Below, piece by piece: positions 1-64,000 of a stretch of DNA of 64,000 nt. A program made the position numbers and the translations under genes. Each line of letters opens with the position of its first letter. The stretch's first letter is position 1. Below the pieces are notes generated by a model. The model was given only the letters and a program-made list of their open reading frames with translations, was not told the origin of the DNA and made no database searches. Source of the DNA: Candidatus Latescibacterota bacterium. GTDB lineage: Bacteria > Latescibacterota > UBA2968 > GCA-2709665. The DNA is taken from positions 1,248,001 to 1,312,000 of the forward strand of contig OZ244937.1 of the NCBI GenBank assembly GCA_965222075.1, read 5' to 3'.

Positions 1-1438
1 GGCCCGCGGGCGGCTGGGCGCGGTTCGTTTGATTCAACTTAGAAATCTGACAAAGATCTACGGCGCCCCGGGCCGCTTCAGACGGGAATGGGCGCGGTAT
101 ATTCGGCGTGTGCAGCGGCTGCAGGCCGAAGGGGCAGACCCGGTTGACCGGAAGGCGGTCAAAGAGGGCCTGGTGTGGAAGCTGCCGCTGCTGGGGCTGA
201 TCGGGTACCTCCATACCTATTTTGAGGAGGGAATGTGGATCTACATCCATTCCCTGGTCACCTGGGGGATGCTGGCTCACCTGGCGCAGGCGGGGGCGGT
301 TCTCCGGCCGTTTGAGGTCCGGCTGCCCGGGTGGATACGACGGGCGGGGAGGGGGGGGGTGCGCAATCTTCTGCCGGCCCTCTTTCTGGGCTATATCCAC
401 TGGCGCTTGCGCCTGCCGTCGGTGACCGTGGCGTCTGCGGCGGTCTGGCTGGTCCTCCGTCTGGTCCGTTTTCTGGCCGGGCGGGTGCGGGACGGACGGG
501 TGGATGTGGAGAAGATCACCGGGCGGCTGGGCTTTCTGAGGCGCTGGACCTACCGCGGAGCCTGCGCACTGCCCCTCATCGGGGTGCCCAGGCCGGCGTT
601 CCGGGCCCTCTCGGGCGTGGACCTGGAGATCGGCCGGGGGATGTTCGGGCTTCTGGGCCCCAACGGGGCGGGGAAGACCACCCTGATGCGGATCGTCTGT
701 CAGGTGCTGGAGCCGAGTTATGGATCGGTGAGCATCGACGGCCGCAATGTGCTGCGGGAGGGACGCATCCAGGGCCTGGTCGGGTACCTGCCCCAGCATT
801 TTGGGCACTACAACCACCTTTCGGCCTATGCGTTCTTAGAATACCGTGCGCTTCTGGAAGGGCTTCGAGATGGGGCCGAACGGCGTGCCCGGGTGCTGGC
901 GTGCTTAGAGCAGGTCAACCTCACAGACCGGAAGGAAGACCCGATCGGGTCCTTTTCGGGAGGGATGAAGCAGCGGGTGGGCATTGCGCAGACCCTGCTG
1001 CACATGCCCCGGATTATTGTAGTGGACGAGCCGACCGCCGGGCTCGACCCGTTAGAGCGCATCCGGTTTCGCAACCTTTTGGCCCGGGTGAGCCAGGACC
1101 GGATTGTGATCTTCTCCACCCATATCGTAGAGGATATTTCGGGCAGTTGCAACCGGCTGGCGGTCCTCAACGCCGGGCGCCTGCTGTATACCGGCACTCC
1201 CCAGTCCATGCGCGACCTGGCCCGGGGACGGGTGTGGGAAGCGGTGATTGCGGAGGGTGCCTTCTTGCAGGTTGAACGGGAGCTGAACCTGATTTCGCAC
1301 GTGCGGACGCCGTCCGGGGTGCGGGCAAGGTTCCTCTCAGAGGCCCCTTCCCGGGACTTCCACGCCCAGCAGGTTGATCCAACGCTTGAGGATGCCTATC
1401 TCTATCTCCTCAGGCAGGAGAGGGGCACCCCATGTTGA
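1..1438 (+). CDS. ABC transporter ATP-binding domain with a membrane-helix insertion; 5'-partial, probably the C-terminus of a larger fusion protein
   Basis: Walker [10 protein letters not shown], signature FSGGMKQR, Walker B IIVVDEP, H-loop STHIV. The frame is open to the window edge. About 180 partly hydrophobic aa lie between IQLRNLTKIYG and ALSGVDLEI. Confidence 0.85.
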   Translation, partial: ARGRLGAVRLIQLRNLTKIYGAPGRFRREWARYIRRVQRLQAEGADPVDRKAVKEGLVWKLPLLGLIGYLHTYFEEGMWIYIHSLVTWGMLAHLAQAGAVLRPFEVRLPGWIRRAGRGGVRNLLPALFLGYIHWRLRLPSVTVASAAVWLVLRLVRFLAGRVRDGRVDVEKITGRLGFLRRWTYRGACALPLIGVPRPAFRALSGVDLEIGRGMFGLLGPNGAGKTTLMRIVCQVLEPSYGSVSIDGRNVLREGRIQGLVGYLPQHFGHYNHLSAYAFLEYRALLEGLRDGAERRARVLACLEQVNLTDRKEDPIGSFSGGMKQRVGIAQTLLHMPRIIVVDEPTAGLDPLERIRFRNLLARVSQDRIVIFSTHIVEDISGSCNRLAVLNAGRLLYTGTPQSMRDLARGRVWEAVIAEGAFLQVERELNLISHVRTPSGVRARFLSEAPSRDFHAQQVDPTLEDAYLYLLRQERGTPC

Positions 1439-2151
1439 CCTGGCGCGATCTAACGTGGAGCGCCTGGAGGCTTTCCCGGCTCAGCTTTCAGATCGTGTTC
1501 CACCGGAAGCTCCTCTTTATGGGGGGAGGCATCCTGGCCTATTACGCGATTCTTTACGCCCTGGCCGTCTTTCGCCCCGGAGAGGGGTTCAGTGCGATTC
1601 AGGCGCTGCACATTCTGGTTGAGGCCCCCGGCACCGTGCTTGCGATTTATCTCACCATGGATCTGGTGGCGGGGGAGCGGGACCGGGATACCCTGGAGGT
1701 GCTGTTCAGCACCTCTGCTTCGCACTATAAAATCTGGATGGTCCGCATGCTGTCCATCTATGTGGTGCTTGGGGCATCGCTGGTGGCGATGAGCACCCTC
1801 TGCTATTTCCTGTTTGCCGAATTCCTCGTTGTGGAGGGGGCGCTGAATGCCTTCCTGCCTGCGTTCCTGGTGGCCAATCTGACGTTCTTTTTTTCTGTCA
1901 CTTTCCGCAGCGGCAATGCCGCCGGGATGCTCTCGCTGGGGTTTTTGATTCTGATCTTGCTGGCTTCCGGCCCCCTGAGAGACACCCCGTATTTCCTTTT
2001 TCTCAACCCGTCCGATCCTCCCATAGGCGTAGACGATACGCTCTGGGAGGACCAGGTGCTGGTCAATCGCGCGGGCGTTGCCGCCCTGGGCTGTGTGCTG
2101 CTTTTCCTGGCGTTGCGCCGGATGGAAGGGAGGGAGCGGCTGTTGTCGTAA
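1432..2151 (+). CDS. ABC-2 type permease
   Basis: About 6 hydrophobic segments, 'GERDRDTLEVLFS' ABC-2 motif, overlaps the ATPase stop. Confidence 0.8.
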   Translation: MLTWRDLTWSAWRLSRLSFQIVFHRKLLFMGGGILAYYAILYALAVFRPGEGFSAIQALHILVEAPGTVLAIYLTMDLVAGERDRDTLEVLFSTSASHYKIWMVRMLSIYVVLGASLVAMSTLCYFLFAEFLVVEGALNAFLPAFLVANLTFFFSVTFRSGNAAGMLSLGFLILILLASGPLRDTPYFLFLNPSDPPIGVDDTLWEDQVLVNRAGVAALGCVLLFLALRRMEGRERLLS

Positions 2152-3286
2152 CACGTCTTATATACCCATCTCCCGGCCTTTGGACCGTCCCCCAGATTCC
2201 CGGAATCTTCCGGCCGCAATCGGGGCAGGAGCCGCTGTCTCCAATCCGTACTTGAAGGATGCGGAAGCCGAAGCGTTCAACCAGTAGCGCGCCACAGCCG
2301 GGACAGGTGGTATTTTCAAAATCTCCCACCTGTCCGGGAAGGTTGCCGGCGTAAACATAATGGAGACCGGCTTCTTTGCCGATCTCGGCCGCCCGAAGCA
2401 GGGTCCTGGCCGATGTGTTGGCAGGATCGGTCATCTTGTAGTCCTTGTGGAAGGCCGTGACGTGCCAGGGGATGTCCAGGGAAATGGAGGCGAGAAACTC
2501 GGCTGCGTCCCGCATTTCCTCCTCCGATGTGTTCCAGTCCGGCACCAGAAGGGTCACGATCTCCATCCAGAACCCTCGCTTGTATACCATCCGGACCGTG
2601 TCCAGGATGTTTTGGAGTACCCCCCCCAGTTTCCGATAGTTGCGGTCTGACATGGTCTTCAGGTCGATTTTATAACAATCGGTCCAGGGCCTGAGGTAGT
2701 CCAAAACTTCCGGCGTGGCGTTGCCGTTGGAGACAAAGGCCGTCTTTAGCCCTTCGGACCTGGCCAGCCGGAAGACCTCCAGGGCCCATTCGGAGGTGAT
2801 CAGGGGCTCGTTGTAAGAACTGCCCACCATCATCGCCCCCAGCTCTTTGCCTGTGGCAATCAGTTGTTCGGGAGAGATTTCGCGGGGACGGACGTCGGCC
2901 GCAGGGTCGCGTAAGGCCTGAGAAGTCAACCAGTTTTGACAGTAGGAACAATGCAGATCACATCCCAACATCCCAAAAGTCAACGTGTTAGACCCGGGAT
3001 AGACGTGAAAGAAGGGCTTCTTCTCCGTTGGGTCGCACTGGAGCCCGCCCACATACCCCCAGGGCACACGCAGTTTCCCCTCCTGATTAAACCGCACCTT
3101 GCAGATGCCCTGTCTCCCCTCCGGAATCCGGCAGCGGTGTCCGCACGCATAACAGCGGATCCGATTGCCCTCCAGGTGCTCCCACAGTTCGCCTTCCACG
3201 GCTTCTGCGGTCAGCCCGTTTAATACCTCGGCCAGGGTGGGTTTGGACACCAGGGGTAAACCCAGAGGTTTCATCGGCGTTTCCAC
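2063..3286 (-). CDS. amrS: AmmeMemoRadiSam system radical SAM enzyme
   Basis: CYACGHRC..GICKVR N-terminus, DPTEKKPFFH, CDLHCSYCQNW (CxxxCxxC), YVYAGN, C-terminal CPGC/CPDC. Confidence 0.9.
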   Translation of the reverse strand: METPMKPLGLPLVSKPTLAEVLNGLTAEAVEGELWEHLEGNRIRCYACGHRCRIPEGRQGICKVRFNQEGKLRVPWGYVGGLQCDPTEKKPFFHVYPGSNTLTFGMLGCDLHCSYCQNWLTSQALRDPAADVRPREISPEQLIATGKELGAMMVGSSYNEPLITSEWALEVFRLARSEGLKTAFVSNGNATPEVLDYLRPWTDCYKIDLKTMSDRNYRKLGGVLQNILDTVRMVYKRGFWMEIVTLLVPDWNTSEEEMRDAAEFLASISLDIPWHVTAFHKDYKMTDPANTSARTLLRAAEIGKEAGLHYVYAGNLPGQVGDFENTTCPGCGALLVERFGFRILQVRIGDSGSCPDCGRKIPGIWGTVQRPGDGYIRRVTTTAAPSLPSGATPGKAAHSPGRQRPRD

Positions 3287-3295
3287 CTCATAAAA

Positions 3296-6200
3296 TTAAT
3301 GTGATCCATGTTCAAAATAACTTAACCCCCCTCCCGCCGTGCTGCATACGACCCCCTCACCGCAGGGCCATAAGCCACGAACAGCTCCTTTTGCGGTGGT
3401 AGACCCAACGCACTCGCCCTGTAGATCGTAAACCAGAAGATCGCCATTTTCAGCAGCGATGACACTGTGTTCTCCTACTGGAACGATGGCACGAATCCAT
3501 TCTGCCGCCTGCGCCTGCCAGAGCACCTCTCCCCGACGGCCAAAACCGTAGAGCCTGCCGTACTCATTGGCACCAATCAGGATGTCCGGAAAAACGGCCA
3601 GTCCCTTGACTTCGCCAACGATGTTGATGTGCCAGACCTCGGTCCCATCCTGTGGCTTCACCGCATAAATCCAGCCGTCCGCCGTGCCGTAGATAATCTC
3701 CCGGACACCGTCATCATCTACATCGCACAGCTGCATGCAGGTCAGGCAAATCCCTCGCCTGGGGGTAGTCGCATTGCCTTCCGAGCCCACTTCCTCAAAG
3801 GTGGACCAGCGGAAGGATCCATCGTCATTGTGCACGGTTAACGGGGTGGAATACTCGGTGCCTACCATCACTTCGGCCCTGCCGTCTCCGTCTGCATCCG
3901 CCACCGTGAGCGCCGTGATCGCATGGTAGCGGAACCAGTTGGCCCACTTAGGCGTTCCGTCGGCGGCAAAGGCGTTCACATACCAGCCCTCGGTTCCGGC
4001 CAGCACACTCAGATCGCCAGCACCTTCCAGGTCGGCCACGGCGATGTCGGACACTTTCGCTCCCCTGTGCCACATGTTCTTCAGTTCCCGGCGCCAGCGC
4101 TCTGCGCCCGTCTGCCCCTCCAGTGCAATCAGGTGAGAATCGGCCGTGCCCACCAGCGCCTCTGCCACACCATCCGAATCGATATCTGCCAGTCGAAAGC
4201 TGGTGGGATGTTCATCCAGCCGGTGCGACCAGGACGCCTTACCATCCTGAACCGCCACCTGAAAAACCTCTCCGTTCCCGGTCCCGGCCAGGAGGGTTTC
4301 ACCGAAGACATCCACAGCGCTGATTTCTGCGCCGGCCTGGCGGTCCCACCTCTGGTGAAAGCCCCCCTCCGGCCGTGGCGCGGACGGAATGCTGTAAGAT
4401 GCCGGTTTTGGAATAGCAGCCTGTATCGCTTCCCCCAATCGCCGAGCAGTGGTGTTAGACGCTGCATCAAGCGTTTGAACCCCGCCTTTGACGTCCTCTC
4501 CGTCTATGCGATCAAGCCCCTGAACGGTCAGTTTATCTCCAGAAAGGCAGACTACGAACACCGACGCTTCGATCTCCAGGTCTCCCAGACGAGCGTTGCC
4601 GACCCCCAGAACAGTCTGCGCTGCGCCGTCGGTGACCTTGACCATCAGATCGGTCAGACGTTCTATCTTTACATCTGCATGCGGGGTCAGCAGATTCACA
4701 AAGGTTATGTCCTCTCCATTTTGCAGCATCCCGCCGGACTTCTGGTGCAAAATGTTGAGCACACCATCCGCGTAGGGATAGGCCGTCCAGCGGCTCTTTT
4801 CGTGGAAGTCCGGAACGACTTCCTGTGCTGTTCCGCCGGCGCTGCGAATGTAGAAGGTCTCCCCCTGCTGGTGCAGGGCGACATCCGGCCCTTTTTCTTC
4901 CACCTCTCCCACCAGACGCCAGAGACACCGGCAGCGGTAGTCGCCGGCCTGTGTGCAGTGGAGCCGGTCGATCACGACAAAATAGCGCCCTTTGCCCCAG
5001 AAGATATTCCTCAGCCAGTTCACACCGTTGTAGCCGGAGGCCTCGGTCTGGACCAGGCCGAAGGTCGGACCATCGTTCGTGTTGTTCAGCGAAGCCACAG
5101 GAGGAATGACGATCCCGTCCCCCGGGGCATCCAGAACCCCTACTCCATTTCGGGTGACCACGATGGAATTGTGGAATTTGGGGGCCGCCCGGATGTAATC
5201 TCCATCCCCCAGCCAGGCCCTGTTCTTCCAGGTCAAACGGACGATGGCGTTGCTGTCTTCGTGGCCGTGGCAGGTGCTACCAAGCCCTTCAAGCAGCAGA
5301 TACTCGTCGTGGGGGTCGAAGTTGCGACGCAGGGAAAGCTTATCGAAATAGGTCTTTTCCGGATCGGGATGGTGGGATGCAGGATGGTGATTGCGCACCC
5401 ACCCCAGCACGGGTTCGGGAAGTTCGATCGCGCAGATGCCCAGCAGGTCAACCGGTTCTTCGGGCTGGCAACCCCTGAGGCAGAAGCGTCCGCCGTTCCA
5501 CTCGACCCCGGCATAAAGGCCGGATGGTACGCGGCTCAGAGGAGGCGTCTTACCCTCGCCCAGCCAGTTGAGGGCCCACAGGTGCTTTGGGCTGCGGGTA
5601 TACCAGGTCGAAACCATCAGCGGCCAGAGCCGGCCGTCCCACCCTGTGCCCGAGAAAGCGGAATACCCCGATGTATCTCCATAATTGCCTTCGCTGCGCA
5701 TATTGTCCGCCGTCACCACTGCCAGTTTGCACAGGTCTGCGACATGGCCATTTTCAATATAGCGATAATCATCCCTATACAACAGGTAGTAAAGCGTCTC
5801 CTGCGGCACGTGCCAGGCATATCCCACCCCGGCGTCGTCATTGGGTTTGTAGCAGTCCGCCTGTCCCGCAAAGATCCGTTCGGCTGTTTCCGCCTCGGGT
5901 ACAAATTCCTGGATGCCGTAGCGTTTGACCATATAATCGTGGCCAACGGCCAGGTTCAGGCCGATGAAGGTGGTGTGATTCTGGCGGATCTCGCCGGGGG
6001 GATTGACATCCTCTTTGAGGTAGAACAGGCCGCCAAGGTGGCGAAGCAGATCACAAAGCAGGGTCACCACACCGCGCCGGTCACCGTCCGTGTACAGCGG
6101 ACTGTCCTCGATCAGGTCCCAGAGGTGGATGAAACCGTGGAGATTGAAGAAGCAGTGGTAGCTCTCCGGAGACTCCCGCCGCTGCGCCCGCCAGGGGTCA

Positions 6201-6850
6201 ATAGAACCGGTCAGGATAGACGCAATCGCACGCGTCCACACCGGATGGTCGGTCAGATAAGCGTACCAGGCGTAGTTCGGCACTTTGCCCCCACGAAACG
6301 GGGAAGAGGCCCAGCCGCCGTTCCAGGTGTCCAGGTCGGCCCGGACCAGGCGGTCCAGTTCGGATTCGTCCGGAAAAGGCGGGAGGTCGTGCGCAAAGTG
6401 TGCGGCGTGCACCCTGTCCAGCGCTCCGCCGCTGTTGCGAACAATATCTTCAAAAACGGGGAGGGCCAGAGATAAGCCCTCCTTTGTGCTGGCGCCAATC
6501 GTGATGCAGTTCACCCCGTGACCAAAGGGATCGGAAACCGATTTGATAAAATAGCCGTCGCCGCCGGGAAAGAAGGTGTCCGCAAAACAGCAGCGGGCCG
6601 TATAAAGCCGGCACAGCGCGGCGTTGCTGGCCATATTGCCACAGGCGATAACCTGCGCATCCCGGAAGAGATCCCGGGTAAAATCCTTCTGAGAAAGGAT
6701 ATCCGGCGCTTTCCCCTGCCGGGCAATCACACGCTGAAGGCTCAGGACAGACGGGGCGTCGGCCATACCGTCCGGGACCACCAGAACGGTATGGGCGGAA
6801 AGGTTGGTGGGAGGAAAGTGGCGGGATCGCTTAAAGACAGGCTCTGCCAT
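3296..6850 (-). CDS. Large heparinase II/III-like (polysaccharide lyase-like) protein with C-terminal FG-GAP/PQQ beta-propeller
   Basis: QNHT motif, HGHEDSNAI..HNSIVV heparinase II/III-like motifs, repeated DxDGDG loops and W-ending propeller blades at the C-terminus. Confidence 0.6.
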   Translation of the reverse strand: MAEPVFKRSRHFPPTNLSAHTVLVVPDGMADAPSVLSLQRVIARQGKAPDILSQKDFTRDLFRDAQVIACGNMASNAALCRLYTARCCFADTFFPGGDGYFIKSVSDPFGHGVNCITIGASTKEGLSLALPVFEDIVRNSGGALDRVHAAHFAHDLPPFPDESELDRLVRADLDTWNGGWASSPFRGGKVPNYAWYAYLTDHPVWTRAIASILTGSIDPWRAQRRESPESYHCFFNLHGFIHLWDLIEDSPLYTDGDRRGVVTLLCDLLRHLGGLFYLKEDVNPPGEIRQNHTTFIGLNLAVGHDYMVKRYGIQEFVPEAETAERIFAGQADCYKPNDDAGVGYAWHVPQETLYYLLYRDDYRYIENGHVADLCKLAVVTADNMRSEGNYGDTSGYSAFSGTGWDGRLWPLMVSTWYTRSPKHLWALNWLGEGKTPPLSRVPSGLYAGVEWNGGRFCLRGCQPEEPVDLLGICAIELPEPVLGWVRNHHPASHHPDPEKTYFDKLSLRRNFDPHDEYLLLEGLGSTCHGHEDSNAIVRLTWKNRAWLGDGDYIRAAPKFHNSIVVTRNGVGVLDAPGDGIVIPPVASLNNTNDGPTFGLVQTEASGYNGVNWLRNIFWGKGRYFVVIDRLHCTQAGDYRCRCLWRLVGEVEEKGPDVALHQQGETFYIRSAGGTAQEVVPDFHEKSRWTAYPYADGVLNILHQKSGGMLQNGEDITFVNLLTPHADVKIERLTDLMVKVTDGAAQTVLGVGNARLGDLEIEASVFVVCLSGDKLTVQGLDRIDGEDVKGGVQTLDAASNTTARRLGEAIQAAIPKPASYSIPSAPRPEGGFHQRWDRQAGAEISAVDVFGETLLAGTGNGEVFQVAVQDGKASWSHRLDEHPTSFRLADIDSDGVAEALVGTADSHLIALEGQTGAERWRRELKNMWHRGAKVSDIAVADLEGAGDLSVLAGTEGWYVNAFAADGTPKWANWFRYHAITALTVADADGDGRAEVMVGTEYSTPLTVHNDDGSFRWSTFEEVGSEGNATTPRRGICLTCMQLCDVDDDGVREIIYGTADGWIYAVKPQDGTEVWHINIVGEVKGLAVFPDILIGANEYGRLYGFGRRGEVLWQAQAAEWIRAIVPVGEHSVIAAENGDLLVYDLQGECVGSTTAKGAVRGLWPCGEGVVCSTAGGGLSYFEHGSH

Positions 6851-6852
6851 GC

Positions 6853-7533
6853 TCAGTTCATCACCCCCATCTGTCGGAGTTCGGCCTTTGCGCTACGCAC
6901 GATGCTGCTCTTGGGGTAATCCTTCAGGATCCGCTGCAACGCACCCTGCGCTTTTTCCGGATTACCGGCGCCTGCGTAACACCGCGAAGCCTCTTTCAGA
7001 ACGATTGGCGCAAATGGTGATGCCCTGTATTGGTCTGCATATGCAACATATTTCTCTGCGGCTTCCACATAGCTGCCCTGCTCTTCCAGGCAGGCGGCAA
7101 TGCCTATCCAGGCGGCGTATCCGGCAGGCCCCTCATCCCCGTAGGTGCTCAAATACCCCTGGTAAGTGGTCTGCGCCTCCGCATAGCGCCCCAGGTCATA
7201 GTACAGCCCCCCCAGCAGCAGCAGCACCTGCTCGGCAGCCGGTTTCCCGCTGTATTCCTCTGCAACCCGCTCTGCCTGAAAAACGGCGTCTTCGACCTTT
7301 CCTTGATGAAGGGCAATCCGGACATCCCCCAGGGCGTCTATGGAGGCCTGTGTCTGTTGATCCGATTGACTTTTTATAAACATACCAGCAAGGACAGCAA
7401 CCACGATTGCGCCCAGTCCCGCCAGGAATTTGGGATAATTCTTCTCTATATACCCCCAGGCCTGTAACGCCCGGGTCACCAGTTCGTCCTCTTTGAGGTC
7501 CTTTTTGGTCAGCCGTCCATGCGCCCTCTGCAT
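6853..7533 (-). CDS. YfgM-like membrane-anchored tetratricopeptide repeat protein
   Basis: LTKKDLKEDE N-terminus, one TM helix, TPR helices ending ILKDYPKS. Confidence 0.8.
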   Translation of the reverse strand: MQRAHGRLTKKDLKEDELVTRALQAWGYIEKNYPKFLAGLGAIVVAVLAGMFIKSQSDQQTQASIDALGDVRIALHQGKVEDAVFQAERVAEEYSGKPAAEQVLLLLGGLYYDLGRYAEAQTTYQGYLSTYGDEGPAGYAAWIGIAACLEEQGSYVEAAEKYVAYADQYRASPFAPIVLKEASRCYAGAGNPEKAQGALQRILKDYPKSSIVRSAKAELRQMGVMN

Positions 7534-7619
7534 CTTCTCTCCTCCTTAGAAGCTGTGGATGAGGAGTTACCCCATCTGTTAGAAGTCTCCCCGCTTTTAT
7601 TGTGCGAGTTACGGGTTTC

Positions 7620-10160
7620 TCACTGCGTTTGTGACATAGGGTGCGCCACTGAGATCTGCAGGGGCAGGTTCAAAGTCGAGGGCGGCAGGCAGCGGCTGTC
7701 GTCGCAGGCCTGGAAATCGAGCTGGAGGTGGAGCCTGCCCCGTGCGCCCGGTTCTGTCTCCGGTGCCAGCTTGAGGGTTGCCCGGAGGATGACCTCGTCC
7801 TTGTAGACGGAGAGGGGCTGGTCGGCAAAGCCGAGGGTGAGCTGCCGGGCAGGGGGGTAGTCGACCGAGAGGACCTCCACCGGCAGGTCTGAGGTGACCT
7901 TGAGTTCGGTGGGGATCAGGAAGTCGAGCGAAGCGGGGTTGGCGTTGATGTGCCAGGTGTCCGCCACATGGAGGGTAAGCGTGATCTCAAAGGGCGTTTC
8001 GGGGACCACGCGGTCTACGGCGAGGGCGGCCCGGGCCTGGACCAGGTCTTCCCCTTTGGGGAGAGAAGAGGCCAGGCTCCCCCCGGGCGCTGGACCTGCC
8101 CGCGCGCTGCGCGCAGGCGGGTCGGATGGGGCAACCTGCAGGTAGCGCTGCACCCCTAAGAGCATCCGGTTGAAGGCCCTGGGGCTTTGTCCCATCAACC
8201 CGGCAAAGGCCTGCATGGTACGGCGTGCCCGGTCCAGATAGTCGCGGTTGCCCGTTGCTTCGTTGAGTGTCAGGAGGATGTGGACCGCCTCGGCGTTGCC
8301 CGAAGGGATGGCGGCTTCGTAGGGGCTTTTGGTGCGAACAATGAGGCGCTCCGAGCCGGTCGTAAAGTAGAATCCGCCCCCTGCTTTATCCCAGAAGAGG
8401 CGGTGCATCCGGTCCGTCAGGTCCTCCGCATGCTGGAGGTAACGGTCCTCTTTGGAGGCGCGGTAGAGGCCCAGCAGCCCCTGAATGAGAAAGGCGTAGT
8501 CTTCCTGGTAGCCCGTGTACTTGACCTTTCCCTTCCGGTAGGTACGCATCAGGTTGCCTTCCCGATCCCGCAGCTGCGCAAGGATAAAGTCGGCCGCCCG
8601 GCGGGCGCGCTGGAGGTAGACTTCTGTTTTTAAGACCTCATATCCGTAGGCGTAGGCGTCAATCATCATTCCGTTCCAGGCGGTGACGATTTTGGTGTCC
8701 AAAAGGGGGCGGTCCCGCCGCAGCCTGGCCTGCAGGAGCGCGGCCCTGGGGGGGCGCAGCCTGGCCTGGAGTTCCTCGGCGGAGATGCCTGCCGAATCGG
8801 CGGCAGTCTTTAAAGGGCGGGGCAAAAAGAGCACCCTGCCTTCTTCTTTGGGCAGGGGCGCCAGGCCGTAGACTTTCAGGAAGAGATCCGCCTCCCTTCC
8901 CAGGATGTCCCGGATTTCCCCTTCCGTCCAGAGATAATATTCCCCTTCTTTCCCGTGGGTTTCCGAATCCAGGGCCGAGTAGAACCCACCCTGCGGGGCG
9001 GTCATCACCCGGTCTACGAGTTGAAAGATGCCCTCCGCGGTCTGCCGGAAGGCCTCATCGCCTGTGGCGTGGTAGGCATGGAGGTAGACCTTTGCAAGCA
9101 TCGCCTGATTGTAGAGCATCTTCTCAAAGTGGGGCACCCACCAGCGGTCGTCGGTGGCGTAGCGGTGGAACCCGCCCCCGAGGTGGTCGTGCATGCCCCC
9201 CCGGGCCATCATGTTCAGGGTATGGGTGACGATTTCGAGCAGCCTGGAATTTCCAGTGCGTTTGTGTTCGGTCAGGAGGAGTTCCAGGACCTGGTCGGGA
9301 GGGAATTTGGGCGCCCTGCCAAACCCTCCGTAGGCGTTGTCGTAACTCCCCTCCAGCCGCCGGATGGCATTGTCCACCAGGGCCCGGTCCAGGTCCACTT
9401 TGCCGGGCGACGTTTCCGAGTTCTTCTCGGCCCGCCGGATGGCCTCGGCGACCTGCTCCGCCCGTGCGTTGACTTCCTCCCGACGGTTTGTCCAGAAGTC
9501 GTGCAGGCTTTTCAATACCCGGGGAAATCCCGGCCTGCCGAATTGCCTGTTGTCCTGCGGGGGGAAGTAGGTCCCGGCGAAGAAGGGCTTCAGGTCGGGG
9601 GTGAGGAAGACCGAATTGGGCCAGCCCCCGTGGCGGGTGATGATGCGCGTGGCCGTCATGTAGATTTCGTCGATGTCGGGGCGTTCCTCTCGGTCGACCT
9701 TGATGTTGATAAACCACCGGTTCATCAGGTTGGCGATTGCGGGATCGGAGAAGACGAGCCGTTCCATAACATGACACCAGTAGCAGGTGGAGTAGCCCAC
9801 GGAGAGAAAGACCGGTTTGTCTTCCTCCAGGGCCCGTTCCAGCGCCCTGGGACCCCAGGGGTACCAGTCCACCGGGTTGTGCGCGTGCAGCAGCAGATAG
9901 GGGCTGGTCTCGTGGATCAGGCGGTTGGTGTACTTCCAGGAGCCGTCGGGGGTTTTCAGTTTTGCTGCGTGGGGGTGGACCTCCTCTGTATAACCGGCCG
10001 ATGCGGTTGGCAGGGAGACCTCTGTCGCTTCCTCTTTCGATGTCCCTATCAAGTAGCCCGTCCCTCCGACCGCAGTGAGGAGCCCAATCCCGGCCAGGAG
10101 GAAAAGCCAGGTTTTTCTCCGCTTGAAGAGAGGTGTTTTTGACCCTTGTGTTGCATCCAT
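7620..10160 (-). CDS. DUF255/YyaL (SSP411) thioredoxin-domain protein with C-terminal DsbD-N-like domain
   Basis: [47 protein letters not shown]-terminal WHINANP and [12 protein letters not shown]-terminal TM anchor. Confidence 0.9.
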
Positions 10161-10198
10161 CAGGATGACCTCATAGGAAGATTTGGAGAGAGCACCCC

Positions 10199-11467
10199 TT
10201 AGAAGCGCCTGGAGAAAGACCCGAACGCCCGCTTGATTTTGGCTACGGCATCAACGATGTCGTCCATGTCCTTTTGTGTGCCCAGGAGCATGGACTGGTA
10301 GAGCCAGATGCTGTGGTTGCAGGCGAATTCGACGTTGGGGCAGGGGAGTCTTCGAACGAGGTGGGGATACTGTTGCGAGACGGTCTTGAGGGCGCCCTCA
10401 TCCGTGAGGGGTCTTTTGTAGCCCGGGGTGCTGGGGATGCCTTCGGCCTGAAGGGCCTTGACGAACGCGTCCCGGGTGCGGCCGCCAAAGGCATCCGGAT
10501 CGTAAAGCATCATGTAGAGGTGGTAGCCGTGCCGGGTGACCCAGGGGTGGTGCCGGGGGGGCATGATGCCTTCGATCTGTTCCAGCGCTTTAGAGAGGTA
10601 AGCGGCGTTTTCGTTGCGGATGCGGGTCTGTGCTTCCAGCCTGGGCAGCCGCTGCAGGAGGATCGCGGCTGTGTATTCCGAAGTCCGGTAGTTCCACCCG
10701 TGCCGGGGGTACTCCCAGCGCTCGCCGCCCGGACGCCGGCCCACGTCCTTGAAGGCGTAGGCCCGGTCCCGAATCTCCTGGTTGTTGGTGAGGATGCAGC
10801 CTCCCTCTCCTGAGGTGAGATTTTTGCTGGACTGGAAGCTGTAAGCGCCCACGTGGCCGAGGGGACCGACCTTGTGCCCTTTGTACTCCGCTCCGTGCGC
10901 CTGGGCGCAATCCTCGATGACAACAAGGTTGTGCTTTTCGGCAATCGCGTTCAGGCCGTCCATGTCGGCGGGGTGCCCCCCCACATGGACAGGGAGAATG
11001 CCGACGGTTTGGCTGGTGATGGCCGCTTCCACGGCTTTGGGATGTATTGTGAAGCAGACCGGGTCAATATCGACCAGGGCCAGGGAGCAGCGGGTGGACA
11101 GGGGGGCGCTGGCCGTGGCGATAAAGGTGTAGTTGGGGATGATGATCTCACCGCCGTCTCCCAGGCCGTCTAAGTCGAGCGCACCGGCCACGGCGGCCGA
11201 AATGGCGTCTGTACCGTGGGGCATGATGATGCCGTAGCGGGCATCGCAGTAAGCCGCAAGCGCCTGTCCAAAGGCCTCGCCCCGGGGGGCCGGGAGGCCC
11301 TCTACTGTCTGGAGATAGACCTCCCGCAGGGCAGGTTCAATCTTATGTTCCCATTCCTCCTGGGTGTTCCGGGGCCAGGCCGGCCAGGGTTTTTTTTCGG
11401 TATCGCGGACAGGCGTGCCCCCCTCAAGGGCGAGTTTTTCAGATACGGAGACAAATGCCATGCACAT
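10199..11467 (-). CDS. DegT/DnrJ/EryC1/StrS family PLP-dependent aminotransferase
   Basis: [36 protein letters not shown]. Confidence 0.9.
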
Positions 11468-12716
11468 CCTCCTTCACCAGTTCACAGGCCGCAGCCCGAA
11501 TGATGGGTTCGCCTTCCACGGCCAGGCCGGCGTATTTTGGCTCCATGCCGCCCTCCTTGTGCGCAAGCGGTGTGCTCAGGTAGCCGATGTCGGCCGAAGG
11601 GCCGGACAGGACAGCCGTGAGCCGATCGCCTGCGGCCTGTTTGATCGCTTTTGCAGTCTCGACGAAGATCTCACCCGGAAGGTGGAGGATGTCTGCGCCG
11701 TTGATGGAGACGCGGGTGATGGTGTAGGCCAGGCCTGTTCGGCCTGTCCGATAAAGCCGGTTTCCGTAGGCCTGAAACCGCTGCAGCCCGTCGGACCGTT
11801 TGGGGGTAGAGGCAAGTCCGGCTTCGATCTCACCGGGGTTGGGGTAGGAGAAGGCGGGCATCTGGATCGTTTTCTGTTTTACGGTGACTCCCTCACCTGA
11901 GGAGGTCTCTGTTTGTTCCAGGGCGTAGAGGGCCGCGCCCGCCACGCTGTGGCCCACGCGCTGATGGGTGCGCCCGCCCCGGCTGACGGGAACGACATTG
12001 CCGATGCTGCCCGGCAGGAAGAGAGACTGGATACCTGCGGTTTTCAAGACCTTCCGCACGACGCCGGGGTAGTCCGCCGAGATGTTCCCGGACTTGTCTG
12101 TGTTGCACAGCGCGTGACACCCAAAGATAAAGGCGCAACAGGTGGGGGTGCCTTCCTCGTTGTCCACCCGAATGACGTAGACATTCTCGTCGATATCCGC
12201 GTAGGTCAGTTCCGGCCGGGGATAGGGGAATTTGAAGTTGCTCATCACCAGCTTCCCGTCCCTGTCGTACGACCGCCTGTTGTAAAGGATGTCCGGGGCC
12301 GAGCAGGCGCCCACGCCGATGTGGGCAGGCGCCATCGCACCCGCCGCTTTTCGGATCGCAGCGGCCATCTGATCGGCGAAGTAATCGTCCCTACCGTAAT
12401 ATTTGAGGTCTTCACAGGGTGTGCTGACGTAGGACTGGAACAGGATCGGCGCGGTTGCAATGTGCGCCGCACAGGGCAGGATGTGGTCCAGGTTCAGCCA
12501 TACGATATCCGACAGGCGTTTTCTGACACGCCGGACCAGGTCATCTTCAATGCTGAAAAAATCCCCGGCGAGGAAGGTCACATTTGTATCTCCACCCTGC
12601 AGGATGAGCGCACGGAAAGAGATCGGATCAAAGACTTCAAAGGCCCCATCGGGCGGTTTTTTCGGCGTGAAGTCCTGTATTCCAAATCCGACGTTTAAAG
12701 GCAACGCATCCGACAT
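11439..12716 (-). CDS. Neutral/alkaline ceramidase-like hydrolase
   Basis: DFTP, AAHIATAP (variant of THTHSGP), YNRR, FGCHA, ISADYPG, LPGEIFVE. Confidence 0.65.
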   Translation of the reverse strand: MSDALPLNVGFGIQDFTPKKPPDGAFEVFDPISFRALILQGGDTNVTFLAGDFFSIEDDLVRRVRKRLSDIVWLNLDHILPCAAHIATAPILFQSYVSTPCEDLKYYGRDDYFADQMAAAIRKAAGAMAPAHIGVGACSAPDILYNRRSYDRDGKLVMSNFKFPYPRPELTYADIDENVYVIRVDNEEGTPTCCAFIFGCHALCNTDKSGNISADYPGVVRKVLKTAGIQSLFLPGSIGNVVPVSRGGRTHQRVGHSVAGAALYALEQTETSSGEGVTVKQKTIQMPAFSYPNPGEIEAGLASTPKRSDGLQRFQAYGNRLYRTGRTGLAYTITRVSINGADILHLPGEIFVETAKAIKQAAGDRLTAVLSGPSADIGYLSTPLAHKEGGMEPKYAGLAVEGEPIIRAAACELVKEDVHGICLRI

Positions 12717-12839
12717 GGATCACGATCCTCTCTGATGGATTACCGTTGGTTTGCGACAGCCCACTATCAATAATCGGCGTAATCGGAGATCCTGTCAAGC
12801 TTTTTTCGTTTCACGGAGTCAGGTTGGGATGCCGGTACC

Positions 12840-12868
12840 TTGACCTATTCATTGGTATGATTTACATT
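12840..12868 (+). promoter_or_regulatory. Sigma70-type promoter upstream of the FAD oxidase operon
   Basis: TTGACC-17 nt-TACATT. Confidence 0.55.
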
Positions 12869-13019
12869 ATATTCAGAATCTAACCGCGCTGTGCAGATCG
12901 CTCCGGGGCATCCGTGTGAGGTGGCCTACGAACCGGTCACGTTTGAGATGGTAGAAGCAGAAGTGACGCCGTTTCCGATTCAACCATAGGGCGATGCAGG
13001 CCAGGAAGGGAGAGGTGCG

Positions 13020-15887
13020 ATGGAGGCTTTGGTTGAGGCTCTGGAAGAGGCAGTTGAGGGAGAGGTGCGGTTCGACCGGGCATCGCGTGTGCTCTACAGC
13101 ACCGACGCCAGCCTGTATGAGATTGAACCGCTGGGGGTGGTGATCCCTAAAAAAAGGCAGGATGTCCTGGCCGTTCACCGGCTTGCGGACCAGTTCGGGG
13201 CGCCTGTGATTCCGCGCGGGGGAGGTACGGGGCTGGCCGGTCAGTCCGTGGGCCGTGCTGTGATTATGGATATGTCCAAGTACATGAACAGCATCCTGGA
13301 ACTGAACGCCGAAGAAGGGTGGGTGCGGGTGGAGCCGGGCGTGGTGCTGGACCAGTTGAACGCGTACTTGAACGCCCACGGGCTCCAGTTTGCCCCCGAT
13401 GTGGCCACCAGCAGCCGCGCGAATATCGGGGGAATGGTCGCCAACAACTCGGCCGGCGCGCATTCGGTGATCTATGGAAAGACGATCGACCATGTGCTTG
13501 AACTTTCTGTGGTCCTGGCGGACGGGACGGAGGCCGTGTTCCGGGAGATGGGGAAGGCAGAGGTCCGGCAGAAGGTGGAGCAGAAGGACCTGGAGGGTCA
13601 GGCCTACCGGGAGGTGGTGCGGCTGGCGAGGACGCACCGGGAGGAGATCGAGCGGCGCTATCCCAAGATCATGAGGCGCGTCGGGGGCTATAATCTGGAT
13701 GCGTTTGTGGGAGATCGGCCGTTTAATATGTGCCGGATGGTGGTTGGGTCCGAAGGCACCCTGGCCACGATCCTGGAGGCCAAACTCAGGGTGATCCCCC
13801 TGCCGAAGGCCAAGGTCCTGGGCGTGGTTCAGTTCCAGGATCTGATTGAGGCCATGGAGGCCGTAGCGCCCATTTTGGAGACGGGGCCGGCGGCGGTGGA
13901 ACTGATGGACAAGATGATCTTAGACCAGACCGTGGGATCGCTGGCCCTTTCCGGACAACGCGCCTGGGTTGAGGGCGACCCCGAGGCGGTGCTGGCCGTA
14001 GAATACTATGGGGAGACGAGCGAGGCGCTGCGCCCCAGGTTGGACGAGCTTGAAGCGGCGATGGCGGCAGTGGGGCTTGGGTATGGGTTCCATCGGGCGA
14101 TTTCGCCACAGGAACAGGCGAACGTCTGGAATGTGCGCAAGGCCGGGCTGGGGCTGTTGATGGGGATTAAGGGAGATACCAAGCCGGTGGCCTTTGTTGA
14201 GGACGCGGCGGTTTCTCCGGAAAAGCTGCCCGATTACATCCGGGAGTTTGACGGGATTGTGCGGTCCCACGGCACCACGGCCGGGTACTATGCCCATGCC
14301 AGTGTGGGGTTGCTGCACGTTCGCCCGCTGGTGAATCTGAAGACGGCGGAGGGGGTAGCGAAGATGCGGGCGATTGCCGAGCAGGTCCGGGACCTGGTCT
14401 TGAAGTACGGCGGGGCAATGAGCGGGGAGCACGGCGATGGGCTGGCCCGGAGTTGCTGGAACGAACAGATGTTCGGGACAAGGCTCTACGACGCGTTTCG
14501 GGAGGTGAAGCGGGCGTTTGATCCTAAAGGGTTGATGAACCCCGGAAAGATTGTGGATGCGCCCGTGATGACCCAAAACCTCCGGTTCGGGACCGGCTAC
14601 CGGGCCGAGGAGATCAAGACGCACTTCGACTTCTCCGCAGACGGGGGGTTTCACCGGGCCGTGGAAATGTGCAACGGTGTGGGGGCCTGCCGCAAGGTGC
14701 TGGAAGGGACGATGTGCCCGTCCTATATGGCCACCTTAGAGGAAGAGCACTCCACGCGGGGGCGGGCCAATGCCCTGCGGGCGGCGATTTCCGGGCGGTG
14801 GGAAGGGGGGCTGACGGACAAGCGGCTCTACGAGGTGCTCGACCTGTGTTTGGAGTGCAAGGCCTGCAAGGCGGAGTGTCCATCCAATGTGGATATGGCC
14901 AAGCTCAAGTACGAATTTCTCGCCCACTATTACGAGGACCACGGCAGGCCGCTGCGGGCGTGGCTTTTTGCGAATATCGAGATGGTTAACCGGGTCGGGT
15001 GTGCGCTTGCGCCCGTTTCGAACTGGGTTGCGAACAGCGGCCTGGGCCGGTTTGCCCTGGGGGCGCTTGGCATCGCCCCCCAACGGTCCCTGCCGCGGTT
15101 TGCCCGTCAGACCTTTACGGACTGGTTTTCCAGGCGAAAAGGGTTAAAAAGCGACCGCAAGGTCGTCCTTTTCCACGACACCTTTCTCACCTACAACCAT
15201 CCGGCCATCGGGGTGGCGGCCACACGGTTTTTTGAGGCAGCGGGAATCGAGGTGGTACTGCCGGAGAAGCGCTGCTGCGGGCGGCCCATGCTTTCCAGCG
15301 GTATGGTCGATGAGGCGAAGGCGAACGCTGCTTTCAATGTTGAAAGTCTCTATGCCTACGTGAAGAAGGGCTATGAGATTGTGGGGTTTGAGCCGAGTTG
15401 TGTGTCGATGCTCACGGATGACTACCTGGATCTGACGCCGGATTCGAGGGCACGCGCAGTGGCAGAAAAGAGCTATTTGTTTGAGGAGTACGTGGCGGTG
15501 TTGGGCGAACGGGACGAACTGGAGATCCCTTTTTCGAATCTCAAAAAGGAGATTCTGGTCCACGGGCACTGCCACCAGAAGGCGCTGGGGGGGATCGAAC
15601 CTGTGTTGGCCGCGTTGAACCTGCCGCCCGGATATACGGCCAGAGCCATCGATTCGGCCTGCTGCGGGATGGCGGGGGCATTCGGCTATGAGGCCGAGCA
15701 CTATGAGGTTTCGTTGAAGGTTGGAGAAGACCGGCTCTTGAAGGTCGTCCGGGAGGCGGCGCCCCACGTGGAGGTTGCAGCCGCAGGGCTTTCCTGTCGG
15801 CAGCAGATTGCGCACGCCACAGGGCGACAGGCCCGCCATCCCGTTGAGGTGCTCTGGGATGCGGTTGCGCCGGGAAGGGGTCTGTGA
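13020..15887 (+). CDS. FAD-binding/Fe-S oxidoreductase (GlcD-GlcF fusion, YdiJ-like)
   Basis: YSTDAS, PRGGGTGLAGQ, GEHGDG, CNGVGAC, CLECKACKAECP, CCG motifs. Confidence 0.9.
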   Translation: MEALVEALEEAVEGEVRFDRASRVLYSTDASLYEIEPLGVVIPKKRQDVLAVHRLADQFGAPVIPRGGGTGLAGQSVGRAVIMDMSKYMNSILELNAEEGWVRVEPGVVLDQLNAYLNAHGLQFAPDVATSSRANIGGMVANNSAGAHSVIYGKTIDHVLELSVVLADGTEAVFREMGKAEVRQKVEQKDLEGQAYREVVRLARTHREEIERRYPKIMRRVGGYNLDAFVGDRPFNMCRMVVGSEGTLATILEAKLRVIPLPKAKVLGVVQFQDLIEAMEAVAPILETGPAAVELMDKMILDQTVGSLALSGQRAWVEGDPEAVLAVEYYGETSEALRPRLDELEAAMAAVGLGYGFHRAISPQEQANVWNVRKAGLGLLMGIKGDTKPVAFVEDAAVSPEKLPDYIREFDGIVRSHGTTAGYYAHASVGLLHVRPLVNLKTAEGVAKMRAIAEQVRDLVLKYGGAMSGEHGDGLARSCWNEQMFGTRLYDAFREVKRAFDPKGLMNPGKIVDAPVMTQNLRFGTGYRAEEIKTHFDFSADGGFHRAVEMCNGVGACRKVLEGTMCPSYMATLEEEHSTRGRANALRAAISGRWEGGLTDKRLYEVLDLCLECKACKAECPSNVDMAKLKYEFLAHYYEDHGRPLRAWLFANIEMVNRVGCALAPVSNWVANSGLGRFALGALGIAPQRSLPRFARQTFTDWFSRRKGLKSDRKVVLFHDTFLTYNHPAIGVAATRFFEAAGIEVVLPEKRCCGRPMLSSGMVDEAKANAAFNVESLYAYVKKGYEIVGFEPSCVSMLTDDYLDLTPDSRARAVAEKSYLFEEYVAVLGERDELEIPFSNLKKEILVHGHCHQKALGGIEPVLAALNLPPGYTARAIDSACCGMAGAFGYEAEHYEVSLKVGEDRLLKVVREAAPHVEVAAAGLSCRQQIAHATGRQARHPVEVLWDAVAPGRGL

Positions 15888-16168
15888 TGGGCGGATTGAC
15901 GCGGGTTTACGTCCGGGTCGCCGGGGTCGTGCAGGGGGTAGGGTTCCGCTATTTTACCCAGCGGAAGGCCAGGGAGTTGGGCCTGGCGGGATACGTCCGA
16001 AACCTGCCCGATGGAGACGTGGAGATGGAAGTTGAGGGGCCGTCGGACCGGATTTCTGCGCTTGTTGGCGCGGCAAGCCAGGGGCCGCCAGGGGCAGATG
16101 TCCGGGAGGTCCACACGGACGAACGCCTCGTTGAAGGGGCCGGTTCGGGTTTTGAGGTCCGTTTTTAA
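15884..16168 (+). CDS. acyP: Acylphosphatase
   Basis: GVVQGVGFRY, GYVRNLPDGDVE. Confidence 0.92.
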   Translation: MMGGLTRVYVRVAGVVQGVGFRYFTQRKARELGLAGYVRNLPDGDVEMEVEGPSDRISALVGAASQGPPGADVREVHTDERLVEGAGSGFEVRF

Positions 16169-16183
16169 CGCAAGGGAGGGCGC

Positions 16184-16702
16184 ATGTCGATCGATCTGGC
16201 GTCGTACATTCGAGAGGTTCCCGATTTCCCAAAGCCGGGAATTCTCTTTAAAGATATTACGACCCTGTTGAAGCACCCCGCCGCGCTGGAAACGTCCATC
16301 CGGAAGCTCGCCGATCCCTACCGGGACCGGGAGATCGAACTTGTGGCGAGTGTAGAGTCACGAGGGTTTATTTTTGGGACGGGACTGGCGCGGGAGCTCA
16401 AGGCCGGGTTTGTGCCCATCCGCAAGTCCGGCAAGCTGCCGGCAGAGACGATCTCGGTCTCTTACCAACTGGAATACGGCACGGACAGTGTAGAAATCCA
16501 CAAGGATGCGGTTGCCCCGGGCCAGCGCGTGCTGATGGTGGACGACCTGCTGGCCACCGGGGGGACCATGGAGGCCGCTTGCAGGCTCGTGGATGAGCTG
16601 AAGGGCGAGATTGTGGGGATCGCCTTCCTGATTGAGCTGACGTTTCTGGAGGGGCGAAAGAAACTGGACGACCGGGAGATATTTTCGGTTCTCCGGTATT
16701 AA
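16184..16702 (+). CDS. apt: Adenine phosphoribosyltransferase
   Basis: PDFPKPGILFKDIT, ESRGFIFG, YQLEYG, VDDLLATGGT. Confidence 0.95.
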   Translation: MSIDLASYIREVPDFPKPGILFKDITTLLKHPAALETSIRKLADPYRDREIELVASVESRGFIFGTGLARELKAGFVPIRKSGKLPAETISVSYQLEYGTDSVEIHKDAVAPGQRVLMVDDLLATGGTMEAACRLVDELKGEIVGIAFLIELTFLEGRKKLDDREIFSVLRY

Positions 16703-16781
16703 GGCAGTCGCCAGTCCCGGGGCGCGCGGACTGATTTACTGTGCTCGTCGAGGTCGTCAGAGAGGCAGGGGAGCAAAATGC

Positions 16782-16810
16782 TTGACTGTTCGGATTCACA
16801 ATCTTATATT
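16782..16810 (+). promoter_or_regulatory. Sigma70-type promoter of the tRNA gene
   Basis: TTGACT-17 nt-TATATT, 20 nt upstream of the tRNA. Confidence 0.65.
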
Positions 16811-16830
16811 CAAATTTTCTGAACAATGTA

Positions 16831-16906
16831 GCCCCTGTAGCTCAGAGGATAGAGCAGCGGATTCCTAATCCGTTGGTCGGGTGTTCGAGTCACCCCAGGG
16901 GTACCA
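16831..16906 (+). tRNA. tRNA-Arg (anticodon CCT)
   Basis: GCCCCTG acceptor / CAGGGGT-A-CCA, D arm TAGCTCAG..GGATAGAGC, anticodon arm GCGGA-TTCCTAA-TCCGT, T loop GTTCGAGTC. Confidence 0.97.
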
Positions 16907-16933
16907 GATAAACGATTGTGGAAGAGCAGGTTG

Positions 16934-16980
16934 TAACGGCTCCCGGCGCGGAGCCGTTACTGCGTGGCGAACCGTTTTTT
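16934..16980 (+). terminator. Hairpin / likely terminator after the tRNA
   Basis: GTAACGGCTCC..GGAGCCGTTAC perfect stem with a T-run further downstream. Confidence 0.5.
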
Positions 16981-17096
16981 CAGGGATTTTTATGAGTAGG
17001 ATCAGTGGAAGGCGTGTCGTCGTTATTCGCCGGTTGACAGATTCGAGAACTTTCTTTAAGTTTTAGGTTGAACACCTGGAAGTGGCATTCCAGGCC

Positions 17097-17125
17097 TTGA
17101 CAAAGCGATACCGGGGATTTATACT
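17097..17125 (+). promoter_or_regulatory. Near-consensus sigma70 promoter
   Basis: TTGACA-17 nt-TATACT. Confidence 0.7.
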
Positions 17126-17185
17126 ACACCCGGAATGCCCCCCGCAGGACAAGCCGGGCCGGATGGTTTGGAAGGAGGGACATAG

Positions 17186-17533
17186 ATGCCCCAGGAGATG
17201 TCCGATTACAGTGAAGACGAGCATATTCTGGCCAGTCTGAGCGATCCCATAGACGTCGAGGCGTTCTCCAATCTGATGGCGTATGCGCACCAGCAGGGGA
17301 TAAGTGCGGCAGATTTTATCCGCGAGGAGCCCGGGCGGACTTCTCGGAAGACCATTCGGAAGCTTTGTCTCAAGGATGTGAAGCGGTCGCTGCGGGCACG
17401 GGTCGCGTCTGTCTTCAAAACCCTCTGGGATCGCCCGGCAGAAGATCCTGAAGGCGCCTTTGTCCATTCGCTCTATGGCCCCGTAACACGGCTGCCGGCA
17501 TCGGGTAAGAATGGTCAGAAAGGGAGGACCTGA
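17186..17533 (+). CDS. Hypothetical protein
   Basis: AGGAGG SD, follows a strong promoter, no recognised motif. Confidence 0.6.
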   Translation: MPQEMSDYSEDEHILASLSDPIDVEAFSNLMAYAHQQGISAADFIREEPGRTSRKTIRKLCLKDVKRSLRARVASVFKTLWDRPAEDPEGAFVHSLYGPVTRLPASGKNGQKGRT

Positions 17534-17535
17534 GG

Positions 17536-17712
17536 GTGGTAAAACGGCAGGCGCTGCTGGCCCATATTGTGGAGTTAGAGGAACTGGTGGAGAAGCTTTT
17601 GGTGGATGTCCGGTCGGGATCTACCCAGGCACGGGATCTGGTGGTGCACCTCCACAGGGAGGTTATGGAGAAACGGCAGCGTCTGAAGGATTTGTATGAA
17701 AAAGGTGGGTGA
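17536..17712 (+). CDS. Small helical/coiled-coil protein (58 aa, not in ORF track)
   Basis: GGAGG SD + GTG, MVKRQALLAHIVELEELVEKLL...RQRLKDLYEKGG with amphipathic pattern. Confidence 0.55.
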   Translation: MVKRQALLAHIVELEELVEKLLVDVRSGSTQARDLVVHLHREVMEKRQRLKDLYEKGG

Positions 17713-17822
17713 GCCAGCACAGAAGGTCGTGACGCTGAGGTTGGAACCAGGTAGCGGAGTGCAAAGAGCAGTGACATCCGACAGAGGCTGTGCTGCGCAT
17801 TCCGCTCTTTTTATACCCGAAC

Positions 17823-18236
17823 ATGGCTCGAATTCTGGCTGTAGATTACGGACGGCGCCGGATCGGTCTGGCGGTTAGCGATGAACTGGGTTTGACCGCC
17901 CAGGGCATACCCACGGTCCGGGCCGGGGGAATGGCGGAGGCCACCGCGGCTGTTGCCGAGGTAGCTTCCAGGTGGAAGGTTGGGGAGATCGTGGTGGGGC
18001 TGCCCCTGAATATGGACAGCAGCCGCGGGCCGATGGCCGAAGCGGCGGAGGCCTTTGCCTGTGGCCTGCGGAAGGCGACTGGCCTGCGGGTGCGTTGCTG
18101 GGATGAACGGCTGACCAGCCGTTCGGCTCGACGGGCCGTGCAGGAGATGGGGAAGGGGGCACGGGGGCGGAAGGAAACGGTGGATCGTATAGCGGCCACG
18201 CTCCTGCTGGATACGTATCTGCGGGCGCAAGGATGA
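17823..18236 (+). CDS. ruvX: YqgF/RuvX pre-16S rRNA nuclease
   Basis: ILAVDYGRRRIGLAVSD, VVGLPLNMD, WDERLTS, DRIAA. Confidence 0.93.
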   Translation: MARILAVDYGRRRIGLAVSDELGLTAQGIPTVRAGGMAEATAAVAEVASRWKVGEIVVGLPLNMDSSRGPMAEAAEAFACGLRKATGLRVRCWDERLTSRSARRAVQEMGKGARGRKETVDRIAATLLLDTYLRAQG

Positions 18237-19318
18237 CCATGGCAAAACAGAGATCTGAAGCGGGGCTCATCGGGGGCAGGGTCTCCATATGGGGTGCACG
18301 CCGCATCAGGGTTGTGGCTCTGCTGTGTGTGGGGATTTTGGGCACGGTTCTCGGACTTATGGGGGCTGTGTATATGCTGAACCGACCCACGGGCGTATCT
18401 GCGCACAACGTGACCATTCAGAAGGGCATGTCGGTCTCACAAATTGCCCATTTGCTCCATCGGAAAGGGATTATTCGGAGCTCCAGGCTGTTGCAGGTCT
18501 ACTCCGTAGTCAACGGAACCAGCCGGCGGCTCACCGCAGGGGTGCATCCTTTTCACGGGGGAATGACGGCGTGGCAGGTTCTGCTGGAACTGGAGGTGGG
18601 CCGGGATGTGACCCGGGATGTGACCATTCCCGAAGGGCTGCGGCGGGAGCAGACGGTCCACCTGCTGGCAGAGGCGCTGAACCTGGACGAAGAAATGCTC
18701 CTGAAGATCACCTCGGATGCCGAATTCTGCCGGAAATTGGGCGTTGAGGCGGACAACCTGGAGGGGTACCTGTTCCCCGAGACCTACAAATTTTCCCTGA
18801 TGATGGACGAGGTGCAGGTCGTTGGACTCCTGGTGAAGCATTTTTTTACTGTTTTTGATTCTGCGATGCAGGTCCGGGCCCGGAAGCTGGGCCTGTCGGT
18901 GCACGAGGCGGTGATCCTGGCCTCCATTGTTGAGGGCGAGGCCCGCCTGGATTCCGAGCGGCCGGTGATTTCAGCCGTGTATCACAACCGCCTGAAGCGG
19001 AGGATGCACCTGCAGGCCGACCCCACGGTCCAGTATGCGATTGCCGACGGTCCACGCCGGCTGTTTAACCGGGACTACAAGATTGACTCCCCTTACAACA
19101 CCTACCGGCACCGGGGGCTGCCTCCCGGCCCGATCCTGAGTCCGGGTGAGGCCTCGGTGAGGGGGGTGCTGTATCCCGCCGATGTGGACTATCTCTATTT
19201 TGTCGCCCGGGGAGACGGTTCCCATCTCTTCAGCAGAACGGTCAAAGAACACGAAGAAGCCAAACGCAAGACCCGGTGGGCGCGCCGGAAGGCCTGGCGG
19301 CGTTCGTCCATCGATTGA
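18233..19318 (+). CDS. mltG: Endolytic transglycosylase MltG
   Basis: TIPEG, LEGYLFPETY, LASIVEGE, LQADPTVQY, SPYNTY, GLPPGPI. Confidence 0.93.
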   Translation: MTMAKQRSEAGLIGGRVSIWGARRIRVVALLCVGILGTVLGLMGAVYMLNRPTGVSAHNVTIQKGMSVSQIAHLLHRKGIIRSSRLLQVYSVVNGTSRRLTAGVHPFHGGMTAWQVLLELEVGRDVTRDVTIPEGLRREQTVHLLAEALNLDEEMLLKITSDAEFCRKLGVEADNLEGYLFPETYKFSLMMDEVQVVGLLVKHFFTVFDSAMQVRARKLGLSVHEAVILASIVEGEARLDSERPVISAVYHNRLKRRMHLQADPTVQYAIADGPRRLFNRDYKIDSPYNTYRHRGLPPGPILSPGEASVRGVLYPADVDYLYFVARGDGSHLFSRTVKEHEEAKRKTRWARRKAWRRSSID

Positions 19319-19332
19319 CGGGGGTACAGGGG

Positions 19333-21456
19333 ATGTTTGAAGGGCTGAACGAGCAGCAGCAGAAAGCGGTTCACACCGTAGACGGACCGCTTCTCGTTTT
19401 GGCGGGTGCAGGATCTGGAAAGACGCGGGTGTTGACCTGCCGGATCGCCTATCTGATCGGAGCGATGGGCGTGCGTCCGGGGCAGGTCCTGGCCATGACG
19501 TTTACCAACAAGGCCGCAGGAGAGATGCGCGAGCGGGTCGAGGCCCTGCTGAACCGCTCGAGCCGGGGGATGTGGATCGGAACCTTCCACTCCCTTTGTG
19601 CCCGTATTCTCCGGATGGAGGCAGACGCGCTTGGCCTGCAGTCCAATTTTTCCATCTACGATCCGGACGATCAACTGGTCCTGTTGCGGCAGGTGATCCG
19701 GGACCAGGAGGTTTCCGACAAGCAGTTTCCTCCCAGACGGGTACGGGCGCGCATCAGCCGGGAGAAGAACCGGATGGTGGATCCTGGAATGTTTGCCCAG
19801 GAGGCAGGAACCTTTTACGAGCAGCAGGTTGCCCGAATCTACCGGCAGTACCAGGAGGCGTTGCGGCAGAACTGCGCGGTCGACTTCGACGATCTGCTGA
19901 TGCTGTCGGTTCGCCTTTTTCAGGACAATCCCGATATCCTGAAAAAATACCAGGAGCGGTTCCGGTACTGCCTGATTGATGAGTACCAGGACACCAACCG
20001 GCCGCAGTACCTGTTTGCCCACATGCTGACACAAACGCACGGCAACCTCTGCGTGGTGGGGGACGACGACCAGAGCATCTACGCCTGGCGGGGGGCCGAC
20101 CTCCGGAATATCCTGGATTTTGAGGTGGACTTTCCCAATGCCCGCGTGATCCGCTTAGAACGAAACTACCGGTCTACGTCGGTGATCCTGGGTGCGGGGA
20201 ATGCGGTGATCCGGAACAATCTGGGGCGAAAGGGGAAGGAGCTGTGGACCGACCGGACCGGGGGTGAGAAGATTCGGCTGAAGCGCTGTATGGACGAGGT
20301 CGAGGAGGCCGGGTGGATCACCGGGATGATGCGTGACCTTCAAAGGCAGTATACCTATCGGGATATGGCCGTCCTTTACCGGACCAACGCCCAGTCCCGG
20401 GCGCTTGAAGAGGGGCTGCGCAGGGCGGGCATCCCCTATGTGGTTGTGGGCGGGGTGCGCTTTTACGAGCGAAAGGAAGTCAAGGATATCCTGGCCTATC
20501 TCAGGCTGATCGTCAATCCCCGGGATTCGATCAGTCTGGGCCGGATTATCAATACGCCCAGACGGGGGATCGGAGAGGCGTCGGTGGCCAGGCTGGACGA
20601 CTTTGCTATGCGGGAGGGGATTGCGCCGTATTGGGCGCTGGAACGGCTGGATGAGATTGAGGAGGTTCCGGCCCGAACAGGGAGGGCGATGGCGGCGTTT
20701 TACGGGATGATGGAGGGGTTTCGGGACGATATGGCGGCCCTGCCGGCGGACCAGTTGGTGGCTCAGGTGGTGGACCGCACGGGATACTGGCGGGCCTTAG
20801 AGGCGTTGGGGCCGGTGGAAGCGGAGTCTCGAACCGAAAACGTAAAGGAACTCTTAGCCGCTATTCAGGACTTTACCGAACGGGCAGAAGACGCCTCCTT
20901 AGAGGCCTTCCTCCGGGAGGTCTCGCTGGTGACCGATGTGGATCAGTGGGACGAGAAGGTCTTATGCGTGACGCTGATGACGCTGCATGCCGCCAAGGGG
21001 CTGGAATTTCCCGTGGTTTTTATCGGCGGCATGGAAGAGGGGCTCTTCCCCATTTGGGGGGGGCGGGACGAGGACAGGGAGAAGGCGCTGGAAGAGGAGC
21101 GGCGGCTGTGCTATGTGGGTATTACCCGCGCCAAGGAGCGGCTTTTCCTCTCTTATGCGATGCAGCGGCGGCGCTACGGGGGTGCCTCAGGCAGCGCCGG
21201 GTCCCGTTTTCTGACGGAGATTCCAGAGGAGCTGCTCGACTTGGGATTCCACATTTCTGAGGCCGAGGCCGAACGCGACGAGGGGGGGGCGCCTTTTTCT
21301 CTGGAGGTGGGCACCTGGATTGTGCATCCGTCCTGGGGGCGTGGACAGATCCATGCGCGGTCCGGATATGGACAGGAAGCCAGGCTGACGGTCCGTTTTG
21401 GGAATGGTACGACCAAAAAGGTCGTGGTCAAATACGCCGGTCTCAAGCCTGGGTAG
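19333..21456 (+). CDS. pcrA: ATP-dependent DNA helicase PcrA/UvrD
   Basis: LAGAGSGKTRVL, DEYQDTN, VGDDDQSIY, TLHAAKGLEF, EERRLCYVGITRA, C-terminal Tudor-like domain. Confidence 0.95.
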   Translation: MFEGLNEQQQKAVHTVDGPLLVLAGAGSGKTRVLTCRIAYLIGAMGVRPGQVLAMTFTNKAAGEMRERVEALLNRSSRGMWIGTFHSLCARILRMEADALGLQSNFSIYDPDDQLVLLRQVIRDQEVSDKQFPPRRVRARISREKNRMVDPGMFAQEAGTFYEQQVARIYRQYQEALRQNCAVDFDDLLMLSVRLFQDNPDILKKYQERFRYCLIDEYQDTNRPQYLFAHMLTQTHGNLCVVGDDDQSIYAWRGADLRNILDFEVDFPNARVIRLERNYRSTSVILGAGNAVIRNNLGRKGKELWTDRTGGEKIRLKRCMDEVEEAGWITGMMRDLQRQYTYRDMAVLYRTNAQSRALEEGLRRAGIPYVVVGGVRFYERKEVKDILAYLRLIVNPRDSISLGRIINTPRRGIGEASVARLDDFAMREGIAPYWALERLDEIEEVPARTGRAMAAFYGMMEGFRDDMAALPADQLVAQVVDRTGYWRALEALGPVEAESRTENVKELLAAIQDFTERAEDASLEAFLREVSLVTDVDQWDEKVLCVTLMTLHAAKGLEFPVVFIGGMEEGLFPIWGGRDEDREKALEEERRLCYVGITRAKERLFLSYAMQRRRYGGASGSAGSRFLTEIPEELLDLGFHISEAEAERDEGGAPFSLEVGTWIVHPSWGRGQIHARSGYGQEARLTVRFGNGTTKKVVVKYAGLKPG

Positions 21457-21575
21457 GAGGGGTGCCCGGGCAAAATCCTCTTGATTTCGGGAGCGATTTG
21501 TCCCATATTATGTGGTAAGTGTTGTTCTGTACACCTTATGGCGTGATGAGGTTCTCCACGAGGTAAAACAGGGTT

Positions 21576-21863
21576 ATGCCAGTCTCGGTGGACGATGTTC
21601 GGAAGGTGGCCCAACTGGCCCGGCTGACGTTTGGTGCCCAGGAGGAACAGCGCCTGGTCGAGGAACTGAATCGGATGCTGGGATATGTGGCTTTACTGGA
21701 CGAACTCGACACAGCCGGTGTTGTTCCCACGGCCCATGTCCTTCCAATTTCCAATGTTTTTCGGGAGGACGAACCGAGGCCCTCTTTCTCCCAGGCGGAG
21801 GCGCTGGCAAATGCCCCCAGCTCGGGACACGGTCACTTTCGGGTCCCCAGGGTGATCGAATAG
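21576..21863 (+). CDS. gatC: Asp/Glu-tRNA amidotransferase subunit C
   Basis: VRKVAQLARL, FREDE, LANAP, FRVPRVIE. Confidence 0.93.
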   Translation: MPVSVDDVRKVAQLARLTFGAQEEQRLVEELNRMLGYVALLDELDTAGVVPTAHVLPISNVFREDEPRPSFSQAEALANAPSSGHGHFRVPRVIE

Positions 21864-21953
21864 GACCGATGTCGGCGGTGGTTACTACGGAATCACCGCC
21901 GATTTTTTGGTTTGCGTATTGAATTTTTCGAGACGACGTGTGGAGGCGATATT

Positions 21954-23744
21954 GTGAAAAAGGACTATCAGGGCCCCAAGTACATTGTGGTTACCGGAGG
22001 TGTGATCAGCGGTGTGGGCAAGGGGTTGGCAACAGCGTCGATCGGCAAAATCCTGCAGCAGTACGGCTACAAGACAACGGCGATCAAGATCGATCCTTAT
22101 CTGAACTACGATGCGGGCACCCTGCGGCCCACCGAGCACGGGGAGGTATGGGTGACCGACGACGGGGGCGAGATCGATCTGGACCTGGGCAACTACGAAC
22201 GTCTTCTGGGGATCGACCTGCCCCGTATGAACAATCTGACCACGGGGCAGATCTATCACACGGTGATCGAGCGGGAGCGGCGGGGGGAGTACCTCGGCCA
22301 GACCGTTCAGCCCATTCCCCACATCACCGACGAGATCAAAGGGCGTGTGACCGAAGCAGCGAAAGGGGTCGACATCGCGCTGGTGGAGGTGGGGGGGACG
22401 ATCGGCGACTATGAAAACATGCCGTTTCTCTTTGCGATGAAGGGCTTGGAACGGGAAGTCGGCGGAGAGAACATGGTTTATGTGCTGGTCAGCTATCTTC
22501 CGGTTCCCGGACATATTCCGGAGATGAAGACAAAGCCGACCCAGCATGCCATCAAGCTGTTGACCGAGCACGGGATATTTCCCGATTTTGTCGTCTGCCG
22601 GGCTGTGGATTCCTTAGACGATGTGCGCAAGAAAAAGATCGAGGTCTCTGCCAACATCCCGGCAGACCGAATTATTTCCGCGCCCGATGTGGATAGCCTC
22701 TACCAGGTGCCGCTGGATTATGAGAAGGAGAACCTGGGGCTCAAGATCTTGGATCAACTCAACCTGGTCTCCAAGGAGGAGCCAGACTGGGACTTCTGGG
22801 TGAAGCTTGTGGATCGGGTTCGTCATCCTTCCAGGCGCGTTCGGGTGGCCATGGTCGGCAAATACGTGGAGATCGGGGAGTACGAGCTGACCGATTCTTA
22901 TATCTCGGTCAACCAGTCCCTCGAACACGCGGGGGCTTCCTTGGGTACGGAGGTCGAGATCTCCTGGATCGATTCTCGGCGGTTGGAGCAGTGCTGTGCA
23001 GGGGAGATTTTGGCGGCGTTCGACGGGATTATTGTGCCGGGGGCCTTCGGGGAGGGCGGGGCGGAGGGGGTGATTCAGGCCATTCGGTATGTCCGGGAGA
23101 ACGGTGTGCCCTTCCTGGGGCTGTGTTATGGACTTCAGATGGCTGTTGTGGAATATGCCCGCCACGTGGCCGGTTTGCATGAGGCCAATTCGGCTGAAAA
23201 CGACTTAGACACCCCCCATGCGGTTATCGATATCCAGTACAGCCAGCGGGAGATCGTTGAAGAGGGCCAGTTTGGGGGGACGATGCGGCTGGGGGGCTAC
23301 GCCGCCGTGCTCAGGCGGGACAGCTTCACGCTGGAGCTTTACGAACGGACCGGACGCCTTGAAGAGGATGCCTGGCGGATCGAACAGATCAGGCAAAGAC
23401 CGAACGAAGCTTTTCGCATGGGGGTGATTCTGGACAGCGAGCGGGCTGTAATTGAACGGCACCGGCACCGATATGAGATTTCGCCCAAGTATGTGGACCT
23501 GTTAGAGGAGTACGGGCTGGTCTTTTCGGGGTTCCACAGGCGTGAAGACGGTACCAAGCTGATGGAGTTCATCGAACTGCCCGATCATACCTTTTTCTTA
23601 GCGACGCAGGCGCATCCGGAATTTAAATCGCGTTTGGAGCAGCCGGCTCCTCTCTTTTACGGGTTTATTGAGGCCGCTGTGGCCCGTTCGAAGCATACCT
23701 CCAGCCGGCTGCTGCCCGGGGTACAGGCTGAGGTTGAGGCATGA
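21954..23744 (+). CDS. pyrG: CTP synthase
   Basis: VTGGVISGVGKG, EVGGTIGD, KTKPTQH, GLCYGLQ, ERHRHRYE, QAHPEF. Confidence 0.95.
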   Translation: MKKDYQGPKYIVVTGGVISGVGKGLATASIGKILQQYGYKTTAIKIDPYLNYDAGTLRPTEHGEVWVTDDGGEIDLDLGNYERLLGIDLPRMNNLTTGQIYHTVIERERRGEYLGQTVQPIPHITDEIKGRVTEAAKGVDIALVEVGGTIGDYENMPFLFAMKGLEREVGGENMVYVLVSYLPVPGHIPEMKTKPTQHAIKLLTEHGIFPDFVVCRAVDSLDDVRKKKIEVSANIPADRIISAPDVDSLYQVPLDYEKENLGLKILDQLNLVSKEEPDWDFWVKLVDRVRHPSRRVRVAMVGKYVEIGEYELTDSYISVNQSLEHAGASLGTEVEISWIDSRRLEQCCAGEILAAFDGIIVPGAFGEGGAEGVIQAIRYVRENGVPFLGLCYGLQMAVVEYARHVAGLHEANSAENDLDTPHAVIDIQYSQREIVEEGQFGGTMRLGGYAAVLRRDSFTLELYERTGRLEEDAWRIEQIRQRPNEAFRMGVILDSERAVIERHRHRYEISPKYVDLLEEYGLVFSGFHRREDGTKLMEFIELPDHTFFLATQAHPEFKSRLEQPAPLFYGFIEAAVARSKHTSSRLLPGVQAEVEA

Positions 23745-24286
23745 GCCAATGGACGCTTATCCTGATTCTGGGGATAAGCGGTCTGGGCTGCACCGAGGTC
23801 GAGCATCCTCCAGCCCACCCCGAGTCCTCCAAATCCCGTCCGGACCAGGAGATCTGGGGGTGGACCGCGGCGTTGACCCGGGGGGGGCGCAGGCGGGCCG
23901 TGGTGAGGGCGGGCCATTTTCAAAAGTACGATCGTTCCCCAAAGATGGAGTTGGATGAGGGGGTAACGGTCATTTTTTACGATTCCTCTGGAAAGGTGCG
24001 GGTATCGCGATTGACGGCTCAGCGGGCCGAGATTGACGATAAAACCAACGATATGGTGGTATTCGGTCATGTTGTGCTCCTGGCCGAGGACAGCACCCGA
24101 CTGGAAACCGACACCCTGAAATGGTCCCGGCAGAGCGGGGGGATTAACGGTGAAGGCAGGGTGACCGTTTACCGCCCCGACGGTGTGGAGACGGGGGTGG
24201 GGTTTGAAGCCTCGTCCGATCTGAAGCGCTGGACCATGCGCCAGGTGATTACCCGTCTGGGTCAGCCCGATTCCCTCCGGCCCTGA
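23741..24286 (+). CDS. lptC: LPS export protein LptC
   Basis: Lipoprotein-like N-terminus, PDQE, LETDTLKW, G.GFEASSDL; position before lptA/lptB. Confidence 0.8.
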   Translation: MSQWTLILILGISGLGCTEVEHPPAHPESSKSRPDQEIWGWTAALTRGGRRRAVVRAGHFQKYDRSPKMELDEGVTVIFYDSSGKVRVSRLTAQRAEIDDKTNDMVVFGHVVLLAEDSTRLETDTLKWSRQSGGINGEGRVTVYRPDGVETGVGFEASSDLKRWTMRQVITRLGQPDSLRP

Positions 24287-24317
24287 TCTTTCCTCTCTGT
24301 TTCCTCCTTTCCTGCCT

Positions 24318-25649
24318 ATGACTCCCTTTGTATTGGGTGTGGCACTTGTCCTGGGTGCCCTGTGCCGACCCCTCTTTGCTGCCGAAGAAATCCGGGCCGA
24401 ACGGACCGAGACCATCCGCACGGCGGACGGCGTCCTCCGAATCTCTGTGGGAAGGGTATCCATGCAAGACTGGGCCCGGGGGGTTGCCATTTCGGCCGAT
24501 TCGGCACGCGCCTGGTTTCCAACCAACACGAATCTTGTGGAAAAATACCTGTTTTTTGGGCATGTCTTCCTGAAAGACTCCGTCCGGCAGGTTCGTTCTG
24601 CTGCCCTTGAGTACGACCCCAGAGAGGAAGTGGCGATTTTTACAGGCCGTGTGGAGGCCGTGGATGAAGGCCGCATCCTCACGGCCCGGAAAATGGTCTA
24701 TCCCTTGAAGAAAGGCCTCTTAGACGCCCATGGCGCCGTTGGGCTGGTCTATCCCAATCAGGGGGTGTCGGTGCAGGCAGAGGCGCTCCGATACGAGGCG
24801 GCGGGGGATTCGGGCGAGGCGGTGGGCGGCGCAGGTGCGGTGTGGGTGCCGGATCCGGATGGCGATACGCTACGGGTTCGTGCAGATACCCTCCGGTTTT
24901 ATGAGCAGGGGGAGCGCATGCGGTTTGTGGGGGGGGTACAGATCGTGCAGGCGGGAATGCGCGCCGGTTCCCAAACCGCCTGTTATTTGAAACAGGAGGG
25001 GCGGCTGGAGCTGGAAGGCGCCCCAGAGGCGACCTGGACACAGCAGGGAGACCCGGCCCGGGATTCGGTTGACATTCGGGCGGATCGGATGCTGCTTGGG
25101 CTGGAGGGGGGGCGCCTGAGCAGGATACTGCTTTATCAGAGGGCCGAGATCCGTATGGAAGCACCACAAGATCGTGCGGTGGAAACCCGCTTGATTCGAG
25201 CCGATACCGCTGTGGTAGGGCTAAGCGGAGACCGTCTGGAAGAGATTAAGGCCCGGGGGGGGGTTGAGGCCTTGTTCCGGTCGGGTGAGGGGGCAAAGAC
25301 GGACCTTTCGGGGGATAAAATCCAGATGGCCTTTGAAGAAGGACAACTGGACAGCCTGATGCTGGAAGGCAAGCAGGTCGCAACCTACGTTCCGGCGGAC
25401 GGGATGGCGGTGAGCCGTCTCTCCGGCGGGCGGATCGTCATCCGATTCCAGGACGGAGAGATCCGGCACATCCGGGCCGATCAGGAGGCTGTGTGCGAAC
25501 ATACGTCGCTGGAGGAGGGGGAGGAGAGGATCCGTTTGACCGGAGACCGGGTGGAGCTGGACTTTGAGGAAGGTCACCTGCAAAGGGTGCGATCGGCAGG
25601 CGGGGTGAGGGGAAGTTATACGCCTGCGAAGCAGGAGGTGCCGCCGTGA
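24318..25649 (+). CDS. LptA/OstA-like beta-jellyroll protein (long, multi-repeat)
   Basis: Signal peptide, repeated beta-strand-rich OstA-type units, between lptC and lptB. Confidence 0.7.
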
Positions 25650-26368
25650 TTCTGCGCGCGGAAGGCCTGGTCAAACAGTACAGGCACAGGCGGGTGGTCA
25701 ACGACGTGAGTTTAGAGGTGAAGGCGGGGGAGGTCGTCGGGTTGCTGGGCCCCAATGGGGCGGGGAAGACCACGACCTTTTATCTGATCGTTGGCCTGAT
25801 CGTTCCGCAAGAGGGGCATATCTTCATGGGAGACATGGAGGTCACCGCTTTGCCGATGTACGTCCGGGCGCGCAGGGGCATTGGGTATCTGTCGCAGGAG
25901 CCCTCGGTATTCCGCAAGCTGACGGTTTGGCAAAATGTCCTGGCCGTCCTGCAGACCTTAAATATTCCCCATGCAGAACGGGAGGACCGAGCCGGGGTGC
26001 TCCTGGATGAATTGGGGCTTGCCGATCTGGCAGAACAGCGGGCAGATCGGCTCTCCGGGGGAGAGGCCCGCCGGTTGGAGATCAGCCGGGCACTGGCCCG
26101 AGAGCCCAAATTCATGCTCTTAGACGAACCTTTTGCCGGGATCGATCCCAGGACCGTAGAGGATATCCAGGGCATTATCTCGGATCTGCAGCGGCGGCAG
26201 ATCGGGCTGTTGATTACCGACCACAACGTTCGGGAGACCCTGGCGATTACCGACTGTTCCTACATCCTTTCCGGGGGCCGCATTCTGGCATCGGGTACGC
26301 CCCGGGTCCTGGCGGAAGATCCCGAGGTGAGACGAATCTACCTGGGAGACCGGTTCCGGCTCGATTGA
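25646..26368 (+). CDS. lptB: LPS export ABC ATPase LptB
   Basis: [47 protein letters not shown]. Confidence 0.95.
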
Positions 26369-26482
26369 GGCGTAAGAAAAGAATATTATAGGGTTGCTTT
26401 TTTTATTATTTTCAGGTAAGCGCATACGTTGGTACGGATTTTGAATGTTCAGCTTTGACACTTTGACCTTGTGTAGACGGCC

Positions 26483-27934
26483 ATGATTCGTCTGACTCAG
26501 ACCACGTCCCTCCAGCAAAAGATGGCGCCGCAGTTGATTCACTCCCTGCGGTTGCTTCAGATGCCGACCTTAGAGCTGGGGCAGATTATCCAGCAGGAAC
26601 TGGAGATCAATCCTCTCTTAGAAATCGTAGAGGAGATGGATCAGGAGGAGGAGGAACCGGAGGAGGAGGAACCGGAGGGGGAGGACGAGGAGGGGGAGGA
26701 CGAGCTGGAACTGGATGAACTTGAGTTTGACGATGCGGATCTGGACGATGGGCAGTTCGATGGGGAAGACTGGAACGATTATCTCAATGATTCGGGGTAC
26801 AGCAGCCCCCCCGGAGAATACGATCCGAATGTGGAGGACTGGCAGAACGACGGAATGAGCCAGAGGTCTTTAGAAGAGGACCTGCTGGAGCAGTTGTTGT
26901 TGACCGACCTTTCCAGTGAAGACCGGATCATTGGGGAGTACATCATCGGGAATATAGACGAGGACGGTTTTCTCCGCAGCAATGTTGAGGATATTGCCAA
27001 TGTTTTGGGTGTTGACTCTGAGGACGTAGAGCGGGTGTTGCGGGTAGTGCAGACGTTCGATCCACCGGGGGTAGGCGCCTGGGATCTGCGCGAATGTCTG
27101 ATGATACAGCTTAAAGAGCAGGGCCTGGAAGATTCTTTAGCCATGGTGGTGGTTCGGGACTATCTGGACGACCTGATCAATCGGCGGTACAGTAAAATTT
27201 GTCGGGCGCTTGGGGTGGAGAAGGATGAAATTGGTGAGGCGGAGGAGGTTATTTCGGGGTTAAATCCCAAGCCGATGGTTTATCGCGAAGCGAGGATTAA
27301 TCACAATCTGGTGATACCCGATCTGGAAGTCCAGAAGGTGGGGGAGGAATATATCGTTTCTCTGACGGATCGGAATGTCCCTTCCCTGCGGGTCAGCCCG
27401 ATCTACCGCACGCTGCTCAGTCAGTCTGAAAAGGCCGGCCGGGAGGCCAAAAAATTCGTGGTGGATCGTCTCAATTCCGCCCGGTGGTTCATCAGTGCCA
27501 TTCATCAACGACGCACGACCATGCTCAAAGTGATGCGGTGTATCGTGGAAAACCAACGGGTGTTTTTTGATCAAGGCCCCGGCCATCTCAAGCCGATGGT
27601 CCTGCAAGAGGTGGCCGACAGGGTCAGCATGCACGTCTCTACAATCAGCCGGGTCAGCAATGGGAAATATGTACAGACCCCTCACGGGGTTTTTGAGTTG
27701 AAGTACTTCTTTGACGGGGGGTTGAGCCGGGAGGATGGGGAAGATATTTCGGCGAAAAGCGTCAAAGAGAAAATTGCCAATCTGATTCAGGAGGAAAATC
27801 CTCAAACGCCTTTAAGCGACCAGCGAATTGCCAATATTCTTAAGAAAGAAGGCATCGAGATCGCCCGAAGAACCGTGGCCAAGTACCGGGACCAGATGAA
27901 GATCAATCCGGCGCGTTACCGAAAGGCGATTTGA
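26483..27934 (+). CDS. rpoN: RNA polymerase sigma-54 factor
   Basis: Region I LRLLQMPTLEL, acidic region II, MHVSTISR, RpoN box ARRTVAKYR. Confidence 0.96.
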   Translation: MIRLTQTTSLQQKMAPQLIHSLRLLQMPTLELGQIIQQELEINPLLEIVEEMDQEEEEPEEEEPEGEDEEGEDELELDELEFDDADLDDGQFDGEDWNDYLNDSGYSSPPGEYDPNVEDWQNDGMSQRSLEEDLLEQLLLTDLSSEDRIIGEYIIGNIDEDGFLRSNVEDIANVLGVDSEDVERVLRVVQTFDPPGVGAWDLRECLMIQLKEQGLEDSLAMVVVRDYLDDLINRRYSKICRALGVEKDEIGEAEEVISGLNPKPMVYREARINHNLVIPDLEVQKVGEEYIVSLTDRNVPSLRVSPIYRTLLSQSEKAGREAKKFVVDRLNSARWFISAIHQRRTTMLKVMRCIVENQRVFFDQGPGHLKPMVLQEVADRVSMHVSTISRVSNGKYVQTPHGVFELKYFFDGGLSREDGEDISAKSVKEKIANLIQEENPQTPLSDQRIANILKKEGIEIARRTVAKYRDQMKINPARYRKAI

Positions 27935-27975
27935 ACCCCGTGAGATAGTTTTCGCAGATTTTCCGACGCGAACAA

Positions 27976-28758
27976 TCACTCGGATTGCACGGTGCTGATT
28001 TCGTCTTTGGAGATCTTGTGGACGCTTTTGGGGTTAAAGGTCTGTTGCGTTTCCACCCTCAGGGCCACTTCGATCCTTCCCCCGGTCAGGACGAAGAACT
28101 GGAGGAGAAATCCGCCGCCCTGCATCGATTCGACCTGATACTGGTCACCTTCCAGACCGCCGACCCAGGCAGGGAGTCGGTCGGAAAACCCGGGGTGGTC
28201 AATCACCTCCTGGGGCAGGGCCATAATCAGCGTGCCCGGCTCATTTCCGATGGTCTCTCCAATCTGTTTGCGGGTTTGGACCATAAATGGAATGACGCGG
28301 TCTGCATACTCAAAATCGTCTGAACCGGCGCGGTCTGGGGGAACAACACCCCAGGTCATGTGGTGAATGAAGGGGTTTCCATACCCCTGGCTTAGCATGT
28401 GTTCGCGTGCCCCTTCATCCACAGGATACACAACGGCGACGTAGTCGAACCAGCCCCTGCTTCGAGACGGGCTGTTGGCCGGTAAGCCCGAGGGCACATT
28501 GATGTAGTCGTGGCCGTCTACGGGTGAGGGATAGCATCGGGTATCCCAGCCGGCAATGTAGCCAAGCCGTTTCAGGGGGCCGGCCAGGAGGTGGGGGGGG
28601 TCGGCAAAGATGGCGGCATGGTCGGGATTGGACAGCAGTTGAACGCCTGCCGCCATGATTTTTTCGGCGACTTCGAGGGCTTCGTTGAGCCGCTCGGGCG
28701 CATTGGGAATGTTGAGGTGTGCTTGAAAATCGTCCGGTAAAACGACTGGCTGTCCCAT
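27976..28758 (-). CDS. Hypothetical protein, possible VOC-fold non-heme iron enzyme
   Basis: GAGGAG SD; motifs PDHAA, FIHHMTW, LLQFF, RIEVALR. Confidence 0.6.
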   Translation of the reverse strand: MGQPVVLPDDFQAHLNIPNAPERLNEALEVAEKIMAAGVQLLSNPDHAAIFADPPHLLAGPLKRLGYIAGWDTRCYPSPVDGHDYINVPSGLPANSPSRSRGWFDYVAVVYPVDEGAREHMLSQGYGNPFIHHMTWGVVPPDRAGSDDFEYADRVIPFMVQTRKQIGETIGNEPGTLIMALPQEVIDHPGFSDRLPAWVGGLEGDQYQVESMQGGGFLLQFFVLTGGRIEVALRVETQQTFNPKSVHKISKDEISTVQSE

Positions 28759-28869
28759 AAGTCTCTCCTCGTATTTTTTCCAGGTCGTGGCGTCGCCAGG
28801 GTGTCATAACAGGAATGTACATTTCAGACGGGGTGTCAAGCAGAATCAGTGGAGGTCAGAGATGGATGG

Positions 28870-28901
28870 AGGCCCCGGCGGTGGTTCGGTCGGGGCCTTT
28901 T
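28870..28901 (+). terminator. Intrinsic terminator-like hairpin at the left edge of the island
   Basis: GGCCCCGGC..GTCGGGGCC followed by TTTT. Confidence 0.55.
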
Positions 28902-28951
28902 CTATGCTTTTTTTGCACGAGAGAGCGCTTACCGGGGCCAGGCATCGCTTA

Positions 28952-29080
28952 ACTGAATTTTTTACAATTGGTTAGTTCTATTATGAAATCCTGTACACCC
29001 AAATGAATTGACCACAAGAGCCAACTTTCATATATTTTTTCACGGTGTTTCTTTGTCTTCCTTAGCCTGAAAAATTCAGT
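28952..29080. repeat. 11-bp inverted repeat enclosing an AT-rich segment with a sigma70 promoter
   Basis: ACTGAATTTTT (28952-28962) / AAAAATTCAGT (29070-29080); internal TTGACC-17-TATATT at 29008-29036. Confidence 0.6.
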
Positions 29081-29095
29081 GCGAGGATCGGTGCG

Positions 29096-29859
29096 ATGAA
29101 ACGTTCGGAACTTCTTGAACTGATAGCCGGGGGCGAGAACTCCGGCGTGGAGTTCAAGCGGGATGACCTGCGCCCGGAGCAACTCGCGAGGGAAGTGGTG
29201 GCGCTCGCCAACTTTCAGGGGGGCCGCGTCCTTCTCGGAGTGGAAGACGACGGTGCCATCACCGGCATACGGAGAGACCATATCGAACGTTGGGTGATGG
29301 ATTCCGTGTTCGGGCGCGTGGTGCATCCAATGATACTGCCGTTCTACGAGGAAGTTCGGATAGACGATGCACGCCGCGTCGCGGTCATCACCGTTACGCA
29401 AGGTGCTACCAAACCCTACGTCGTCCGGCATCGCGGCAGGGAAGACATCTACATACGGGTCGGCAGCACGTCTCGGCTGGCCTCGCGCGAGCAGCTTTTC
29501 GCTGCCGGCGGGTTGATTCACACGGAACGATTGCCCGTTTCCGGCAGCAGCCTTCGCGATTTGAGCAGGGAACGGCTGGCGGACTACCTCACGGCCATCG
29601 TCGGTGATCGAGATGCACCGGAGACCGACGAGGCATGGTCGCCGGCCAGCGCATTCCCCGCAATTTGCTCATCTCCGAGACGTTGCGGGACTACAGCTAT
29701 TCCGATGCACGCGGCATGGGGGTGCGGAACAAGATCATTCCGTTGATGCGGGCGCAAAACGGCGTTGACCCGGAGTTCAAGGCGACGGAGGACTACTTGC
29801 GGTTGACGCTGCGCAGAGGCTCGCCGAAGCGTTCAGCGCGAAGGTTGAGGGGCATTTGA
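29096..29859 (+). pseudogene. AlbA_2 + RecG-C (HATPase_c_4) transcriptional regulator, internally deleted and frameshifted
   Basis: GENSGVEFK..ALANFQGG AlbA_2 domain, then a jump near 29637 into another frame giving PRNLLI..ARGMGV from the C-terminal part. Confidence 0.75.
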
Positions 29860-29870
29860 AGAAGATGGGC
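29826..29870 (+). repeat. Diverged copy of the hsdM 3' end
   Basis: Encodes FSAKVEGHLKKMG versus HsdM FSTRVEGHLKKMG at 32709-32747; 31/39 nt identical by hand count. Confidence 0.85.
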
Positions 29871-29901
29871 TATCACTATAAGCAAACGAAGGAGGAATAA
29901 C

Positions 29902-30177
29902 ATGTCCGTATCAAAACCCCGGTACAGCAAAGAGGAGTTCGCTCGTCGCGGCGATGAGATTTACGACCGGGACGTAAGCCCTCATGTTGAACCTGATGAC
30001 GAAGGTAAATTTGTGGTTATCGACATCGAGACGGGAGAATATGAGGTTGATCAGGACGAACTGGCTGCATCTGACCGGCTTCTTGCCCGCAGACTCGATG
30101 CACAAATGTGGACAAGACGTGTTGGATCCCGGTATGCCCGCCGATTTGGACCTCGCTACGGGGCGAGTGGGGCATGA
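29902..30177 (+). CDS. Small DUF5678-like protein
   Basis: AAGGAGG SD; YSKEEFARRGDEIY, GKFVVIDIETGEYE; family usually paired with a clan AA aspartic protease. Confidence 0.7.
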   Translation: MSVSKPRYSKEEFARRGDEIYDRDVSPHVEPDDEGKFVVIDIETGEYEVDQDELAASDRLLARRLDAQMWTRRVGSRYARRFGPRYGASGA

Positions 30178-30218
30178 TAACCGGCCATGTTACTGCATAT
30201 CGTGAGGGGGAGAACTGA
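30174..30218 (+). pseudogene. 5' stub of a clan AA aspartic protease gene
   Basis: ATGA-coupled MITGHVTAYRE matches the usual N-terminus of the partner protease and stops after 14 codons. Confidence 0.5.
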
Positions 30219-30221
30219 AAA

Positions 30222-32759
30222 ATGGCCCTGAAGAAGTCCCAACTCTATTCCTCACTCTGGCAAAGCTGCGACGAGTTGCGCGGCGGCATGGACGCCTCGC
30301 AGTACAAGGACTACGTCCTGACGCTGCTGTTCATGAAATACGTCTCGGACAAGCATGCCGGCAACCCCGACGCGCTCATCGAAGTGCCCGCGGGCGGCGG
30401 CTTCGCCGATATGGTGAAACTCAAGGGCGGCAAGGAGATCGGCGAAAAGATCAACAAGATCATCGGGCAACTCGCCGAGGCCAACGACCTCAAGGGTGTC
30501 ATCGATCAGGCCGACTTCAACGACGAGAGCAAGCTCGGCGGGGGCAAGGAGATGCAGGACCGGCTCTCCAGGCTGGTCGCCATATTCGACGGTCTCGACT
30601 TCCGAGCCAACCGGGCCGGGGGCGACGATCTGCTGGGCGACGCATACGAATACCTGATGCGGCACTTCGCCACCGAGTCGGGCAAGAGCAAGGGGCAGTT
30701 TTACACGCCGGCCGAGGTCTCCCGCATCATGGCGAAAGTGATCGGCATCGGCCCGGACACCCGCCCGGATCAGACGATCTACGATCCCACCTGCGGCTCC
30801 GGCTCGCTGCTGCTCAAAGCAGCCGACGAGGTGCCGGGAGGTATCACCATCTACGGCCAGGAGATGGATAACGCCACCTGGGCGCTGGCGCAGATGAATC
30901 TGATCCTGCACGACCACCCGACCGCTGAACTGTGGCGCGGCAACACACTGGCCGCCCCGTATTTCAAGAACCGGGACGGCAGCCTCAGGACCTTCGACTT
31001 CGCCGTTGCCAATCCGCCTTTCTCCGCCAAGGCCTGGTCCAGCGGTCTCAATCCGGAGCACGACGAGTACGGGCGCTTCGAGTACGGTATCCCTCCGGCC
31101 AAGAATGGCGACTACGCCTTCCTCCTGCATTTCATCGCATCGCTCAAGAGCAAGGGCAAGGGCGCGATCATCTTGCCGCACGGCGTGCTGTTCCGCGGCA
31201 ACAGGGAGGCCGATATCCGTAAGAATCTCATCCGACGCGGCCTCATCAAGGGCATCATCGGCCTGCCCGCCAACCTCTTCTACGGTACCGGCATCCCCGC
31301 CTGCATCCTGGTCATCGACAAGGAGAACGCCCACGCCCGCACCGGCATCTTCATGATCGACGCGAGCAAGGGTTTTCTCAAGGACGGCAACAAGAACCGC
31401 CTGCGCGCGCAGGACATCCACCGGATCGTGGAGGTGTTCAACAAGCAGACCGAATTGCCGCGCTCTTCCCGCATGGTGCCGGTAGCCGAGATCGCCAGCC
31501 CGGCCAACGACTATAACCTCAATATCCCGCGCTACATCGACTCCAGCGAGCCCGAGGATCTGCACGACCTCGACGCCCACCTGAACGGCGGCATCCCCGA
31601 CCCCGACCTTGACGCGCTCGACGACTACTGGACGGTCTTCCCCTCGCTGCGCCAGGCGCTGTTCGTGGGTAACGACCGAGCAGGCTACAGCGAGGCTCGC
31701 GTCGAGACGCAGCAGGTGAAGGCCGCCATCCTCGGCCACGACGAGTTCAAGGCTTACGAGCAGCGGGTCGCGGCCATCTTCGACGCCTGGCGCAAGGCCC
31801 ACGAGCCACTCCTTCGGGGTCTCGAGATCAACGCCCTCCCCAAAGAGATCATCCACACCCTGTCGGAAGATCTGCTCACGCGCTTCGCCAACCTGCCGCT
31901 GCTCGACCCCTACGACATCTACCAGAGGCTGCTGGACTATTGGGATGAGGAAATGCAGGACGACGTATACCTCATCGCTTCGGACGGCTGGCGAGCGGGC
32001 CGTACCCTTCGATCCGCCTATGACAAGGAAACGCCGGAATTCACGATCAAGAAGGGCAAAAAGACCTTCAAGTACGTTGGTGAACCGATTCCAGCATCTC
32101 TGGTAATCACGAAATTTTTCAGCACCAAACAGCAGGAACTGGAGCAACTTGAGGCGGAAGTCTCTAAATTGGCGGAACGTAAGAAGGAATTCGAAGAAGA
32201 ACATGGCGCCGACGATGGCGCTCTCAACGGCCTTGAAGGGAAAAGTGGTATCACCAAGGGTAATGTGCAGCAACGCGCCATCGAACTTAAGGAAGCCATC
32301 CTGAAGGCATATCCGGAAGGAACGCCGGAGCACGATCAGGCGAAGTCCATCAAGAAAACGACCTTTAGCGATCATAACTGGACCAAGAACATCAGGGACG
32401 AAGATGGCCTATTCGAGGAACTGGATATTCTTTACGACTATTTCCAGTTCATGACGGATGAGACGACTCAGAAGAAGGCGCACAAACAGGCACTGGACGC
32501 GCTGCACATGTCGGTGAAGGCGAAGTACGCCACGCTCACCGAGGCTGAAATCAAGACGCTGGTGGTCGAAGACAAGTGGCTCGCCAGCATCCGGTCCGAC
32601 GTTCAGGACGAGGTACAGCGGCTGACCCAACAACTCACCGGGCGCGTGAAGGAACTGGAAGAGCGCTACGCACGTCCGCTGCCGGAGCTGGAAGGGGAGG
32701 TGGATGATTTCAGCACGAGGGTCGAGGGACACCTGAAAAAGATGGGGATCTCGCTATGA
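30222..32759 (+). CDS. hsdM: Type I R-M methyltransferase subunit (long form)
   Basis: CDELRGGMDASQYKDY, GQFYTP, DPTCGSGSLL, ANPPF, LPHGVLFRG, YNLNIPRYI. Confidence 0.96.
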   Translation: MALKKSQLYSSLWQSCDELRGGMDASQYKDYVLTLLFMKYVSDKHAGNPDALIEVPAGGGFADMVKLKGGKEIGEKINKIIGQLAEANDLKGVIDQADFNDESKLGGGKEMQDRLSRLVAIFDGLDFRANRAGGDDLLGDAYEYLMRHFATESGKSKGQFYTPAEVSRIMAKVIGIGPDTRPDQTIYDPTCGSGSLLLKAADEVPGGITIYGQEMDNATWALAQMNLILHDHPTAELWRGNTLAAPYFKNRDGSLRTFDFAVANPPFSAKAWSSGLNPEHDEYGRFEYGIPPAKNGDYAFLLHFIASLKSKGKGAIILPHGVLFRGNREADIRKNLIRRGLIKGIIGLPANLFYGTGIPACILVIDKENAHARTGIFMIDASKGFLKDGNKNRLRAQDIHRIVEVFNKQTELPRSSRMVPVAEIASPANDYNLNIPRYIDSSEPEDLHDLDAHLNGGIPDPDLDALDDYWTVFPSLRQALFVGNDRAGYSEARVETQQVKAAILGHDEFKAYEQRVAAIFDAWRKAHEPLLRGLEINALPKEIIHTLSEDLLTRFANLPLLDPYDIYQRLLDYWDEEMQDDVYLIASDGWRAGRTLRSAYDKETPEFTIKKGKKTFKYVGEPIPASLVITKFFSTKQQELEQLEAEVSKLAERKKEFEEEHGADDGALNGLEGKSGITKGNVQQRAIELKEAILKAYPEGTPEHDQAKSIKKTTFSDHNWTKNIRDEDGLFEELDILYDYFQFMTDETTQKKAHKQALDALHMSVKAKYATLTEAEIKTLVVEDKWLASIRSDVQDEVQRLTQQLTGRVKELEERYARPLPELEGEVDDFSTRVEGHLKKMGISL

Positions 32760-33916
32760 ATCAAACGTTCGATTTCGAGAATCTCGTCGAGTTGTGTCGA
32801 CGAACCCACGAGGAAACACAACGCTCGGCAGCGCGAGTTGTCGATCGCTCACTCGTGGCACGAAACTATCTGTTCGGCTGGTATATCGTCGAGTATGAAC
32901 AGAACGGCGCGGACAGGGCGGAATACGGCAGCCAACTCCTGGACAGGGTCTCCAGTCGCCTGCAAAAGATCGGGATCAAGGGCAGTTCGGCGACCCGTCT
33001 GAAGCTCTACCGACGTTTCTATCAGCAGCAGAAGGGAATTGGGCCGACACTGTCGGCCCAATTGGCATCCCTGGCGTCCGTTGACGGAACTCCTGAGATT
33101 CGACCGACAGCGTCGGACGAATCCGTTTCCCCACTGTCCTCCGCATCGCGTCCCCTGGAAAACGCAATTGTCCTGCTCGAAGACCGATTCTCCCTGGGCT
33201 GGTCCCACTACGTCACCCTCCTGACCATCGACAACCCCGAAGAACGCCGTTTTTACGAGCTTGAGGCCGCGGGCAACGGCTGGAGCGTACGCGAGCTGGA
33301 GCGGCAAATCGCCAGCTCCCTGTACGAGCGGCTTGCACTAAGTCGTGACAAGGGGGAAGTTCGCCGGCTTGCCAGCGAGGGGCAGGTGATCGAAAAAGCA
33401 TCAGACCTGATCAAGAACCCGCTGGTGCTGGAGTTTCTTGGGTTGGAGGAAAAGCCCGCCTATTCAGAGAGTGAACTGGAAACGGCGATCATTGACCGGC
33501 TTCAGCACTTCTTGCTCGAGTTGGGCAAGGGGTTCCTGTTCGAGGCGCGGCAGAAGCGGTTTACTTTCGACAACAGCCATTTCCGCGTAGACCTCGTTTT
33601 CTACAACCGGCTGCTGCGCTGCTACGTTCTGATCGACCTCAAACGTGGCAAATTGACCCATCAGGACCTGGGCCAGATGCAAATGTACGTCAATTACTTC
33701 GACCGCTACGTGAAGACTGACGACGAACTTCCGACCATCGGCATCGTGCTCTGTGGCCGTAAGAACGATGCCATGGTTGAGCTGACACTACCGGAAGAAG
33801 CCAATATCTATGCATCAAAATACCAGCTCTATCTGCCGTCGAAACAAGAACTTGCAGCCCAACTGGAGAGTGTCTGGAGAGAACTTGAAAACCGGGAAGG
33901 CGAAGACAATAAATAA
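32756..33916 (+). CDS. YhcG/DUF1016 PD-(D/E)XK nuclease-domain protein
   Basis: LGWSHY, WSVRELERQI, FLLELGKGF, DLVFYNRLL, IDLK, DLGQMQMYV. Confidence 0.92.
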   Translation: MNQTFDFENLVELCRRTHEETQRSAARVVDRSLVARNYLFGWYIVEYEQNGADRAEYGSQLLDRVSSRLQKIGIKGSSATRLKLYRRFYQQQKGIGPTLSAQLASLASVDGTPEIRPTASDESVSPLSSASRPLENAIVLLEDRFSLGWSHYVTLLTIDNPEERRFYELEAAGNGWSVRELERQIASSLYERLALSRDKGEVRRLASEGQVIEKASDLIKNPLVLEFLGLEEKPAYSESELETAIIDRLQHFLLELGKGFLFEARQKRFTFDNSHFRVDLVFYNRLLRCYVLIDLKRGKLTHQDLGQMQMYVNYFDRYVKTDDELPTIGIVLCGRKNDAMVELTLPEEANIYASKYQLYLPSKQELAAQLESVWRELENREGEDNK

Positions 33917-33994
33917 GCGTCAGGTCACGATGGACGAGCATAAAAAGATACGATCCGTTATATTTTGGCATCAGCAACAGTGAAGGAGGGCATC

Positions 33995-34231
33995 ATGCCA
34001 GACCGTTACGTTACGAAGCATCCAAAGGGGTGGGCAGTGAAGGCACCGAGTGCCGCACGCGCGAGCACCGTTCATGGGACGCAGCGGGAGGCCGAGAAGG
34101 CGGCGAAACAGATTGTGGCTAATCTTGGCGGCGGAGAGGTCCGTATCCAAGGACGCGATGGCAGATGGCGCGACTCGGACACGGTACCGCCGGGCAACGA
34201 CCCGAACCCGCCACACGACAAGAAGCATTAA
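33995..34231 (+). CDS. DUF2188 family protein
   Basis: GWAVK, TQREA, IQGRDGRWRDSDT, GNDPNPP. Confidence 0.85.
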   Translation: MPDRYVTKHPKGWAVKAPSAARASTVHGTQREAEKAAKQIVANLGGGEVRIQGRDGRWRDSDTVPPGNDPNPPHDKKH

Positions 34232-34252
34232 ATGAGGGAAAGGAGCAGTCCG

Positions 34253-34373
34253 ATGAGGGTACTTATTCGGGCTTTGAATCATCGTCATAGGCGATGTCGA
34301 CTTGCTCTTTCTCAACCCATTTCTCGGCGTAGAGATCGTAACGCCCGCCGAGTTCCTGAAGTCGTCTGCCTGA
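34253..34373 (+). pseudogene. PIN-family toxin gene with a large internal deletion
   Basis: SD + MRVLI start, then out-of-frame IVIGDVDLLFLNPFLGVEIVTPAEFL*, the typical PIN_3 C-terminus. Confidence 0.7.
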
Positions 34374-34449
34374 CCATGAGAGCCGTACGCCGGGATGGCG
34401 AGAGCCTTCGTCCAACTATCGGGGGCGCGCTGCCGCCGTTCGAGGACAG

Positions 34450-35685
34450 GTGAACGTGATGAATAGCGAGCAAAAGACAATGGGTAATGCCCTTGGAGAC
34501 GGACGCCGTTCGCTACCGAGAGAGGTGCAAGCTGGTTACAAGCGCACCGAGGTGGGCGTGATTCCGGAAGAGTGGGATGTAGCCAGAATCGACCAAAATG
34601 CATCCATCAAGACCGGCTCGAAGAATACACAGGACAAGCAAGACGACGGCGACTATCCGTTCTTTGTACGATCTCAGGAAGTCGAGCGCATCAGTTCCTA
34701 TTCGTACGATGGCGAAGCCGTGTTGACAGCGGGTGATGGAGTCGGAACCGGAAAGGTGTTCCACTACATCCAAGGCCAGTTCGACGTACACCAACGGGTC
34801 TACCGGATTACCGACTTCTCTGATCAACTCAATGGCCGCTACTTCTTCTACCAGTTCAGCACGGATTTCTACAATCGCATCATGTCCATGACGGCGAAGT
34901 CATCCGTCGACTCCGTTCGGCTGGAGATGATCGCCGGCATGCAGATTCCATTGCCTCCCCCGGACGAACAACGCGCCATCGCCGAGGCGTTGTCGGATGT
35001 GGATGGGTTGCTCGCGGCGGTGGAGGCGCTGATCGTCAAGAAGCGGGCCATCAAGCAGGCCGCCATGCAGCAACTCCTCACCGGCAAGACCCGCCTGCCG
35101 GGCTTCAGTGGGGAATGGACCGAAAAACCGCTTATTGAGCTTGTGACTATCACGATGGGACAATCACCACCTTCAATGTTCTACAACCTGCGCGGGGAAG
35201 GCCTGCCCTTGATTCAAGGGAATGCAGACATCGAAGATCGTCGAACGATTGACCGCGTGTGGACCACACATGCGAGCAAGTATTGTGACTCAGACGATCT
35301 GCTGCTTACTGTACGGGCACCCGTTGGAGCCATCGCAGTTGCGAGTAAAAATGCATGTCTTGGACGTGGGGTGTGCGGACTAAAACCTATTGGTGACTCT
35401 GCGTTTTTGTTCCATGCTTTGGTTCATGCGGAGGGCCGTTGGCAGATTTTCGAACAAGGCAGCACGTTTACTGCGGCGAACTCGGAACAGGTTGGACAGT
35501 TTCGAATTCGTGTTTCCAGCGATGAGAACGAACAGTCCGCCATCGCCGCTGTTCTCTCCGACATGGATGCCGAGATCGCCATGCTGGAACGACGTCGGAA
35601 CAAGATCCACGCCATCAAGCAGGGCATGATGCAGCAGCTTCTCACCGGCCGGGTGCGGCTGGTAGGCGTTTCGGGAAACGAATGA
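34450..35685 (+). CDS. hsdS: Type I R-M specificity subunit
   Basis: GYKRTEVGVIPEEW; two TRDs each followed by the conserved EQxAIA..IKQxxMQQLLTG helix. Confidence 0.95.
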   Translation: MNVMNSEQKTMGNALGDGRRSLPREVQAGYKRTEVGVIPEEWDVARIDQNASIKTGSKNTQDKQDDGDYPFFVRSQEVERISSYSYDGEAVLTAGDGVGTGKVFHYIQGQFDVHQRVYRITDFSDQLNGRYFFYQFSTDFYNRIMSMTAKSSVDSVRLEMIAGMQIPLPPPDEQRAIAEALSDVDGLLAAVEALIVKKRAIKQAAMQQLLTGKTRLPGFSGEWTEKPLIELVTITMGQSPPSMFYNLRGEGLPLIQGNADIEDRRTIDRVWTTHASKYCDSDDLLLTVRAPVGAIAVASKNACLGRGVCGLKPIGDSAFLFHALVHAEGRWQIFEQGSTFTAANSEQVGQFRIRVSSDENEQSAIAAVLSDMDAEIAMLERRRNKIHAIKQGMMQQLLTGRVRLVGVSGNE

Positions 35686-37565
35686 CTATGTCTCATGATC
35701 GTTGCCAAGAAGATCTAATCCTGACCGTGAGGGACTTTGCCGGTTGTGGCTGGAAGGCGGCATTGGCTGGGACTACCCGGGAAGACTATTACTCAATGTC
35801 GAACGCTTTCTTTTCTGCCGCCAAGCAGGCTATCAGCGAAGACCGCCAAGCTCATGGCAAGGTGCTGGAGTTGCTGGCTCATGTCTGTTCGATGATGCTG
35901 TCGTCCGACAGTATCAACGAGCCTTTCAAGCCCTTGACGGTGTTGGGTGGTCAGCGGTCGATGACCCCAGACGATTTATCCGAAGATGACGTCACCTTTT
36001 TCGTGCAGATCGTTGATTACATTGATGATCCGTGGCTCAAGGCACGTCTGGCCGATCTGGTCTGGCTCTTACAAAGCACCCGTGATGTCAAGTTCGCCTT
36101 GGCGGCTATCGATAGCTATCGGTCTATCCCGTTGGACACAGAGACCTGGGTACGTGACGGAGATGAATGCTGGCAGAGGGCAATCAATCTGGCTCGCCTG
36201 CTCAGAGCAGGAGCTGGCGAGCGTCTTGCCAAAATTGAAGCCTCGATCATCAAAGCATTCACGTCGGTGACGAGTCAGGATGGCTTTCTCGGCTATTGGT
36301 TAGCCGATCTGCTCAAGTCTAACGCCCTCGGAAAGGATCACTCAACCAAGATCGCGACAAAGCTCCAGTCTTTGGCTCACGAGTTTGACGTTGCAGGTGA
36401 GCTCCACAAAGCACGCGAATACTTCCAAGCATCAGCCGACTGGTTTAAGGTGTCTGAAGACGATGAGCAGTCAACTGCAATGACAGTCAGGGTAGCCGAG
36501 AACTGGGTCAAAGAGGCTGTCGCCAGATTGTCGTCGGACCAACCGAGTCACATGGTCGCCGTGACCTACTACGAGAATGCCATCCAGACTTACCGTACTA
36601 TTCCCAAATCAATACGTGCGCCGCATCGGGTGGAGGATCGAATTGTGGAGTTACGGAGGTATCTCAACGAATCTGGAAAGAAATCATTGGGTGAGATGGG
36701 TGTTATCCGCAGTCCTGGTGTGGACATCAGTCAAATTGTCAAAGATGCCCGTAATTCAGTGAGGGGCAAGGCGTTAGATGAGGCATTGAAGGCATTTGTC
36801 AACCAGCTTGAGGGCGAGAACACCAAGGAACTGCGCGAAAGTACGATTGAGCAAATGCGTAGCTATCCGGTGCAATCCTTGTTTTCCGGAACGTTAATGA
36901 GTCGTGATGGCCGCGTCATTGCAAAACAGCCTGGAACGGGTCTCAGCACCACACTCTCTGATGGCGATGAGGCTGATGACAACGAGGTGGTTATCCGCTC
37001 CAAGATGGTCGAAAATTACCGCTTTCATGTCGATCTTGCCGTTCGGGGTTACATCTGGCCTGCACAAGAGATTCTGCTTCTGGAACACCGCTTGCGGGAA
37101 GCCGATTTTGTCGATCTTGCCAGGCAATCTCCCATCGTGCCCACGGGGCGTGAACTGCTTTTCGGCAAAGCATTGTTCGCAGGTTATGACCGAGATTTTA
37201 TCACGGCTCTCCATATCCTGGTGCCACAGATCGAGCACATGGTGCGCTGCCACTTGAAACAAGCAGGAGTGCAAACGACAAATATAGACGTCAACGGCAT
37301 AGAGAATGAAAACGGTCTAAGCTCGCTTATGGATCTTCCACAGGCGGAAGAGATATTCGGCGAGGATCTGAGCTTTGAGATCAAGGCGCTGTTCTGCGAC
37401 CCCTTTGGGCCGAATCTCCGGAATAAACTCGCACACGGCTTGCTCGATGACAAGGAGTGTCAGTCTGTCTACGCGATCTATGCCTGGTGGTTTGGGTTGA
37501 AGCTCGTATTCTTTTGGAATGCTTTACGCATTGACGCCGAACAAAGCGAACAAAGCGAGGAGTAA
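35682..37565 (+). CDS. DUF4209-domain protein with HEPN-type RxxxxH motif
   Basis: LVPQIEHMVR, GPNLRNKLAHG; ATGA-coupled to hsdS. Confidence 0.8.
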   Translation: MTMSHDRCQEDLILTVRDFAGCGWKAALAGTTREDYYSMSNAFFSAAKQAISEDRQAHGKVLELLAHVCSMMLSSDSINEPFKPLTVLGGQRSMTPDDLSEDDVTFFVQIVDYIDDPWLKARLADLVWLLQSTRDVKFALAAIDSYRSIPLDTETWVRDGDECWQRAINLARLLRAGAGERLAKIEASIIKAFTSVTSQDGFLGYWLADLLKSNALGKDHSTKIATKLQSLAHEFDVAGELHKAREYFQASADWFKVSEDDEQSTAMTVRVAENWVKEAVARLSSDQPSHMVAVTYYENAIQTYRTIPKSIRAPHRVEDRIVELRRYLNESGKKSLGEMGVIRSPGVDISQIVKDARNSVRGKALDEALKAFVNQLEGENTKELRESTIEQMRSYPVQSLFSGTLMSRDGRVIAKQPGTGLSTTLSDGDEADDNEVVIRSKMVENYRFHVDLAVRGYIWPAQEILLLEHRLREADFVDLARQSPIVPTGRELLFGKALFAGYDRDFITALHILVPQIEHMVRCHLKQAGVQTTNIDVNGIENENGLSSLMDLPQAEEIFGEDLSFEIKALFCDPFGPNLRNKLAHGLLDDKECQSVYAIYAWWFGLKLVFFWNALRIDAEQSEQSEE

Positions 37566-37732
37566 TGAGCACGGTCGGCGAGCGGGAGACCCGCATACAG
37601 CAACGCGTGGTCGCGTTCTTCCAGGACGCTCTCGGCTGCGCCCGTCTTGTCTTCTTGGACACCAACCTTGTCCGGACAGTCGAGAAATACCGGAAGCTGT
37701 TCGACGGCGGCGGTAAACAGGTTTTAACATGA
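37565..37732 (+). pseudogene. hsdR 5' relic fused to unrelated sequence (55-codon mini ORF)
   Basis: MSTVGERETRIQQRVVAFFQDALGCARL versus HsdR MSTVGEREIRTQQRVIDFFQDALGYAYL (22/28 aa); coupled to both neighbours. Confidence 0.85.
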
Positions 37733-39021
37733 CGCCACTTCGCATCTTTATCAGCAGCGTACAAACGGAGTTTGCACAGGAACGCGAGGCGCTACGCGAT
37801 TATCTGCGCGGAGACCCGCTGATGCGGCGGTTCTTCGAGGTGTTCCTGTTCGAGGACGTTCCGGCGTCGGATCGGCGGCCCGATGCGCTCTATCTGGACG
37901 AAGTGGAGCACTGCGACATCTACGTGGGGTTGTTTGGGAGCGAATACGGTACCGAGGACAAGGAAGGGCTATCGCCGACGGAACGGGAGTTTGACCGCGC
38001 GCGCGAGGTTGGCACGCATCGCCTGATTTTCGTGAAAGGGGCGGAGATCTGCGCCCGACATCCGAAGATGCGAGCGTTGATCGGTAAGGCGCAGGCGGGG
38101 CTGATCCGGAAACGATTCAATAGCCCGGAAGAACTGGTAACCAGGCTCTATGCGGCGTTGGTGGATTACCTGGAAGCCAAAGAATTGATCCGCTGGGGGC
38201 CATTCGATGCGGCGCCCTGCACGAAGGCGGCGCTGGACGATCTCAACTTCGAGCGAATCATTCGATTCATCCGCACGGCGCGCAGGGCCAGGCAGTTCCC
38301 GCTGACGGAAGATTCGTCCCCCGAGGAATTGCTGGAGCATCTGAATCTGTTGAACGACGGGCGATTGACGAACGCGGCGGTATTGTTGTTCGGAAAGTCG
38401 CCGCAGCGGTTTCTGATCTCCTCCGAGATCAAGTGTGCCCACTTCCACGGTACGGAGGTCGCCAAGCCGATTCCGTCCTACCAGGTCTATAAGGGCACGG
38501 CGTTCGATCTGGTTGACCAGGCGGTGGACTTCGTACTGAGCAAGATCAATCGGTCAATAGGCACGCGGGCGGAGAGCGTCCAGGTTCCCGTGACCTATGA
38601 GATTCCGAAGGAGGTCGTGACCGAAGCCATCGTCAACGCGGTGGTCCACCGCGACTACACGGACAACGGCAGCGTGCAGGTCATGCTCTTCACAGATCGG
38701 TTGGAGGTCTGGAATCCCGGACGACTGCCATCGCCGCTGACACTGGAGAAACTGCGTGTTGCGCACAGGTCGGTGCCCGGCAACCCTTTGCTGGCGGAGT
38801 CTATGTACCTTGCCGAATACATCGAACGGATGGGGACGGGAACGCTGGACATGATTCGCCGATGCGTCAAGACCGGTTTGCCGGAACCGGAGTTCGCCGT
38901 CACCGATGGATTCGTCGCGAGGATCTGGCGGAAAGGGCCCACGGATGAAGCGTTGCAGCCAGAGCAAGGCGGGGGCAAGTCGGGGTGCAAGATAGGGGGC
39001 AAGCTGGGGTCCGGGACGTAG
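37729..39021 (+). CDS. DUF4062 + RecG-C (HATPase_c_4) protein; C-terminal winged helix is in another frame
   Basis: RIFISSV, YVGLFG, SPTEREF (DUF4062); EAIVNAVVHRDY, VWNPG, NPLLA, IERMGTG. Confidence 0.85.
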   Translation: MTPLRIFISSVQTEFAQEREALRDYLRGDPLMRRFFEVFLFEDVPASDRRPDALYLDEVEHCDIYVGLFGSEYGTEDKEGLSPTEREFDRAREVGTHRLIFVKGAEICARHPKMRALIGKAQAGLIRKRFNSPEELVTRLYAALVDYLEAKELIRWGPFDAAPCTKAALDDLNFERIIRFIRTARRARQFPLTEDSSPEELLEHLNLLNDGRLTNAAVLLFGKSPQRFLISSEIKCAHFHGTEVAKPIPSYQVYKGTAFDLVDQAVDFVLSKINRSIGTRAESVQVPVTYEIPKEVVTEAIVNAVVHRDYTDNGSVQVMLFTDRLEVWNPGRLPSPLTLEKLRVAHRSVPGNPLLAESMYLAEYIERMGTGTLDMIRRCVKTGLPEPEFAVTDGFVARIWRKGPTDEALQPEQGGGKSGCKIGGKLGSGT

Positions 39022-39329
39022 AATATGACAACGTCACAGGGCAAGCTGGGGTGCAAGCTGGGGTGCAAGCTGAATCTTCAGCCAGGGACGTTGCCATGCT
39101 GCAAGCGTGTATTCCAGGAGCGGCTACGAGTAGAGAGTTGTGGGTGGTCGCGGGATATTCGACCCGAACGAGAAGCTTCGAGCAGCGGCTTAGACGACTC
39201 TTGGCTGATGAGTTGCTGGAAATGACTGTCCCCGACAAACCGAGAAGTCCATTGCAGAAGTACCGGCTGACGGACAGGGGACGGGCCGCTGTCGCAGGTC
39301 TGAAAACAAGGAGCACACAGAGCGGATGA
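38985..39329 (+). pseudogene. Fic/RecG-type C-terminal winged-helix module, copy 1
   Basis: QAGV repeats then LLEMTVPDKPRSPLQKYRLT; out of frame with 37729..39021. Confidence 0.7.
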
Positions 39330-39379
39330 GCAGTTGTCATTGCGCTTCGGTTAAATTTGTCGGATAGGGAGGCTCTCAG

Positions 39380-40747
39380 ATGTTGACACGGCTACGGCTG
39401 GAGAACTTCAAGTCCTGGAGGGATACCGGGGACATCGCGCTCAAGCCCATCACCGGCTTCTTCGGACCCAACAGCTCTGGCAAGACCAGCCTGTTTCAAG
39501 CCCTGCTTCTGATGAAACAGACGGCCGATTCCTCGGACCGTGGGATAGTCTTTCACTTCGGTGATGGAAGAACACCCGTTGACCTGGGCGACTTCGAGAG
39601 CGTCGTACACGAGCACGACACGGAGCGATCACTCAAGTTTTCGCTCGGCTGGAATGCCATGAGGGAGATCGAGATACCGGATCTGTACGCCAAAGGGACT
39701 GTCGCCGAAGGTGACGAAATCAGATTCGAGGTCGAGATACGGGAGGAGAGCATCGGCTCGGGGAAATCGCTGATATTGGAAGAAATGTCCTACCAGATCG
39801 CCGGCCGAAGATTTGGGATGCGGCGCCTACCTGGTCGGATGGCGTACGATGTATTCGCCCGTGGGGCCGACTTCGATCTCTCTCACCGTACCGGTGAGGC
39901 CAATCATTATATTCGGCCGTCAAAGTTCCACGAGTTCCCACACTGGGCGGAAGAGCTCTTTGAGAACCACGGCTTCCTCTTTAATTTCCGCTACGGACTA
40001 GAATTGCTCCTGGACGATTTGTACTACCTTGGCCCTCTCCGCGCCTATCCGAATCGCGTCTATCGCCGGTCGGGCGCGCAACCCATCGACATGGGTCCAG
40101 CCGGTGAATCCGTGGTGGATGCGATACTATCGTCTCGGGAACGGGGAGAGAGAATAGGGCAAAGTTTTAATTCAAGCCTTCCCGCGATCGACAAATACGT
40201 CGCTGAGTGGCTCAAGCGTCTTGGACTGGTCCATGACTTTCGTGTCGAGGCGCTGGCTGGGGGCAGGCGGTTGTTCGAAGTCAAGGTCCGCAAGTCATCC
40301 GATTCAGCCGAAGTTCTCCTCACCGACGCAGGCTTCGGGGTCTCCCAGATTCTTCCGGTGCTGGTGCTGTGCTTCTATGCACCTGAAAAGTCCACGGTGA
40401 TTCTGGAGCAGCCGGATATCCACCTGCATCCGTCGGTCCAGGCCAACCTTGCCGATGTCTTTATCGACGCTTGGAAGAAATGCAACGTACAGATATTGTT
40501 CGAAAGCCACAGCGAGCACCTGCTTCACAGACTCCAGCGCCGCATCGCTGAAGAGGAGATCCGGGAGGATGATGTCGGCCTGTTCTTCTGTTCGACGAAT
40601 GGCAGTGGTGGCTCAAGCATTAGCCAGCTCGAAGTTGACCAATTCGGAAACATCTCCAATTGGCCGAAGGACTTCTTTGGGGACCAGTTCGGCGAGATTG
40701 CCGCCATGAGCGAGGCCGCGCTGAAAAGGCAGGGAGATTCTGAGTGA
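39380..40747 (+). CDS. ABC/AAA_15-type ATPase with C-terminal DUF3696
   Basis: LENFKSW, GPNSSGKTS, YLGPLR, GFGVSQILP, ILEQPDIHLHP, ESHSEH, NWPKDFF. Confidence 0.88.
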   Translation: MLTRLRLENFKSWRDTGDIALKPITGFFGPNSSGKTSLFQALLLMKQTADSSDRGIVFHFGDGRTPVDLGDFESVVHEHDTERSLKFSLGWNAMREIEIPDLYAKGTVAEGDEIRFEVEIREESIGSGKSLILEEMSYQIAGRRFGMRRLPGRMAYDVFARGADFDLSHRTGEANHYIRPSKFHEFPHWAEELFENHGFLFNFRYGLELLLDDLYYLGPLRAYPNRVYRRSGAQPIDMGPAGESVVDAILSSRERGERIGQSFNSSLPAIDKYVAEWLKRLGLVHDFRVEALAGGRRLFEVKVRKSSDSAEVLLTDAGFGVSQILPVLVLCFYAPEKSTVILEQPDIHLHPSVQANLADVFIDAWKKCNVQILFESHSEHLLHRLQRRIAEEEIREDDVGLFFCSTNGSGGSSISQLEVDQFGNISNWPKDFFGDQFGEIAAMSEAALKRQGDSE

Positions 40748-40749
40748 GC

Positions 40750-41241
40750 ATGAGGAAGCCGGAGATAGTTATGGACACCAATGTCGCTGTCGTTGCGAAT
40801 GGTAAGGCCCAACAGGCAGACCGAGATTGCATCCTCAAGTGCATAAACAGATTAAGCCACATACGAGATGAGTGCCGACTTCTCCTGGACAATAGAAACC
40901 TGATCCTCAAGGAATACCTGGGAAACCTTAGCCTCTCTGGACAGCCTGGGCTCGGTGACACCTTCTTCAAGTGGCTGTGGCAAAACCATGCAAACCCGGA
41001 GTATTGCCGAAAGGTTGCAGTGAAGCCTCGTGAAGATCGTGGGTTCGAGGAATTCCCTGAGGACCCGAATCTCAGCTCATTCGACCGAGACGATCGCAAG
41101 TTTGTTGCCGTAGCGCTGGCAAGTGAGACCGGGCCGGATGTGCTGAACGCCTCAGATGCGGATTGGTGGCACTACCGTCAAGCGTTGCGACAGCACGGCG
41201 TTGAGATAGTTTTCCTCTGTCCAGACCTGATGGAAGTGTGA
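40750..41241 (+). CDS. PIN-like domain protein
   Basis: IVMDTNV, ILKEY, DRDDRKFVAVA, NASDADW acidic PIN-type residues; adjoins the ATPase stop. Confidence 0.7.
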   Translation: MRKPEIVMDTNVAVVANGKAQQADRDCILKCINRLSHIRDECRLLLDNRNLILKEYLGNLSLSGQPGLGDTFFKWLWQNHANPEYCRKVAVKPREDRGFEEFPEDPNLSSFDRDDRKFVAVALASETGPDVLNASDADWWHYRQALRQHGVEIVFLCPDLMEV

Positions 41242-41330
41242 TAATGAGGTCAACACATTGACCACGTTTCACACGCAGGGAGTAGCAAATTGAGGTTTCC
41301 CCGCCGCCCAACGCCATTAACGCCATAGGG

Positions 41331-41618
41331 GTGCAAGCTGGGGTGCAAGCTGGGGTGCAAGCTAATTTGTCAGCCAGAGACATTGCCATGCTGCAAGCGT
41401 GTATTCCAGGAGCGGCTACGAGTAGAGAGTTGCGGGCGGCTGCGAGCTATTCGACCCGAACGAGAAACTTCGAGCAGCGGTTTAGACGACTATTGGCTGA
41501 CGAGTTGCTGGAAATGACTGTGCCTGATAAGCCGAGGAGTCCATTGCAGAAGTACCGGCTGACGGACAGGGGAAAGGCTGCCCTGACCAGTCAAAAACCG
41601 GGGAGTAGAGACACATGA
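41331..41618 (+). pseudogene. Winged-helix module, copy 2 (5'-truncated)
   Basis: Near-identical to 39048-39300 including (GGGGTGCAAGCT)n; stop overlaps the hsdR ATG. Confidence 0.75.
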
Positions 41619-44600
41619 GCACGGTCGGCGAAAGGGAAATTCGCACGCAGCAGCGGGTGATTGACTTCTTCCAGGATGCACTTGGCTACGCCTATCTCGG
41701 CAACTGGCAGGACCGCGCCGATAACCGTAATGTCGAGAAAGGGCTGCTCACCGACTGGCTGAAGCGCCAGGGTCACAGCGATAAGATCATCGACAAGGCG
41801 CTGCATGAACTGGGCAAGGCGGCGGCACTCGGTGGCAGCAAGATGCTCTACGCCGCCAACCGCGAGGTCTACGGCCTGCTCCGCTACGGCGTGAAGGTCC
41901 GGCCGGGCGTGGGCGAACAGACCGTCACGGTCTGGCTGGTCGACTGGGAGAATCCCGGCAGCAACGACTTCGCCATCGCCGAGGAGGTGACGGTCGCCGG
42001 GGAGAATACCAAGCGGCCCGACCTCGTGCTCTACGTCAACGGGATCGCCCTTGGGGTGCTGGAGCTGAAGCGCTCGACGGTCTCGGTGACTGAGGGCATC
42101 CGCCAGAACCTCGATAACCAGAAAAAGGAGTTCATCCGGTCGTTCTTTGCCACCGTGCAGTTCGTGATGGCGGGCAACGACACCGAGGGGCTGCGCTATG
42201 GCGTGATCGAGACGGCAGAGAAGTACTGGTTGCAATGGAAGGAGGCTGACGCCCACCCGGCTGCCGGCGACAATCCGCTGCTTCGGGAACTGAGCCAGCT
42301 CTGCAACAAGACGCGGCTGCTCGAGATCATCCACGACTTCATCGTCTTCGACGCTGGCGTCAAGAAGATCTGCCGCCACAACCAGTACTTCGGCGCGCGT
42401 ACGGCCCAGGAACACGTGAAACGCCGCGAGGGCGGCATCATCTGGCACACCCAGGGGAGCGGCAAGAGCCTGACCATGGTCTGGCTGGCGAAATGGATCC
42501 GTGAGCACACGACCGGCGGGCGGGTGCTGATCATCACCGACCGCACCGAACTGGACGAGCAGATTGAGACGGTCTTCAAGGGTGTCAGAGAGGAGATTCG
42601 CCGCACGAAGAGCGGCGCCGACCTGGTGCGCGTGCTCAACGCTGGCGACGAATGGCTGATCTGTTCGCTGATCCACAAGTTCGGCGCGTCCGAGGAAGGC
42701 GACGTCGACGCGTTCGTCGAGGACATCCAGAGCCACCTGCCCAGGGGCTTCCACGCCAGGGGCGAGATCTTCGTCTTTGTGGACGAGTGCCACCGCACCC
42801 AGTCGGGGAAGCTCCACGACGCGATGAAGGCGCTGCTGCCCGGCGTGATGCTGATCGGCTTCACCGGGACGCCGCTGCTCAAGGACGACAAGCGGCGGAG
42901 CATCGAAACCTTCGGGCCGTACATCCACGCCTACAAGTATGACGAAGCGGTGAGCGACGGCGTGGTGCTGGACCTGCGCTACGAGGCGCGCGACATCGAC
43001 CAGAACATCACGTCGCAGGCCAGGATCGATCAGTGGTTCGAGCTCAAGACCCGAGGGCTGACCGACGTGGCGAAGGCCCAGCTCAAGCAGCGCTGGGGCA
43101 CGATGCGGAGAGTCCTGAGTGCACGGGACCGGCTGGAGAAGATCGTCGCCGACATCCTGCTCGACATGGAGACGCGCGACCGCCTCAAAAGCGGTCGTGG
43201 CAACGCCATGCTCGTCTCCGGCAGCATCTACTCGGCCTGCCGCTTCTTCGAGATGTTTCAGCAGACCGATCTGGCGGGCAAGTGTGCCATCGTCACCTCC
43301 TACAAACCGGCCCCGGCGGACATCAAGGGCGAGGAGACCGGCGAGGGGCTCACCGAGAAGCTGCGCCAGTACGACATCTACCGGAAGATGCTTGCGGCGC
43401 ACTTCAACGAGCCCGAAGACACTACGATGAACAAAGTCGAGCGATTCGAGCAGGAAGTGAAGAAGCGCTTCGTTGACGAGCCGGGGCAGATGAAGCTTCT
43501 GATCGTCGTGGACAAACTGCTGACCGGCTTCGATGCTCCGCCGGCGACCTATCTCTACATTGACAAGCCGATGCAGGACCACGGGCTGTTCCAGGCGATC
43601 TGCCGGGTCAACCGCCTCGACAGCGAGGACAAGGAATACGGCTATATCATCGACTATAAGGACCTGTTCCGGTCGCTGGAGCAGTCGATTCAAGACTATA
43701 CCGGAGGAGCTTTCGGGGGCTACGACGAGGCCGACGTGAGGGGGTTGCTCAAGGATCGACTCCAGCAGGGCCGGGAGCGGCTGGAGGAGGCACGCGAGGC
43801 GGTCAAGGCGCTGTGCGAGCCGATCGAGCCGCCCCGTGACACCGCGGCCTACCGGCGCTTCTTCTGCGCCACCGAGAGCGGCAACGCCCGGAAGCTCAAG
43901 GACAATGAGCCAAAGCGCGTAGCCCTCTACAAGCGGACTGCGGCGTTCCTGCGGGCCTACGCCAATCTGGCCAACAGATGCGTGAGGCCGGCTACTCCGA
44001 CGCCGAGGTGCAGGAGATCAAGGCCGAGGTGAACCACTACGAGAAGGTCCGCAAGGAGGTCAAGCTTGCCAGTGGCGACTACATCGACATGAAGATGTAT
44101 GAGCCGGCCATGCGGCACCTGCTCGACACGTACATCCGGGCCGAGGAGAGCGAGAAGCTTTTAGCGTTCGACGATCTGACCCTCGTACAGCTGATTGTCA
44201 AGCGCGGGGAAAAGGCGTTCGATGTGCTGCCCGAGGGCATCCGCAACGATCCCGAGGCGGTGGCCGAGACGATCGAGAACAATGTTCGACGGCTCATCAT
44301 CGACGAGACGGCGGTCAACCCCAGGTACTACGGGAAGATGTCGGGACTGCTGGACGCCCTGATCCTCCAGCGCAAGCAGGAGGCGGTCGACTACAAGGCA
44401 TACCTGGCGAAAATCGTCGAGTTGGCCAGGAAAGTCAGGAGCCCGGAAACCGGGACATCCTATCCTTCGAGCATCAACAGCGGCGCGCTGAGGTCGTTTT
44501 TCGACAACTTGCAGGGCGCAAAGGTTTCGCAAGAGAGATCACTGATGCGCTACAGCACCGAACCGGCCGTGGATGTCTTGGAGGCGAAGGCGCTTAATCT

Positions 44601-44754
44601 GGACCGCGCCATCCGTGATGTGAAGAAGGCGGACTGGCGGGGAAACAAGTTCAAGGAACGCGAGGTCCGCAACGCCATCAGGTCAGAACTCGGCGACGAC
44701 GAGAGCCTCGTAGACGCGATATTTGAGATTGTGAAGGCACAGAGTGGCTACTAA
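41615..44754 (+). pseudogene. hsdR: Type I R-M restriction subunit, split by a 1-nt frameshift near 43976
   Basis: RPDLVLYVNG..ELK, HTQGSGKS, DECHR, GFTGTP, LLTGFD, QAICRVNR. GCCAAC-AG-ATG lacks one base of the expected Glu codon, and the protein continues in 43978..44754. Confidence 0.9.
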
Positions 44755-45478
44755 GGCGAGGTGCCGGCGCATCGACGTGCGAGGGACACCGGTAGAGGTC
44801 GTCCGCAAGGACATCAAGAACCTCCATGTGGGTGTTTACCCACCGAACGGTCGGGTACGGGTGGCTGCTCCACTCCGTCTGGATGATGACGCAGTGCGGC
44901 TGGCCGTCATTTCTCGCCTGGGCTGGATTCGCCGGAAGCAGGCGGAATTCGAGCAGCAGGATCGCCAATCTCAGCGGGAGTTCGTGACCGGCGAAAGCCA
45001 TTACTTCGAGGGCCGGCGTTACCGGATTGACGTAACCGAGCGCGACGGCCCACCAACTGTTCGTCTGCTCAACAACACCACGATGGCGTTAAGCGTTCGT
45101 CCAGGTGCCGACCGGGACAAGCGGGAGGCGGTACTTCATCGATGGTATCGCCGTCAGCTCCGCGACCGGTTGCCGGCGCTTCTCGCCAAATGGGAACCGA
45201 AGGTCGGCGTGCAGATCGCCGAGGTTCGCATCAGGAAGATGAAGACCTGCTGGGGGACGTGCAACAGGGACGCCCGCCGAATCTGGCTGAATCTTGAACT
45301 GGCGAAGAAACCGGCGTCCTGCCTTGAATACATCGTAGTGCATGAGATGGTCCACTTGATCGAGCGCCATCACAACGATCGGTTCCGCGATCTGATGGAC
45401 AGGCTCATACCTCAGTGGCGCTTGCATCGGGACGAGCTCAACCGTGCGCCACTTGCTCACGTAGACTGGCGGTACTGA
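44744..45478 (+). CDS. M48/YgjP (DUF45) metallopeptidase-like protein
   Basis: GESHYFEG, MKTCWGTC, YIVVHEMVH, HNDRF; typical hsdR neighbour. Confidence 0.9.
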   Translation: MATKARCRRIDVRGTPVEVVRKDIKNLHVGVYPPNGRVRVAAPLRLDDDAVRLAVISRLGWIRRKQAEFEQQDRQSQREFVTGESHYFEGRRYRIDVTERDGPPTVRLLNNTTMALSVRPGADRDKREAVLHRWYRRQLRDRLPALLAKWEPKVGVQIAEVRIRKMKTCWGTCNRDARRIWLNLELAKKPASCLEYIVVHEMVHLIERHHNDRFRDLMDRLIPQWRLHRDELNRAPLAHVDWRY

Positions 45479-45598
45479 ATGAAATCGCGATCCCTGGGCG
45501 GTGTAGGGGAGGACCTCTGGATCGAGGGGTTTGACATCGCGGGCCGATGCATTCCGGCCAACCATGTCGGCGGCGACTTCCTCCAGTACTTTGATTAG
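45479..45598 (+). pseudogene. Fragment of a SpoIIE/PP2C (RsbU-type) phosphatase
   Basis: IEGFDIAGRCIPANHVGGDFLQYF followed by a stop. Confidence 0.7.
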
Positions 45599-45644
45599 CT
45601 CAAGTCTGGCGGAGGTTGTTGTATACCCTTCAAAGGGACGTCAT

Positions 45645-46148
45645 ATGGCTGACCAGGGGCATACGGCGATACTCAAGCAGGGGGTAGAGGCCTGGAATAA
45701 GTGGAGGAAAGAGAATCCCGATCTGCTGCCGGACCTCACCGGTGTGGACTTCAGCGGTATGGATTTCAGCTATGAAAACCTCAGCGGTGCGAACTTCAAC
45801 AACTCGGAACTGGTCCATACGGACCTCAGTGATGCCTACCTCCAGGGTGCAACCCTCTGTGATGCGACCCTCAGCTGCACGAACCTGTATGGTGCGACCC
45901 TCACTGGCGCAGACCTTACCGGTGCGATTCTCAGCGAAGCGACTCTGAAAGAAGCGGATCTCCGATGTGCGATTCTTAAAGATGCAAATCTGGTGGGGGT
46001 GATTTTCAGAGAGGTCCAGGGTCTAAGCATCGAGCAACTTTCCAAAGTAAAAACGTTGTATAAGACAATAGAATTAGACGAGCATCTCCTGAAGCAAGTC
46101 ACACAAAGGTATCCCGATCTCCTGAAGGCGCCGGAAGAGCAGCCATAG
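45645..46148 (+). CDS. Pentapeptide repeat protein
   Basis: LKQGVEAWNKWR then A(D/N/T)Lxx repeats. Confidence 0.88.
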   Translation: MADQGHTAILKQGVEAWNKWRKENPDLLPDLTGVDFSGMDFSYENLSGANFNNSELVHTDLSDAYLQGATLCDATLSCTNLYGATLTGADLTGAILSEATLKEADLRCAILKDANLVGVIFREVQGLSIEQLSKVKTLYKTIELDEHLLKQVTQRYPDLLKAPEEQP

Positions 46149-46199
46149 CAGAGGTCGCAGAGGGGAATTCAATCCCCTGGTAAACTCCCTGGAGGGGCA

Positions 46200-47012
46200 A
46201 TGAAGGCTCGGGAAAATGCAGCCGTTTTTTGTTTTATACGCTTGCATGTCATTCTATATCTGTTTCTGGTGGGGGCGGTGTCGTGCGCCAGAAGCGGTCA
46301 GAATCCACCTGCGGAAGGCTTTAACCTTGCCGGATCGGATGCCAGGGCGATTGAGATTGCGGATGCTGTGATGGAGAAGATGGGGGGCCGAAAGAGCTGG
46401 GATCAGACGCGCTACATCGCCTGGAGGTTCTTTGGACGAAGGCTGCATGTGTGGGACAAGTGGACCGGTAATCTTCGTTTCGAAGTGAAAGATCTGGTCG
46501 TTTTGATGAATATCCACACCAGGGAAGGCCGTGTGTGGCGTGCCGGTGTGGAGATGACCGAGCCTGATTCGTTGAAGAAATACTTGAGGCGGGGGTACCG
46601 TGCGTGGATCAACGATTCGTATTGGCTGGTTATGCCATATAAATTGAAGGACACCGGTGTTAGTTTGAAGTATAAGGGAGAGGGTAAAATGGAAAGCGGG
46701 CGGGACGCGTACATTTTAACCCTTACCTTTGAAGATGTCGGCGTTACGCCGCAAAATAAGTATGATGTCTATATAGATAAAGAGACAATGCTGGTGGAAG
46801 CGTGGGCTTTTTACCGAAACGCATCAGATCCGGAGCCCGGATTTAGAAATCCCTGGTCAGACTGGAAGCGTCACGGAAAAATCCATCTGTCCGCCGATCG
46901 CGGCAGAAGAAAACATACTGATGTTGCCGTTTTTGATGAACTGCCCGCCTCAGTCTTCAAAAGCCCCGAACCGGTGGATATGATGGCGTTTAAGAAGGCC
47001 GCTGTCCACTAA
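46200..47012 (+). CDS. Hypothetical exported lipoprotein (DUF6503-like)
   Basis: AVSC lipobox-like, MGG..W, WINDSYWLVMPYKLKD, VGVTP. Confidence 0.65.
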   Translation: MKARENAAVFCFIRLHVILYLFLVGAVSCARSGQNPPAEGFNLAGSDARAIEIADAVMEKMGGRKSWDQTRYIAWRFFGRRLHVWDKWTGNLRFEVKDLVVLMNIHTREGRVWRAGVEMTEPDSLKKYLRRGYRAWINDSYWLVMPYKLKDTGVSLKYKGEGKMESGRDAYILTLTFEDVGVTPQNKYDVYIDKETMLVEAWAFYRNASDPEPGFRNPWSDWKRHGKIHLSADRGRRKHTDVAVFDELPASVFKSPEPVDMMAFKKAAVH

Positions 47013-47034
47013 ATGAGGAGCCGAGGGAGCAGAC

Positions 47035-47886
47035 ATGGCCGAAGTTTATCTGCACGCCAATATCTTTCGAGGCCAGCCCTTCGCCCGGGCGGTCCGGAAG
47101 GCGAAGACATTCGGGTATGACGGGATGGAGGCCTGGTTCAGCCACTTCAGGAACCGGGACGATCCGGTGGGGAGTTTGACGGAGTTGAAGCGGGTTGCGG
47201 ACTCGGAAGGGGTGCCGATGCCGGTGGCGCCGCTGAATACGGATCTGCTGGTTGACGATGTATCCGTGCGACAGGACAACCTGAGCAGAACGGTAGACTA
47301 TATCGGCGAGGTGGGGGCGCTGGGGTTCGAGTGGATGAACGGGTATATCGGCTGGCTCAATGCCCCAAACGGTTCGTGGCACGAGAGCGGTTCGGTTATG
47401 GCAACCGGCGCACACCATGAACGGGCCGTGGAAGGGTGTGCTGCAATGGCAAAGGCCGCAGAAGAGGCAGGGGTTACCGTCACGCTGGAGATTCATATGC
47501 GAACGCCGCACGACTCGGCGGCATCTGCCATGCGTATTCTCGACGCGGTGGACAGCCCCCGGATGATGGCCAATATCGATTCGGGAAATCTGCACGGGGT
47601 GGACCACGCAGAATCGCCCACCGAGGCGGTGGACATCCTGGGGAAGCGACTTGGGTATGCGCATTTGAAGAACTGCCGCCGGTTCGGTAAGCAGGCTGAC
47701 TATCACTACTCGCTGTGGGGCGGTGATTTAGACTACGCCGTGATCATCAGGCACATGCACGAGCAGGGGTATACCGGGCCGTACTGTATCGAGTATTCCG
47801 GGGATGGGGACCGGAGTTACCGGGCATGGGAAGATTTGAATTACGTTCGAGAGATCCTGGCGGATCTGAATATGGTGCCATGGTAA
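47035..47886 (+). CDS. Sugar phosphate isomerase/epimerase (xylose isomerase-like TIM barrel)
   Basis: GYDGME, LEIH, IDSGN, YAHLKN, CIEY. Confidence 0.85.
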   Translation: MAEVYLHANIFRGQPFARAVRKAKTFGYDGMEAWFSHFRNRDDPVGSLTELKRVADSEGVPMPVAPLNTDLLVDDVSVRQDNLSRTVDYIGEVGALGFEWMNGYIGWLNAPNGSWHESGSVMATGAHHERAVEGCAAMAKAAEEAGVTVTLEIHMRTPHDSAASAMRILDAVDSPRMMANIDSGNLHGVDHAESPTEAVDILGKRLGYAHLKNCRRFGKQADYHYSLWGGDLDYAVIIRHMHEQGYTGPYCIEYSGDGDRSYRAWEDLNYVREILADLNMVPW

Positions 47887-49262
47887 AACTGCTTGTCCGT
47901 ATTTTTCCGGTATGCTGGCTGATGGTAATACCGCCGGCAGCGGCTGACGAAAGCGGTGGTGCCGGCGCTGAATACTACTGGCCGCAGTGGCGCGGCCCCC
48001 TGGGCACCGGCGTTGCTCCGGACGCGAACCCGCCGGTTGAATGGAGCGAGAGCAAGAATATCCGCTGGAAAATCGCGTTGCCGGGCAGTGGGCATTCAAC
48101 GCCGGTCGTCTGGGGCGATCGCCTCTTCATCACCACGGCCGTGCCTATCGGTGACGCTTTGGAACCCAGATATAGGGATGCTTTCGGCGCGCATGACAAC
48201 CTTCCGGTGACGCACCACCACAAGTTTGTGGTCCTGGCCATCAGCCGCCGAGACGGAGAAATCGTCTGGCAGCGGACGGTGCATAAGGAACTTCCGCACG
48301 AGGGGGGGCATCACACCAGCAGCCTGGCGTCCAACTCACCGGTGACCGACGGTGAGTATCTCTTTGCGTTTTTCGGTTCACGGGGTCTTTACTGCCTTGA
48401 CCTGGACGGCGAGTTGCAGTGGAAGACAGACCTGGGCGATATGCATACCAAGCACGCGCATGGCGAGGGTAGCTCGCCAGCGCTGTACGGCGATATACTG
48501 ATCGTCAACTGGGATCACGCAGGCCAATCGTTTGTGATTGCTTTCGACAAACGGACCGGCAAGCAGCGCTGGAAGGTTGCGCGTGAAGAGGTGACGTCGT
48601 GGGCGACACCGATCGTGGTCGAGCACGGTGGTAAGCCGCAGGTCATCCTCAGCGGTACGAACCGTGTGCGTGGCTACGACCTGGCCACCGGCAGCGGCAT
48701 CTGGGAATGCGGCGGGCTGTCGGCAAACATCGTTGCCTCGCCAGTGGCGGGGAACGGGATGGTGTATGCCGCCAGCAGCTACGACAAACAGGCCATGGTG
48801 GCCATACGCCTCGACGGCGCCAGGGGCGATATCACCGGGACCGACCAGGTCATGTGGACCCGCACACGAGGCACACCGTACGTGCCCTCGCCACTGCTTT
48901 ACGGAGACGCGCTGTACTTCCTCCACCACTACCGGGGGATTCTTTCACGCGTTAACGCAAAGACAGGAGAAGAACGGCACGGCCCGTTTCGGCTCGGCGG
49001 CATCCGCAACGTGTACGCCTCGCCGGTGGGCGCCGCCGGCCGTGTGTACATTACCGACCGCGACGGCACAACGCTGGTAATCAGCCACGGTGACATCCCC
49101 AGGGTTCTGGCGCTAAACCGACTCCAGGACAGTTTCAGCGCCTCGGCCGCCGTGGTCGGACGCGAGTTGTTCCTGCGCGGGCAGCGAAACCTCTACTGTA
49201 TCGTGGAAGAGGTGTGTCTGCCTGGATCGGGCCTGAGGACCGGGCCGGGGGATAGAGGCTGA
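47880..49262 (+). CDS. Exported PQQ-binding-like beta-propeller (BamB-like) protein
   Basis: Signal peptide, WPQWRGP, HSTPVVW, SSPA, TGKQRW, YASPV. Confidence 0.85.
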   Translation: MVKLLVRIFPVCWLMVIPPAAADESGGAGAEYYWPQWRGPLGTGVAPDANPPVEWSESKNIRWKIALPGSGHSTPVVWGDRLFITTAVPIGDALEPRYRDAFGAHDNLPVTHHHKFVVLAISRRDGEIVWQRTVHKELPHEGGHHTSSLASNSPVTDGEYLFAFFGSRGLYCLDLDGELQWKTDLGDMHTKHAHGEGSSPALYGDILIVNWDHAGQSFVIAFDKRTGKQRWKVAREEVTSWATPIVVEHGGKPQVILSGTNRVRGYDLATGSGIWECGGLSANIVASPVAGNGMVYAASSYDKQAMVAIRLDGARGDITGTDQVMWTRTRGTPYVPSPLLYGDALYFLHHYRGILSRVNAKTGEERHGPFRLGGIRNVYASPVGAAGRVYITDRDGTTLVISHGDIPRVLALNRLQDSFSASAAVVGRELFLRGQRNLYCIVEEVCLPGSGLRTGPGDRG

Positions 49263-49299
49263 CACATAGCAGGAGACCCTGGGGGAGAGGGTGTAACAA

Positions 49300-49457
49300 T
49301 CGCCTGAAATCACGGCGATGCTTCGCCCCTGTGCCAGCGGTGAAAAATCGCTGTTCCCGGAAAGCAGGGCAAAGATGCTGATATGCGGCTTGGAATAGCA
49401 CAGGGCATCGACAACCATAGATGTTTTGTACGAAAAAGTTGACACACGGCGGGGCAT
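49300..49457 (-). pseudogene. NYN/LabA-domain gene remnant
   Basis: MVVDALCYSKPHISIFALLSGNSDFSPL resembles the NYN core (SGDSDFSPL). Confidence 0.6.
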
Positions 49458-49556
49458 TCTTCGTAAATTAAAACAAAGCAGAAAAACGGTTCACCATATT
49501 GAGATATGAAGAAGAAAGCGTATCCGGTACATCCTGCAGGGACTTGAGGTGAAGAG

Positions 49557-49871
49557 ATGGGTGAGCGTGACGAAAAGAGATCAAAGATCACCAATGTGAC
49601 CATTTTGGGCCATGAATATCCCTTGCACAGCCACGAATCTTCGAATTATACCCTCAGAATTGCGGATTTTGTAGATCGCAGGATGGCCGAAACTGCCTCT
49701 GAGCAGAATCTGGCCGACCCCACCAGGGTTGCGATTATGGCTGCGATGGATATTGCCGATCAGATACTCAAGCACAGAGACCGGCGGAAAACAGAGCACG
49801 AGAGGGCCGCTGAGGCCCTCCAACGGCTGGAGCAGTGCCTGGATAAAATGGACCAAAGTGAAGATGGATAA
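49557..49871 (+). CDS. zapA: Cell division protein ZapA
   Basis: VTILGHEY, IADFVDRRM, VAIMAAMDIAD, C-terminal coiled coil. Confidence 0.85.
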   Translation: MGERDEKRSKITNVTILGHEYPLHSHESSNYTLRIADFVDRRMAETASEQNLADPTRVAIMAAMDIADQILKHRDRRKTEHERAAEALQRLEQCLDKMDQSEDG

Positions 49872-49914
49872 ACCAAAAACCGACAACCTCGCTCTTCTCA
49901 AGCACAGCCTGGGC

Positions 49915-50613
49915 CTACGGGGTATTCAAGCATCTGTATTTGAAGATTGTAAAGAGGATTTTCCAACCTGCTTTCAGGGTTCCTTTCACCGTACCGGTAA
50001 TTTTGGAAACGCCAATTCGACGTCGGTAGCTTACCGGCACCTCCTCTATTTTCAGTCCCTGCCTGGCCGCTTTGACCTGCATTTCCACGGTCCATCCAAA
50101 CGTCTTATCCTGCATATCCAGTTCTTTGAGTACCGGATAGCGAACCGCCCGGAAGGGTCCCAGGTCGGTATACCGCGTGCGGAAGAGACACCGGATGAGC
50201 CGGGTGGCCAGCCAGTTGCCGAACCAGGCCTGAGGCAGGAGCGCCCCGGGTTCCCTGCGGCCCAGGATGCGGGAACCGATCACGAGGTCGGCGCGGTGCT
50301 GGAGGATGGGGCCCACCAGATGGGGCATTTCGTCGGGGTGGTCGCTGTAGTCTCCGTCCAGAAAGACTACGATATCGGGCCGATTCAGGGCAGCCATACC
50401 CGCCAGACAGGCAAAGCCGTATCCTCTTTGGTCCTCCCGCACGATACGGGCGCCCATTTCGGCGGCCAGCCGGGCGGTTTGATCGGTTGACCCGTTGTCT
50501 ACCACCACGACCTCTGTGACAAGGCCGGAGGGGATATCGGCGATCACGTTCCGGATGGCCTCTTGTTCGTTGAACACGGGAATGATGACGGAGATGCGCG
50601 GAGAGGAGGACAT
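49915..50613 (-). CDS. Family 2 glycosyltransferase
   Basis: SVIIPVFNE, VVDNGSTD, FLDGD, TDLGPFRA, GWTVEMQ. Confidence 0.92.
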   Translation of the reverse strand: MSSSPRISVIIPVFNEQEAIRNVIADIPSGLVTEVVVVDNGSTDQTARLAAEMGARIVREDQRGYGFACLAGMAALNRPDIVVFLDGDYSDHPDEMPHLVGPILQHRADLVIGSRILGRREPGALLPQAWFGNWLATRLIRCLFRTRYTDLGPFRAVRYPVLKELDMQDKTFGWTVEMQVKAARQGLKIEEVPVSYRRRIGVSKITGTVKGTLKAGWKILFTIFKYRCLNTP

Positions 50614-50663
50614 GGGATTTCGGATCTCTGCTTTGCTGGATGCTACGTCTATACCGCCTCTTT

Positions 50664-51857
50664 CTAACCCCCAGACCCTGCTTTTCTGAGGGTCTCGGGG
50701 ACAAGGAGGGCAAAGGTGCCGACGGCCAGGAGGCCGATGCCGGAAATGGCAAAGGTGGCGGCGGAGAGGCTGAGGAGGTCTGCGATGCCCCCTACAACCA
50801 GCGGGCTGCCCATGTCCCCGCCATCTCCGATGAGCCGCCAGATGGCCAGGAATTCGCCTATGGATTCTCCGGGCGCCAGGTCGGCGCCCAGGGTCATCAT
50901 AGACCCCGAGCCGAGGCCGTTTCCCAGCCCGATGACGCTGGTGGCCAGGAGCAGGCCGAAAAAGCTGCCGGTGAACGGGATGAGGCTCATGCCCACCGTC
51001 TGAGTGAGGAAGCTGGGTACAGTGGCGTATTTTCGCCCGTACCGGTCCATCATCAGGCCGGCAGGGTAGAACATGGACATATCGAGGAAGGCGGAGACGC
51101 TGAGGATCCATCCGACGGCCTGGACGTTCAGCCCGATGATGTCGGCGGCGTAGAGCGGGACAATGACGTGCCGGCCTTTTCGGAGCGTCTGGGCAAAGAG
51201 CTGCCCCGAACCCGCTGTGGCCAGCTGCCGGTAGTGAGATTTGAAGACGCCAAAGAGGTGGCCCAGTTGTCCCTCTGGTGCGGAACCGGACACGCGGGTT
51301 TTTTCGATGGTGAGCGCCGAGGTGACGATCGTCAGAACGGCCAGTCCGGCATAGATGAGAAAGGCGCTCTTGAGCCCGTACAGGGCGCCAAACACACCCC
51401 CGACCGCGGGGCCTGCGAAGGTGCCGATGCGGTTGATGCCTCCAAAGACCGAGATGGCCCGGCCCCGCTGATAGGGGGATGTGACGCTGGCCAGATAGGT
51501 ATGGCGGGAGATGTTCCAGAGGGCGCCGCCGATTCCAGCGGCAAGACGATAGAGGACGACCTCGAAGACGGTCTGCGCCCAGACAAGGGCCAGGACGGAA
51601 AGGGCAACACAGGTGACGCCGAAGACCATAACCGGTTTTCTGCCGATTTTCCTGAGGAGGATGCCGGTGGGGAGATCGCCTGTCAGGTGCCCGATTCCTT
51701 CGGCGGCCAGGATGAGTCCGATCAGGCCATAAGAGGTGGCAAACGATTTGGCATAGAGGGGCAGGATGGGAATGATCATCCCGCGACCAAAGGAGAGAAT
51801 GAGGGTGGGGAGGTAGACGGGAAGGATGAGGCGGGTGCGGTTGTTTGCCTGGCTCAT
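50664..51857 (-). CDS. MFS transporter
   Basis: About 12 TM segments; motif A variants LRKIGRK and MDRYGRK. Confidence 0.9.
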   Translation of the reverse strand: MSQANNRTRLILPVYLPTLILSFGRGMIIPILPLYAKSFATSYGLIGLILAAEGIGHLTGDLPTGILLRKIGRKPVMVFGVTCVALSVLALVWAQTVFEVVLYRLAAGIGGALWNISRHTYLASVTSPYQRGRAISVFGGINRIGTFAGPAVGGVFGALYGLKSAFLIYAGLAVLTIVTSALTIEKTRVSGSAPEGQLGHLFGVFKSHYRQLATAGSGQLFAQTLRKGRHVIVPLYAADIIGLNVQAVGWILSVSAFLDMSMFYPAGLMMDRYGRKYATVPSFLTQTVGMSLIPFTGSFFGLLLATSVIGLGNGLGSGSMMTLGADLAPGESIGEFLAIWRLIGDGGDMGSPLVVGGIADLLSLSAATFAISGIGLLAVGTFALLVPETLRKAGSGG

Positions 51858-51906
51858 GGACTTTCCGGGCGTTGAATTGGGGCGTATGAAGCTGAATAAG
51901 GCCTAT

Positions 51907-51935
51907 ATAGTAACGACCTGGGGGGGATTTGTCAA
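51907..51935 (-). promoter_or_regulatory. Sigma70 promoter of the MFS-GT2 operon
   Basis: Minus strand TTGACA-17 nt-TACTAT. Confidence 0.6.
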
Positions 51936-52014
51936 GGAGGAGCTGGGGCATTGACACCCGATCAGGTGAGGCTGTTTCGCCACAACGGGAATGCATAGGG
52001 GTGTGGGAGGGTAT

Positions 52015-52737
52015 GTGACGCCCGAGACCGTCTTCTATGTGAGCGGGGTGATGTGGCTGGCTGCGAGCCTTCAGGGAGTGGCGGGGTTCGGATTTATGAT
52101 GCTGGCGGTACCGGGGTTGATCCTGGGGGCGCCGGCACAGGTGGTGGTTCCGGCCCTGATCCTGACCTGGCTGCCGCTTGGAACGGTGCAGGTGGTGCAG
52201 CTCCGCGCGAATGTAGACTGGGGGCTCCTGGCCTATCTGGTGGCCAGCGCCGCGTTCGGGTTGCCCCTGGGAGCGGTCATTTTGCGGGAGACCGATACGG
52301 AGACCATGCGGCGGGGAATTGGCGGGGTGTTGGTGGCGCTGGCCCTGCTTCTTCAGATGAAGCCCGGGGTGCCGCTTCGGCGTGAGGGGGCCGCCCGGGT
52401 GGGCGCAGGGTTTATCGCCGGGGTACTGGCGTCCGGCACGTCGGTGTCCGGGCCGCCCCTGGTGCTGCTGGGGGTGAAGCAGCGGTGGCAGGCGGACCGG
52501 TTTCGGGCGACGCTGCCGGCCTATTTTCTGGCGGTCTCCGTATTGTGCCTGCCCATCCACTGGGAAATGGATTTGCTGAACCGGGCAAGTGTTCAGCTGG
52601 CGGTAAGCGGCCTGCCCGGTGTGGTCCTGGGATATGCGACGGGAATCTGGCTGAAGGGGCGGGTCGGCGAAGCGTGGTTCCGGTGGGTGGTCCTGGGGAT
52701 GGTGATGGGGGGAGGGCTGGCGGCGGTGATGCTGTGA
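52015..52737 (+). CDS. TauE/SafE sulfite exporter family protein
   Basis: QGVAGFGF, GLPLG, SVSGPP, FRATL; hydrophobic. Confidence 0.85.
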   Translation: MTPETVFYVSGVMWLAASLQGVAGFGFMMLAVPGLILGAPAQVVVPALILTWLPLGTVQVVQLRANVDWGLLAYLVASAAFGLPLGAVILRETDTETMRRGIGGVLVALALLLQMKPGVPLRREGAARVGAGFIAGVLASGTSVSGPPLVLLGVKQRWQADRFRATLPAYFLAVSVLCLPIHWEMDLLNRASVQLAVSGLPGVVLGYATGIWLKGRVGEAWFRWVVLGMVMGGGLAAVML

Positions 52738-52810
52738 AATAAGATATGGTTGTGCCACTTCACTGGAGGATCCGATGGACGCGGACATTTGGAGGGCAGG
52801 AGAAATCTCC

Positions 52811-52839
52811 TTGACATCCGGCAGGAAAAACCGTACATT
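52811..52839 (+). promoter_or_regulatory. Sigma70 promoter of the structured RNA region
   Basis: TTGACA-17 nt-TACATT. Confidence 0.7.
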
Positions 52840-52845
52840 TTAACT

Positions 52846-53336
52846 TGAATCGAGAACCGATGTGATGTGCGGCAGCCATCCGAAAAGGTTCGGGTTTCGG
52901 CCGGGCGGTTTGCGTTACATGCATGCTTTGTCAGAGCTTTCGCTGACGGGAATCCAAATTCCAAAAGATGTGGATGGCGCAGGCCAAAGGCCTGATTGAA
53001 CAGAACCGCGGATGGGAGTTGCGGGCCGTGTGAACCTGCGATAGGAGGGGAATATGCCACCGGACAGGTTTGTGCGGCCGCGATGCGATGAGAGGTATCA
53101 GGAGTTTCATCGCGGCCGTTGAAACAAGGAGGTCATATGCAGTCGGCTGGATTTGTGCGGCCGCGACGGTGGTGAGCAGGGTTGTTCTTCGTCGCGGCCG
53201 TAGCGTTTTTCCAGCAGATATTCAGACGCTGATACGGCTGGCGGACGTGTGGAATCAACCCCGGGGGAGTATCAGCATCTGCCGAAATAGCCGACCGCCT
53301 GGGCTGAGGTAGCGATGCGTCCGGGCGGTTTTGTTC
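52846..53336 (+). ncRNA. Candidate ~490-nt structured RNA or leader of unknown class
   Basis: Promoter, at least six stems, a duplicated hairpin with a compensatory change, terminator; no credible long ORF. Confidence 0.6.
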
Positions 53337-53339
53337 TTT
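53293..53339 (+). terminator. Intrinsic terminator-like hairpin
   Basis: GACCGCCTGGGC / GTCCGGGCGGTT 12-bp stem followed by TTGTTCTTT. Confidence 0.65.
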
Positions 53340-53388
53340 GTGAAGAAAGAAAGATGATCCACGATAATTCGGTGAGGGGAGGACGTGC

Positions 53389-54351
53389 ATGAAAATTGTA
53401 CTGTACCCACCGGTGAGCGAGGACCTGTATGAGCGGGTGCGGCAAACAGCGCCTGAGGCCGAGGTGATGATGGCGGATGAGGAGAACGTCATTGCGGCTG
53501 TGGCCGATGCGGAGGTGCTGTTCGGATTTTTTTCAAAGGAGGAGATCCAGGCTGCACAAAGGCTGAAGTGGATCCAGTCCACCAGCGCAGGGATGGAGAA
53601 GCAGCTCGATATTCCGGAGGTCCGGGACAGCGATGTGATCATCTGCAGCGCCAGCGGCCTGCACGCGATTCAGGTGGCCGAGCACGCCTGGGCGCTGACG
53701 GCGGCGCTCTTCCGCGGCCTGTACGTCTTTTTTCGGAACCAGCTTGCGCACCGGTGGCAGGGGGCCCCGCTGGCGGACCTGTACGGCGCAACGGCCGGCA
53801 TTGTGGGATTCGGGGGGATCGGCCGGCAGTACGCGCAGCGGGCGCAGGCTTTCAGGATGCGCATCCTGGCCGTGGACGTCCAGGGGGGAGACAAACCGGC
53901 GTTTGTGGAGTCGCTGTGGGGGATCGACCGCTTGGACGATCTGCTGAAGGAGGCGGATGTGGTATGCTTAGCCTGCCCGCACACACCGGAGACGGAGAAG
54001 CTGATCGACGCGAGGGCGCTGAAGCTGATGAAGAAGACGGCGTTCCTGGTCAATACGGCGCGGGGACCGGTCGTGGATGAGGCCGCGCTTATCGAGGCCC
54101 TGAAGGCGGGGGAGATCGCGGGTGCGGGGCTGGATGTGTTCGAGGTGGAGCCGCTGCCTGCGGAGAGCCCGCTGTGGGATATGGAGAATGTGATCGTTAC
54201 CACCCACTCGGCCGGCGGATCGAGCTACCGCCACCGGCGGACGGTGGAATTTTTCTGCGAGAACCTGAAACGCTACCTGGCCGGCGAACCGCTCCTGAAC
54301 GAGGTGGACAAGACGCTCGGGTATCCCCTGCTGGACCGGCGGGCACAATAA
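53389..54351 (+). CDS. D-2-hydroxyacid dehydrogenase
   Basis: VAEHA, GFGGIG, PHTPET, NTARG, GLDVFEVEPL. Confidence 0.92.
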   Translation: MKIVLYPPVSEDLYERVRQTAPEAEVMMADEENVIAAVADAEVLFGFFSKEEIQAAQRLKWIQSTSAGMEKQLDIPEVRDSDVIICSASGLHAIQVAEHAWALTAALFRGLYVFFRNQLAHRWQGAPLADLYGATAGIVGFGGIGRQYAQRAQAFRMRILAVDVQGGDKPAFVESLWGIDRLDDLLKEADVVCLACPHTPETEKLIDARALKLMKKTAFLVNTARGPVVDEAALIEALKAGEIAGAGLDVFEVEPLPAESPLWDMENVIVTTHSAGGSSYRHRRTVEFFCENLKRYLAGEPLLNEVDKTLGYPLLDRRAQ

Positions 54352-54412
54352 GAAGCTTATTCCTGGCATTAACATGTAGTAAATCCAAGCAAGCAAGATA
54401 AGGTGGTATTTT

Positions 54413-55741
54413 GTGGCTGAGATCAGGCCCTTTCGGGGCATCCGCTACGACACCGACCGGGTGGGAGACGCAGGACGGGTGGTCGCCCCCCCGTACGATG
54501 TGATTGACGATGCGCTGCAGCAGGCGCTTTATGAGACGCATCCGAACAATGTGGTGCGGATTATCCGGGGTCGGGACGAGGCGGGTGACTCCGACGCGAA
54601 CAACCGCTACACCCGGGCGGCCGAGGCGTTTCGGGACTGGCAGACGGAGGGGGTGCTTCGGCGGGACGAGGAGGAGGGGATCTACCTCTACGCGCAGGAT
54701 TTCGAGGCGATCACACCGGCCGGGCCGGTCCCCAAGTCCCGGCTGGGGATTGTGACGCTGGTCCGGGTGGAGCCGTTTGGAGAGGGATATATTCTGCCGC
54801 ACGAACATACGATGCCGGGGCCCAAGGTGGACCGCTTAGCGTTGATGCGGCATATCGGGGCGACGTGCGGACAGATCTTTTCGCTGTATTCCGACCCGGA
54901 AGGCCGGGTTCGTGATGTTTTAAAAGGGCATCTTGAGGGTGAGCCCCTGTTTGGGTTTGAGGACCGGGAGGGGGTACAGCACCGGCTCTGGCGCGTGGCC
55001 GACCGGGAAGCGATCGAGGGGGTGGCGGCGTTTCTGGCCGACAAGCCGCTTTTTATCGCAGACGGTCACCACCGCTACGAGACCGCGGTGGTCTACCGGG
55101 ACGAACGGGCGCTGGCCGAAGGGGTCGCCCCGGACGGACAGCCTTATGGGTACCGCATGCAGACGCTGGTGAATATGGACGATACGGAGGGGATGGCGAT
55201 CTACCCCATCCACCGGGTGGTGATGGACCTGGGCGCCGACGGCGTTGCCCGGCTTGAGGCGGGGCTGCAGGAGCTGTTCGACGTGGAGCGGGCGTCCCTG
55301 GGGGAGACCCGCGAGGCGCTGCGGGAACTCCGGCGAGGAGGCCGGCAACAGGTGTTCGGGTTCTGCACGGGGGAAGCGAAGGAGGTCCAGTACCTGACCC
55401 TGAAACCGTCTGTCGATCCGGCAGCGCTGGACAAAGAGGAACACTCATCGGCCTGGCGTGGGCTGAATTCGGGACTGCTGCAACTCGTCCTGGGACACAT
55501 TCTGGACCTGGATTCCGAGACACTGACCCGGGGGGAGAAGGTGAAGTTTGTGAAGGTGGAGGCGGAGGCGCTCAGCCTGCTGAAGGAGGCGCCGGACAGG
55601 GCCGGGTTTTTCCTGAATCCGGTGGATATGGCGCGGCTGCGGGAGGTGGTCTTGGCCGGCGAGCGGATGCCGCCCAAGTCGACGTTTTTCTACCCCAAGG
55701 TCTACAGCGGGCTGGTGATTCAGGATTTGAATGCGTTTTAA
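54413..55741 (+). CDS. DUF1015 family protein
   Basis: APPYDVI, ILPHEHT, IADGHHRYETA, MPPKSTFFYPK. Confidence 0.92.
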   Translation: MAEIRPFRGIRYDTDRVGDAGRVVAPPYDVIDDALQQALYETHPNNVVRIIRGRDEAGDSDANNRYTRAAEAFRDWQTEGVLRRDEEEGIYLYAQDFEAITPAGPVPKSRLGIVTLVRVEPFGEGYILPHEHTMPGPKVDRLALMRHIGATCGQIFSLYSDPEGRVRDVLKGHLEGEPLFGFEDREGVQHRLWRVADREAIEGVAAFLADKPLFIADGHHRYETAVVYRDERALAEGVAPDGQPYGYRMQTLVNMDDTEGMAIYPIHRVVMDLGADGVARLEAGLQELFDVERASLGETREALRELRRGGRQQVFGFCTGEAKEVQYLTLKPSVDPAALDKEEHSSAWRGLNSGLLQLVLGHILDLDSETLTRGEKVKFVKVEAEALSLLKEAPDRAGFFLNPVDMARLREVVLAGERMPPKSTFFYPKVYSGLVIQDLNAF

Positions 55742-55817
55742 TTTCTTACCCGCAGGTTGCCTATGCGTCTGGTTTCGGGCCGTGTCATGCTGCCGATGCG
55801 GCCCGAGTTTTGTATCA

Positions 55818-56789
55818 TCAGATATCAATCCGGTACAGCGGCTCCAGGTCCTGGGCGATGCGGTCGACGTTTTCGGCGGCGCACCCGGCGCGTCTACGGG
55901 AGGTTTCGTAGGTGCAGCCGGCGATGTGGGGGGTGGTGATAACGTTGGGGAGCTGGTAGACGGGCGCGGTGGGGTCGGGCGGTTCGTCGGTGAAGGCGTC
56001 GATGCCTGCGCCACCGAGTTTGCCGTCGAAGAGGGCCTGGTGCAGGGCGGATTCGTCCACAAGGGCGCCCCGGGCGACGTTGACGAGACAGGCGGTCGGT
56101 TTCATAAGGGCGATCCGGCGGGCGTCGATGAGGCGGCGGGTCGCGTCGTTTACGTGCAGGTGGAGGGAGAGGTAGTCGCTTTCGGCCACCACCCGGTCGA
56201 TGTCGTCGGGCGTGCCCATCAGGTCGGGCCGGATTTCATTCAGGATTTCCGGCTCGATGGTCCGGATGTCGATGGCGAGGATGCGCATGCCGAAGGGTTT
56301 TGCGCGGCGGGCCAGTTCCTGGCCGCTGGCGCCGAATCCGATGATGCCGAGGTTCTTGCCACCCAGCTCCCATCCCAGTGGCACGTAGAGGGCGCGGGAC
56401 TGGAATTTTTCGATGCTCGGGCGGTACTGGTGGGCCAGCATGAGGATGAACATCATGGCGGTCTCGGCCAGGGCCTCACTGCTGAACTGGCCGGGGCAGT
56501 TGGCCGCCGGGATGTCTTTGGTTTTGATGTAGTCCAGGTCGAAGTGTTCAAAGCCGGTGCTCATAACCTGCCAGTGGCGGGCGTCTCTGGCGGCGTCCAT
56601 CATTTCATGCGTGCCAACGCTTCCGGCGTGGTCGATGACGACTTCAACGCCGTCGAACTGGGGGGCAAGGGGTTGGGTTTCGTCGAAGATGGACAGGTTG
56701 TGGCGGTCGCCTATGGCCTGGACGACGTCTTCGCACCAGGGGTGAAAGGCGTCTTTATCTGCAAGCAGCAGGACGTTTATTCGGCGCAT
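55818..56789 (-). CDS. D-2-hydroxyacid/phosphoglycerate dehydrogenase-like protein
   Basis: GFGASG, NVARG, GIDAFTDEP, TPHIAG. Confidence 0.88.
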   Translation of the reverse strand: MRRINVLLLADKDAFHPWCEDVVQAIGDRHNLSIFDETQPLAPQFDGVEVVIDHAGSVGTHEMMDAARDARHWQVMSTGFEHFDLDYIKTKDIPAANCPGQFSSEALAETAMMFILMLAHQYRPSIEKFQSRALYVPLGWELGGKNLGIIGFGASGQELARRAKPFGMRILAIDIRTIEPEILNEIRPDLMGTPDDIDRVVAESDYLSLHLHVNDATRRLIDARRIALMKPTACLVNVARGALVDESALHQALFDGKLGGAGIDAFTDEPPDPTAPVYQLPNVITTPHIAGCTYETSRRRAGCAAENVDRIAQDLEPLYRIDI

Positions 56790-56815
56790 GGGTTTGTCTC
56801 CCTGGTAAAGTGGTC

Positions 56816-57991
56816 CTACAGGATCGGCAGTTCTTCGCTTGCCGGGGTGGAGAGGACCTCGTACCCCTGGTCGGTGACGAGGACGTCCTCTTCAAGCATG
56901 AAGTATGCGTCATCGGTGTACAGGGATGGTTCGACGGTGAGGACCATGCCCTCCTCCAGGCGTGACGCATCTTCAAAGGCGATGAAGGGGGGCTCGATGA
57001 TGTCGAGGCCGATGGCATGGCCGATGCCGGTAACCGCGTAGTCCGGGTAGCCCGAGGTTTTCATTTTTGCATTCGAGGCGTGGACCAGGTCGGCGATGGG
57101 GACGCCGGGCTTGATGGCAGCGATGGCTGCCTGCAGGCAGTCGTAGACGGCCCGGTAGGCCTCTTTGTGTGCCTGGCTGGCCTGAGTGAGGGCGAACATG
57201 CGGGTGTAATCGGACCAGTAGCCCCGGTAGACGCCGCCGGCGTCGTGGGCGATGAGTTCGCCTTTGGTCAGCGTGCGGTCGGTGGGGCGCCGGAGGCTGC
57301 GGTTGGAGGTCCGGATGTTGCCGGGGATGTGCGCGGCGAGGGTGATTGAGCCCGGGATTTCGCCGCCCCGGTTGAGGTGTTCAACGGCGAGCAGGCGGTG
57401 GATCTCCCGTTCGGTTATGCCCGGCCTGACCGCTTTGAAGAGGGCCTGGTAGGCCCCGTTGGTGATGGATACGGCCTTGCGGATAAGGTCCACCTCGGCG
57501 GGGGATTTGCGGGCGCGGAGCTTCCAGAACAGGGGGGAGGCGTCGATGAATTCGGCCTGGGGCAGGTCTTGCTGCAACCGGCCGAAGTCCTGGAAGGGCA
57601 TGCGCATCCACAGGACGCCGCCGAGTTCCGCGCCGATTCTGGCTTTTTCCAGTCCCAGCTCTTTGACCGCTTCGGTGATGGCGTCCACGCCCTGCAGGGT
57701 GTGCACAGCCGGGAAGGTACGGATGGTCTCGATCCAGGAGTCCTCCGCGCACATGCCGGCTTCGATGGGGGGCACGATCAGGACGGGTTCCTTTTCTAAG
57801 GGCAGGAGGGCAAAAATGGCCGTATATTTGTGCGTCCAGCGGTGGGACGCATGGCCGGTGAAGTAGCGGTGGTTGGCGTCGGTGGTGATCAGTACGGCGT
57901 CCATCCCGTTCTCTGCCATCCGTTCTCTCAGACCGGTTATGCGGCGTTCGTATTCTTCGGGCGCAAAATCGGATAGATCATCCGTAAGCAT
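56816..57991 (-). CDS. M24 family Xaa-Pro peptidase
   Basis: RARKSPAE, DAGG..GYWSDYTR, GHAIG, TVEP, EED. Confidence 0.9.
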   Translation of the reverse strand: MLTDDLSDFAPEEYERRITGLRERMAENGMDAVLITTDANHRYFTGHASHRWTHKYTAIFALLPLEKEPVLIVPPIEAGMCAEDSWIETIRTFPAVHTLQGVDAITEAVKELGLEKARIGAELGGVLWMRMPFQDFGRLQQDLPQAEFIDASPLFWKLRARKSPAEVDLIRKAVSITNGAYQALFKAVRPGITEREIHRLLAVEHLNRGGEIPGSITLAAHIPGNIRTSNRSLRRPTDRTLTKGELIAHDAGGVYRGYWSDYTRMFALTQASQAHKEAYRAVYDCLQAAIAAIKPGVPIADLVHASNAKMKTSGYPDYAVTGIGHAIGLDIIEPPFIAFEDASRLEEGMVLTVEPSLYTDDAYFMLEEDVLVTDQGYEVLSTPASEELPIL

Positions 57992-58129
57992 GTGCGTTCT
58001 CCTTCACGATTTGAGGCGATCCGTAGACCTCCGGCCACGCCCGGTGCTGCAGGAAGATGTATTCATCGATGCATTTCCGGTTCGGGTCGATGGCGCCGAC
58101 GACCAGCGTCATCAGGTAGAGGGCATCCT

Positions 58130-58978
58130 ATGACGCTGGATGTATTCGCTCTGGTTCTGATTGCGGCTGTCCTGCATGCCCTGTGGAACTTTGCCGCCAG
58201 GAAGGCGGCGGGAAATTTGGGCGTGCTGTGGCTGGGCATATGGCTTGCAAGCGTTGTCTGCCTGCCGTTTGCATTATCCGTTCAGCCGTCCGCCGCATCC
58301 ATCCGGCTGGCGTCACCCTATATGGTCGCTACCGGTATAATCCACTGTTTCTATTATCTCTTTATGTGGAAGGCTTACGAAAAGGGGGAAATCTCTTTTG
58401 TCTATCCGATCGCCCGCGGCACCGGGGTGGTGGGGACGGCGGTGGCGGCCGGCATTTTTATTCATGAGCAGCTTTCGTTATTTGGCATTATCGGTATCGC
58501 TGCCATCTCTCTGGGCGTCCTGTCGCTGGGCCTGAATGAATTCGTGTCGCAAAAGAATATTAAGACAGGCCTTTTTGCATTGCTCCTTGGCGCTACGATT
58601 ATCGGCTATTCTGTCATCGATAAGGTGGGAGTCGGAAAAATTCATCCAATTTTCTATATTTTCTCGATGTTTGTCATCGCTTCGCTGGGTCTGTCGCCCT
58701 ATGTACTGCTTCGTCACAGAGACGCGTGTAGAGATGCATGGAGGACCATGAAGAAATACATCATCCTGATCGGTCCGGGTTCTATGGCCACGTATATCAT
58801 CATTCTTTTCACTTATAAAATCGGTCAGGTGAGTTATATTGTTGCCGTTCGAGAGTTTTCCGTGGTGGTCGGTTCGGCCCTGGGATTTCTCCTGCTGGGG
58901 GAACGGCTTACGCCTGGGAAATGCCTGGGAATAGCAGCGATTACCTTTGGTCTGGTTATGGTGAAGCTGGCGCAGTAG
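58130..58978 (+). CDS. EamA/DMT family transporter
   Basis: AAVLHALWN, SFVYPIARG, YSVIDK, AVREFS; visibly lower GC than its neighbours. Confidence 0.88.
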   Translation: MTLDVFALVLIAAVLHALWNFAARKAAGNLGVLWLGIWLASVVCLPFALSVQPSAASIRLASPYMVATGIIHCFYYLFMWKAYEKGEISFVYPIARGTGVVGTAVAAGIFIHEQLSLFGIIGIAAISLGVLSLGLNEFVSQKNIKTGLFALLLGATIIGYSVIDKVGVGKIHPIFYIFSMFVIASLGLSPYVLLRHRDACRDAWRTMKKYIILIGPGSMATYIIILFTYKIGQVSYIVAVREFSVVVGSALGFLLLGERLTPGKCLGIAAITFGLVMVKLAQ

Positions 58979-59153
58979 ATGTGCAAGATAGGTGAGCGAT
59001 GGGAGGGCGTCAAGGAGTGAATCGTCCGGTCAGCCTCATCGCACAGGACGAGATTTCGCTTTACACTTTGGTTCAACGCACATATCTTTTTTCAATCCTG
59101 AACGTTCATTTTACCGCAGAGACGCAAATATCGCAGAGAAAGGCGAAGACCGG

Positions 59154-61715
59154 GTGTCGATTTTTGTGGTTCCTTTTTCCCGTCTGAACCTCTTCGGGCT
59201 GGGGGAACAGGAGGCGTGCCTCTCCCGGGGGGCGGAGGTGATTGTGCGGGCGCTCCGGTTGTTGGAGACGCGGCAGGATTTCCACTTTCTGCTGGAGGAC
59301 CTGGCCCCCGTCGATTATTTCCTGAAGGCCCATCCGGAGGACCTGGAGCGGATCAGGGCGCAGATCGCCGAGGGCCGCCTGGAGGTGGGGGCGACGTGGA
59401 CGGGGATCGGTCAGAATCTGCAGATCGGTGAAGACCTGGTGCGCAATCTGCTCTACGGGAAGGGGTATGCTTCGGAGGTGCTGGGGGCCGATTCTCCAAC
59501 GGCTCACCTGGGAGATGCCCCTGGTTGGACGCCGCAGTATCCGCAGATTGCCCGGAAATGCGGCGTGACGCATGCGGTGTTTACGCGGTGCGGGCCCCGC
59601 GACAGGATGCTGTTCGCCTGGGAGGGGCTGGATGGGTCAAAGGTGCGGGTCTGGCACGCGCCTGGGGGTTGTGATCTGCTCTGGGATGCGGTGCGGGGAG
59701 AACCCGCAAAGCGCAGAAAGCGCAACCGGGAGATTGCAGCAACACGGGAACAGGTTGCAGGCCTGCTGCCGGTCCACTGGGGCGGGGCGTTGACCCAGAT
59801 GTCGGAAGAGGCCCTGGAGGACCTGGCCATGTGGGCGGAAGGGGAAGAGGTGGAGGTGATTCTGGGGACGCCAGGCGGTTATTTTCAGAGAGAGGACGCC
59901 GCCGGAGATCGGTCCGTGCTGAGCGGGGAGGCGCCGTCGGTGCAGCCGTTTGTAGAGTCGCTCTTTCCGGGGGTGACGCCGCACCATACCCCAGCAGTGC
60001 ACGGCCTGCTCCGGGCAGAACAGATGGCTGCAGCCGCGAACCTGATCTGCGGGTTTCCCTATCCGGGAGCGGCTTTGAAGGCGGCCTGGCTGTGGCAGCT
60101 TGAGGCGATGGAGACCCATTTTGACGGGGCCGGCGCAGGCGATGCCTTGGCGCGCAAACGGCGGCATCAGCAGATGGCCATCTGGACGGCAGAGGAGGTC
60201 TGCCGGGGGGCGGAACGGGCGGTTGCCGAGCGGGTGGCTGCCGGCGACGGGCCGCCGGGCACCCTCCCGCTTGTGGTGTTCAATCCGTTGTCGTGGACGC
60301 GAACGGATGTCGCGGAGGCCCAGGTGACCTTTTACGGGGAGGAGGATGCGACCGATTTCAGCCGATATGAGATGTATAAAATCGTCGATGCGTCCGGCGA
60401 GACGGTCCTGTTTCAGGAACTGGTGGGCGGGCAGACGGTGACGGCGGAGATGCGGTTGGTTTTTGTAGCGTCGGAGGTGCCGGCCAACGGGTACGCAACC
60501 TATTACCTGGTGCCGAACGTCCCGGAGTCGGCGCAGTTGGTGGGCATCCAGGCACGAGGGATGATGGCCCCGGAGTTTCCGGAGCCGCGGTTTGTGGTGG
60601 ACGATGTGGAAGACCGGGTGTCGGAGCCCTACCGGGGGGTGCGCATCGGGCGGCGGTTTACGAATACGTTTTACGGTTTGGAGGTGGATGAAATCACCGG
60701 GCGGGTGATCCTGACCGACCGGCGGCTGGACCGGGCGCTGATGGAGGGGATGCACCTGGTGGGGTGGGAGGAGTCGATGCGCGAAGGGCTGACCCAGTAC
60801 GATTATACCGGCCGGCGGTTCGAGATGGAGGTGGACCGGGTGGACCTGGAGGAGAGCGGCGAGGTGCGCGCCACGCTGCTGGTGGCCGGCCGTCTCCTGA
60901 CGTCGCCCTTTGAACTGCGGTTCCGGCTCTACGGGGCGCTGGATCGGGTGGATGTGGAGCTTCGGCTCCACTGGCAGGATACCAAGCCGGTCCGGGTGCA
61001 AATGGTGTTTCCGGTGGACCTGGAGAAGGCCGATGTTCGATACGGGGTGCCCTACGGGCACACTATGCCGGGGGGTATGATGCCAGGGTGCGAGCCCTAC
61101 CGGGAGGGTGACATGCAGGCGGGGACCTGGGGGAAGCAGCGGGAGTGCCAGGGGTGGATCGCTTTGGATTGGGAAAATGGAGGGGTGGTGCTGGCCGCCG
61201 ATCGGCGGGCGTTCGAGTTTGAGGGAGGGGATGTCCGGGGGGATGTCCTGCGGTCCTGCATTGATCCGGCTTCATACGCTTACAAGCGGGTCTGGCGCAC
61301 CTATCCGGAGGTGTGCGCCTGCCGGTATTCGATCCGGGGGTATGCAGGCGATTTTCGGACCGCCACAGCGCATCGGGACGGCTGGGCGTTGAACCAGGGG
61401 CTGCATGTGCGGAGTGTGTACGGTAGGGACTCGTCCAGGCACCTTCCCGACCGGCTTAGCTTCGTCCGGCTGGAAGGGCCGGGGCTGGTGACCACGGTAC
61501 TCAAACCTGCCGAAGATGGAGAGGGTTGTGTGCTGCGGGCCTTTGAGACGCTGGGGCAGCCCTGCGAGGCGCAGCTGACGGCCTGTTGTGAGATCTTATC
61601 GGCCAGGGAGGCCGATCTTCTGGAACGGCCAACGGGAAATCTGGACCCGGGGGCTGTCCGGTTCGATCCGTTTGAGATCAAGACCATCCGGCTTGTGCTG
61701 AGGAAGGCGCGATGA
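59154..61715 (+). CDS. GH38 alpha-mannosidase-like protein (divergent)
   Basis: EGRLEVG, GEDLVRN, GDAPG..QYPQI, FAWEGLDGS, VFNPLSWTR, VPANGY, LKPAEDG, PFEIKT. Confidence 0.75.
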   Translation: MSIFVVPFSRLNLFGLGEQEACLSRGAEVIVRALRLLETRQDFHFLLEDLAPVDYFLKAHPEDLERIRAQIAEGRLEVGATWTGIGQNLQIGEDLVRNLLYGKGYASEVLGADSPTAHLGDAPGWTPQYPQIARKCGVTHAVFTRCGPRDRMLFAWEGLDGSKVRVWHAPGGCDLLWDAVRGEPAKRRKRNREIAATREQVAGLLPVHWGGALTQMSEEALEDLAMWAEGEEVEVILGTPGGYFQREDAAGDRSVLSGEAPSVQPFVESLFPGVTPHHTPAVHGLLRAEQMAAAANLICGFPYPGAALKAAWLWQLEAMETHFDGAGAGDALARKRRHQQMAIWTAEEVCRGAERAVAERVAAGDGPPGTLPLVVFNPLSWTRTDVAEAQVTFYGEEDATDFSRYEMYKIVDASGETVLFQELVGGQTVTAEMRLVFVASEVPANGYATYYLVPNVPESAQLVGIQARGMMAPEFPEPRFVVDDVEDRVSEPYRGVRIGRRFTNTFYGLEVDEITGRVILTDRRLDRALMEGMHLVGWEESMREGLTQYDYTGRRFEMEVDRVDLEESGEVRATLLVAGRLLTSPFELRFRLYGALDRVDVELRLHWQDTKPVRVQMVFPVDLEKADVRYGVPYGHTMPGGMMPGCEPYREGDMQAGTWGKQRECQGWIALDWENGGVVLAADRRAFEFEGGDVRGDVLRSCIDPASYAYKRVWRTYPEVCACRYSIRGYAGDFRTATAHRDGWALNQGLHVRSVYGRDSSRHLPDRLSFVRLEGPGLVTTVLKPAEDGEGCVLRAFETLGQPCEAQLTACCEILSAREADLLERPTGNLDPGAVRFDPFEIKTIRLVLRKAR

Positions 61716-61773
61716 AGGCCAAATTGGAGGGCTGAGGACGTAGAGAAAACCAGGTATTTAAGGGAGGTATGGC

Positions 61774-62481
61774 ATGGCTCGGATTACGGTTCCGATTCGG
61801 TACTACAAGGACTATCGGGGGGGGTATGATTACGGGTATGAAGGTCTGACGGTCGAGTTGTCCGAGTGCGCCTTTCTGGTGGTGGATGTGGACGGGCGTA
61901 CGCCCAATCCGACCACGGAGAATTTTATTGCGCCGGCGCTGCAGGCAGCCCGTGGGGTGAGGCTGCGCATTGCCTATGTGCACAACGACCTGCGGCTGGT
62001 GGCCGATCCGGGCAATATTGTGGGCGAGGTGTGGGGGAAGACGAAGATGCCTGGTGGGAATGCCCTGGAGAGCTGGGCCAAGAGGAGGGAGTATACGCCG
62101 GAGTATCTGGATTGTGTGGCGCCCAGAGAGGGAGAACGGAATTTTCCAAAGTGGATCTGGAGCGGGTTTCACGATACGTTTCTGGATCAGCACTTGCGAA
62201 GCTGGGGTACCAGAACGCTTTTTGTGGTGGGGTACAGCCGACGGGCCTGTCTGCATTATACCTGCGCAGAGGCGGTTGGGCGGAATTACCGCGTGGTTCT
62301 GCTGCGGGATTGTTCCAATGCGCCGGGCACGATCGAGATGCCCGATACGCTGGATGACAGCCTGCCGGAGGGGGGGTGGATCAACCGGATTACGCTCCGG
62401 AATTTTGAACATCTGATCGGGTATACGACCACATCGGCGGAGTTTGTGGCGGCGTGCGTACGGCTGAAGGAAGGCGTATGA
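61774..62481 (+). CDS. Isochorismatase-family cysteine hydrolase
   Basis: FLVVD, K..WSGFHDT.LD..LR, VG...AC, YRVVLLRDC. Confidence 0.8.
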   Translation: MARITVPIRYYKDYRGGYDYGYEGLTVELSECAFLVVDVDGRTPNPTTENFIAPALQAARGVRLRIAYVHNDLRLVADPGNIVGEVWGKTKMPGGNALESWAKRREYTPEYLDCVAPREGERNFPKWIWSGFHDTFLDQHLRSWGTRTLFVVGYSRRACLHYTCAEAVGRNYRVVLLRDCSNAPGTIEMPDTLDDSLPEGGWINRITLRNFEHLIGYTTTSAEFVAACVRLKEGV

Positions 62482-63599
62482 AGATCCGGGATATCGATAC
62501 GATTCTGATTGACTCGCCCGGCCGGAAGTGGACGATTGTACGGGTTTTTACCGATGAGGGGCTGGTTGGGTTGGGGGAAGCGACCTATTCGAATAAAGAA
62601 CCGGTGGTGGTTTCTGCGGTTGAACATATAAAACAGGAACTGATTGGGGAGGATGCCTCGCGGATCGAGTATCTCTGGCATAAGATCTACCGGATTTCCT
62701 CGCTCAGCGGGATCTGGCGTATGGCAGGGCCGGTGTGGATGAGCGCGATAAGCGGCATCGATCAGGCGCTGTGGGATCTGAAGGGGAAGGTGGCGAATCT
62801 GCCGGTTGTGGAACTCCTGGGTGGGAAGTTTCGGGACCGCGTCCGGGTGTATACCCACTTTTCGGGCGCCACACCCGAAGCGTCGGCCAGGCATGCAAAA
62901 CGCCTGGTGGAGCAGGGGTACACGGCGCTCAAGTCGGGGGCCGGGACGAGCGATGGGTACAGGTTTGACCTGTACAGGGAGGACGGCGCGCCTCAGGAGA
63001 CCGCAGCGCGTTATGCGGCGGTGCGGGAAGCGGTGGGGCCCGATGTGAAGCTGCTGGTGGACTGTCACGGGCGCTTCACGGTGGGAGGCGCGGTTCGTCT
63101 GGCCAGAGCGCTGGAGCCTTATGATCTGTACTGTTTTGAAGATCCTGTGGCTCCCGAAGATCTCAGCGCCTATCCCAAAGTGCGCCGGGAGACGTCCATT
63201 CCGATTATGGGCAGCGAGCGGCTCAATACCAAGACGCAGTTCCGACAACTCTTAGAGCTGGACGGGATCGACATCGCCCAGCCCGACCTGATCTATGCCG
63301 GGGGGATTACCGAGGTGCGGAAGATCGCGGCATTTGCGGATAGCTTCCACGTGCCGATCTCTTTTCACAATACCAAGGGGCCGGTGGGGATTCTCGCGGC
63401 TGCGCACCTGGGCGCTTCTATTCCCAATGAGGCGCCGATGGAGTTTGTGACCGGGATCGATTGGCGGGATGAGATTCTCACGGAGCCGCTGAAGGTTGAG
63501 GGTAGCTGCCTGGTGCTGCCGGACGGGCCGGGGTTCGGGGTGGAGCTGGATATGGACGGGGTGGAGAAGCACCGGTGGCGGGTGGGCGATCCGAGGTAG
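62478..63599 (+). CDS. Mandelate racemase/galactonate dehydratase-like enolase superfamily enzyme
   Basis: TDEGLVGLGE, SGIDQALWDLKGK, VDCHG, FEDP, SER, QPD..GGITE, GPGFG. Confidence 0.9.
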   Translation: MKIRDIDTILIDSPGRKWTIVRVFTDEGLVGLGEATYSNKEPVVVSAVEHIKQELIGEDASRIEYLWHKIYRISSLSGIWRMAGPVWMSAISGIDQALWDLKGKVANLPVVELLGGKFRDRVRVYTHFSGATPEASARHAKRLVEQGYTALKSGAGTSDGYRFDLYREDGAPQETAARYAAVREAVGPDVKLLVDCHGRFTVGGAVRLARALEPYDLYCFEDPVAPEDLSAYPKVRRETSIPIMGSERLNTKTQFRQLLELDGIDIAQPDLIYAGGITEVRKIAAFADSFHVPISFHNTKGPVGILAAAHLGASIPNEAPMEFVTGIDWRDEILTEPLKVEGSCLVLPDGPGFGVELDMDGVEKHRWRVGDPR

Positions 63600-63624
63600 G
63601 AACGGCCGACACACAGAGCATGCC

Positions 63625-64000
63625 ATGCTGGATATTCTGATTCGAGATGCCACGATAATCGATGGTACCGGTGGCCCTCCCCGGGCGGGCGACGTGGGGA
63701 TTGAAGGAGACAGGATCGCCTGTGTGGGGGAGGCAGGGGAGGGGGCGCGGCGGGAGATCGATGCAGCGGGGTTGACGGTTGCGCCGGGGTTTATCGATAT
63801 TCATACGCATTCGGATTTCAGCCTGTTGATCGATGGGCGAGCCCAGAGCGCGGTCTACCAGGGGGTGACCACCCAGATCAACGGGAATTGCGGGATCTCG
63901 GCGTTTCCGGTGGGCGCAGAGGGCGCGTACCTGGGGCCGTTCGAGTCGGCGCGGCTCAGGCGGGCGGTTGTTCCGGACTGGGAATCGGCGGACGGGTATT
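63625..64000 (+). CDS. N-acyl-D-amino-acid deacylase (3'-partial)
   Basis: MLDILIRDATIIDGTG, APGFIDIHTHSD, QGVTT..GNCG. Confidence 0.9.
   Translation, partial: MLDILIRDATIIDGTGGPPRAGDVGIEGDRIACVGEAGEGARREIDAAGLTVAPGFIDIHTHSDFSLLIDGRAQSAVYQGVTTQINGNCGISAFPVGAEGAYLGPFESARLRRAVVPDWESADGY

Follow-up and report, generated by a model that had tools for sequence, protein, structure and literature searches.

Organization of the locus

Within the window, a 64,000-nucleotide stretch of the genome of a bacterium of the uncultured Candidatus Latescibacterota, positions 52811 to 53340 of the forward strand hold a promoter-like site followed by two RNA elements, termed here module A (about 52845-53210) and module B (53224-53339). 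They lie upstream of two genes on the same strand, one encoding a D-2-hydroxyacid dehydrogenase family protein (53389-54351; Pfam 2-Hacid_dh_C, 7.4e-58) and the other a DUF1015 protein (54413-55741; Pfam DUF1015, 2.7e-85); with NCBIfam, all listed matches of the dehydrogenase fell under the family cut-offs and the DUF1015 protein had no match. With a confidence just short of even, we read the stretch as one transcript made of two independent modules, a new structured RNA followed by a ZTP riboswitch. The ZTP part (53224-53311) is already known, whereas module A is previously undescribed.

A scan of positions 52700-53420 against Rfam 15 returned no family at E<=10 for 52811-53220, the matches touching this stretch being at chance level (SNORD126, 15.7 bits with a cut-off of 55, and an opposite-strand RMST_1 match of 11.5 bits with a cut-off of 40). 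Five open reading frames on the two strands yielded 0 Pfam families at E<=0.1, which speaks against a protein-coding reading via longer ORFs on either strand and agrees with the initial annotation of this DNA, in which no credible long ORF had been seen. The dense pairing that it had described is also borne out, as the whole 501 nt folds better than shuffled sequences (z = -3.51; 0/100 shuffles equally good). We rejected tmRNA, RNase P and SRP RNA as identities, the genome having copies elsewhere above the cut-offs (205.1, 302.9 and 72.4 bits, respectively), as well as a CsrB/RsmY-type sponge, the CsrA family (PF02599) not being found in this genome (97.6% complete). A gene for EF-P is present in the genome. 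Searches of the literature on small or noncoding RNAs of Latescibacteria/Latescibacterota and on MPP leader peptides yielded no paper on such an RNA, nor any on small or noncoding RNAs of this phylum.

A ZTP riboswitch in the 3' part of the stretch

The 3' part of the stretch contains a ZMP/ZTP riboswitch aptamer (pfl motif; 53224-53311), which matches RF01750 over model positions 1-86 of 86 with 53.3 bits against a gathering score of 39 (E = 7.5e-06 in the 64-kb window and 8.4e-08 in a 721-nt stretch) and is one of two RF01750 matches in the genome. Both helical subdomains and the conserved 3' pseudoknot strand (CCGCCUGGGC type) are aligned at maximum posterior probabilities. The expression platform (53293-53339) folds into a terminator stem (53293-53330) followed by a U-rich tract, and comparison of the fold with the RF01750 alignment shows that the stem overlaps aptamer positions, using the 3' pseudoknot strand. 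A terminator that competes with this strand is the usual design of an "on" switch, so that the element, with the whole model matched and the curated cut-off passed, resembles known "on" switches in its platform too. The initial annotation had correctly noted the final hairpin with its U-rich tail and the GCTGATAC/GTATCAGC stem, which is present as inverted repeat I3; the GCAGAT/GCTGATAC stem and the terminator do exist, but they are the P1 helix and the expression platform of RF01750, which had gone unrecognized. Its proposal of a new ncRNA class is supported for the first ~370 nt, for which Rfam gives no match, but not for the last ~120 nt, for which it gives a confident one, to the known ZTP riboswitch with its terminator.

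The riboswitch differs from the usual ZTP riboswitches in having no promoter of its own and in lying 20 nt behind another RNA module, and from the classic ZTP-controlled purine and folate genes in that the genes controlled here encode a D-2-hydroxyacid dehydrogenase family protein and a DUF1015 protein, which would tie these genes to serine and one-carbon supply. In genome G004, the ZTP copy (86% identical) precedes a MetH-like gene, a context of one-carbon metabolism.

The main reading of the initial annotation, a single new ncRNA class of ~490 nt over 52811-53340, draws on RNA-library contigs that span the whole stretch and on the presence of just one promoter-like site. We consider it next to untenable: the 3' quarter is a ZTP riboswitch, and G004 has the two parts at a distance of 1.6 kb, separated by a gene and a strong terminator, while in the other inspected genera no ZTP part adjoins the module A RNA. 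The RF01750 match and the separation in G004 refute the single-family reading.

Promoter and transcription

The sigma-70-type promoter-like site TTGACA-17-TACATT, already reported in the initial annotation, is present at 52811-52839 with 10/12 consensus matches and a predicted start near 52845. Two promoter-like sites were found in 52400-53700 against 0.5 +/- 0.7 in shuffled sequences, none of them between module A and the ZTP aptamer, and homologues have an equal arrangement of -35 and -10 elements (TTGACA-17-TAnAnT) ~35-45 nt upstream of the core. A scan for consensus terminators flagged one site, 52888-52906, which lies inside the core and is nonconserved (1 found against 1.0 expected in shuffles).

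The initial annotation had proposed metatranscriptome data as a check on the ends of the RNA and on read-through; here, assembled contigs rather than reads, from four runs of one study labeled sponge metagenome, cover about 52858 to 53453-53510 and bridge 53215-53224. Their starts (52858, 52858, 52859 and 52866), being those of assembled contigs, give a weak hint of the 5' end. Contig depth, a per-contig mean in runs that were all from one study and were picked for holding 52811-53340, was 420-1385, compared with 2-7 for contigs matching the neighboring dehydrogenase ORF with 0-1 differences. No contig of the four runs covered 51500-52839 or 54448-55500, where absent cover proves nothing, and the mean depths of adjoining contigs gave no readable 3' end for the abundant RNA. 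The module A RNA appears to build up to a high level.

A conserved rod-like core

A small 4-bp hairpin (52849-52861) is present in the minimum free energy (MFE) fold, and similarly placed small hairpins were seen by eye in other homologues. Downstream of it, covariation defines a structured core, an irregular rod of ~170 nt (52867-53035). The rod is closed by helix P0 (52869-52873 with 53025-53029), continues through P1 (52876-52882 with 53009-53015) and P2 (52887-52891 with 53003-53007) and carries two apical hairpins (52930-52947 and 52949-52962); a conserved 9-nt internal loop separates P1 from P0, and an A-rich 4-nt bulge lies at the junction of P1 and P2. The initial annotation had closed a multibranch domain with the stem GCCATCC/GGATGGC, which the comparative data contradict: CCATCCG in P1 pairs with CGGATGG at 53009-53015 and not with GGATGGC at 52971.

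In the MAFFT alignment (36 sequences), 91.8% of 610 cells for the 17 pairs of P0-P2 were paired, against 32.6-45.0% in slid controls, and 9 pairs had changed on both sides. For the whole rod (59 pairs), the figures were 83.0% against 37.5-44.2%, with 47 pairs changed on both sides, in an alignment that was fitted to the model and therefore leans towards structure. The initial annotation had proposed testing homologues for covariation, and covarying structure is indeed conserved in relatives. The ~195-nt core alone folds with an energy at chance level (z = -0.73; 42/200 shuffles equally good), and its structure therefore rests on covariation and not on energy. A pairing of the 5' GCGGC with GUUGC in the internal loop, suggested by the MFE fold, was discarded, as the partner is noncomplementary in genus g6 (by eye). 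The start-codon region described below is able to pair with the 3' strand of P0; those pairs are invariant and thus uninformative about covariation.

A conserved, putative ribosome-loading unit

The best-conserved block of the RNA is not the rod but a Shine-Dalgarno (SD)-AUG-Pro-Pro unit. The SD sequence AGGAGG (53043-53048), kept in both the model-based alignment (29 matches) and the MAFFT alignment, precedes mini-ORF 1 (53054-53122; 22 codons plus stop), which starts Met-Pro-Pro-Asp. An AUG-Pro-Pro start was found in 25/29 model matches and a TTG start in one more, and of the three exceptions one reads Met-Pro-Leu, one lacks a start codon and one is truncated. The second codon is CCA or CCG and the third is CCG, CCA or CCT, so that the third positions vary (AUG-CCR-CCN), while past residue 4 the peptide is not conserved and its length ranges from 6 to 32 amino acids. 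Positions 1 and 2 of the proline codons could be conserved as RNA rather than as peptide.

GC hairpin 1 (53074-53119; inverted repeat I1), with a 12-bp stem and without a U tract, begins at +21 from the A of the first AUG and folds somewhat better than most shuffled sequences (z = -2.05; 7/200 equally good). By motif position, the hairpin stands at +21 in 25/31 distinct elements, and in the remaining ones, by eye, at +20 to +22, save one in which no hairpin was found. Read from the sequences, its arms differ across genera while complementarity is kept, and about 12/31 elements have a U tract after it (by eye).

In this genome the unit is repeated in an 83-nt tandem duplication (direct repeat D2; copies 78% identical), whose second unit (53127-53175) consists of an AGGAGG (53127-53132) and mini-ORF 2 (53137-53175), a 12-codon frame that is not Met-Pro-Pro. 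GC hairpin 2 (53157-53210; inverted repeat I4) starts at +21 from the second AUG, has a TTTTT 5 nt past its stem and folds at -41.7 kcal/mol (z = -4.71; 0/200 shuffles equally good); hairpins 1 and 2 are the two ~12-bp GC stems of the initial annotation. Hairpin 2 is a probable leaky intrinsic terminator of the module A RNA, as predicted from the fold; the consensus terminator scan passed it over, and G004 has a second, strong terminator behind it. The second unit is conserved in genome G001 and in G004, whereas the other inspected genera show no conservation of a second ORF. A motif that the initial annotation had seen opening a stem three times resolves into one strand of P0 and two copies within D2. 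It is not a genome-wide repeat: its 15-mer has two exact copies in the 5.36-Mb genome, both at this locus, and with up to 2 mismatches it occurs at 15 places against 23 for a reversed control.

The SD/AUG-CCR-CCN/+21 pattern was found at 66 places in 57/168 genomes, against 6 places for the reversed control, with a single occurrence in this genome. A second, shorter RNA with a different body bears the identical SD/Met-Pro-Pro/hairpin module (6 genomes inspected); it is without the rod, and its attached domain is 3', compared with the 5' rod of the long form. Scanning of genome contigs for the pattern gave 71 loci, of which the 44 without a model match, including 9 in Acidobacteriota and several in Streptomyces and Mycobacterium, were treated as chance or unrelated.

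Two alternative readings can be weighed against this unit. That module A is the mRNA of a functional micropeptide starting Met-Pro-Pro-Asp/Gly/Ile would account for the strong SD, the conserved start and the retention of the first three residues with synonymous variation. It is very improbable in our view, given that the frame is 6-32 residues long with no conservation between families past residue 4-5, that changes in genus g6 that keep the hairpin paired alter the peptide, and that a ~200-nt structured 5' region and high abundance would be unusual for such an mRNA. The second alternative treats the rod as the aptamer of an orphan riboswitch, in which a ligand would lock P0 and free the start-codon/SD region from pairing with the P0 3' strand, the mini-ORF would be translated, the hairpin opened and read-through allowed; in this genus the rod and the ZTP riboswitch would together form a tandem leader with two inputs. 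The stack of closing helices and the conserved internal loops are typical of aptamers, and in the RNAalifold-derived model the 3' strand of P0 pairs with the AUG-CC region (helix 12), while CCU pairs with the first AGG of the SD (helix 13), with changes on both sides in 3/3 pairs. Yet the putative sequestering hairpin has only about 6 pairs and large loops (about 3+3 in genus g6, by eye), the helix 12 pairs are invariant, no conserved downstream gene points to a ligand, and the short-form RNA has the module without the rod domain; we regard this reading as quite improbable.

Distribution and genomic neighborhood

By blastn, the full length was found in G001 at 90%, and in G004 query 1-400 (window 52811-53210) was found at 75% and query 406-528 (the ZTP part) at 86%, at the separate places noted above. 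Covariance model R1 detected the RNA in 26/132 genomes of the class and model R2 in 48/151 genomes of the phylum, including 27/30 in f2 and 20/20 in genus g6; R2 gave one weak partial match in 15 genomes of genus g2 and one weak partial match in 36 genomes outside the class. As far as searched, the module A RNA appears limited to one class of Candidatus Latescibacterota, mostly with one copy per genome. The genes next to it differ between loci and frequently face it (PdxA, AP_endonuc_2, an enolase-like protein and, in genus g6, a 271-277-amino-acid protein), the next genes on the same strand differ by lineage (a CBS-pair protein, alanine dehydrogenase, an epimerase or a sigma-70-family gene), and no downstream gene is conserved across the loci inspected. 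Because of this variable and often convergent neighborhood, we take the RNA to be usually a stand-alone gene in most genera. It is in this genus that module A sits 20 nt upstream of a ZTP aptamer, and the attenuator leader that the initial annotation had suggested for the dehydrogenase-DUF1015 genes is a reading that applies to this genus and to no other, the RNA standing alone elsewhere. Taken together, the lack of an Rfam match, the covarying structure in relatives and the high-depth metatranscriptome contigs support the assignment of the first ~370 nt to a new RNA family of Candidatus Latescibacterota.

Abundance and stand-alone position also suit a rather unlikely alternative, in which module A acts in trans or binds protein as a stable housekeeping sRNA, for example as a 6S-like binder of RNA polymerase or some other RNP scaffold, and the SD/Met-Pro-Pro/hairpin unit merely stabilizes the RNA by parking a ribosome, as ribosome-binding stabilizer elements do in Bacillus mRNAs. 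The contig depth is high relative to the neighboring mRNA, the RNA has its own promoter and terminator, mostly in one copy per genome, and its fold is a rod of ~170-190 nt closed by the 5' and 3' ends; sigma-70-family genes (3 loci) and ferritin/Dps-like genes (3 loci) recur as neighbors. In core size, rod-like shape, abundance and possession of a promoter it resembles 6S RNA (RF00013), which was detected neither here nor elsewhere in the class (0/132 genomes), leaving the 6S role without an assigned RNA there; this absence says little, since RF00013 detects 6S in just 5/14 control genomes. Against a 6S-like identity, there is no similarity to the 6S model at E<=10, no conserved central bubble was identified in the predicted rod, the SD-AUG-Pro-Pro-hairpin forms a 3' extension foreign to 6S RNA, and the distribution is patchy (48/151 genomes), whereas to our knowledge 6S RNA is expected to be near-universal. 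Against any housekeeping role of the rod, it is the SD-AUG-Pro-Pro unit that is conserved best, and this unit also occurs on the second RNA, which lacks the rod.

DISCUSSION

Our preferred interpretation of module A, to which we give slightly less than an even chance, is that of a ribosome-position switch, operated by a Pro-Pro stall, on an abundant RNA, which in this genus would form the first stage of a composite leader. A ribosome would initiate efficiently at the strong SD and pause while making fMet-Pro-Pro, a step expected to depend on EF-P and on prolyl-tRNA; the leading edge of the paused ribosome would abut the +21 hairpin and leave it closed. Fast elongation, on the other hand, would carry the ribosome into the 5' arm and block the hairpin, preventing termination in the copies with a U tract, while a stalled or nonloaded ribosome would allow the hairpin to form, so that capacity for translation elongation would be read out in the 3' structure of the module A RNA itself. 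In most genera the switch would act on the RNA itself, a stand-alone abundant sRNA. In this genus the loading unit is present in duplicate and would be joined, at a distance of 20 nt, to the downstream module B, whose terminator would be relieved as ZMP/ZTP accumulates, that is, when 10-formyl-tetrahydrofolate is short, and expression of the dehydrogenase-DUF1015 genes would need read-through at both stages. A precedent exists in E. coli, where a polyproline motif ahead of the pyrL terminator raises termination in cells without EF-P, and a terminator 16 nt past a PPE motif in rsxC behaves like the pyrL case (PMC5021804).

The arrangement recalls pyrL of pyrBI and mgtL/mgtP of Salmonella in combining a short ORF and a strong SD with an abutting or overlapping GC hairpin or terminator and, in the case of the proline-codon leaders mgtL/mgtP, in having proline as the regulatory codons. 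It departs from leader-peptide attenuators in several respects: (i) the proline pair occupies codons 2-3, with a constant hairpin spacing of +21; (ii) no antiterminator alternative was recognized in the inspected folds of module A; (iii) most genomes have no downstream gene in the same orientation, a regulated one being apparent in this genus only; and (iv) a large conserved structured domain is attached, and the RNA apparently accumulates as an abundant species. Some of these features weigh against the stall switch itself, since a classical attenuator needs a downstream regulated gene, whereas most loci have a convergent or unrelated gene next to the RNA. The 170-nt rod, moreover, has no role in the mechanism as stated, many genomes of the class lack the family, and the folding energy of the core is no better than that of shuffled sequences. 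A variant that we find doubtful, and that would make the sensor the leader of no gene, is that these are "ribosome-trap" RNAs, abundant sRNAs that would load a ribosome on fMet-Pro-Pro before the +21 hairpin and so sense or buffer elongation capacity; the fraction of the RNA with a paused ribosome, or the ribosomes held, would report or buffer EF-P activity or prolyl-tRNA supply, and the 5' rod or the 3' domain would deliver the output in trans.

Module A can also be compared with the raiA motif RNA, an orphan large structured bacterial RNA with its own promoter and terminator. Like RNAs of the raiA type, it is lineage restricted, ~200-350 nt long, covarying in structure, encoded by a stand-alone gene and highly expressed, although it matches no Rfam family, and we know of no orphan large structured RNA that is defined by a conserved, translated-looking Met-Pro-Pro unit.

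To conclude, the signature of this RNA is very unusual in that what is conserved most is a Met-Pro-Pro start that looks translated and keeps a fixed distance to a hairpin, a feature common to two otherwise different RNAs. The element of module A is compact and directly testable in vitro. At this locus, another regulatory RNA appears to have captured a riboswitch behind it, which makes the leader one of two stages, and the dehydrogenase-DUF1015 genes may be under ZTP control, linking them to one-carbon stress. If the ribosome-pausing reading is true, the RNA would serve in nature, as a gene of its own, to sense elongation that depends on EF-P and proline.

A riboswitch and a separate upstream RNA

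The transcription unit that the initial annotation had placed at 52811-53340 begins with a promoter-like site whose presence we could confirm, TTGACA-17-TACATT (52811-52839; 10 of 12 matches), which is the sole plus-strand promoter-like site in 52400-53700, a region that contains 2 such sites versus 0.5 +/- 0.7 in shuffles. The claimed absence of a credible long ORF was upheld (five ORFs on both strands, none with a Pfam family at E<=0.1), as was the dense pairing: the 501 nt from 52845 beat 100 of 100 dinucleotide shuffles (z = -3.51), and both GC stems, the GCTGATAC/GTATCAGC stem and the final hairpin with its U-rich tail were all found. A scan of the full window against Rfam 15 at gathering thresholds returned two matches only, a tRNA gene (16831-16903, 67.2 bits) and a ZMP/ZTP riboswitch (53224-53311, 53.3 bits versus a cut-off of 39, with the full model covered), and the riboswitch was returned again by a separate permissive scan of 52700-53420 (E<=10). 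By its match to this model, the 3' quarter of 52811-53340 is an already known ZTP riboswitch. The GCAGAT/GCTGATAC stem is present, not as part of an unrecognised RNA but as helix P1 of the ZTP aptamer, and the proposed terminator does consist of a stem (53293-53330) and a U-rich tract but is the ZTP platform, using the 3' pseudoknot strand of the aptamer. Such sharing of the strand is the usual design of these riboswitches, in which binding of ZMP/ZTP leads to read-through. The genes on the 3' side encode a D-2-hydroxyacid dehydrogenase family protein and a DUF1015 protein. The source genome has a second ZMP/ZTP riboswitch outside the window (L023, G000:C1:2257277-2257363, 59 bits). The suggestion of a new noncoding RNA class thus fails for the ZTP part and stands for 52811-53220, for which no Rfam family matched at E<=10.

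The upstream RNA (approximately 52845-53210) and the ZTP riboswitch are, judging from comparative sequence, independent modules, since in genome G004, from another genus of the same family, they lie 1.6 kb apart with a terminator, a promoter-like site and a gene between them. When 52811-53388 was used as a blastn query against 61 related genomes, the full stretch was recovered at 90% identity from G001, of the same genus; in G004, identity was 75% over query positions 1-400 (window 52811-53210) and 86% over 406-528, which hold the ZTP part. There, the upstream RNA ends in a GC hairpin and a second, strong terminator, followed by a separate promoter-like site, a 462-aa gene, the ZTP riboswitch and a MetH-like gene. 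The 462-aa ORF (L025:4185-5573, minus strand), situated between the new RNA and the ZTP-MetH pair and served by that promoter-like site, has no Pfam family. Direct fusion of the upstream RNA to the ZTP part is particular to the genus of the source genome and G001.

Distribution and structure of the upstream RNA

A covariance model built from 5 sequences (R1) located the upstream RNA in 26 of 132 class genomes, and one built from 36 sequences (R2) located it in 48 of 151 genomes sampled across the phylum, usually as a single copy per genome; weak blastn matches in G003 and G058 proved to be the same element. By R2, it occurs in 27/30 genomes of family f2, 4/18 of f1, 14/64 of f3 and 1/2 of f4, and in 20/20 of genus g6, with one weak partial match among 36 genomes of ten other families. 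The one weak partial match among 15 genomes of genus g2, which belongs to the family of the source genome, falls in an apparent coding region and is regarded as chance. When one genome per GTDB species was scanned with a sequence pattern, 71 loci came up, 27 of them confirmed by R1 and titled Candidatus Latescibacterota/Latescibacteria (23), Gemmatimonadota/Gemmatimonadetes (3) or "uncultured bacterium" (1). The three loci from MAGs titled Gemmatimonadota/Gemmatimonadetes (L086, L087 and L108) have bit scores equal to those of loci from genomes of the source genome's class, and their record titles conflict with GTDB-based placement. Nine Acidobacteriota loci (L069, L070, L075, L079, L089, L090, L110, L120 and L123) match the degenerate pattern (3' block plus SD-ATGCCRCC) but not the covariance model; their number seems high for chance in a single phylum, and they could be a conserved gene start.

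The homologues all have a TTGACA-17-TAnAnT promoter, located approximately 35-45 nt upstream, and a rod-like domain, often with a small 5' hairpin ahead of it. Three stacked helices close the rod, in the window P0 (52869-52873 with 53025-53029), P1 (52876-52882 with 53009-53015) and P2 (52887-52891 with 53003-53007), with a conserved 9-nt loop between P0 and P1 and an A-rich 4-nt bulge between P1 and P2. These closing helices covary in relatives, a check that the initial annotation had proposed: in a MAFFT alignment of 36 sequences, the 17 pairs of P0-P2 were 91.8% paired versus 32.6-45.0% with the partner slid by 1-3 columns, both sides had changed in 9 pairs, and the observed covariation score was reached by 0 shuffles. 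The P1 strands of the source genome and genus g6 differ while retaining complementarity. For the whole rod (59 pairs), 83.0% were paired versus 37.5-44.2% when slid, and 47 had changed on both sides, in an alignment fitted to the model and hence biased towards structure. At the apex, the neighboring hairpins 52930-52947 and 52949-52962 keep their structure across families. Thermodynamics alone gave the core no support (folding energy z = -0.73). The GCCATCC/GGATGGC pairing (52971), claimed to close a multibranch domain, is feasible in this sequence, yet the comparative data favour another partner.

A Met-Pro-Pro start with a hairpin at fixed distance

The most conserved block lies outside the rod, approximately 25 nt 3' of P0, and reads (A)AGAGGAGG, 3-6 nt, AUG-CCR-CCN. 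Among 29 model matches, the start is AUG-Pro-Pro in 25 and TTG-Pro-Pro in 1, the three exceptions being Met-Pro-Leu, a second copy without a start codon and a truncated copy. The proline codons vary at their third positions (codon 2, CCA 31 and CCG 11; codon 3, CCG 22, CCA 12 and CCT 8) in 42 distinct rows gathered by a pattern demanding CCR-CYN, which fixes positions 1-2 by construction. Past residue 4, the peptides diverge in sequence and range from 6 to 32 residues. Since the peptides diverge and, in genus g6, hairpin-preserving changes alter the peptide, it looks from these alignments as if the Met-Pro-Pro start itself, not the peptide, is under selection. A GC-rich stem starts at +21 from the A of AUG in 25 of 31 distinct elements (33 rows less 2 spurious matches), by motif position; of the other six, five have it within +20 to +22, judged by eye, and no hairpin was found in one. 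The hairpin arms are widely divergent between genera and still complementary. In approximately 12 elements a U tract directly follows the hairpin, which is then the terminator of the RNA, and the others have a separate terminator downstream. A search of 168 phylum genomes for GGAGG, 3-7 nt, ATGCCRCC and the +21 motif gave 66 places in 57 genomes (reversed control, 6 places); a few of the 66 resemble ordinary gene starts.

The repeated motif that the initial annotation had pointed out is local and not dispersed: in the 5.36-Mb genome its 15-mer occurs exactly only twice, both times here, as the units of an 83-nt tandem duplication (D2). The first unit (AUG 53054, hairpin 53074-53119) has no U tract; the second (AUG 53137), not Met-Pro-Pro, has its hairpin from 53157, again at +21, with TTTTT 5 nt past the stem, and this hairpin is very stable (z = -4.71). 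Two Shine-Dalgarno/Met-Pro-Pro/+21 units on the same strand, 116 nt apart, in a genome of genus g30 (G120:C30:11866-12015) resemble the duplication.

A second RNA, of approximately 290 nt and first picked up as short model matches, carries the unit near its 5' end in six family f3 genomes (L158-L163, from G057, G119, G116, G117, G063 and G118; e.g., L159:4150-4560, minus strand). Here the unit stands behind a promoter and a leader of only ~55 nt. Conserved hairpins of another kind occupy the next ~170 nt up to a strong terminator, and the gene beyond has a new promoter-like site in front of it, with an ABC transporter operon with S9 peptidase following in 4 genomes and a HEAT/CBM9 protein with glycosyltransferase in 2. 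Genus g10 has both forms. Being carried by two RNAs with different bodies, the unit is modular and the common denominator of both.

Gene neighborhood and expression

The neighbors of the long form, rod plus unit, differ between loci, as would be expected of a stand-alone RNA gene rather than a leader. Upstream lie genes for TauE (source genome and G004), Hpt, a GFO/IDH/MocA oxidoreductase, a bifunctional nuclease, a sigma-70-family protein or ferritin/Dps; downstream and often convergent are PdxA, a xylose-isomerase-like TIM barrel, an enolase-like protein or, in genus g6, a 271-277-aa protein; and same-strand downstream genes vary by lineage (CBS-pair protein at 4 loci, alanine dehydrogenase, epimerase, sigma-70-family protein). 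The ~160-aa CBS-pair gene at L034, L039, L041 and L052 (family f2) is the only recurrent same-strand neighbor found. A 957-aa ORF (49915-52788, minus strand) has domains of glycosyltransferase family 2 only, at residues 730-919, and the long stretch N-terminal to them overlaps both the TauE gene and a plus-strand ORF of 411 aa; probably the true gene is far shorter, its extended frame being a high-G+C artefact.

Four RNA-seq runs labelled sponge metagenome, picked by presence of the stretch and coming from a single study (hence one observation), contained 85-91% of the words sampled from the stretch, and the metatranscriptome check proposed earlier gave coverage at contig level in all four. 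Within 51500-55500, the contigs over this stretch covered 52858-53510; 52866-53481; 52858-52983 and 52954-53465; and 52859-52972 and 52943-53453. These contigs had 0-1 differences and mean depths of 420-1385, and those of the dehydrogenase ORF, also with 0-1 differences, 2-7, depth being one mean per contig that carries neither strand nor ends. Contigs span the 53215-53224 junction, and there is no further promoter-like site between the modules. Within the limits of contig data, this fits an abundant RNA running from just past the predicted start through the ZTP aptamer.

Possible function

The new part is the upstream RNA, which has no Rfam family, the ZTP part being known already; full-text searches on Latescibacteria/Latescibacterota small RNAs or MPP leader peptides, followed at abstract level, yielded no description of it. 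The tmRNA, RNase P RNA and SRP RNA are each found elsewhere in the source genome, and CsrA is not encoded there. A 6S-like role, conceivable because the Rfam 6S model matches nothing in the source genome or in the 132 class genomes, is argued against by the patchy distribution and by the conserved SD-AUG-Pro-Pro extension. Alternatively, the rod might be an orphan aptamer in which a locked P0 frees the start region, a tentative reading to which helices 12-13 of the model-fitted alignment lend slight weight.

We infer that the unit is most likely a ribosome-position switch. It would join three ribosome-slowing features at fixed geometry, namely (i) a long Shine-Dalgarno sequence, (ii) a Pro-Pro pair decoded in the first two elongation steps and (iii) a stable hairpin. 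Codon 3 ends at +9 and the stem starts at +21, eleven nucleotides beyond codon 3; a ribosome whose P and A sites are occupied by the proline codons would have its leading edge just short of +21, and one or two more translocations would bring that edge into the stem. Efficient elongation, requiring EF-P (encoded in the source genome) and charged tRNA-Pro, would open the hairpin or block it from forming, while with the ribosome paused or not loaded the hairpin would stand and, where a U tract is present, terminate transcription. In E. coli, experiments show that a polyproline motif ahead of the pyrL terminator renders termination EF-P-dependent (PMC5021804), and proline-codon leaders such as mgtL follow the same principle. 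We take the upstream RNA for a probable leader-peptide/ribosome-stalling switch whose carrier, abundant and stand-alone, is unusual, though something more distinct is a real possibility. Within this genus, a two-stage leader would result, the switch acting first and the ZTP riboswitch second; in other genera the output of the switch may act on the RNA itself or in trans.

Follow-up and report, generated by a model that had tools for sequence, protein, structure and literature searches.

The tandem units belong to a larger structured RNA

The two tandem 83-nt units at 53040-53122 and 53123-53205, which have a Shine-Dalgarno (SD) sequence, an ATG and both arms of a hairpin stem in common, form the 3' portion of a structured RNA of about 360 nt that is conserved and transcribed independently. 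This RNA represents an undescribed family that is absent from Rfam and conserved across one bacterial class. Its layout consists of a promoter, a domain of about 165 nt, a linker of 10-25 nt, a strong SD and a start codon with two proline codons, followed by a 12-nt variable spacer and a GC-rich hairpin with the base GCGGYYG at +21. As the best reading of its function, one that we would call an even bet, we propose ribosome-mediated attenuation gated by translation of Met-Pro-Pro. Coordinates (Table 1) refer to the window, the whole 64,000-nt stretch of Candidatus Latescibacterota DNA that was analysed. For annotation, the RNA explains a seemingly empty intergenic region of 650 nt.

Table 1. 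Features of the RNA and of the region downstream of it.
Feature	Position	Strand	Details
Sigma-70-like promoter	52811-52839	+	TTGACA-17-TACATT; 10/12 matches
Structured 5' domain	52867-53031	+	~165 nt; folding and covariation
Helix P0	52870-52873 with 53025-53028	+	
Helix P1	~52876-52882 with 53009-53015	+	
Helix P2	52887-52891 with 53003-53007	+	
Unit 1	53043-53122	+	SD, ORF1, hairpin 1; read from sequence and repeat search
Unit 1 SD	53043-53048	+	AGGAGG
ORF1	53054-53122	+	ATG 53054, TGA 53120-53122; peptide MPPDRFVRPRCDERYQEFHRGR, then stop
Hairpin 1 left arm	53069-53085	+	TTTGTGCGGCCGCGATG
Hairpin 1 loop	53086-53107	+	22 nt
Hairpin 1 right arm	53108-53119	+	CATCGCGGCCGT
Unit 2	53126-53215	+	SD, ORF2, hairpin 2; sequence, repeat search and folding
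Unit 2 SD	53126-53132	+	AAGGAGG
ORF2	53137-53175	+	ATG 53137, TGA 53173-53175 in hairpin 2 loop; peptide MQSAGFVRPRRW, then stop
Hairpin 2 left arm	53152-53168	+	
Hairpin 2 loop	53169-53189	+	21 nt
Hairpin 2 right arm	53190-53201	+	
Hairpin 2 extension	53144-53149 with 53210-53215	+	GCUGGA/UCCAGC
U5 run after hairpin 2	53206-53210	+	
ZTP riboswitch aptamer	53224-53311	+	Rfam RF01750, 53.3 bits, gathering score 39, E 3.5e-07
ZTP riboswitch terminator	about 53297-53340	+	
D-2-hydroxyacid dehydrogenase	53389-54351	+	first gene of downstream operon; Pfam PF02826, 7.4e-58
DUF1015 gene	54413-55741	+	Pfam PF06245, 2.7e-85
436-aa ORF	after DUF1015 gene		without Pfam family

The promoter is the only promoter-like site on the + strand of 52600-53500 (the mean in shuffled sequence is 0.2) and is invariant in two relatives, G001 and G004. 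Of 31 loci across the RNA family, 24 carry the pattern TTGnnn-16..18-TAnnnT at a distance of 16-39 nt ahead of the RNA. The predicted transcription start in the window lies at about 52846. Contigs from four RNA libraries of one study run from 52858 or 52866 to 53453-53510 and so span both units together with the ZTP aptamer; they show 0-1 differences and have a word depth of 418-1385. The aptamer, located directly downstream of the units, probably shares their transcript. In the same libraries no contig covers 52500-52857 and only thin pieces with a depth of 2.3-4.2 are found past 53595, these being the contigs of one study, which cannot set 5' or 3' ends or relative level.

The 5' domain forms a rod with three closing helices and two small tip hairpins (GUCAG..CUGAC and GGAAU..AUUCC), and carries a GAAA(N) bulge and a conserved GAGUUG internal loop. 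The minimum free energy of 52848-53215 has a z-score of -4.37. This aptamer-like fold is backed by covariation: among 31 copies, 81.3% of cells are paired compared with 66.5% after shuffling, and the covariation score is 0.342 compared with 0.156 (0 of 500 shuffles), with slid controls at 0.05-0.09. P0 is paired in 87.9%. A separate MAFFT and RNAalifold run on 20 copies recovered P0, P1 and P2, and 10 of the 15 pairs show compensatory changes.

The RNA family is found across one bacterial class

Genomes were searched with two covariance models, R1 and the more general R2. R1 matches 7 of 22 genomes of the family, 14 of 53 of the order and 32 of 132 of the class, and R2 matches 51 of the 132. 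Within the class, the RNA is near-universal in one family (f2, 28 of 31 genomes by R2) and present in all 21 genomes of genus g6. None was found in 36 genomes from ten other families of the phylum. Among 80 loci from the pattern-scan matches listed, R1 gives at least three clear matches (E < 0.001; L071, L091 and L113) and two weak ones (E 0.29 and 0.35).

A cmscan of 52830-53225 against Rfam 15 (E up to 10) returned only a chance match to a snoRNA. No Rfam match covers the RNA in the genome of the window (G000), in G001, G003, G004 and G058, in L011, L017 and L023 (E up to 1) or in L010, L033, L036 and L042 (E up to 0.1), and apart from the adjacent ZTP aptamer the region has no true Rfam match. 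A literature search at the level of abstracts, without supplementary motif lists, returned nothing on this RNA. The search of the genome yielded no 6S RNA (RF00013), and its tmRNA lies elsewhere; a 6S-like reading of the RNA was dropped because the fold has no large central bubble. The RNA adds an undescribed family to a phylum with little experimental biology.

The two units share SD, start codon and stems

Direct reading and alignment bear out the original prediction of tandem SD-ATG-hairpin units with constant stems and unrelated loops. A global alignment gives 59 of 83 identical bases. The stretch from the SD to the left arm is identical at 35 of 46 positions and the right arm at 12 of 15, and none of 2000 shuffles equals either score; the loops agree at 12 of 22 positions, which is chance level (45% of 2000 shuffles equal this score). 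A repeat search found the direct repeats of both units (spacing 83 and 82) as well as inverted repeats (I1, 18 nt, 83% complementary; I6, 11 nt, 100%), and Tandem Repeats Finder reported none at a score of at least 30 because the unit copies are too diverged. The compensatory T-A to C-G swap noticed earlier is real, with U53084-A53109 in unit 1 corresponding to C53167-G53191 in unit 2, and is common to G000, G001 and G004. The stems are kept by pairing rather than as peptide, the right arm lying within the reading frame in unit 1 and outside it in unit 2. Hairpin 1 lies entirely within ORF1, its right arm abutting the stop codon. Unit 2 is conserved in G001 and G004, where it has lost 3 nt in frame and retains the same UGA, the deletion in G004 preserving the ORF2 frame. 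The sequence GCGGCCGyGACGGUGGUGAG, which covers the arm and loop start of unit 2, is also found in the single terminator of L041, a member of another family.

The 15-mer TTTGTGCGGCCGCGA has exactly two matches in the window (0.27 expected by chance; 3 of 100 shuffles reach two) and those two, at this locus, are also the only exact ones in the 5.36-Mb genome. The remaining 13 genomic matches contain 2 mismatches and are fewer than the 23 of a reversed control pattern. BLAST of the units against their own genome returns only themselves and chance words of up to 16 nt. The units are unique in the genome and therefore do not represent a REP or MITE family, and in homologous loci SD, ATG and stem are all conserved.

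A Met-Pro-Pro mini-ORF runs into the hairpin at a fixed distance

Start and proline codons were counted in 43 distinct copies from R2 matches, with duplicate sequences removed and partial matches below 150 nt excluded except for the L035/L222 mini-copy; L050 did not reach an R2 E of 0.001 and lies outside this count. The aligned start codon is AUG in 38 copies, GUG in four and UUG in one. Pro-Pro follows the start in 39 of the 43 (codon 2: CCA 28, CCG 11; codon 3: CCG 20, CCA 12, CCU 7). Mini-ORF positions 1-5 and 7 are invariant, and free variation is found only at the wobble positions 6 and 9. The four copies without Pro-Pro are L029, which encodes Pro-Leu, and L032, L220 and the L035/L222 mini-copy, which carry other codons. 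L032 and L220 are second copies, while L222 is a minimal copy comprising only P0-P2 plus SD and ORF. The SD-ATG frames are very probably translated. ORF1 of the window begins with Met-Pro-Pro-Asp, residue 4 in genus g6 is Ile, and an EF-P gene was found in G000. The suggestion of a leader or arrest micropeptide came close to the best reading, with the difference that the conserved part is the Met-Pro-Pro of unit 1 and not the FVRPR shared by both units.

GCGG is located at +21 (±1) from the A of AUG, and the 12 nt preceding it are variable. The stop codon falls at codon 7 or later in every copy, so that a terminating ribosome would cover the left arm. The simplest, single-hairpin relatives (families f3 and f4) possess a 9-codon frame, MPPxxxxR(L/P) followed by a stop within the terminator left arm, and their hairpin is followed by U6-U8, resulting in an ORF that overlaps an intrinsic terminator. 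Genera g6 and g10 carry a second SD and a 4-5-codon frame whose stop abuts the terminator left arm in 11 of 16 loci, according to regular-expression lists that are incomplete or have some false positives. L031 shows the same second SD and short frame.

Hairpin 2 is terminator-like and downstream genes vary

In G000, hairpin 2 resembles a terminator without being a canonical one. Its stem is strong, and the U5 run lies 5 nt past the stem and is paired within the extended helix. ORF2 does overlap this hairpin, and with the displaced U5 run G000 itself shows the overlap of ORF and intrinsic terminator only in part. A consensus terminator scan at the locus did not list hairpin 2, and the RNA-library contigs, which cannot show 3' ends, continue through it. 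Cognate left and right arms pair at -27.4 kcal/mol compared with -20.9 kcal/mol for non-cognate pairs, and in constrained folds of G000 hairpin 2 was lost only when a ribosome-sized block covered its left arm.

The genes downstream of the RNA are not conserved, and neighbouring genes vary between genera. A CBS-pair gene directly follows in 4 of 31 loci, in four f2 genomes, and a ZTP riboswitch in 2 of 31. In G004 the RNA is set apart from the ZTP riboswitch by a 1.6-kb gene, a terminator and a promoter. Other loci show second terminators or convergent genes, and most copies end in double terminators, so an RNA product fits better than a leader. No close relative of the f2 CBS-pair gene was found in G000 (best 34% identity). 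Among the 31 loci, no operon tied to a sensed amino acid is conserved downstream, and gene context offers no clear ligand candidate.

Attenuation gated by Met-Pro-Pro translation is the best reading

Because the tiny Met-Pro-Pro frame runs into the hairpin, it probably reports the success of a ribosome in passing two prolines. The mini-ORF would be translated and the ribosome would act as the antiterminator. A ribosome held at fMet-Pro-Pro, because the Pro-Pro bond forms slowly or because EF-P or prolyl-tRNA is limiting, would have its leading edge at about +19/+20 and leave the hairpin free to fold, and transcription would thus end or the RNA stay closed. A ribosome past Pro-Pro would melt the hairpin, leading to read-through. 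G000, G001 and G004 may represent a two-step form that proceeds from ORF1 to ORF2 to hairpin 2. ORF1 would traverse all of hairpin 1 and stop 14 nt ahead of the ORF2 start, which could couple the frames, while ORF2 would traverse the left arm of hairpin 2 and stop in its loop. Read-through would reach the ZTP riboswitch and the 2-hydroxyacid-dehydrogenase/DUF1015 operon in G000, and the CBS-pair gene in the four f2 genomes. Most other genomes have a second strong terminator, and the RNA itself would therefore be the product there. We infer the steps of translation, stalling and termination from sequence.

Several points count against attenuation. The 5' domain, although large and conserved, has no role in the model. 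Hairpin 2 is a poor canonical terminator that the contigs pass through, and no gene downstream is conserved. Pro-Pro is missing from 4 of 43 copies, and with Ile as residue 4 genus g6 presents Pro-Pro-Ile, which is not known to be among the strongest EF-P-dependent motifs. In addition, the logic leading from stall to termination is opposite to that of classical trp and his attenuators.

A bolder version, which we put forward tentatively and consider doubtful, is a new riboregulator class housed in a stand-alone RNA of a phylum that is largely uncultured. The speed of fMet-Pro-Pro bond formation, as set by EF-P, prolyl-tRNA or translation capacity, would determine the fold and 3' end, and the conserved 165-nt domain would provide either another input, through a ligand or through contact with the ribosome, or an output in trans. 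The tandem in G000 would be a two-ribosome relay leading to the ZTP riboswitch. If the attenuation reading holds, the RNA would be a natural sensor of Pro-Pro peptide-bond formation and open a direct way to study the monitoring of EF-P or prolyl-tRNA status by bacteria. It would also unite an extensive covarying RNA domain with a leader frame that is translated, principles that are usually found apart.

Alternative explanations

The RNA could be a stand-alone stable RNA that acts in trans or binds a protein or the ribosome, an explanation that we regard as somewhat unlikely. The hairpins would be structural 3' elements and terminators, and the ribosome recruited by SD and mini-ORF would serve chiefly for protection or remodelling of the RNA. 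Its own promoter, the double terminators and the unrelated neighbour genes in most genomes are consistent with this, as are the copies without Pro-Pro (L032, L220) and the minimal L222; the contigs' high word depth offers no more than a hint, and the attenuator-derived small RNA rnTrpL with its leader peptide is a loose analogue, as far as the accessible part of its description goes (PMC7968998). However, inspection by eye revealed no conserved single-stranded seed downstream of the hairpins, complementary targets beyond chance length are absent from the RNA's own genome, and a gene or riboswitch directly follows six copies with no promoter between.

We consider it unlikely that the RNA is a riboswitch in which the 5' domain is a ligand-binding aptamer and the mini-ORFs are secondary. 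P0, pairing a 5' GCGGC with GCCGY, would compete with hairpin arms bearing the same words, so that state I (P0 with the pairings B:C and D:E) terminates and state II (A:B with C:D) reads through. The large covarying domain with its conserved unpaired nucleotides in the bulge and internal loop speaks for such a switch, as does the terminator stem word GCGGYYG, which is kept across the class and is unusual for plain terminators. RNAalifold picked the A:B pairing on five sequences, and A:B is strong in G000, G001 and G004 (-28.7 to -34.5 kcal/mol), enclosing SD1 and AUG1; four copies, moreover, lie immediately ahead of a CBS-pair gene. Family-wide, however, A:B pairing (-20.5 kcal/mol) is no better than non-cognate (-20.1 kcal/mol) or shuffled duplexes (z -0.38), and these energies do not support A:B as an antiterminator of the whole family. 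In none of the constrained folds was the C:D relay pairing the minimum-energy structure; it was dropped, and this result also counts against attenuation. It is P0 that covaries with the 5' end, without parallel changes in the left arm, and no gene is regulated by most copies. RNA pairing also leaves unexplained the wobble-only variation of the proline codons and the AUG/GUG/UUG start, both of which the attenuation reading takes as signs of translation.

It is very improbable that the Arg/Pro-rich, FVRPR-containing micropeptides are themselves functional products, as the original prediction had considered. The SDs are strong, and G000, G001 and G004 have almost the same ORF1 peptide, but past MPP the peptides are entirely different between genera and range from 6 to 32 residues. 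FVRPR is simply what the left arm encodes, without conservation in relatives, and the right arm of unit 2 is kept even though it encodes no peptide there. Palindromic GC-rich stems with variable loops also recall a REP/MITE-like dispersed repeat or hairpin scaffolds with guide-like loops, for which we see a negligible chance given two copies at a single locus (which refutes the repeat for G000), a fixed position within a conserved RNA, loops that differ freely between genera, and BLAST searches of their own genome with each loop, each unit and the complete RNA that gave only chance words (11-14 nt for the loops, the best of 13-14 nt having E 0.15 or worse).

Comparison with known systems

Among the closest known systems are attenuators of the trpL, hisL, pheL and leuL type, which likewise combine an SD with a very short frame overlapping a terminator hairpin and contain tandem regulatory codons, two Trp in trpL and two Pro here. 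In both cases ribosome position would decide hairpin formation. In contrast to these attenuators, the regulatory codons of our RNA are located at positions 2-3 instead of mid-peptide, a covarying domain of about 165 nt precedes the frame, and no amino-acid biosynthesis operon lies downstream, most copies standing alone. The proposed logic is reversed, a stall allowing the hairpin to form, and antiterminator pairing is without family-wide support. Arrest leaders of the ermCL and catA86L type, in which drug-dependent arrest controls the SD of a downstream resistance gene, are similar in their strong SD, tiny frame and hairpins in series, and a two-frame relay is possible, but the present RNA shows no resistance gene or conserved arrest motif.

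The mgtL and mgtP systems regulate Mg2+ transporters by Rho-dependent termination or translational control. They are unrelated to our RNA in sequence, fold and phylum, and here Pro-Pro directly follows the start, with an intrinsic-terminator-type hairpin at a fixed distance. In the Salmonella leaders of mgtA and mgtCBR, proline codons in mgtL and mgtP tie translation to EF-P or proline supply and thereby select the RNA fold, and the combination of a structured leader RNA with a short proline-codon frame is similar to that seen here, as far as the accessible parts of these reports describe it (PMC6460261, PMC5299641). Sinorhizobium rnTrpL/peTrpL, an attenuator-derived small RNA with a leader peptide, resembles our RNA as a short transcript with SD, mini-ORF and terminator that is an RNA species of its own, and the accessible part of its description presents it without a large 5' domain and tied to trp genes (PMC7968998).

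Riboswitches with a terminator platform share an aptamer-like fold, closed by P0/P1, upstream of a hairpin and U-run. They differ from our RNA, in which the domain shows no family-wide alternative pairing with the hairpin and a very probably translated frame is conserved. The locus in G000 is also similar to tandem riboswitch arrangements, since the ZTP-controlled operon is probably preceded by two regulatory RNAs in series, the RNA described here and the adjacent ZTP riboswitch (RF01750).

Tandem units at the G000 locus

In G000, the genome holding the window, two 83-nt head-to-tail units occupy part of the 650 nt lying between the genes for a TauE-family protein and a D-2-hydroxyacid dehydrogenase. 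Reading of the sequence bore out this predicted arrangement. Both copies carry a strong Shine-Dalgarno sequence (SD), an ATG, a 17-nt left arm starting TTTGTGCGGCCGCGA and a right arm ending TCGCGGCCGT, enclosing a loop of 22 nt in unit 1 and 21 nt in unit 2. A repeat search recovered direct repeats at spacings of 83 and 82 together with both hairpins. The aligned units are identical at 59/83 positions, with the match between arms and SD-ATG parts far above shuffles. The loops are unrelated, as originally predicted (12/22 identical, with 45% of shuffles equally good), and the compensatory U-A to C-G swap is genuine and common to G000 and the related genomes G001 and G004. Scatter as a REP/MITE family, the alternative raised with the original prediction, can be dismissed because the whole 5.36-Mb genome has exactly two occurrences of the arm 15-mer, both within the window (0.27 expected there), and BLAST of units and loops against the same genome returned nothing beyond chance words.

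About 190 nt separate unit 1 from the only promoter-like site on the + strand of 52600-53500, and folding is unusually good (z = -4.37 for 52848-53215). A ZTP riboswitch aptamer begins 20 nt downstream of unit 2, with a terminator that employs the CCGCCUGG pseudoknot strand, and sits upstream of an operon encoding the 2-hydroxyacid dehydrogenase, DUF1015 and an unknown 436-aa ORF. As no promoter-like site separates it from the unit-bearing RNA in G000, the locus appears to have two regulatory RNAs one after the other. A 957-aa ORF on the other strand runs across the TauE gene; its sole Pfam domain is GT2 (residues 733-890), and its long N-terminal stretch is probably spurious, a frame that stays open in GC-rich DNA. 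The 6S RNA model (RF00013) found no match in the whole G000 genome; a tmRNA is present.

Locations of features in G000 and related genomes (window positions unless a contig or locus is named)
Feature	Location	Strand	Remark
957-aa ORF	49915-52788	-	
TauE-family gene	51991-52737		upstream flank
Promoter	52811-52839	+	TTGACA-17-TACATT
Units 1 and 2	53040-53205		
ZTP aptamer	53224-53311		RF01750, 53.3 bits; with terminator to 53340
Dehydrogenase gene	53389-54351		downstream flank
tmRNA, G000	C1:3425700-3426064		
Inserted ORF, G004	L011:1-1317	-	at least 439 aa
RF00029 match, G003	L023:1070-1141	-	28 bits, E = 0.029
Mini-copy, G050	L222:501-602		about 100 nt

Distribution of the RNA

The units very probably belong to a conserved RNA with a translated frame. 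BLAST against 61 related genomes recovered the region in full from G001, a member of the same genus (90% identity), and from G004, of another genus (75%), and in pieces from G003 and G058. The unit-bearing RNA is not part of the ZTP leader, because in G004 the riboswitch is separated from unit 2 by a strong terminator, a promoter and a 1.6-kb gene. The ORF inserted there has its own promoter and matches no Pfam family; neither G000 nor G001 has it at this place. G003 shows, downstream of the RNA, a weak match to the model of the group II intron catalytic domain, below its gathering score.

A covariance model built from five copies (R1) gave full-length matches in 7/22 genomes of the family, 14/53 of the order and 32/132 of the class. 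In a phylum-wide sample it matched 26 of 151 genomes, with 0 matches in the 36 genomes of ten other families. A second model from 20 diverse 5' domains (R2) brought the class count up to 51/132, distributed over families f2 (28/31; genus g6, 21/21), f4 (2/3), f3 (11/76) and f1 (9/21; genus g2, 3/15, weak partial matches only). Five genomes (G007, G037, G038, G050 and G051) have two R2 matches, the second in G037 being weak and partial. No Rfam family matches the RNA at the eight loci tested, and a literature search found no description of it.

Structured 5' domain and Met-Pro-Pro frame

A sigma-70-like promoter lies 16-39 nt upstream of the RNA in 24 of 31 loci. The 5' domain forms a rod with closing helices P0, P1 and P2 and two small hairpins at its tip. 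With 31 copies aligned by fitting to the model, pairing is seen in 81.3% of cells versus 66.5% in shuffles, and the covariation score is 0.342 versus 0.156 (reached in 0/500 shuffles; slid partners, 0.05-0.09). Because this alignment leans towards the model, the test was repeated with plain MAFFT and RNAalifold on 20 copies, which recovered helices P0, P1 and P2 of 4, 6 and 5 bp; of these 15 pairs, 10 show compensatory changes. P0, absent from R1, pairs in 87.9% of cells. A variable linker, a GAGGAGG-like SD and the start codon follow.

Among 43 distinct R2-aligned copies, the start codon is AUG (38), GUG (4) or UUG (1), and codons 2 and 3 encode Pro-Pro in 39 (codon 2: CCA 28, CCG 11; codon 3: CCG 20, CCA 12, CCU 7). 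An initial set of 29 distinct sequences shows no variation at positions 1-5 and 7, a single change at position 8 and free variation at wobble positions 6 and 9. Such wobble-only variation and the use of three canonical start codons suggest, as judged from sequence comparison, that selection acts on translation into Met-Pro-Pro and not on RNA pairing. Beyond residue 3 the peptides, of 6 to 32 residues, are unrelated, and the FVRPR shared by both units, as noted earlier, is simply the left arm translated. Locus L029 has Pro-Leu instead. Second copies in G007 (L032) and G051 (L220) keep a GUG start, the SD and the ORF-in-hairpin layout without Pro-Pro. The G050 mini-copy, also without Pro-Pro, is reduced to P0-P2, the SD and a frame of 6 codons; it lies just 5' of a full copy, in tandem with it, and that full copy precedes a CBS gene.

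Hairpin geometry

Counted from the A of the start codon, the left-arm base of the hairpin, GCGG(C/U)(C/U)G, begins at position +21 (±1), and the 12 nt preceding it are variable. In f3 and f4 a 9-codon frame, MPPxxxxR(L/P), stops within the left arm and the hairpin is followed by U6-U8. Two hairpins are usual in f1 and f2, the first spanned by ORF1 and the second a terminator. At 11 of 16 loci in genera g6 and g10, and similarly at L031, a second SD precedes a short frame (4-5 codons in g6 and g10) ending exactly at the terminator left arm; ORF2 of G000, G001 and G004 is 11-12 codons long and ends within the loop. Two units in series are therefore an old feature of the order, and the G000 lineage is special only in the mutual resemblance of its units. 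The unit-2 arm and loop start (GCGGCCGyGACGGUGGUGAG) recur in the single terminator of L041, from another family.

Transcription and downstream context

Contigs from four metatranscriptome libraries of one study run from 52858/52866 to 53453-53510 with 0-1 differences and word depths of 418-1385. They bridge the two units and the ZTP aptamer and extend 65-120 nt into the dehydrogenase frame. They begin 12-20 nt past the promoter-inferred start site; such contigs can show bridging, not ends or levels. The RNA libraries thus hold a molecule spanning units and riboswitch. A ZTP-like aptamer also directly follows the RNA in G001 (32.7 bits, short of the gathering score, 39). A gene for a 145-aa CBS-pair protein (PF00571, 7.6e-28) comes directly after the RNA in four f2 genomes; G000 has no close relative of this protein. 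At two loci (L034, L037) C-rich tracts (CCCUCCCCC-like) occur between the RNA and this gene, shortly upstream of its SD, and many hairpin loops in other genera end in CUCCC; both could be anti-SD elements.

Possible mode of action

Pro-Pro bond formation is slow and EF-P-dependent. Going by established ribosome footprint sizes, a ribosome whose P site holds fMet-Pro and whose A site holds Pro-tRNA would extend to about +19/+20, so that its leading edge would stop just short of the hairpin base: a ribosome held at Pro-Pro would leave the hairpin free to fold, while one moving past would melt it. G000 encodes EF-P, and in constrained folds its hairpin 2 is lost only with the left arm covered. 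The ORF1 stop lies 14 nt before AUG2 with SD2 in between, a spacing that would allow translational coupling. We give such Pro-Pro-gated, ribosome-mediated attenuation slightly less than an even chance. Against it, hairpin 2 of G000 is non-canonical as a terminator, a second strong terminator and unrelated genes follow most copies, and the model assigns the 5' domain no role. An antiterminator pairing of the P0 3' strand region with the left arm reaches -28.7 to -34.5 kcal/mol in G000, G001 and G004, but over the family as a whole it does not outperform non-cognate or shuffled pairs; in constrained folds of G000, a proposed relay pairing between the units (C:D) never comes out as the minimum-energy structure.

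In its proposed way of working the RNA is closest to leader-peptide attenuators, and it resembles the leader frames with proline codons in the Salmonella mgt leaders. The RNA differs from both in placing Pro-Pro straight behind the start codon, in keeping the hairpin at a fixed distance, in its large covarying 5' domain and in often standing alone.
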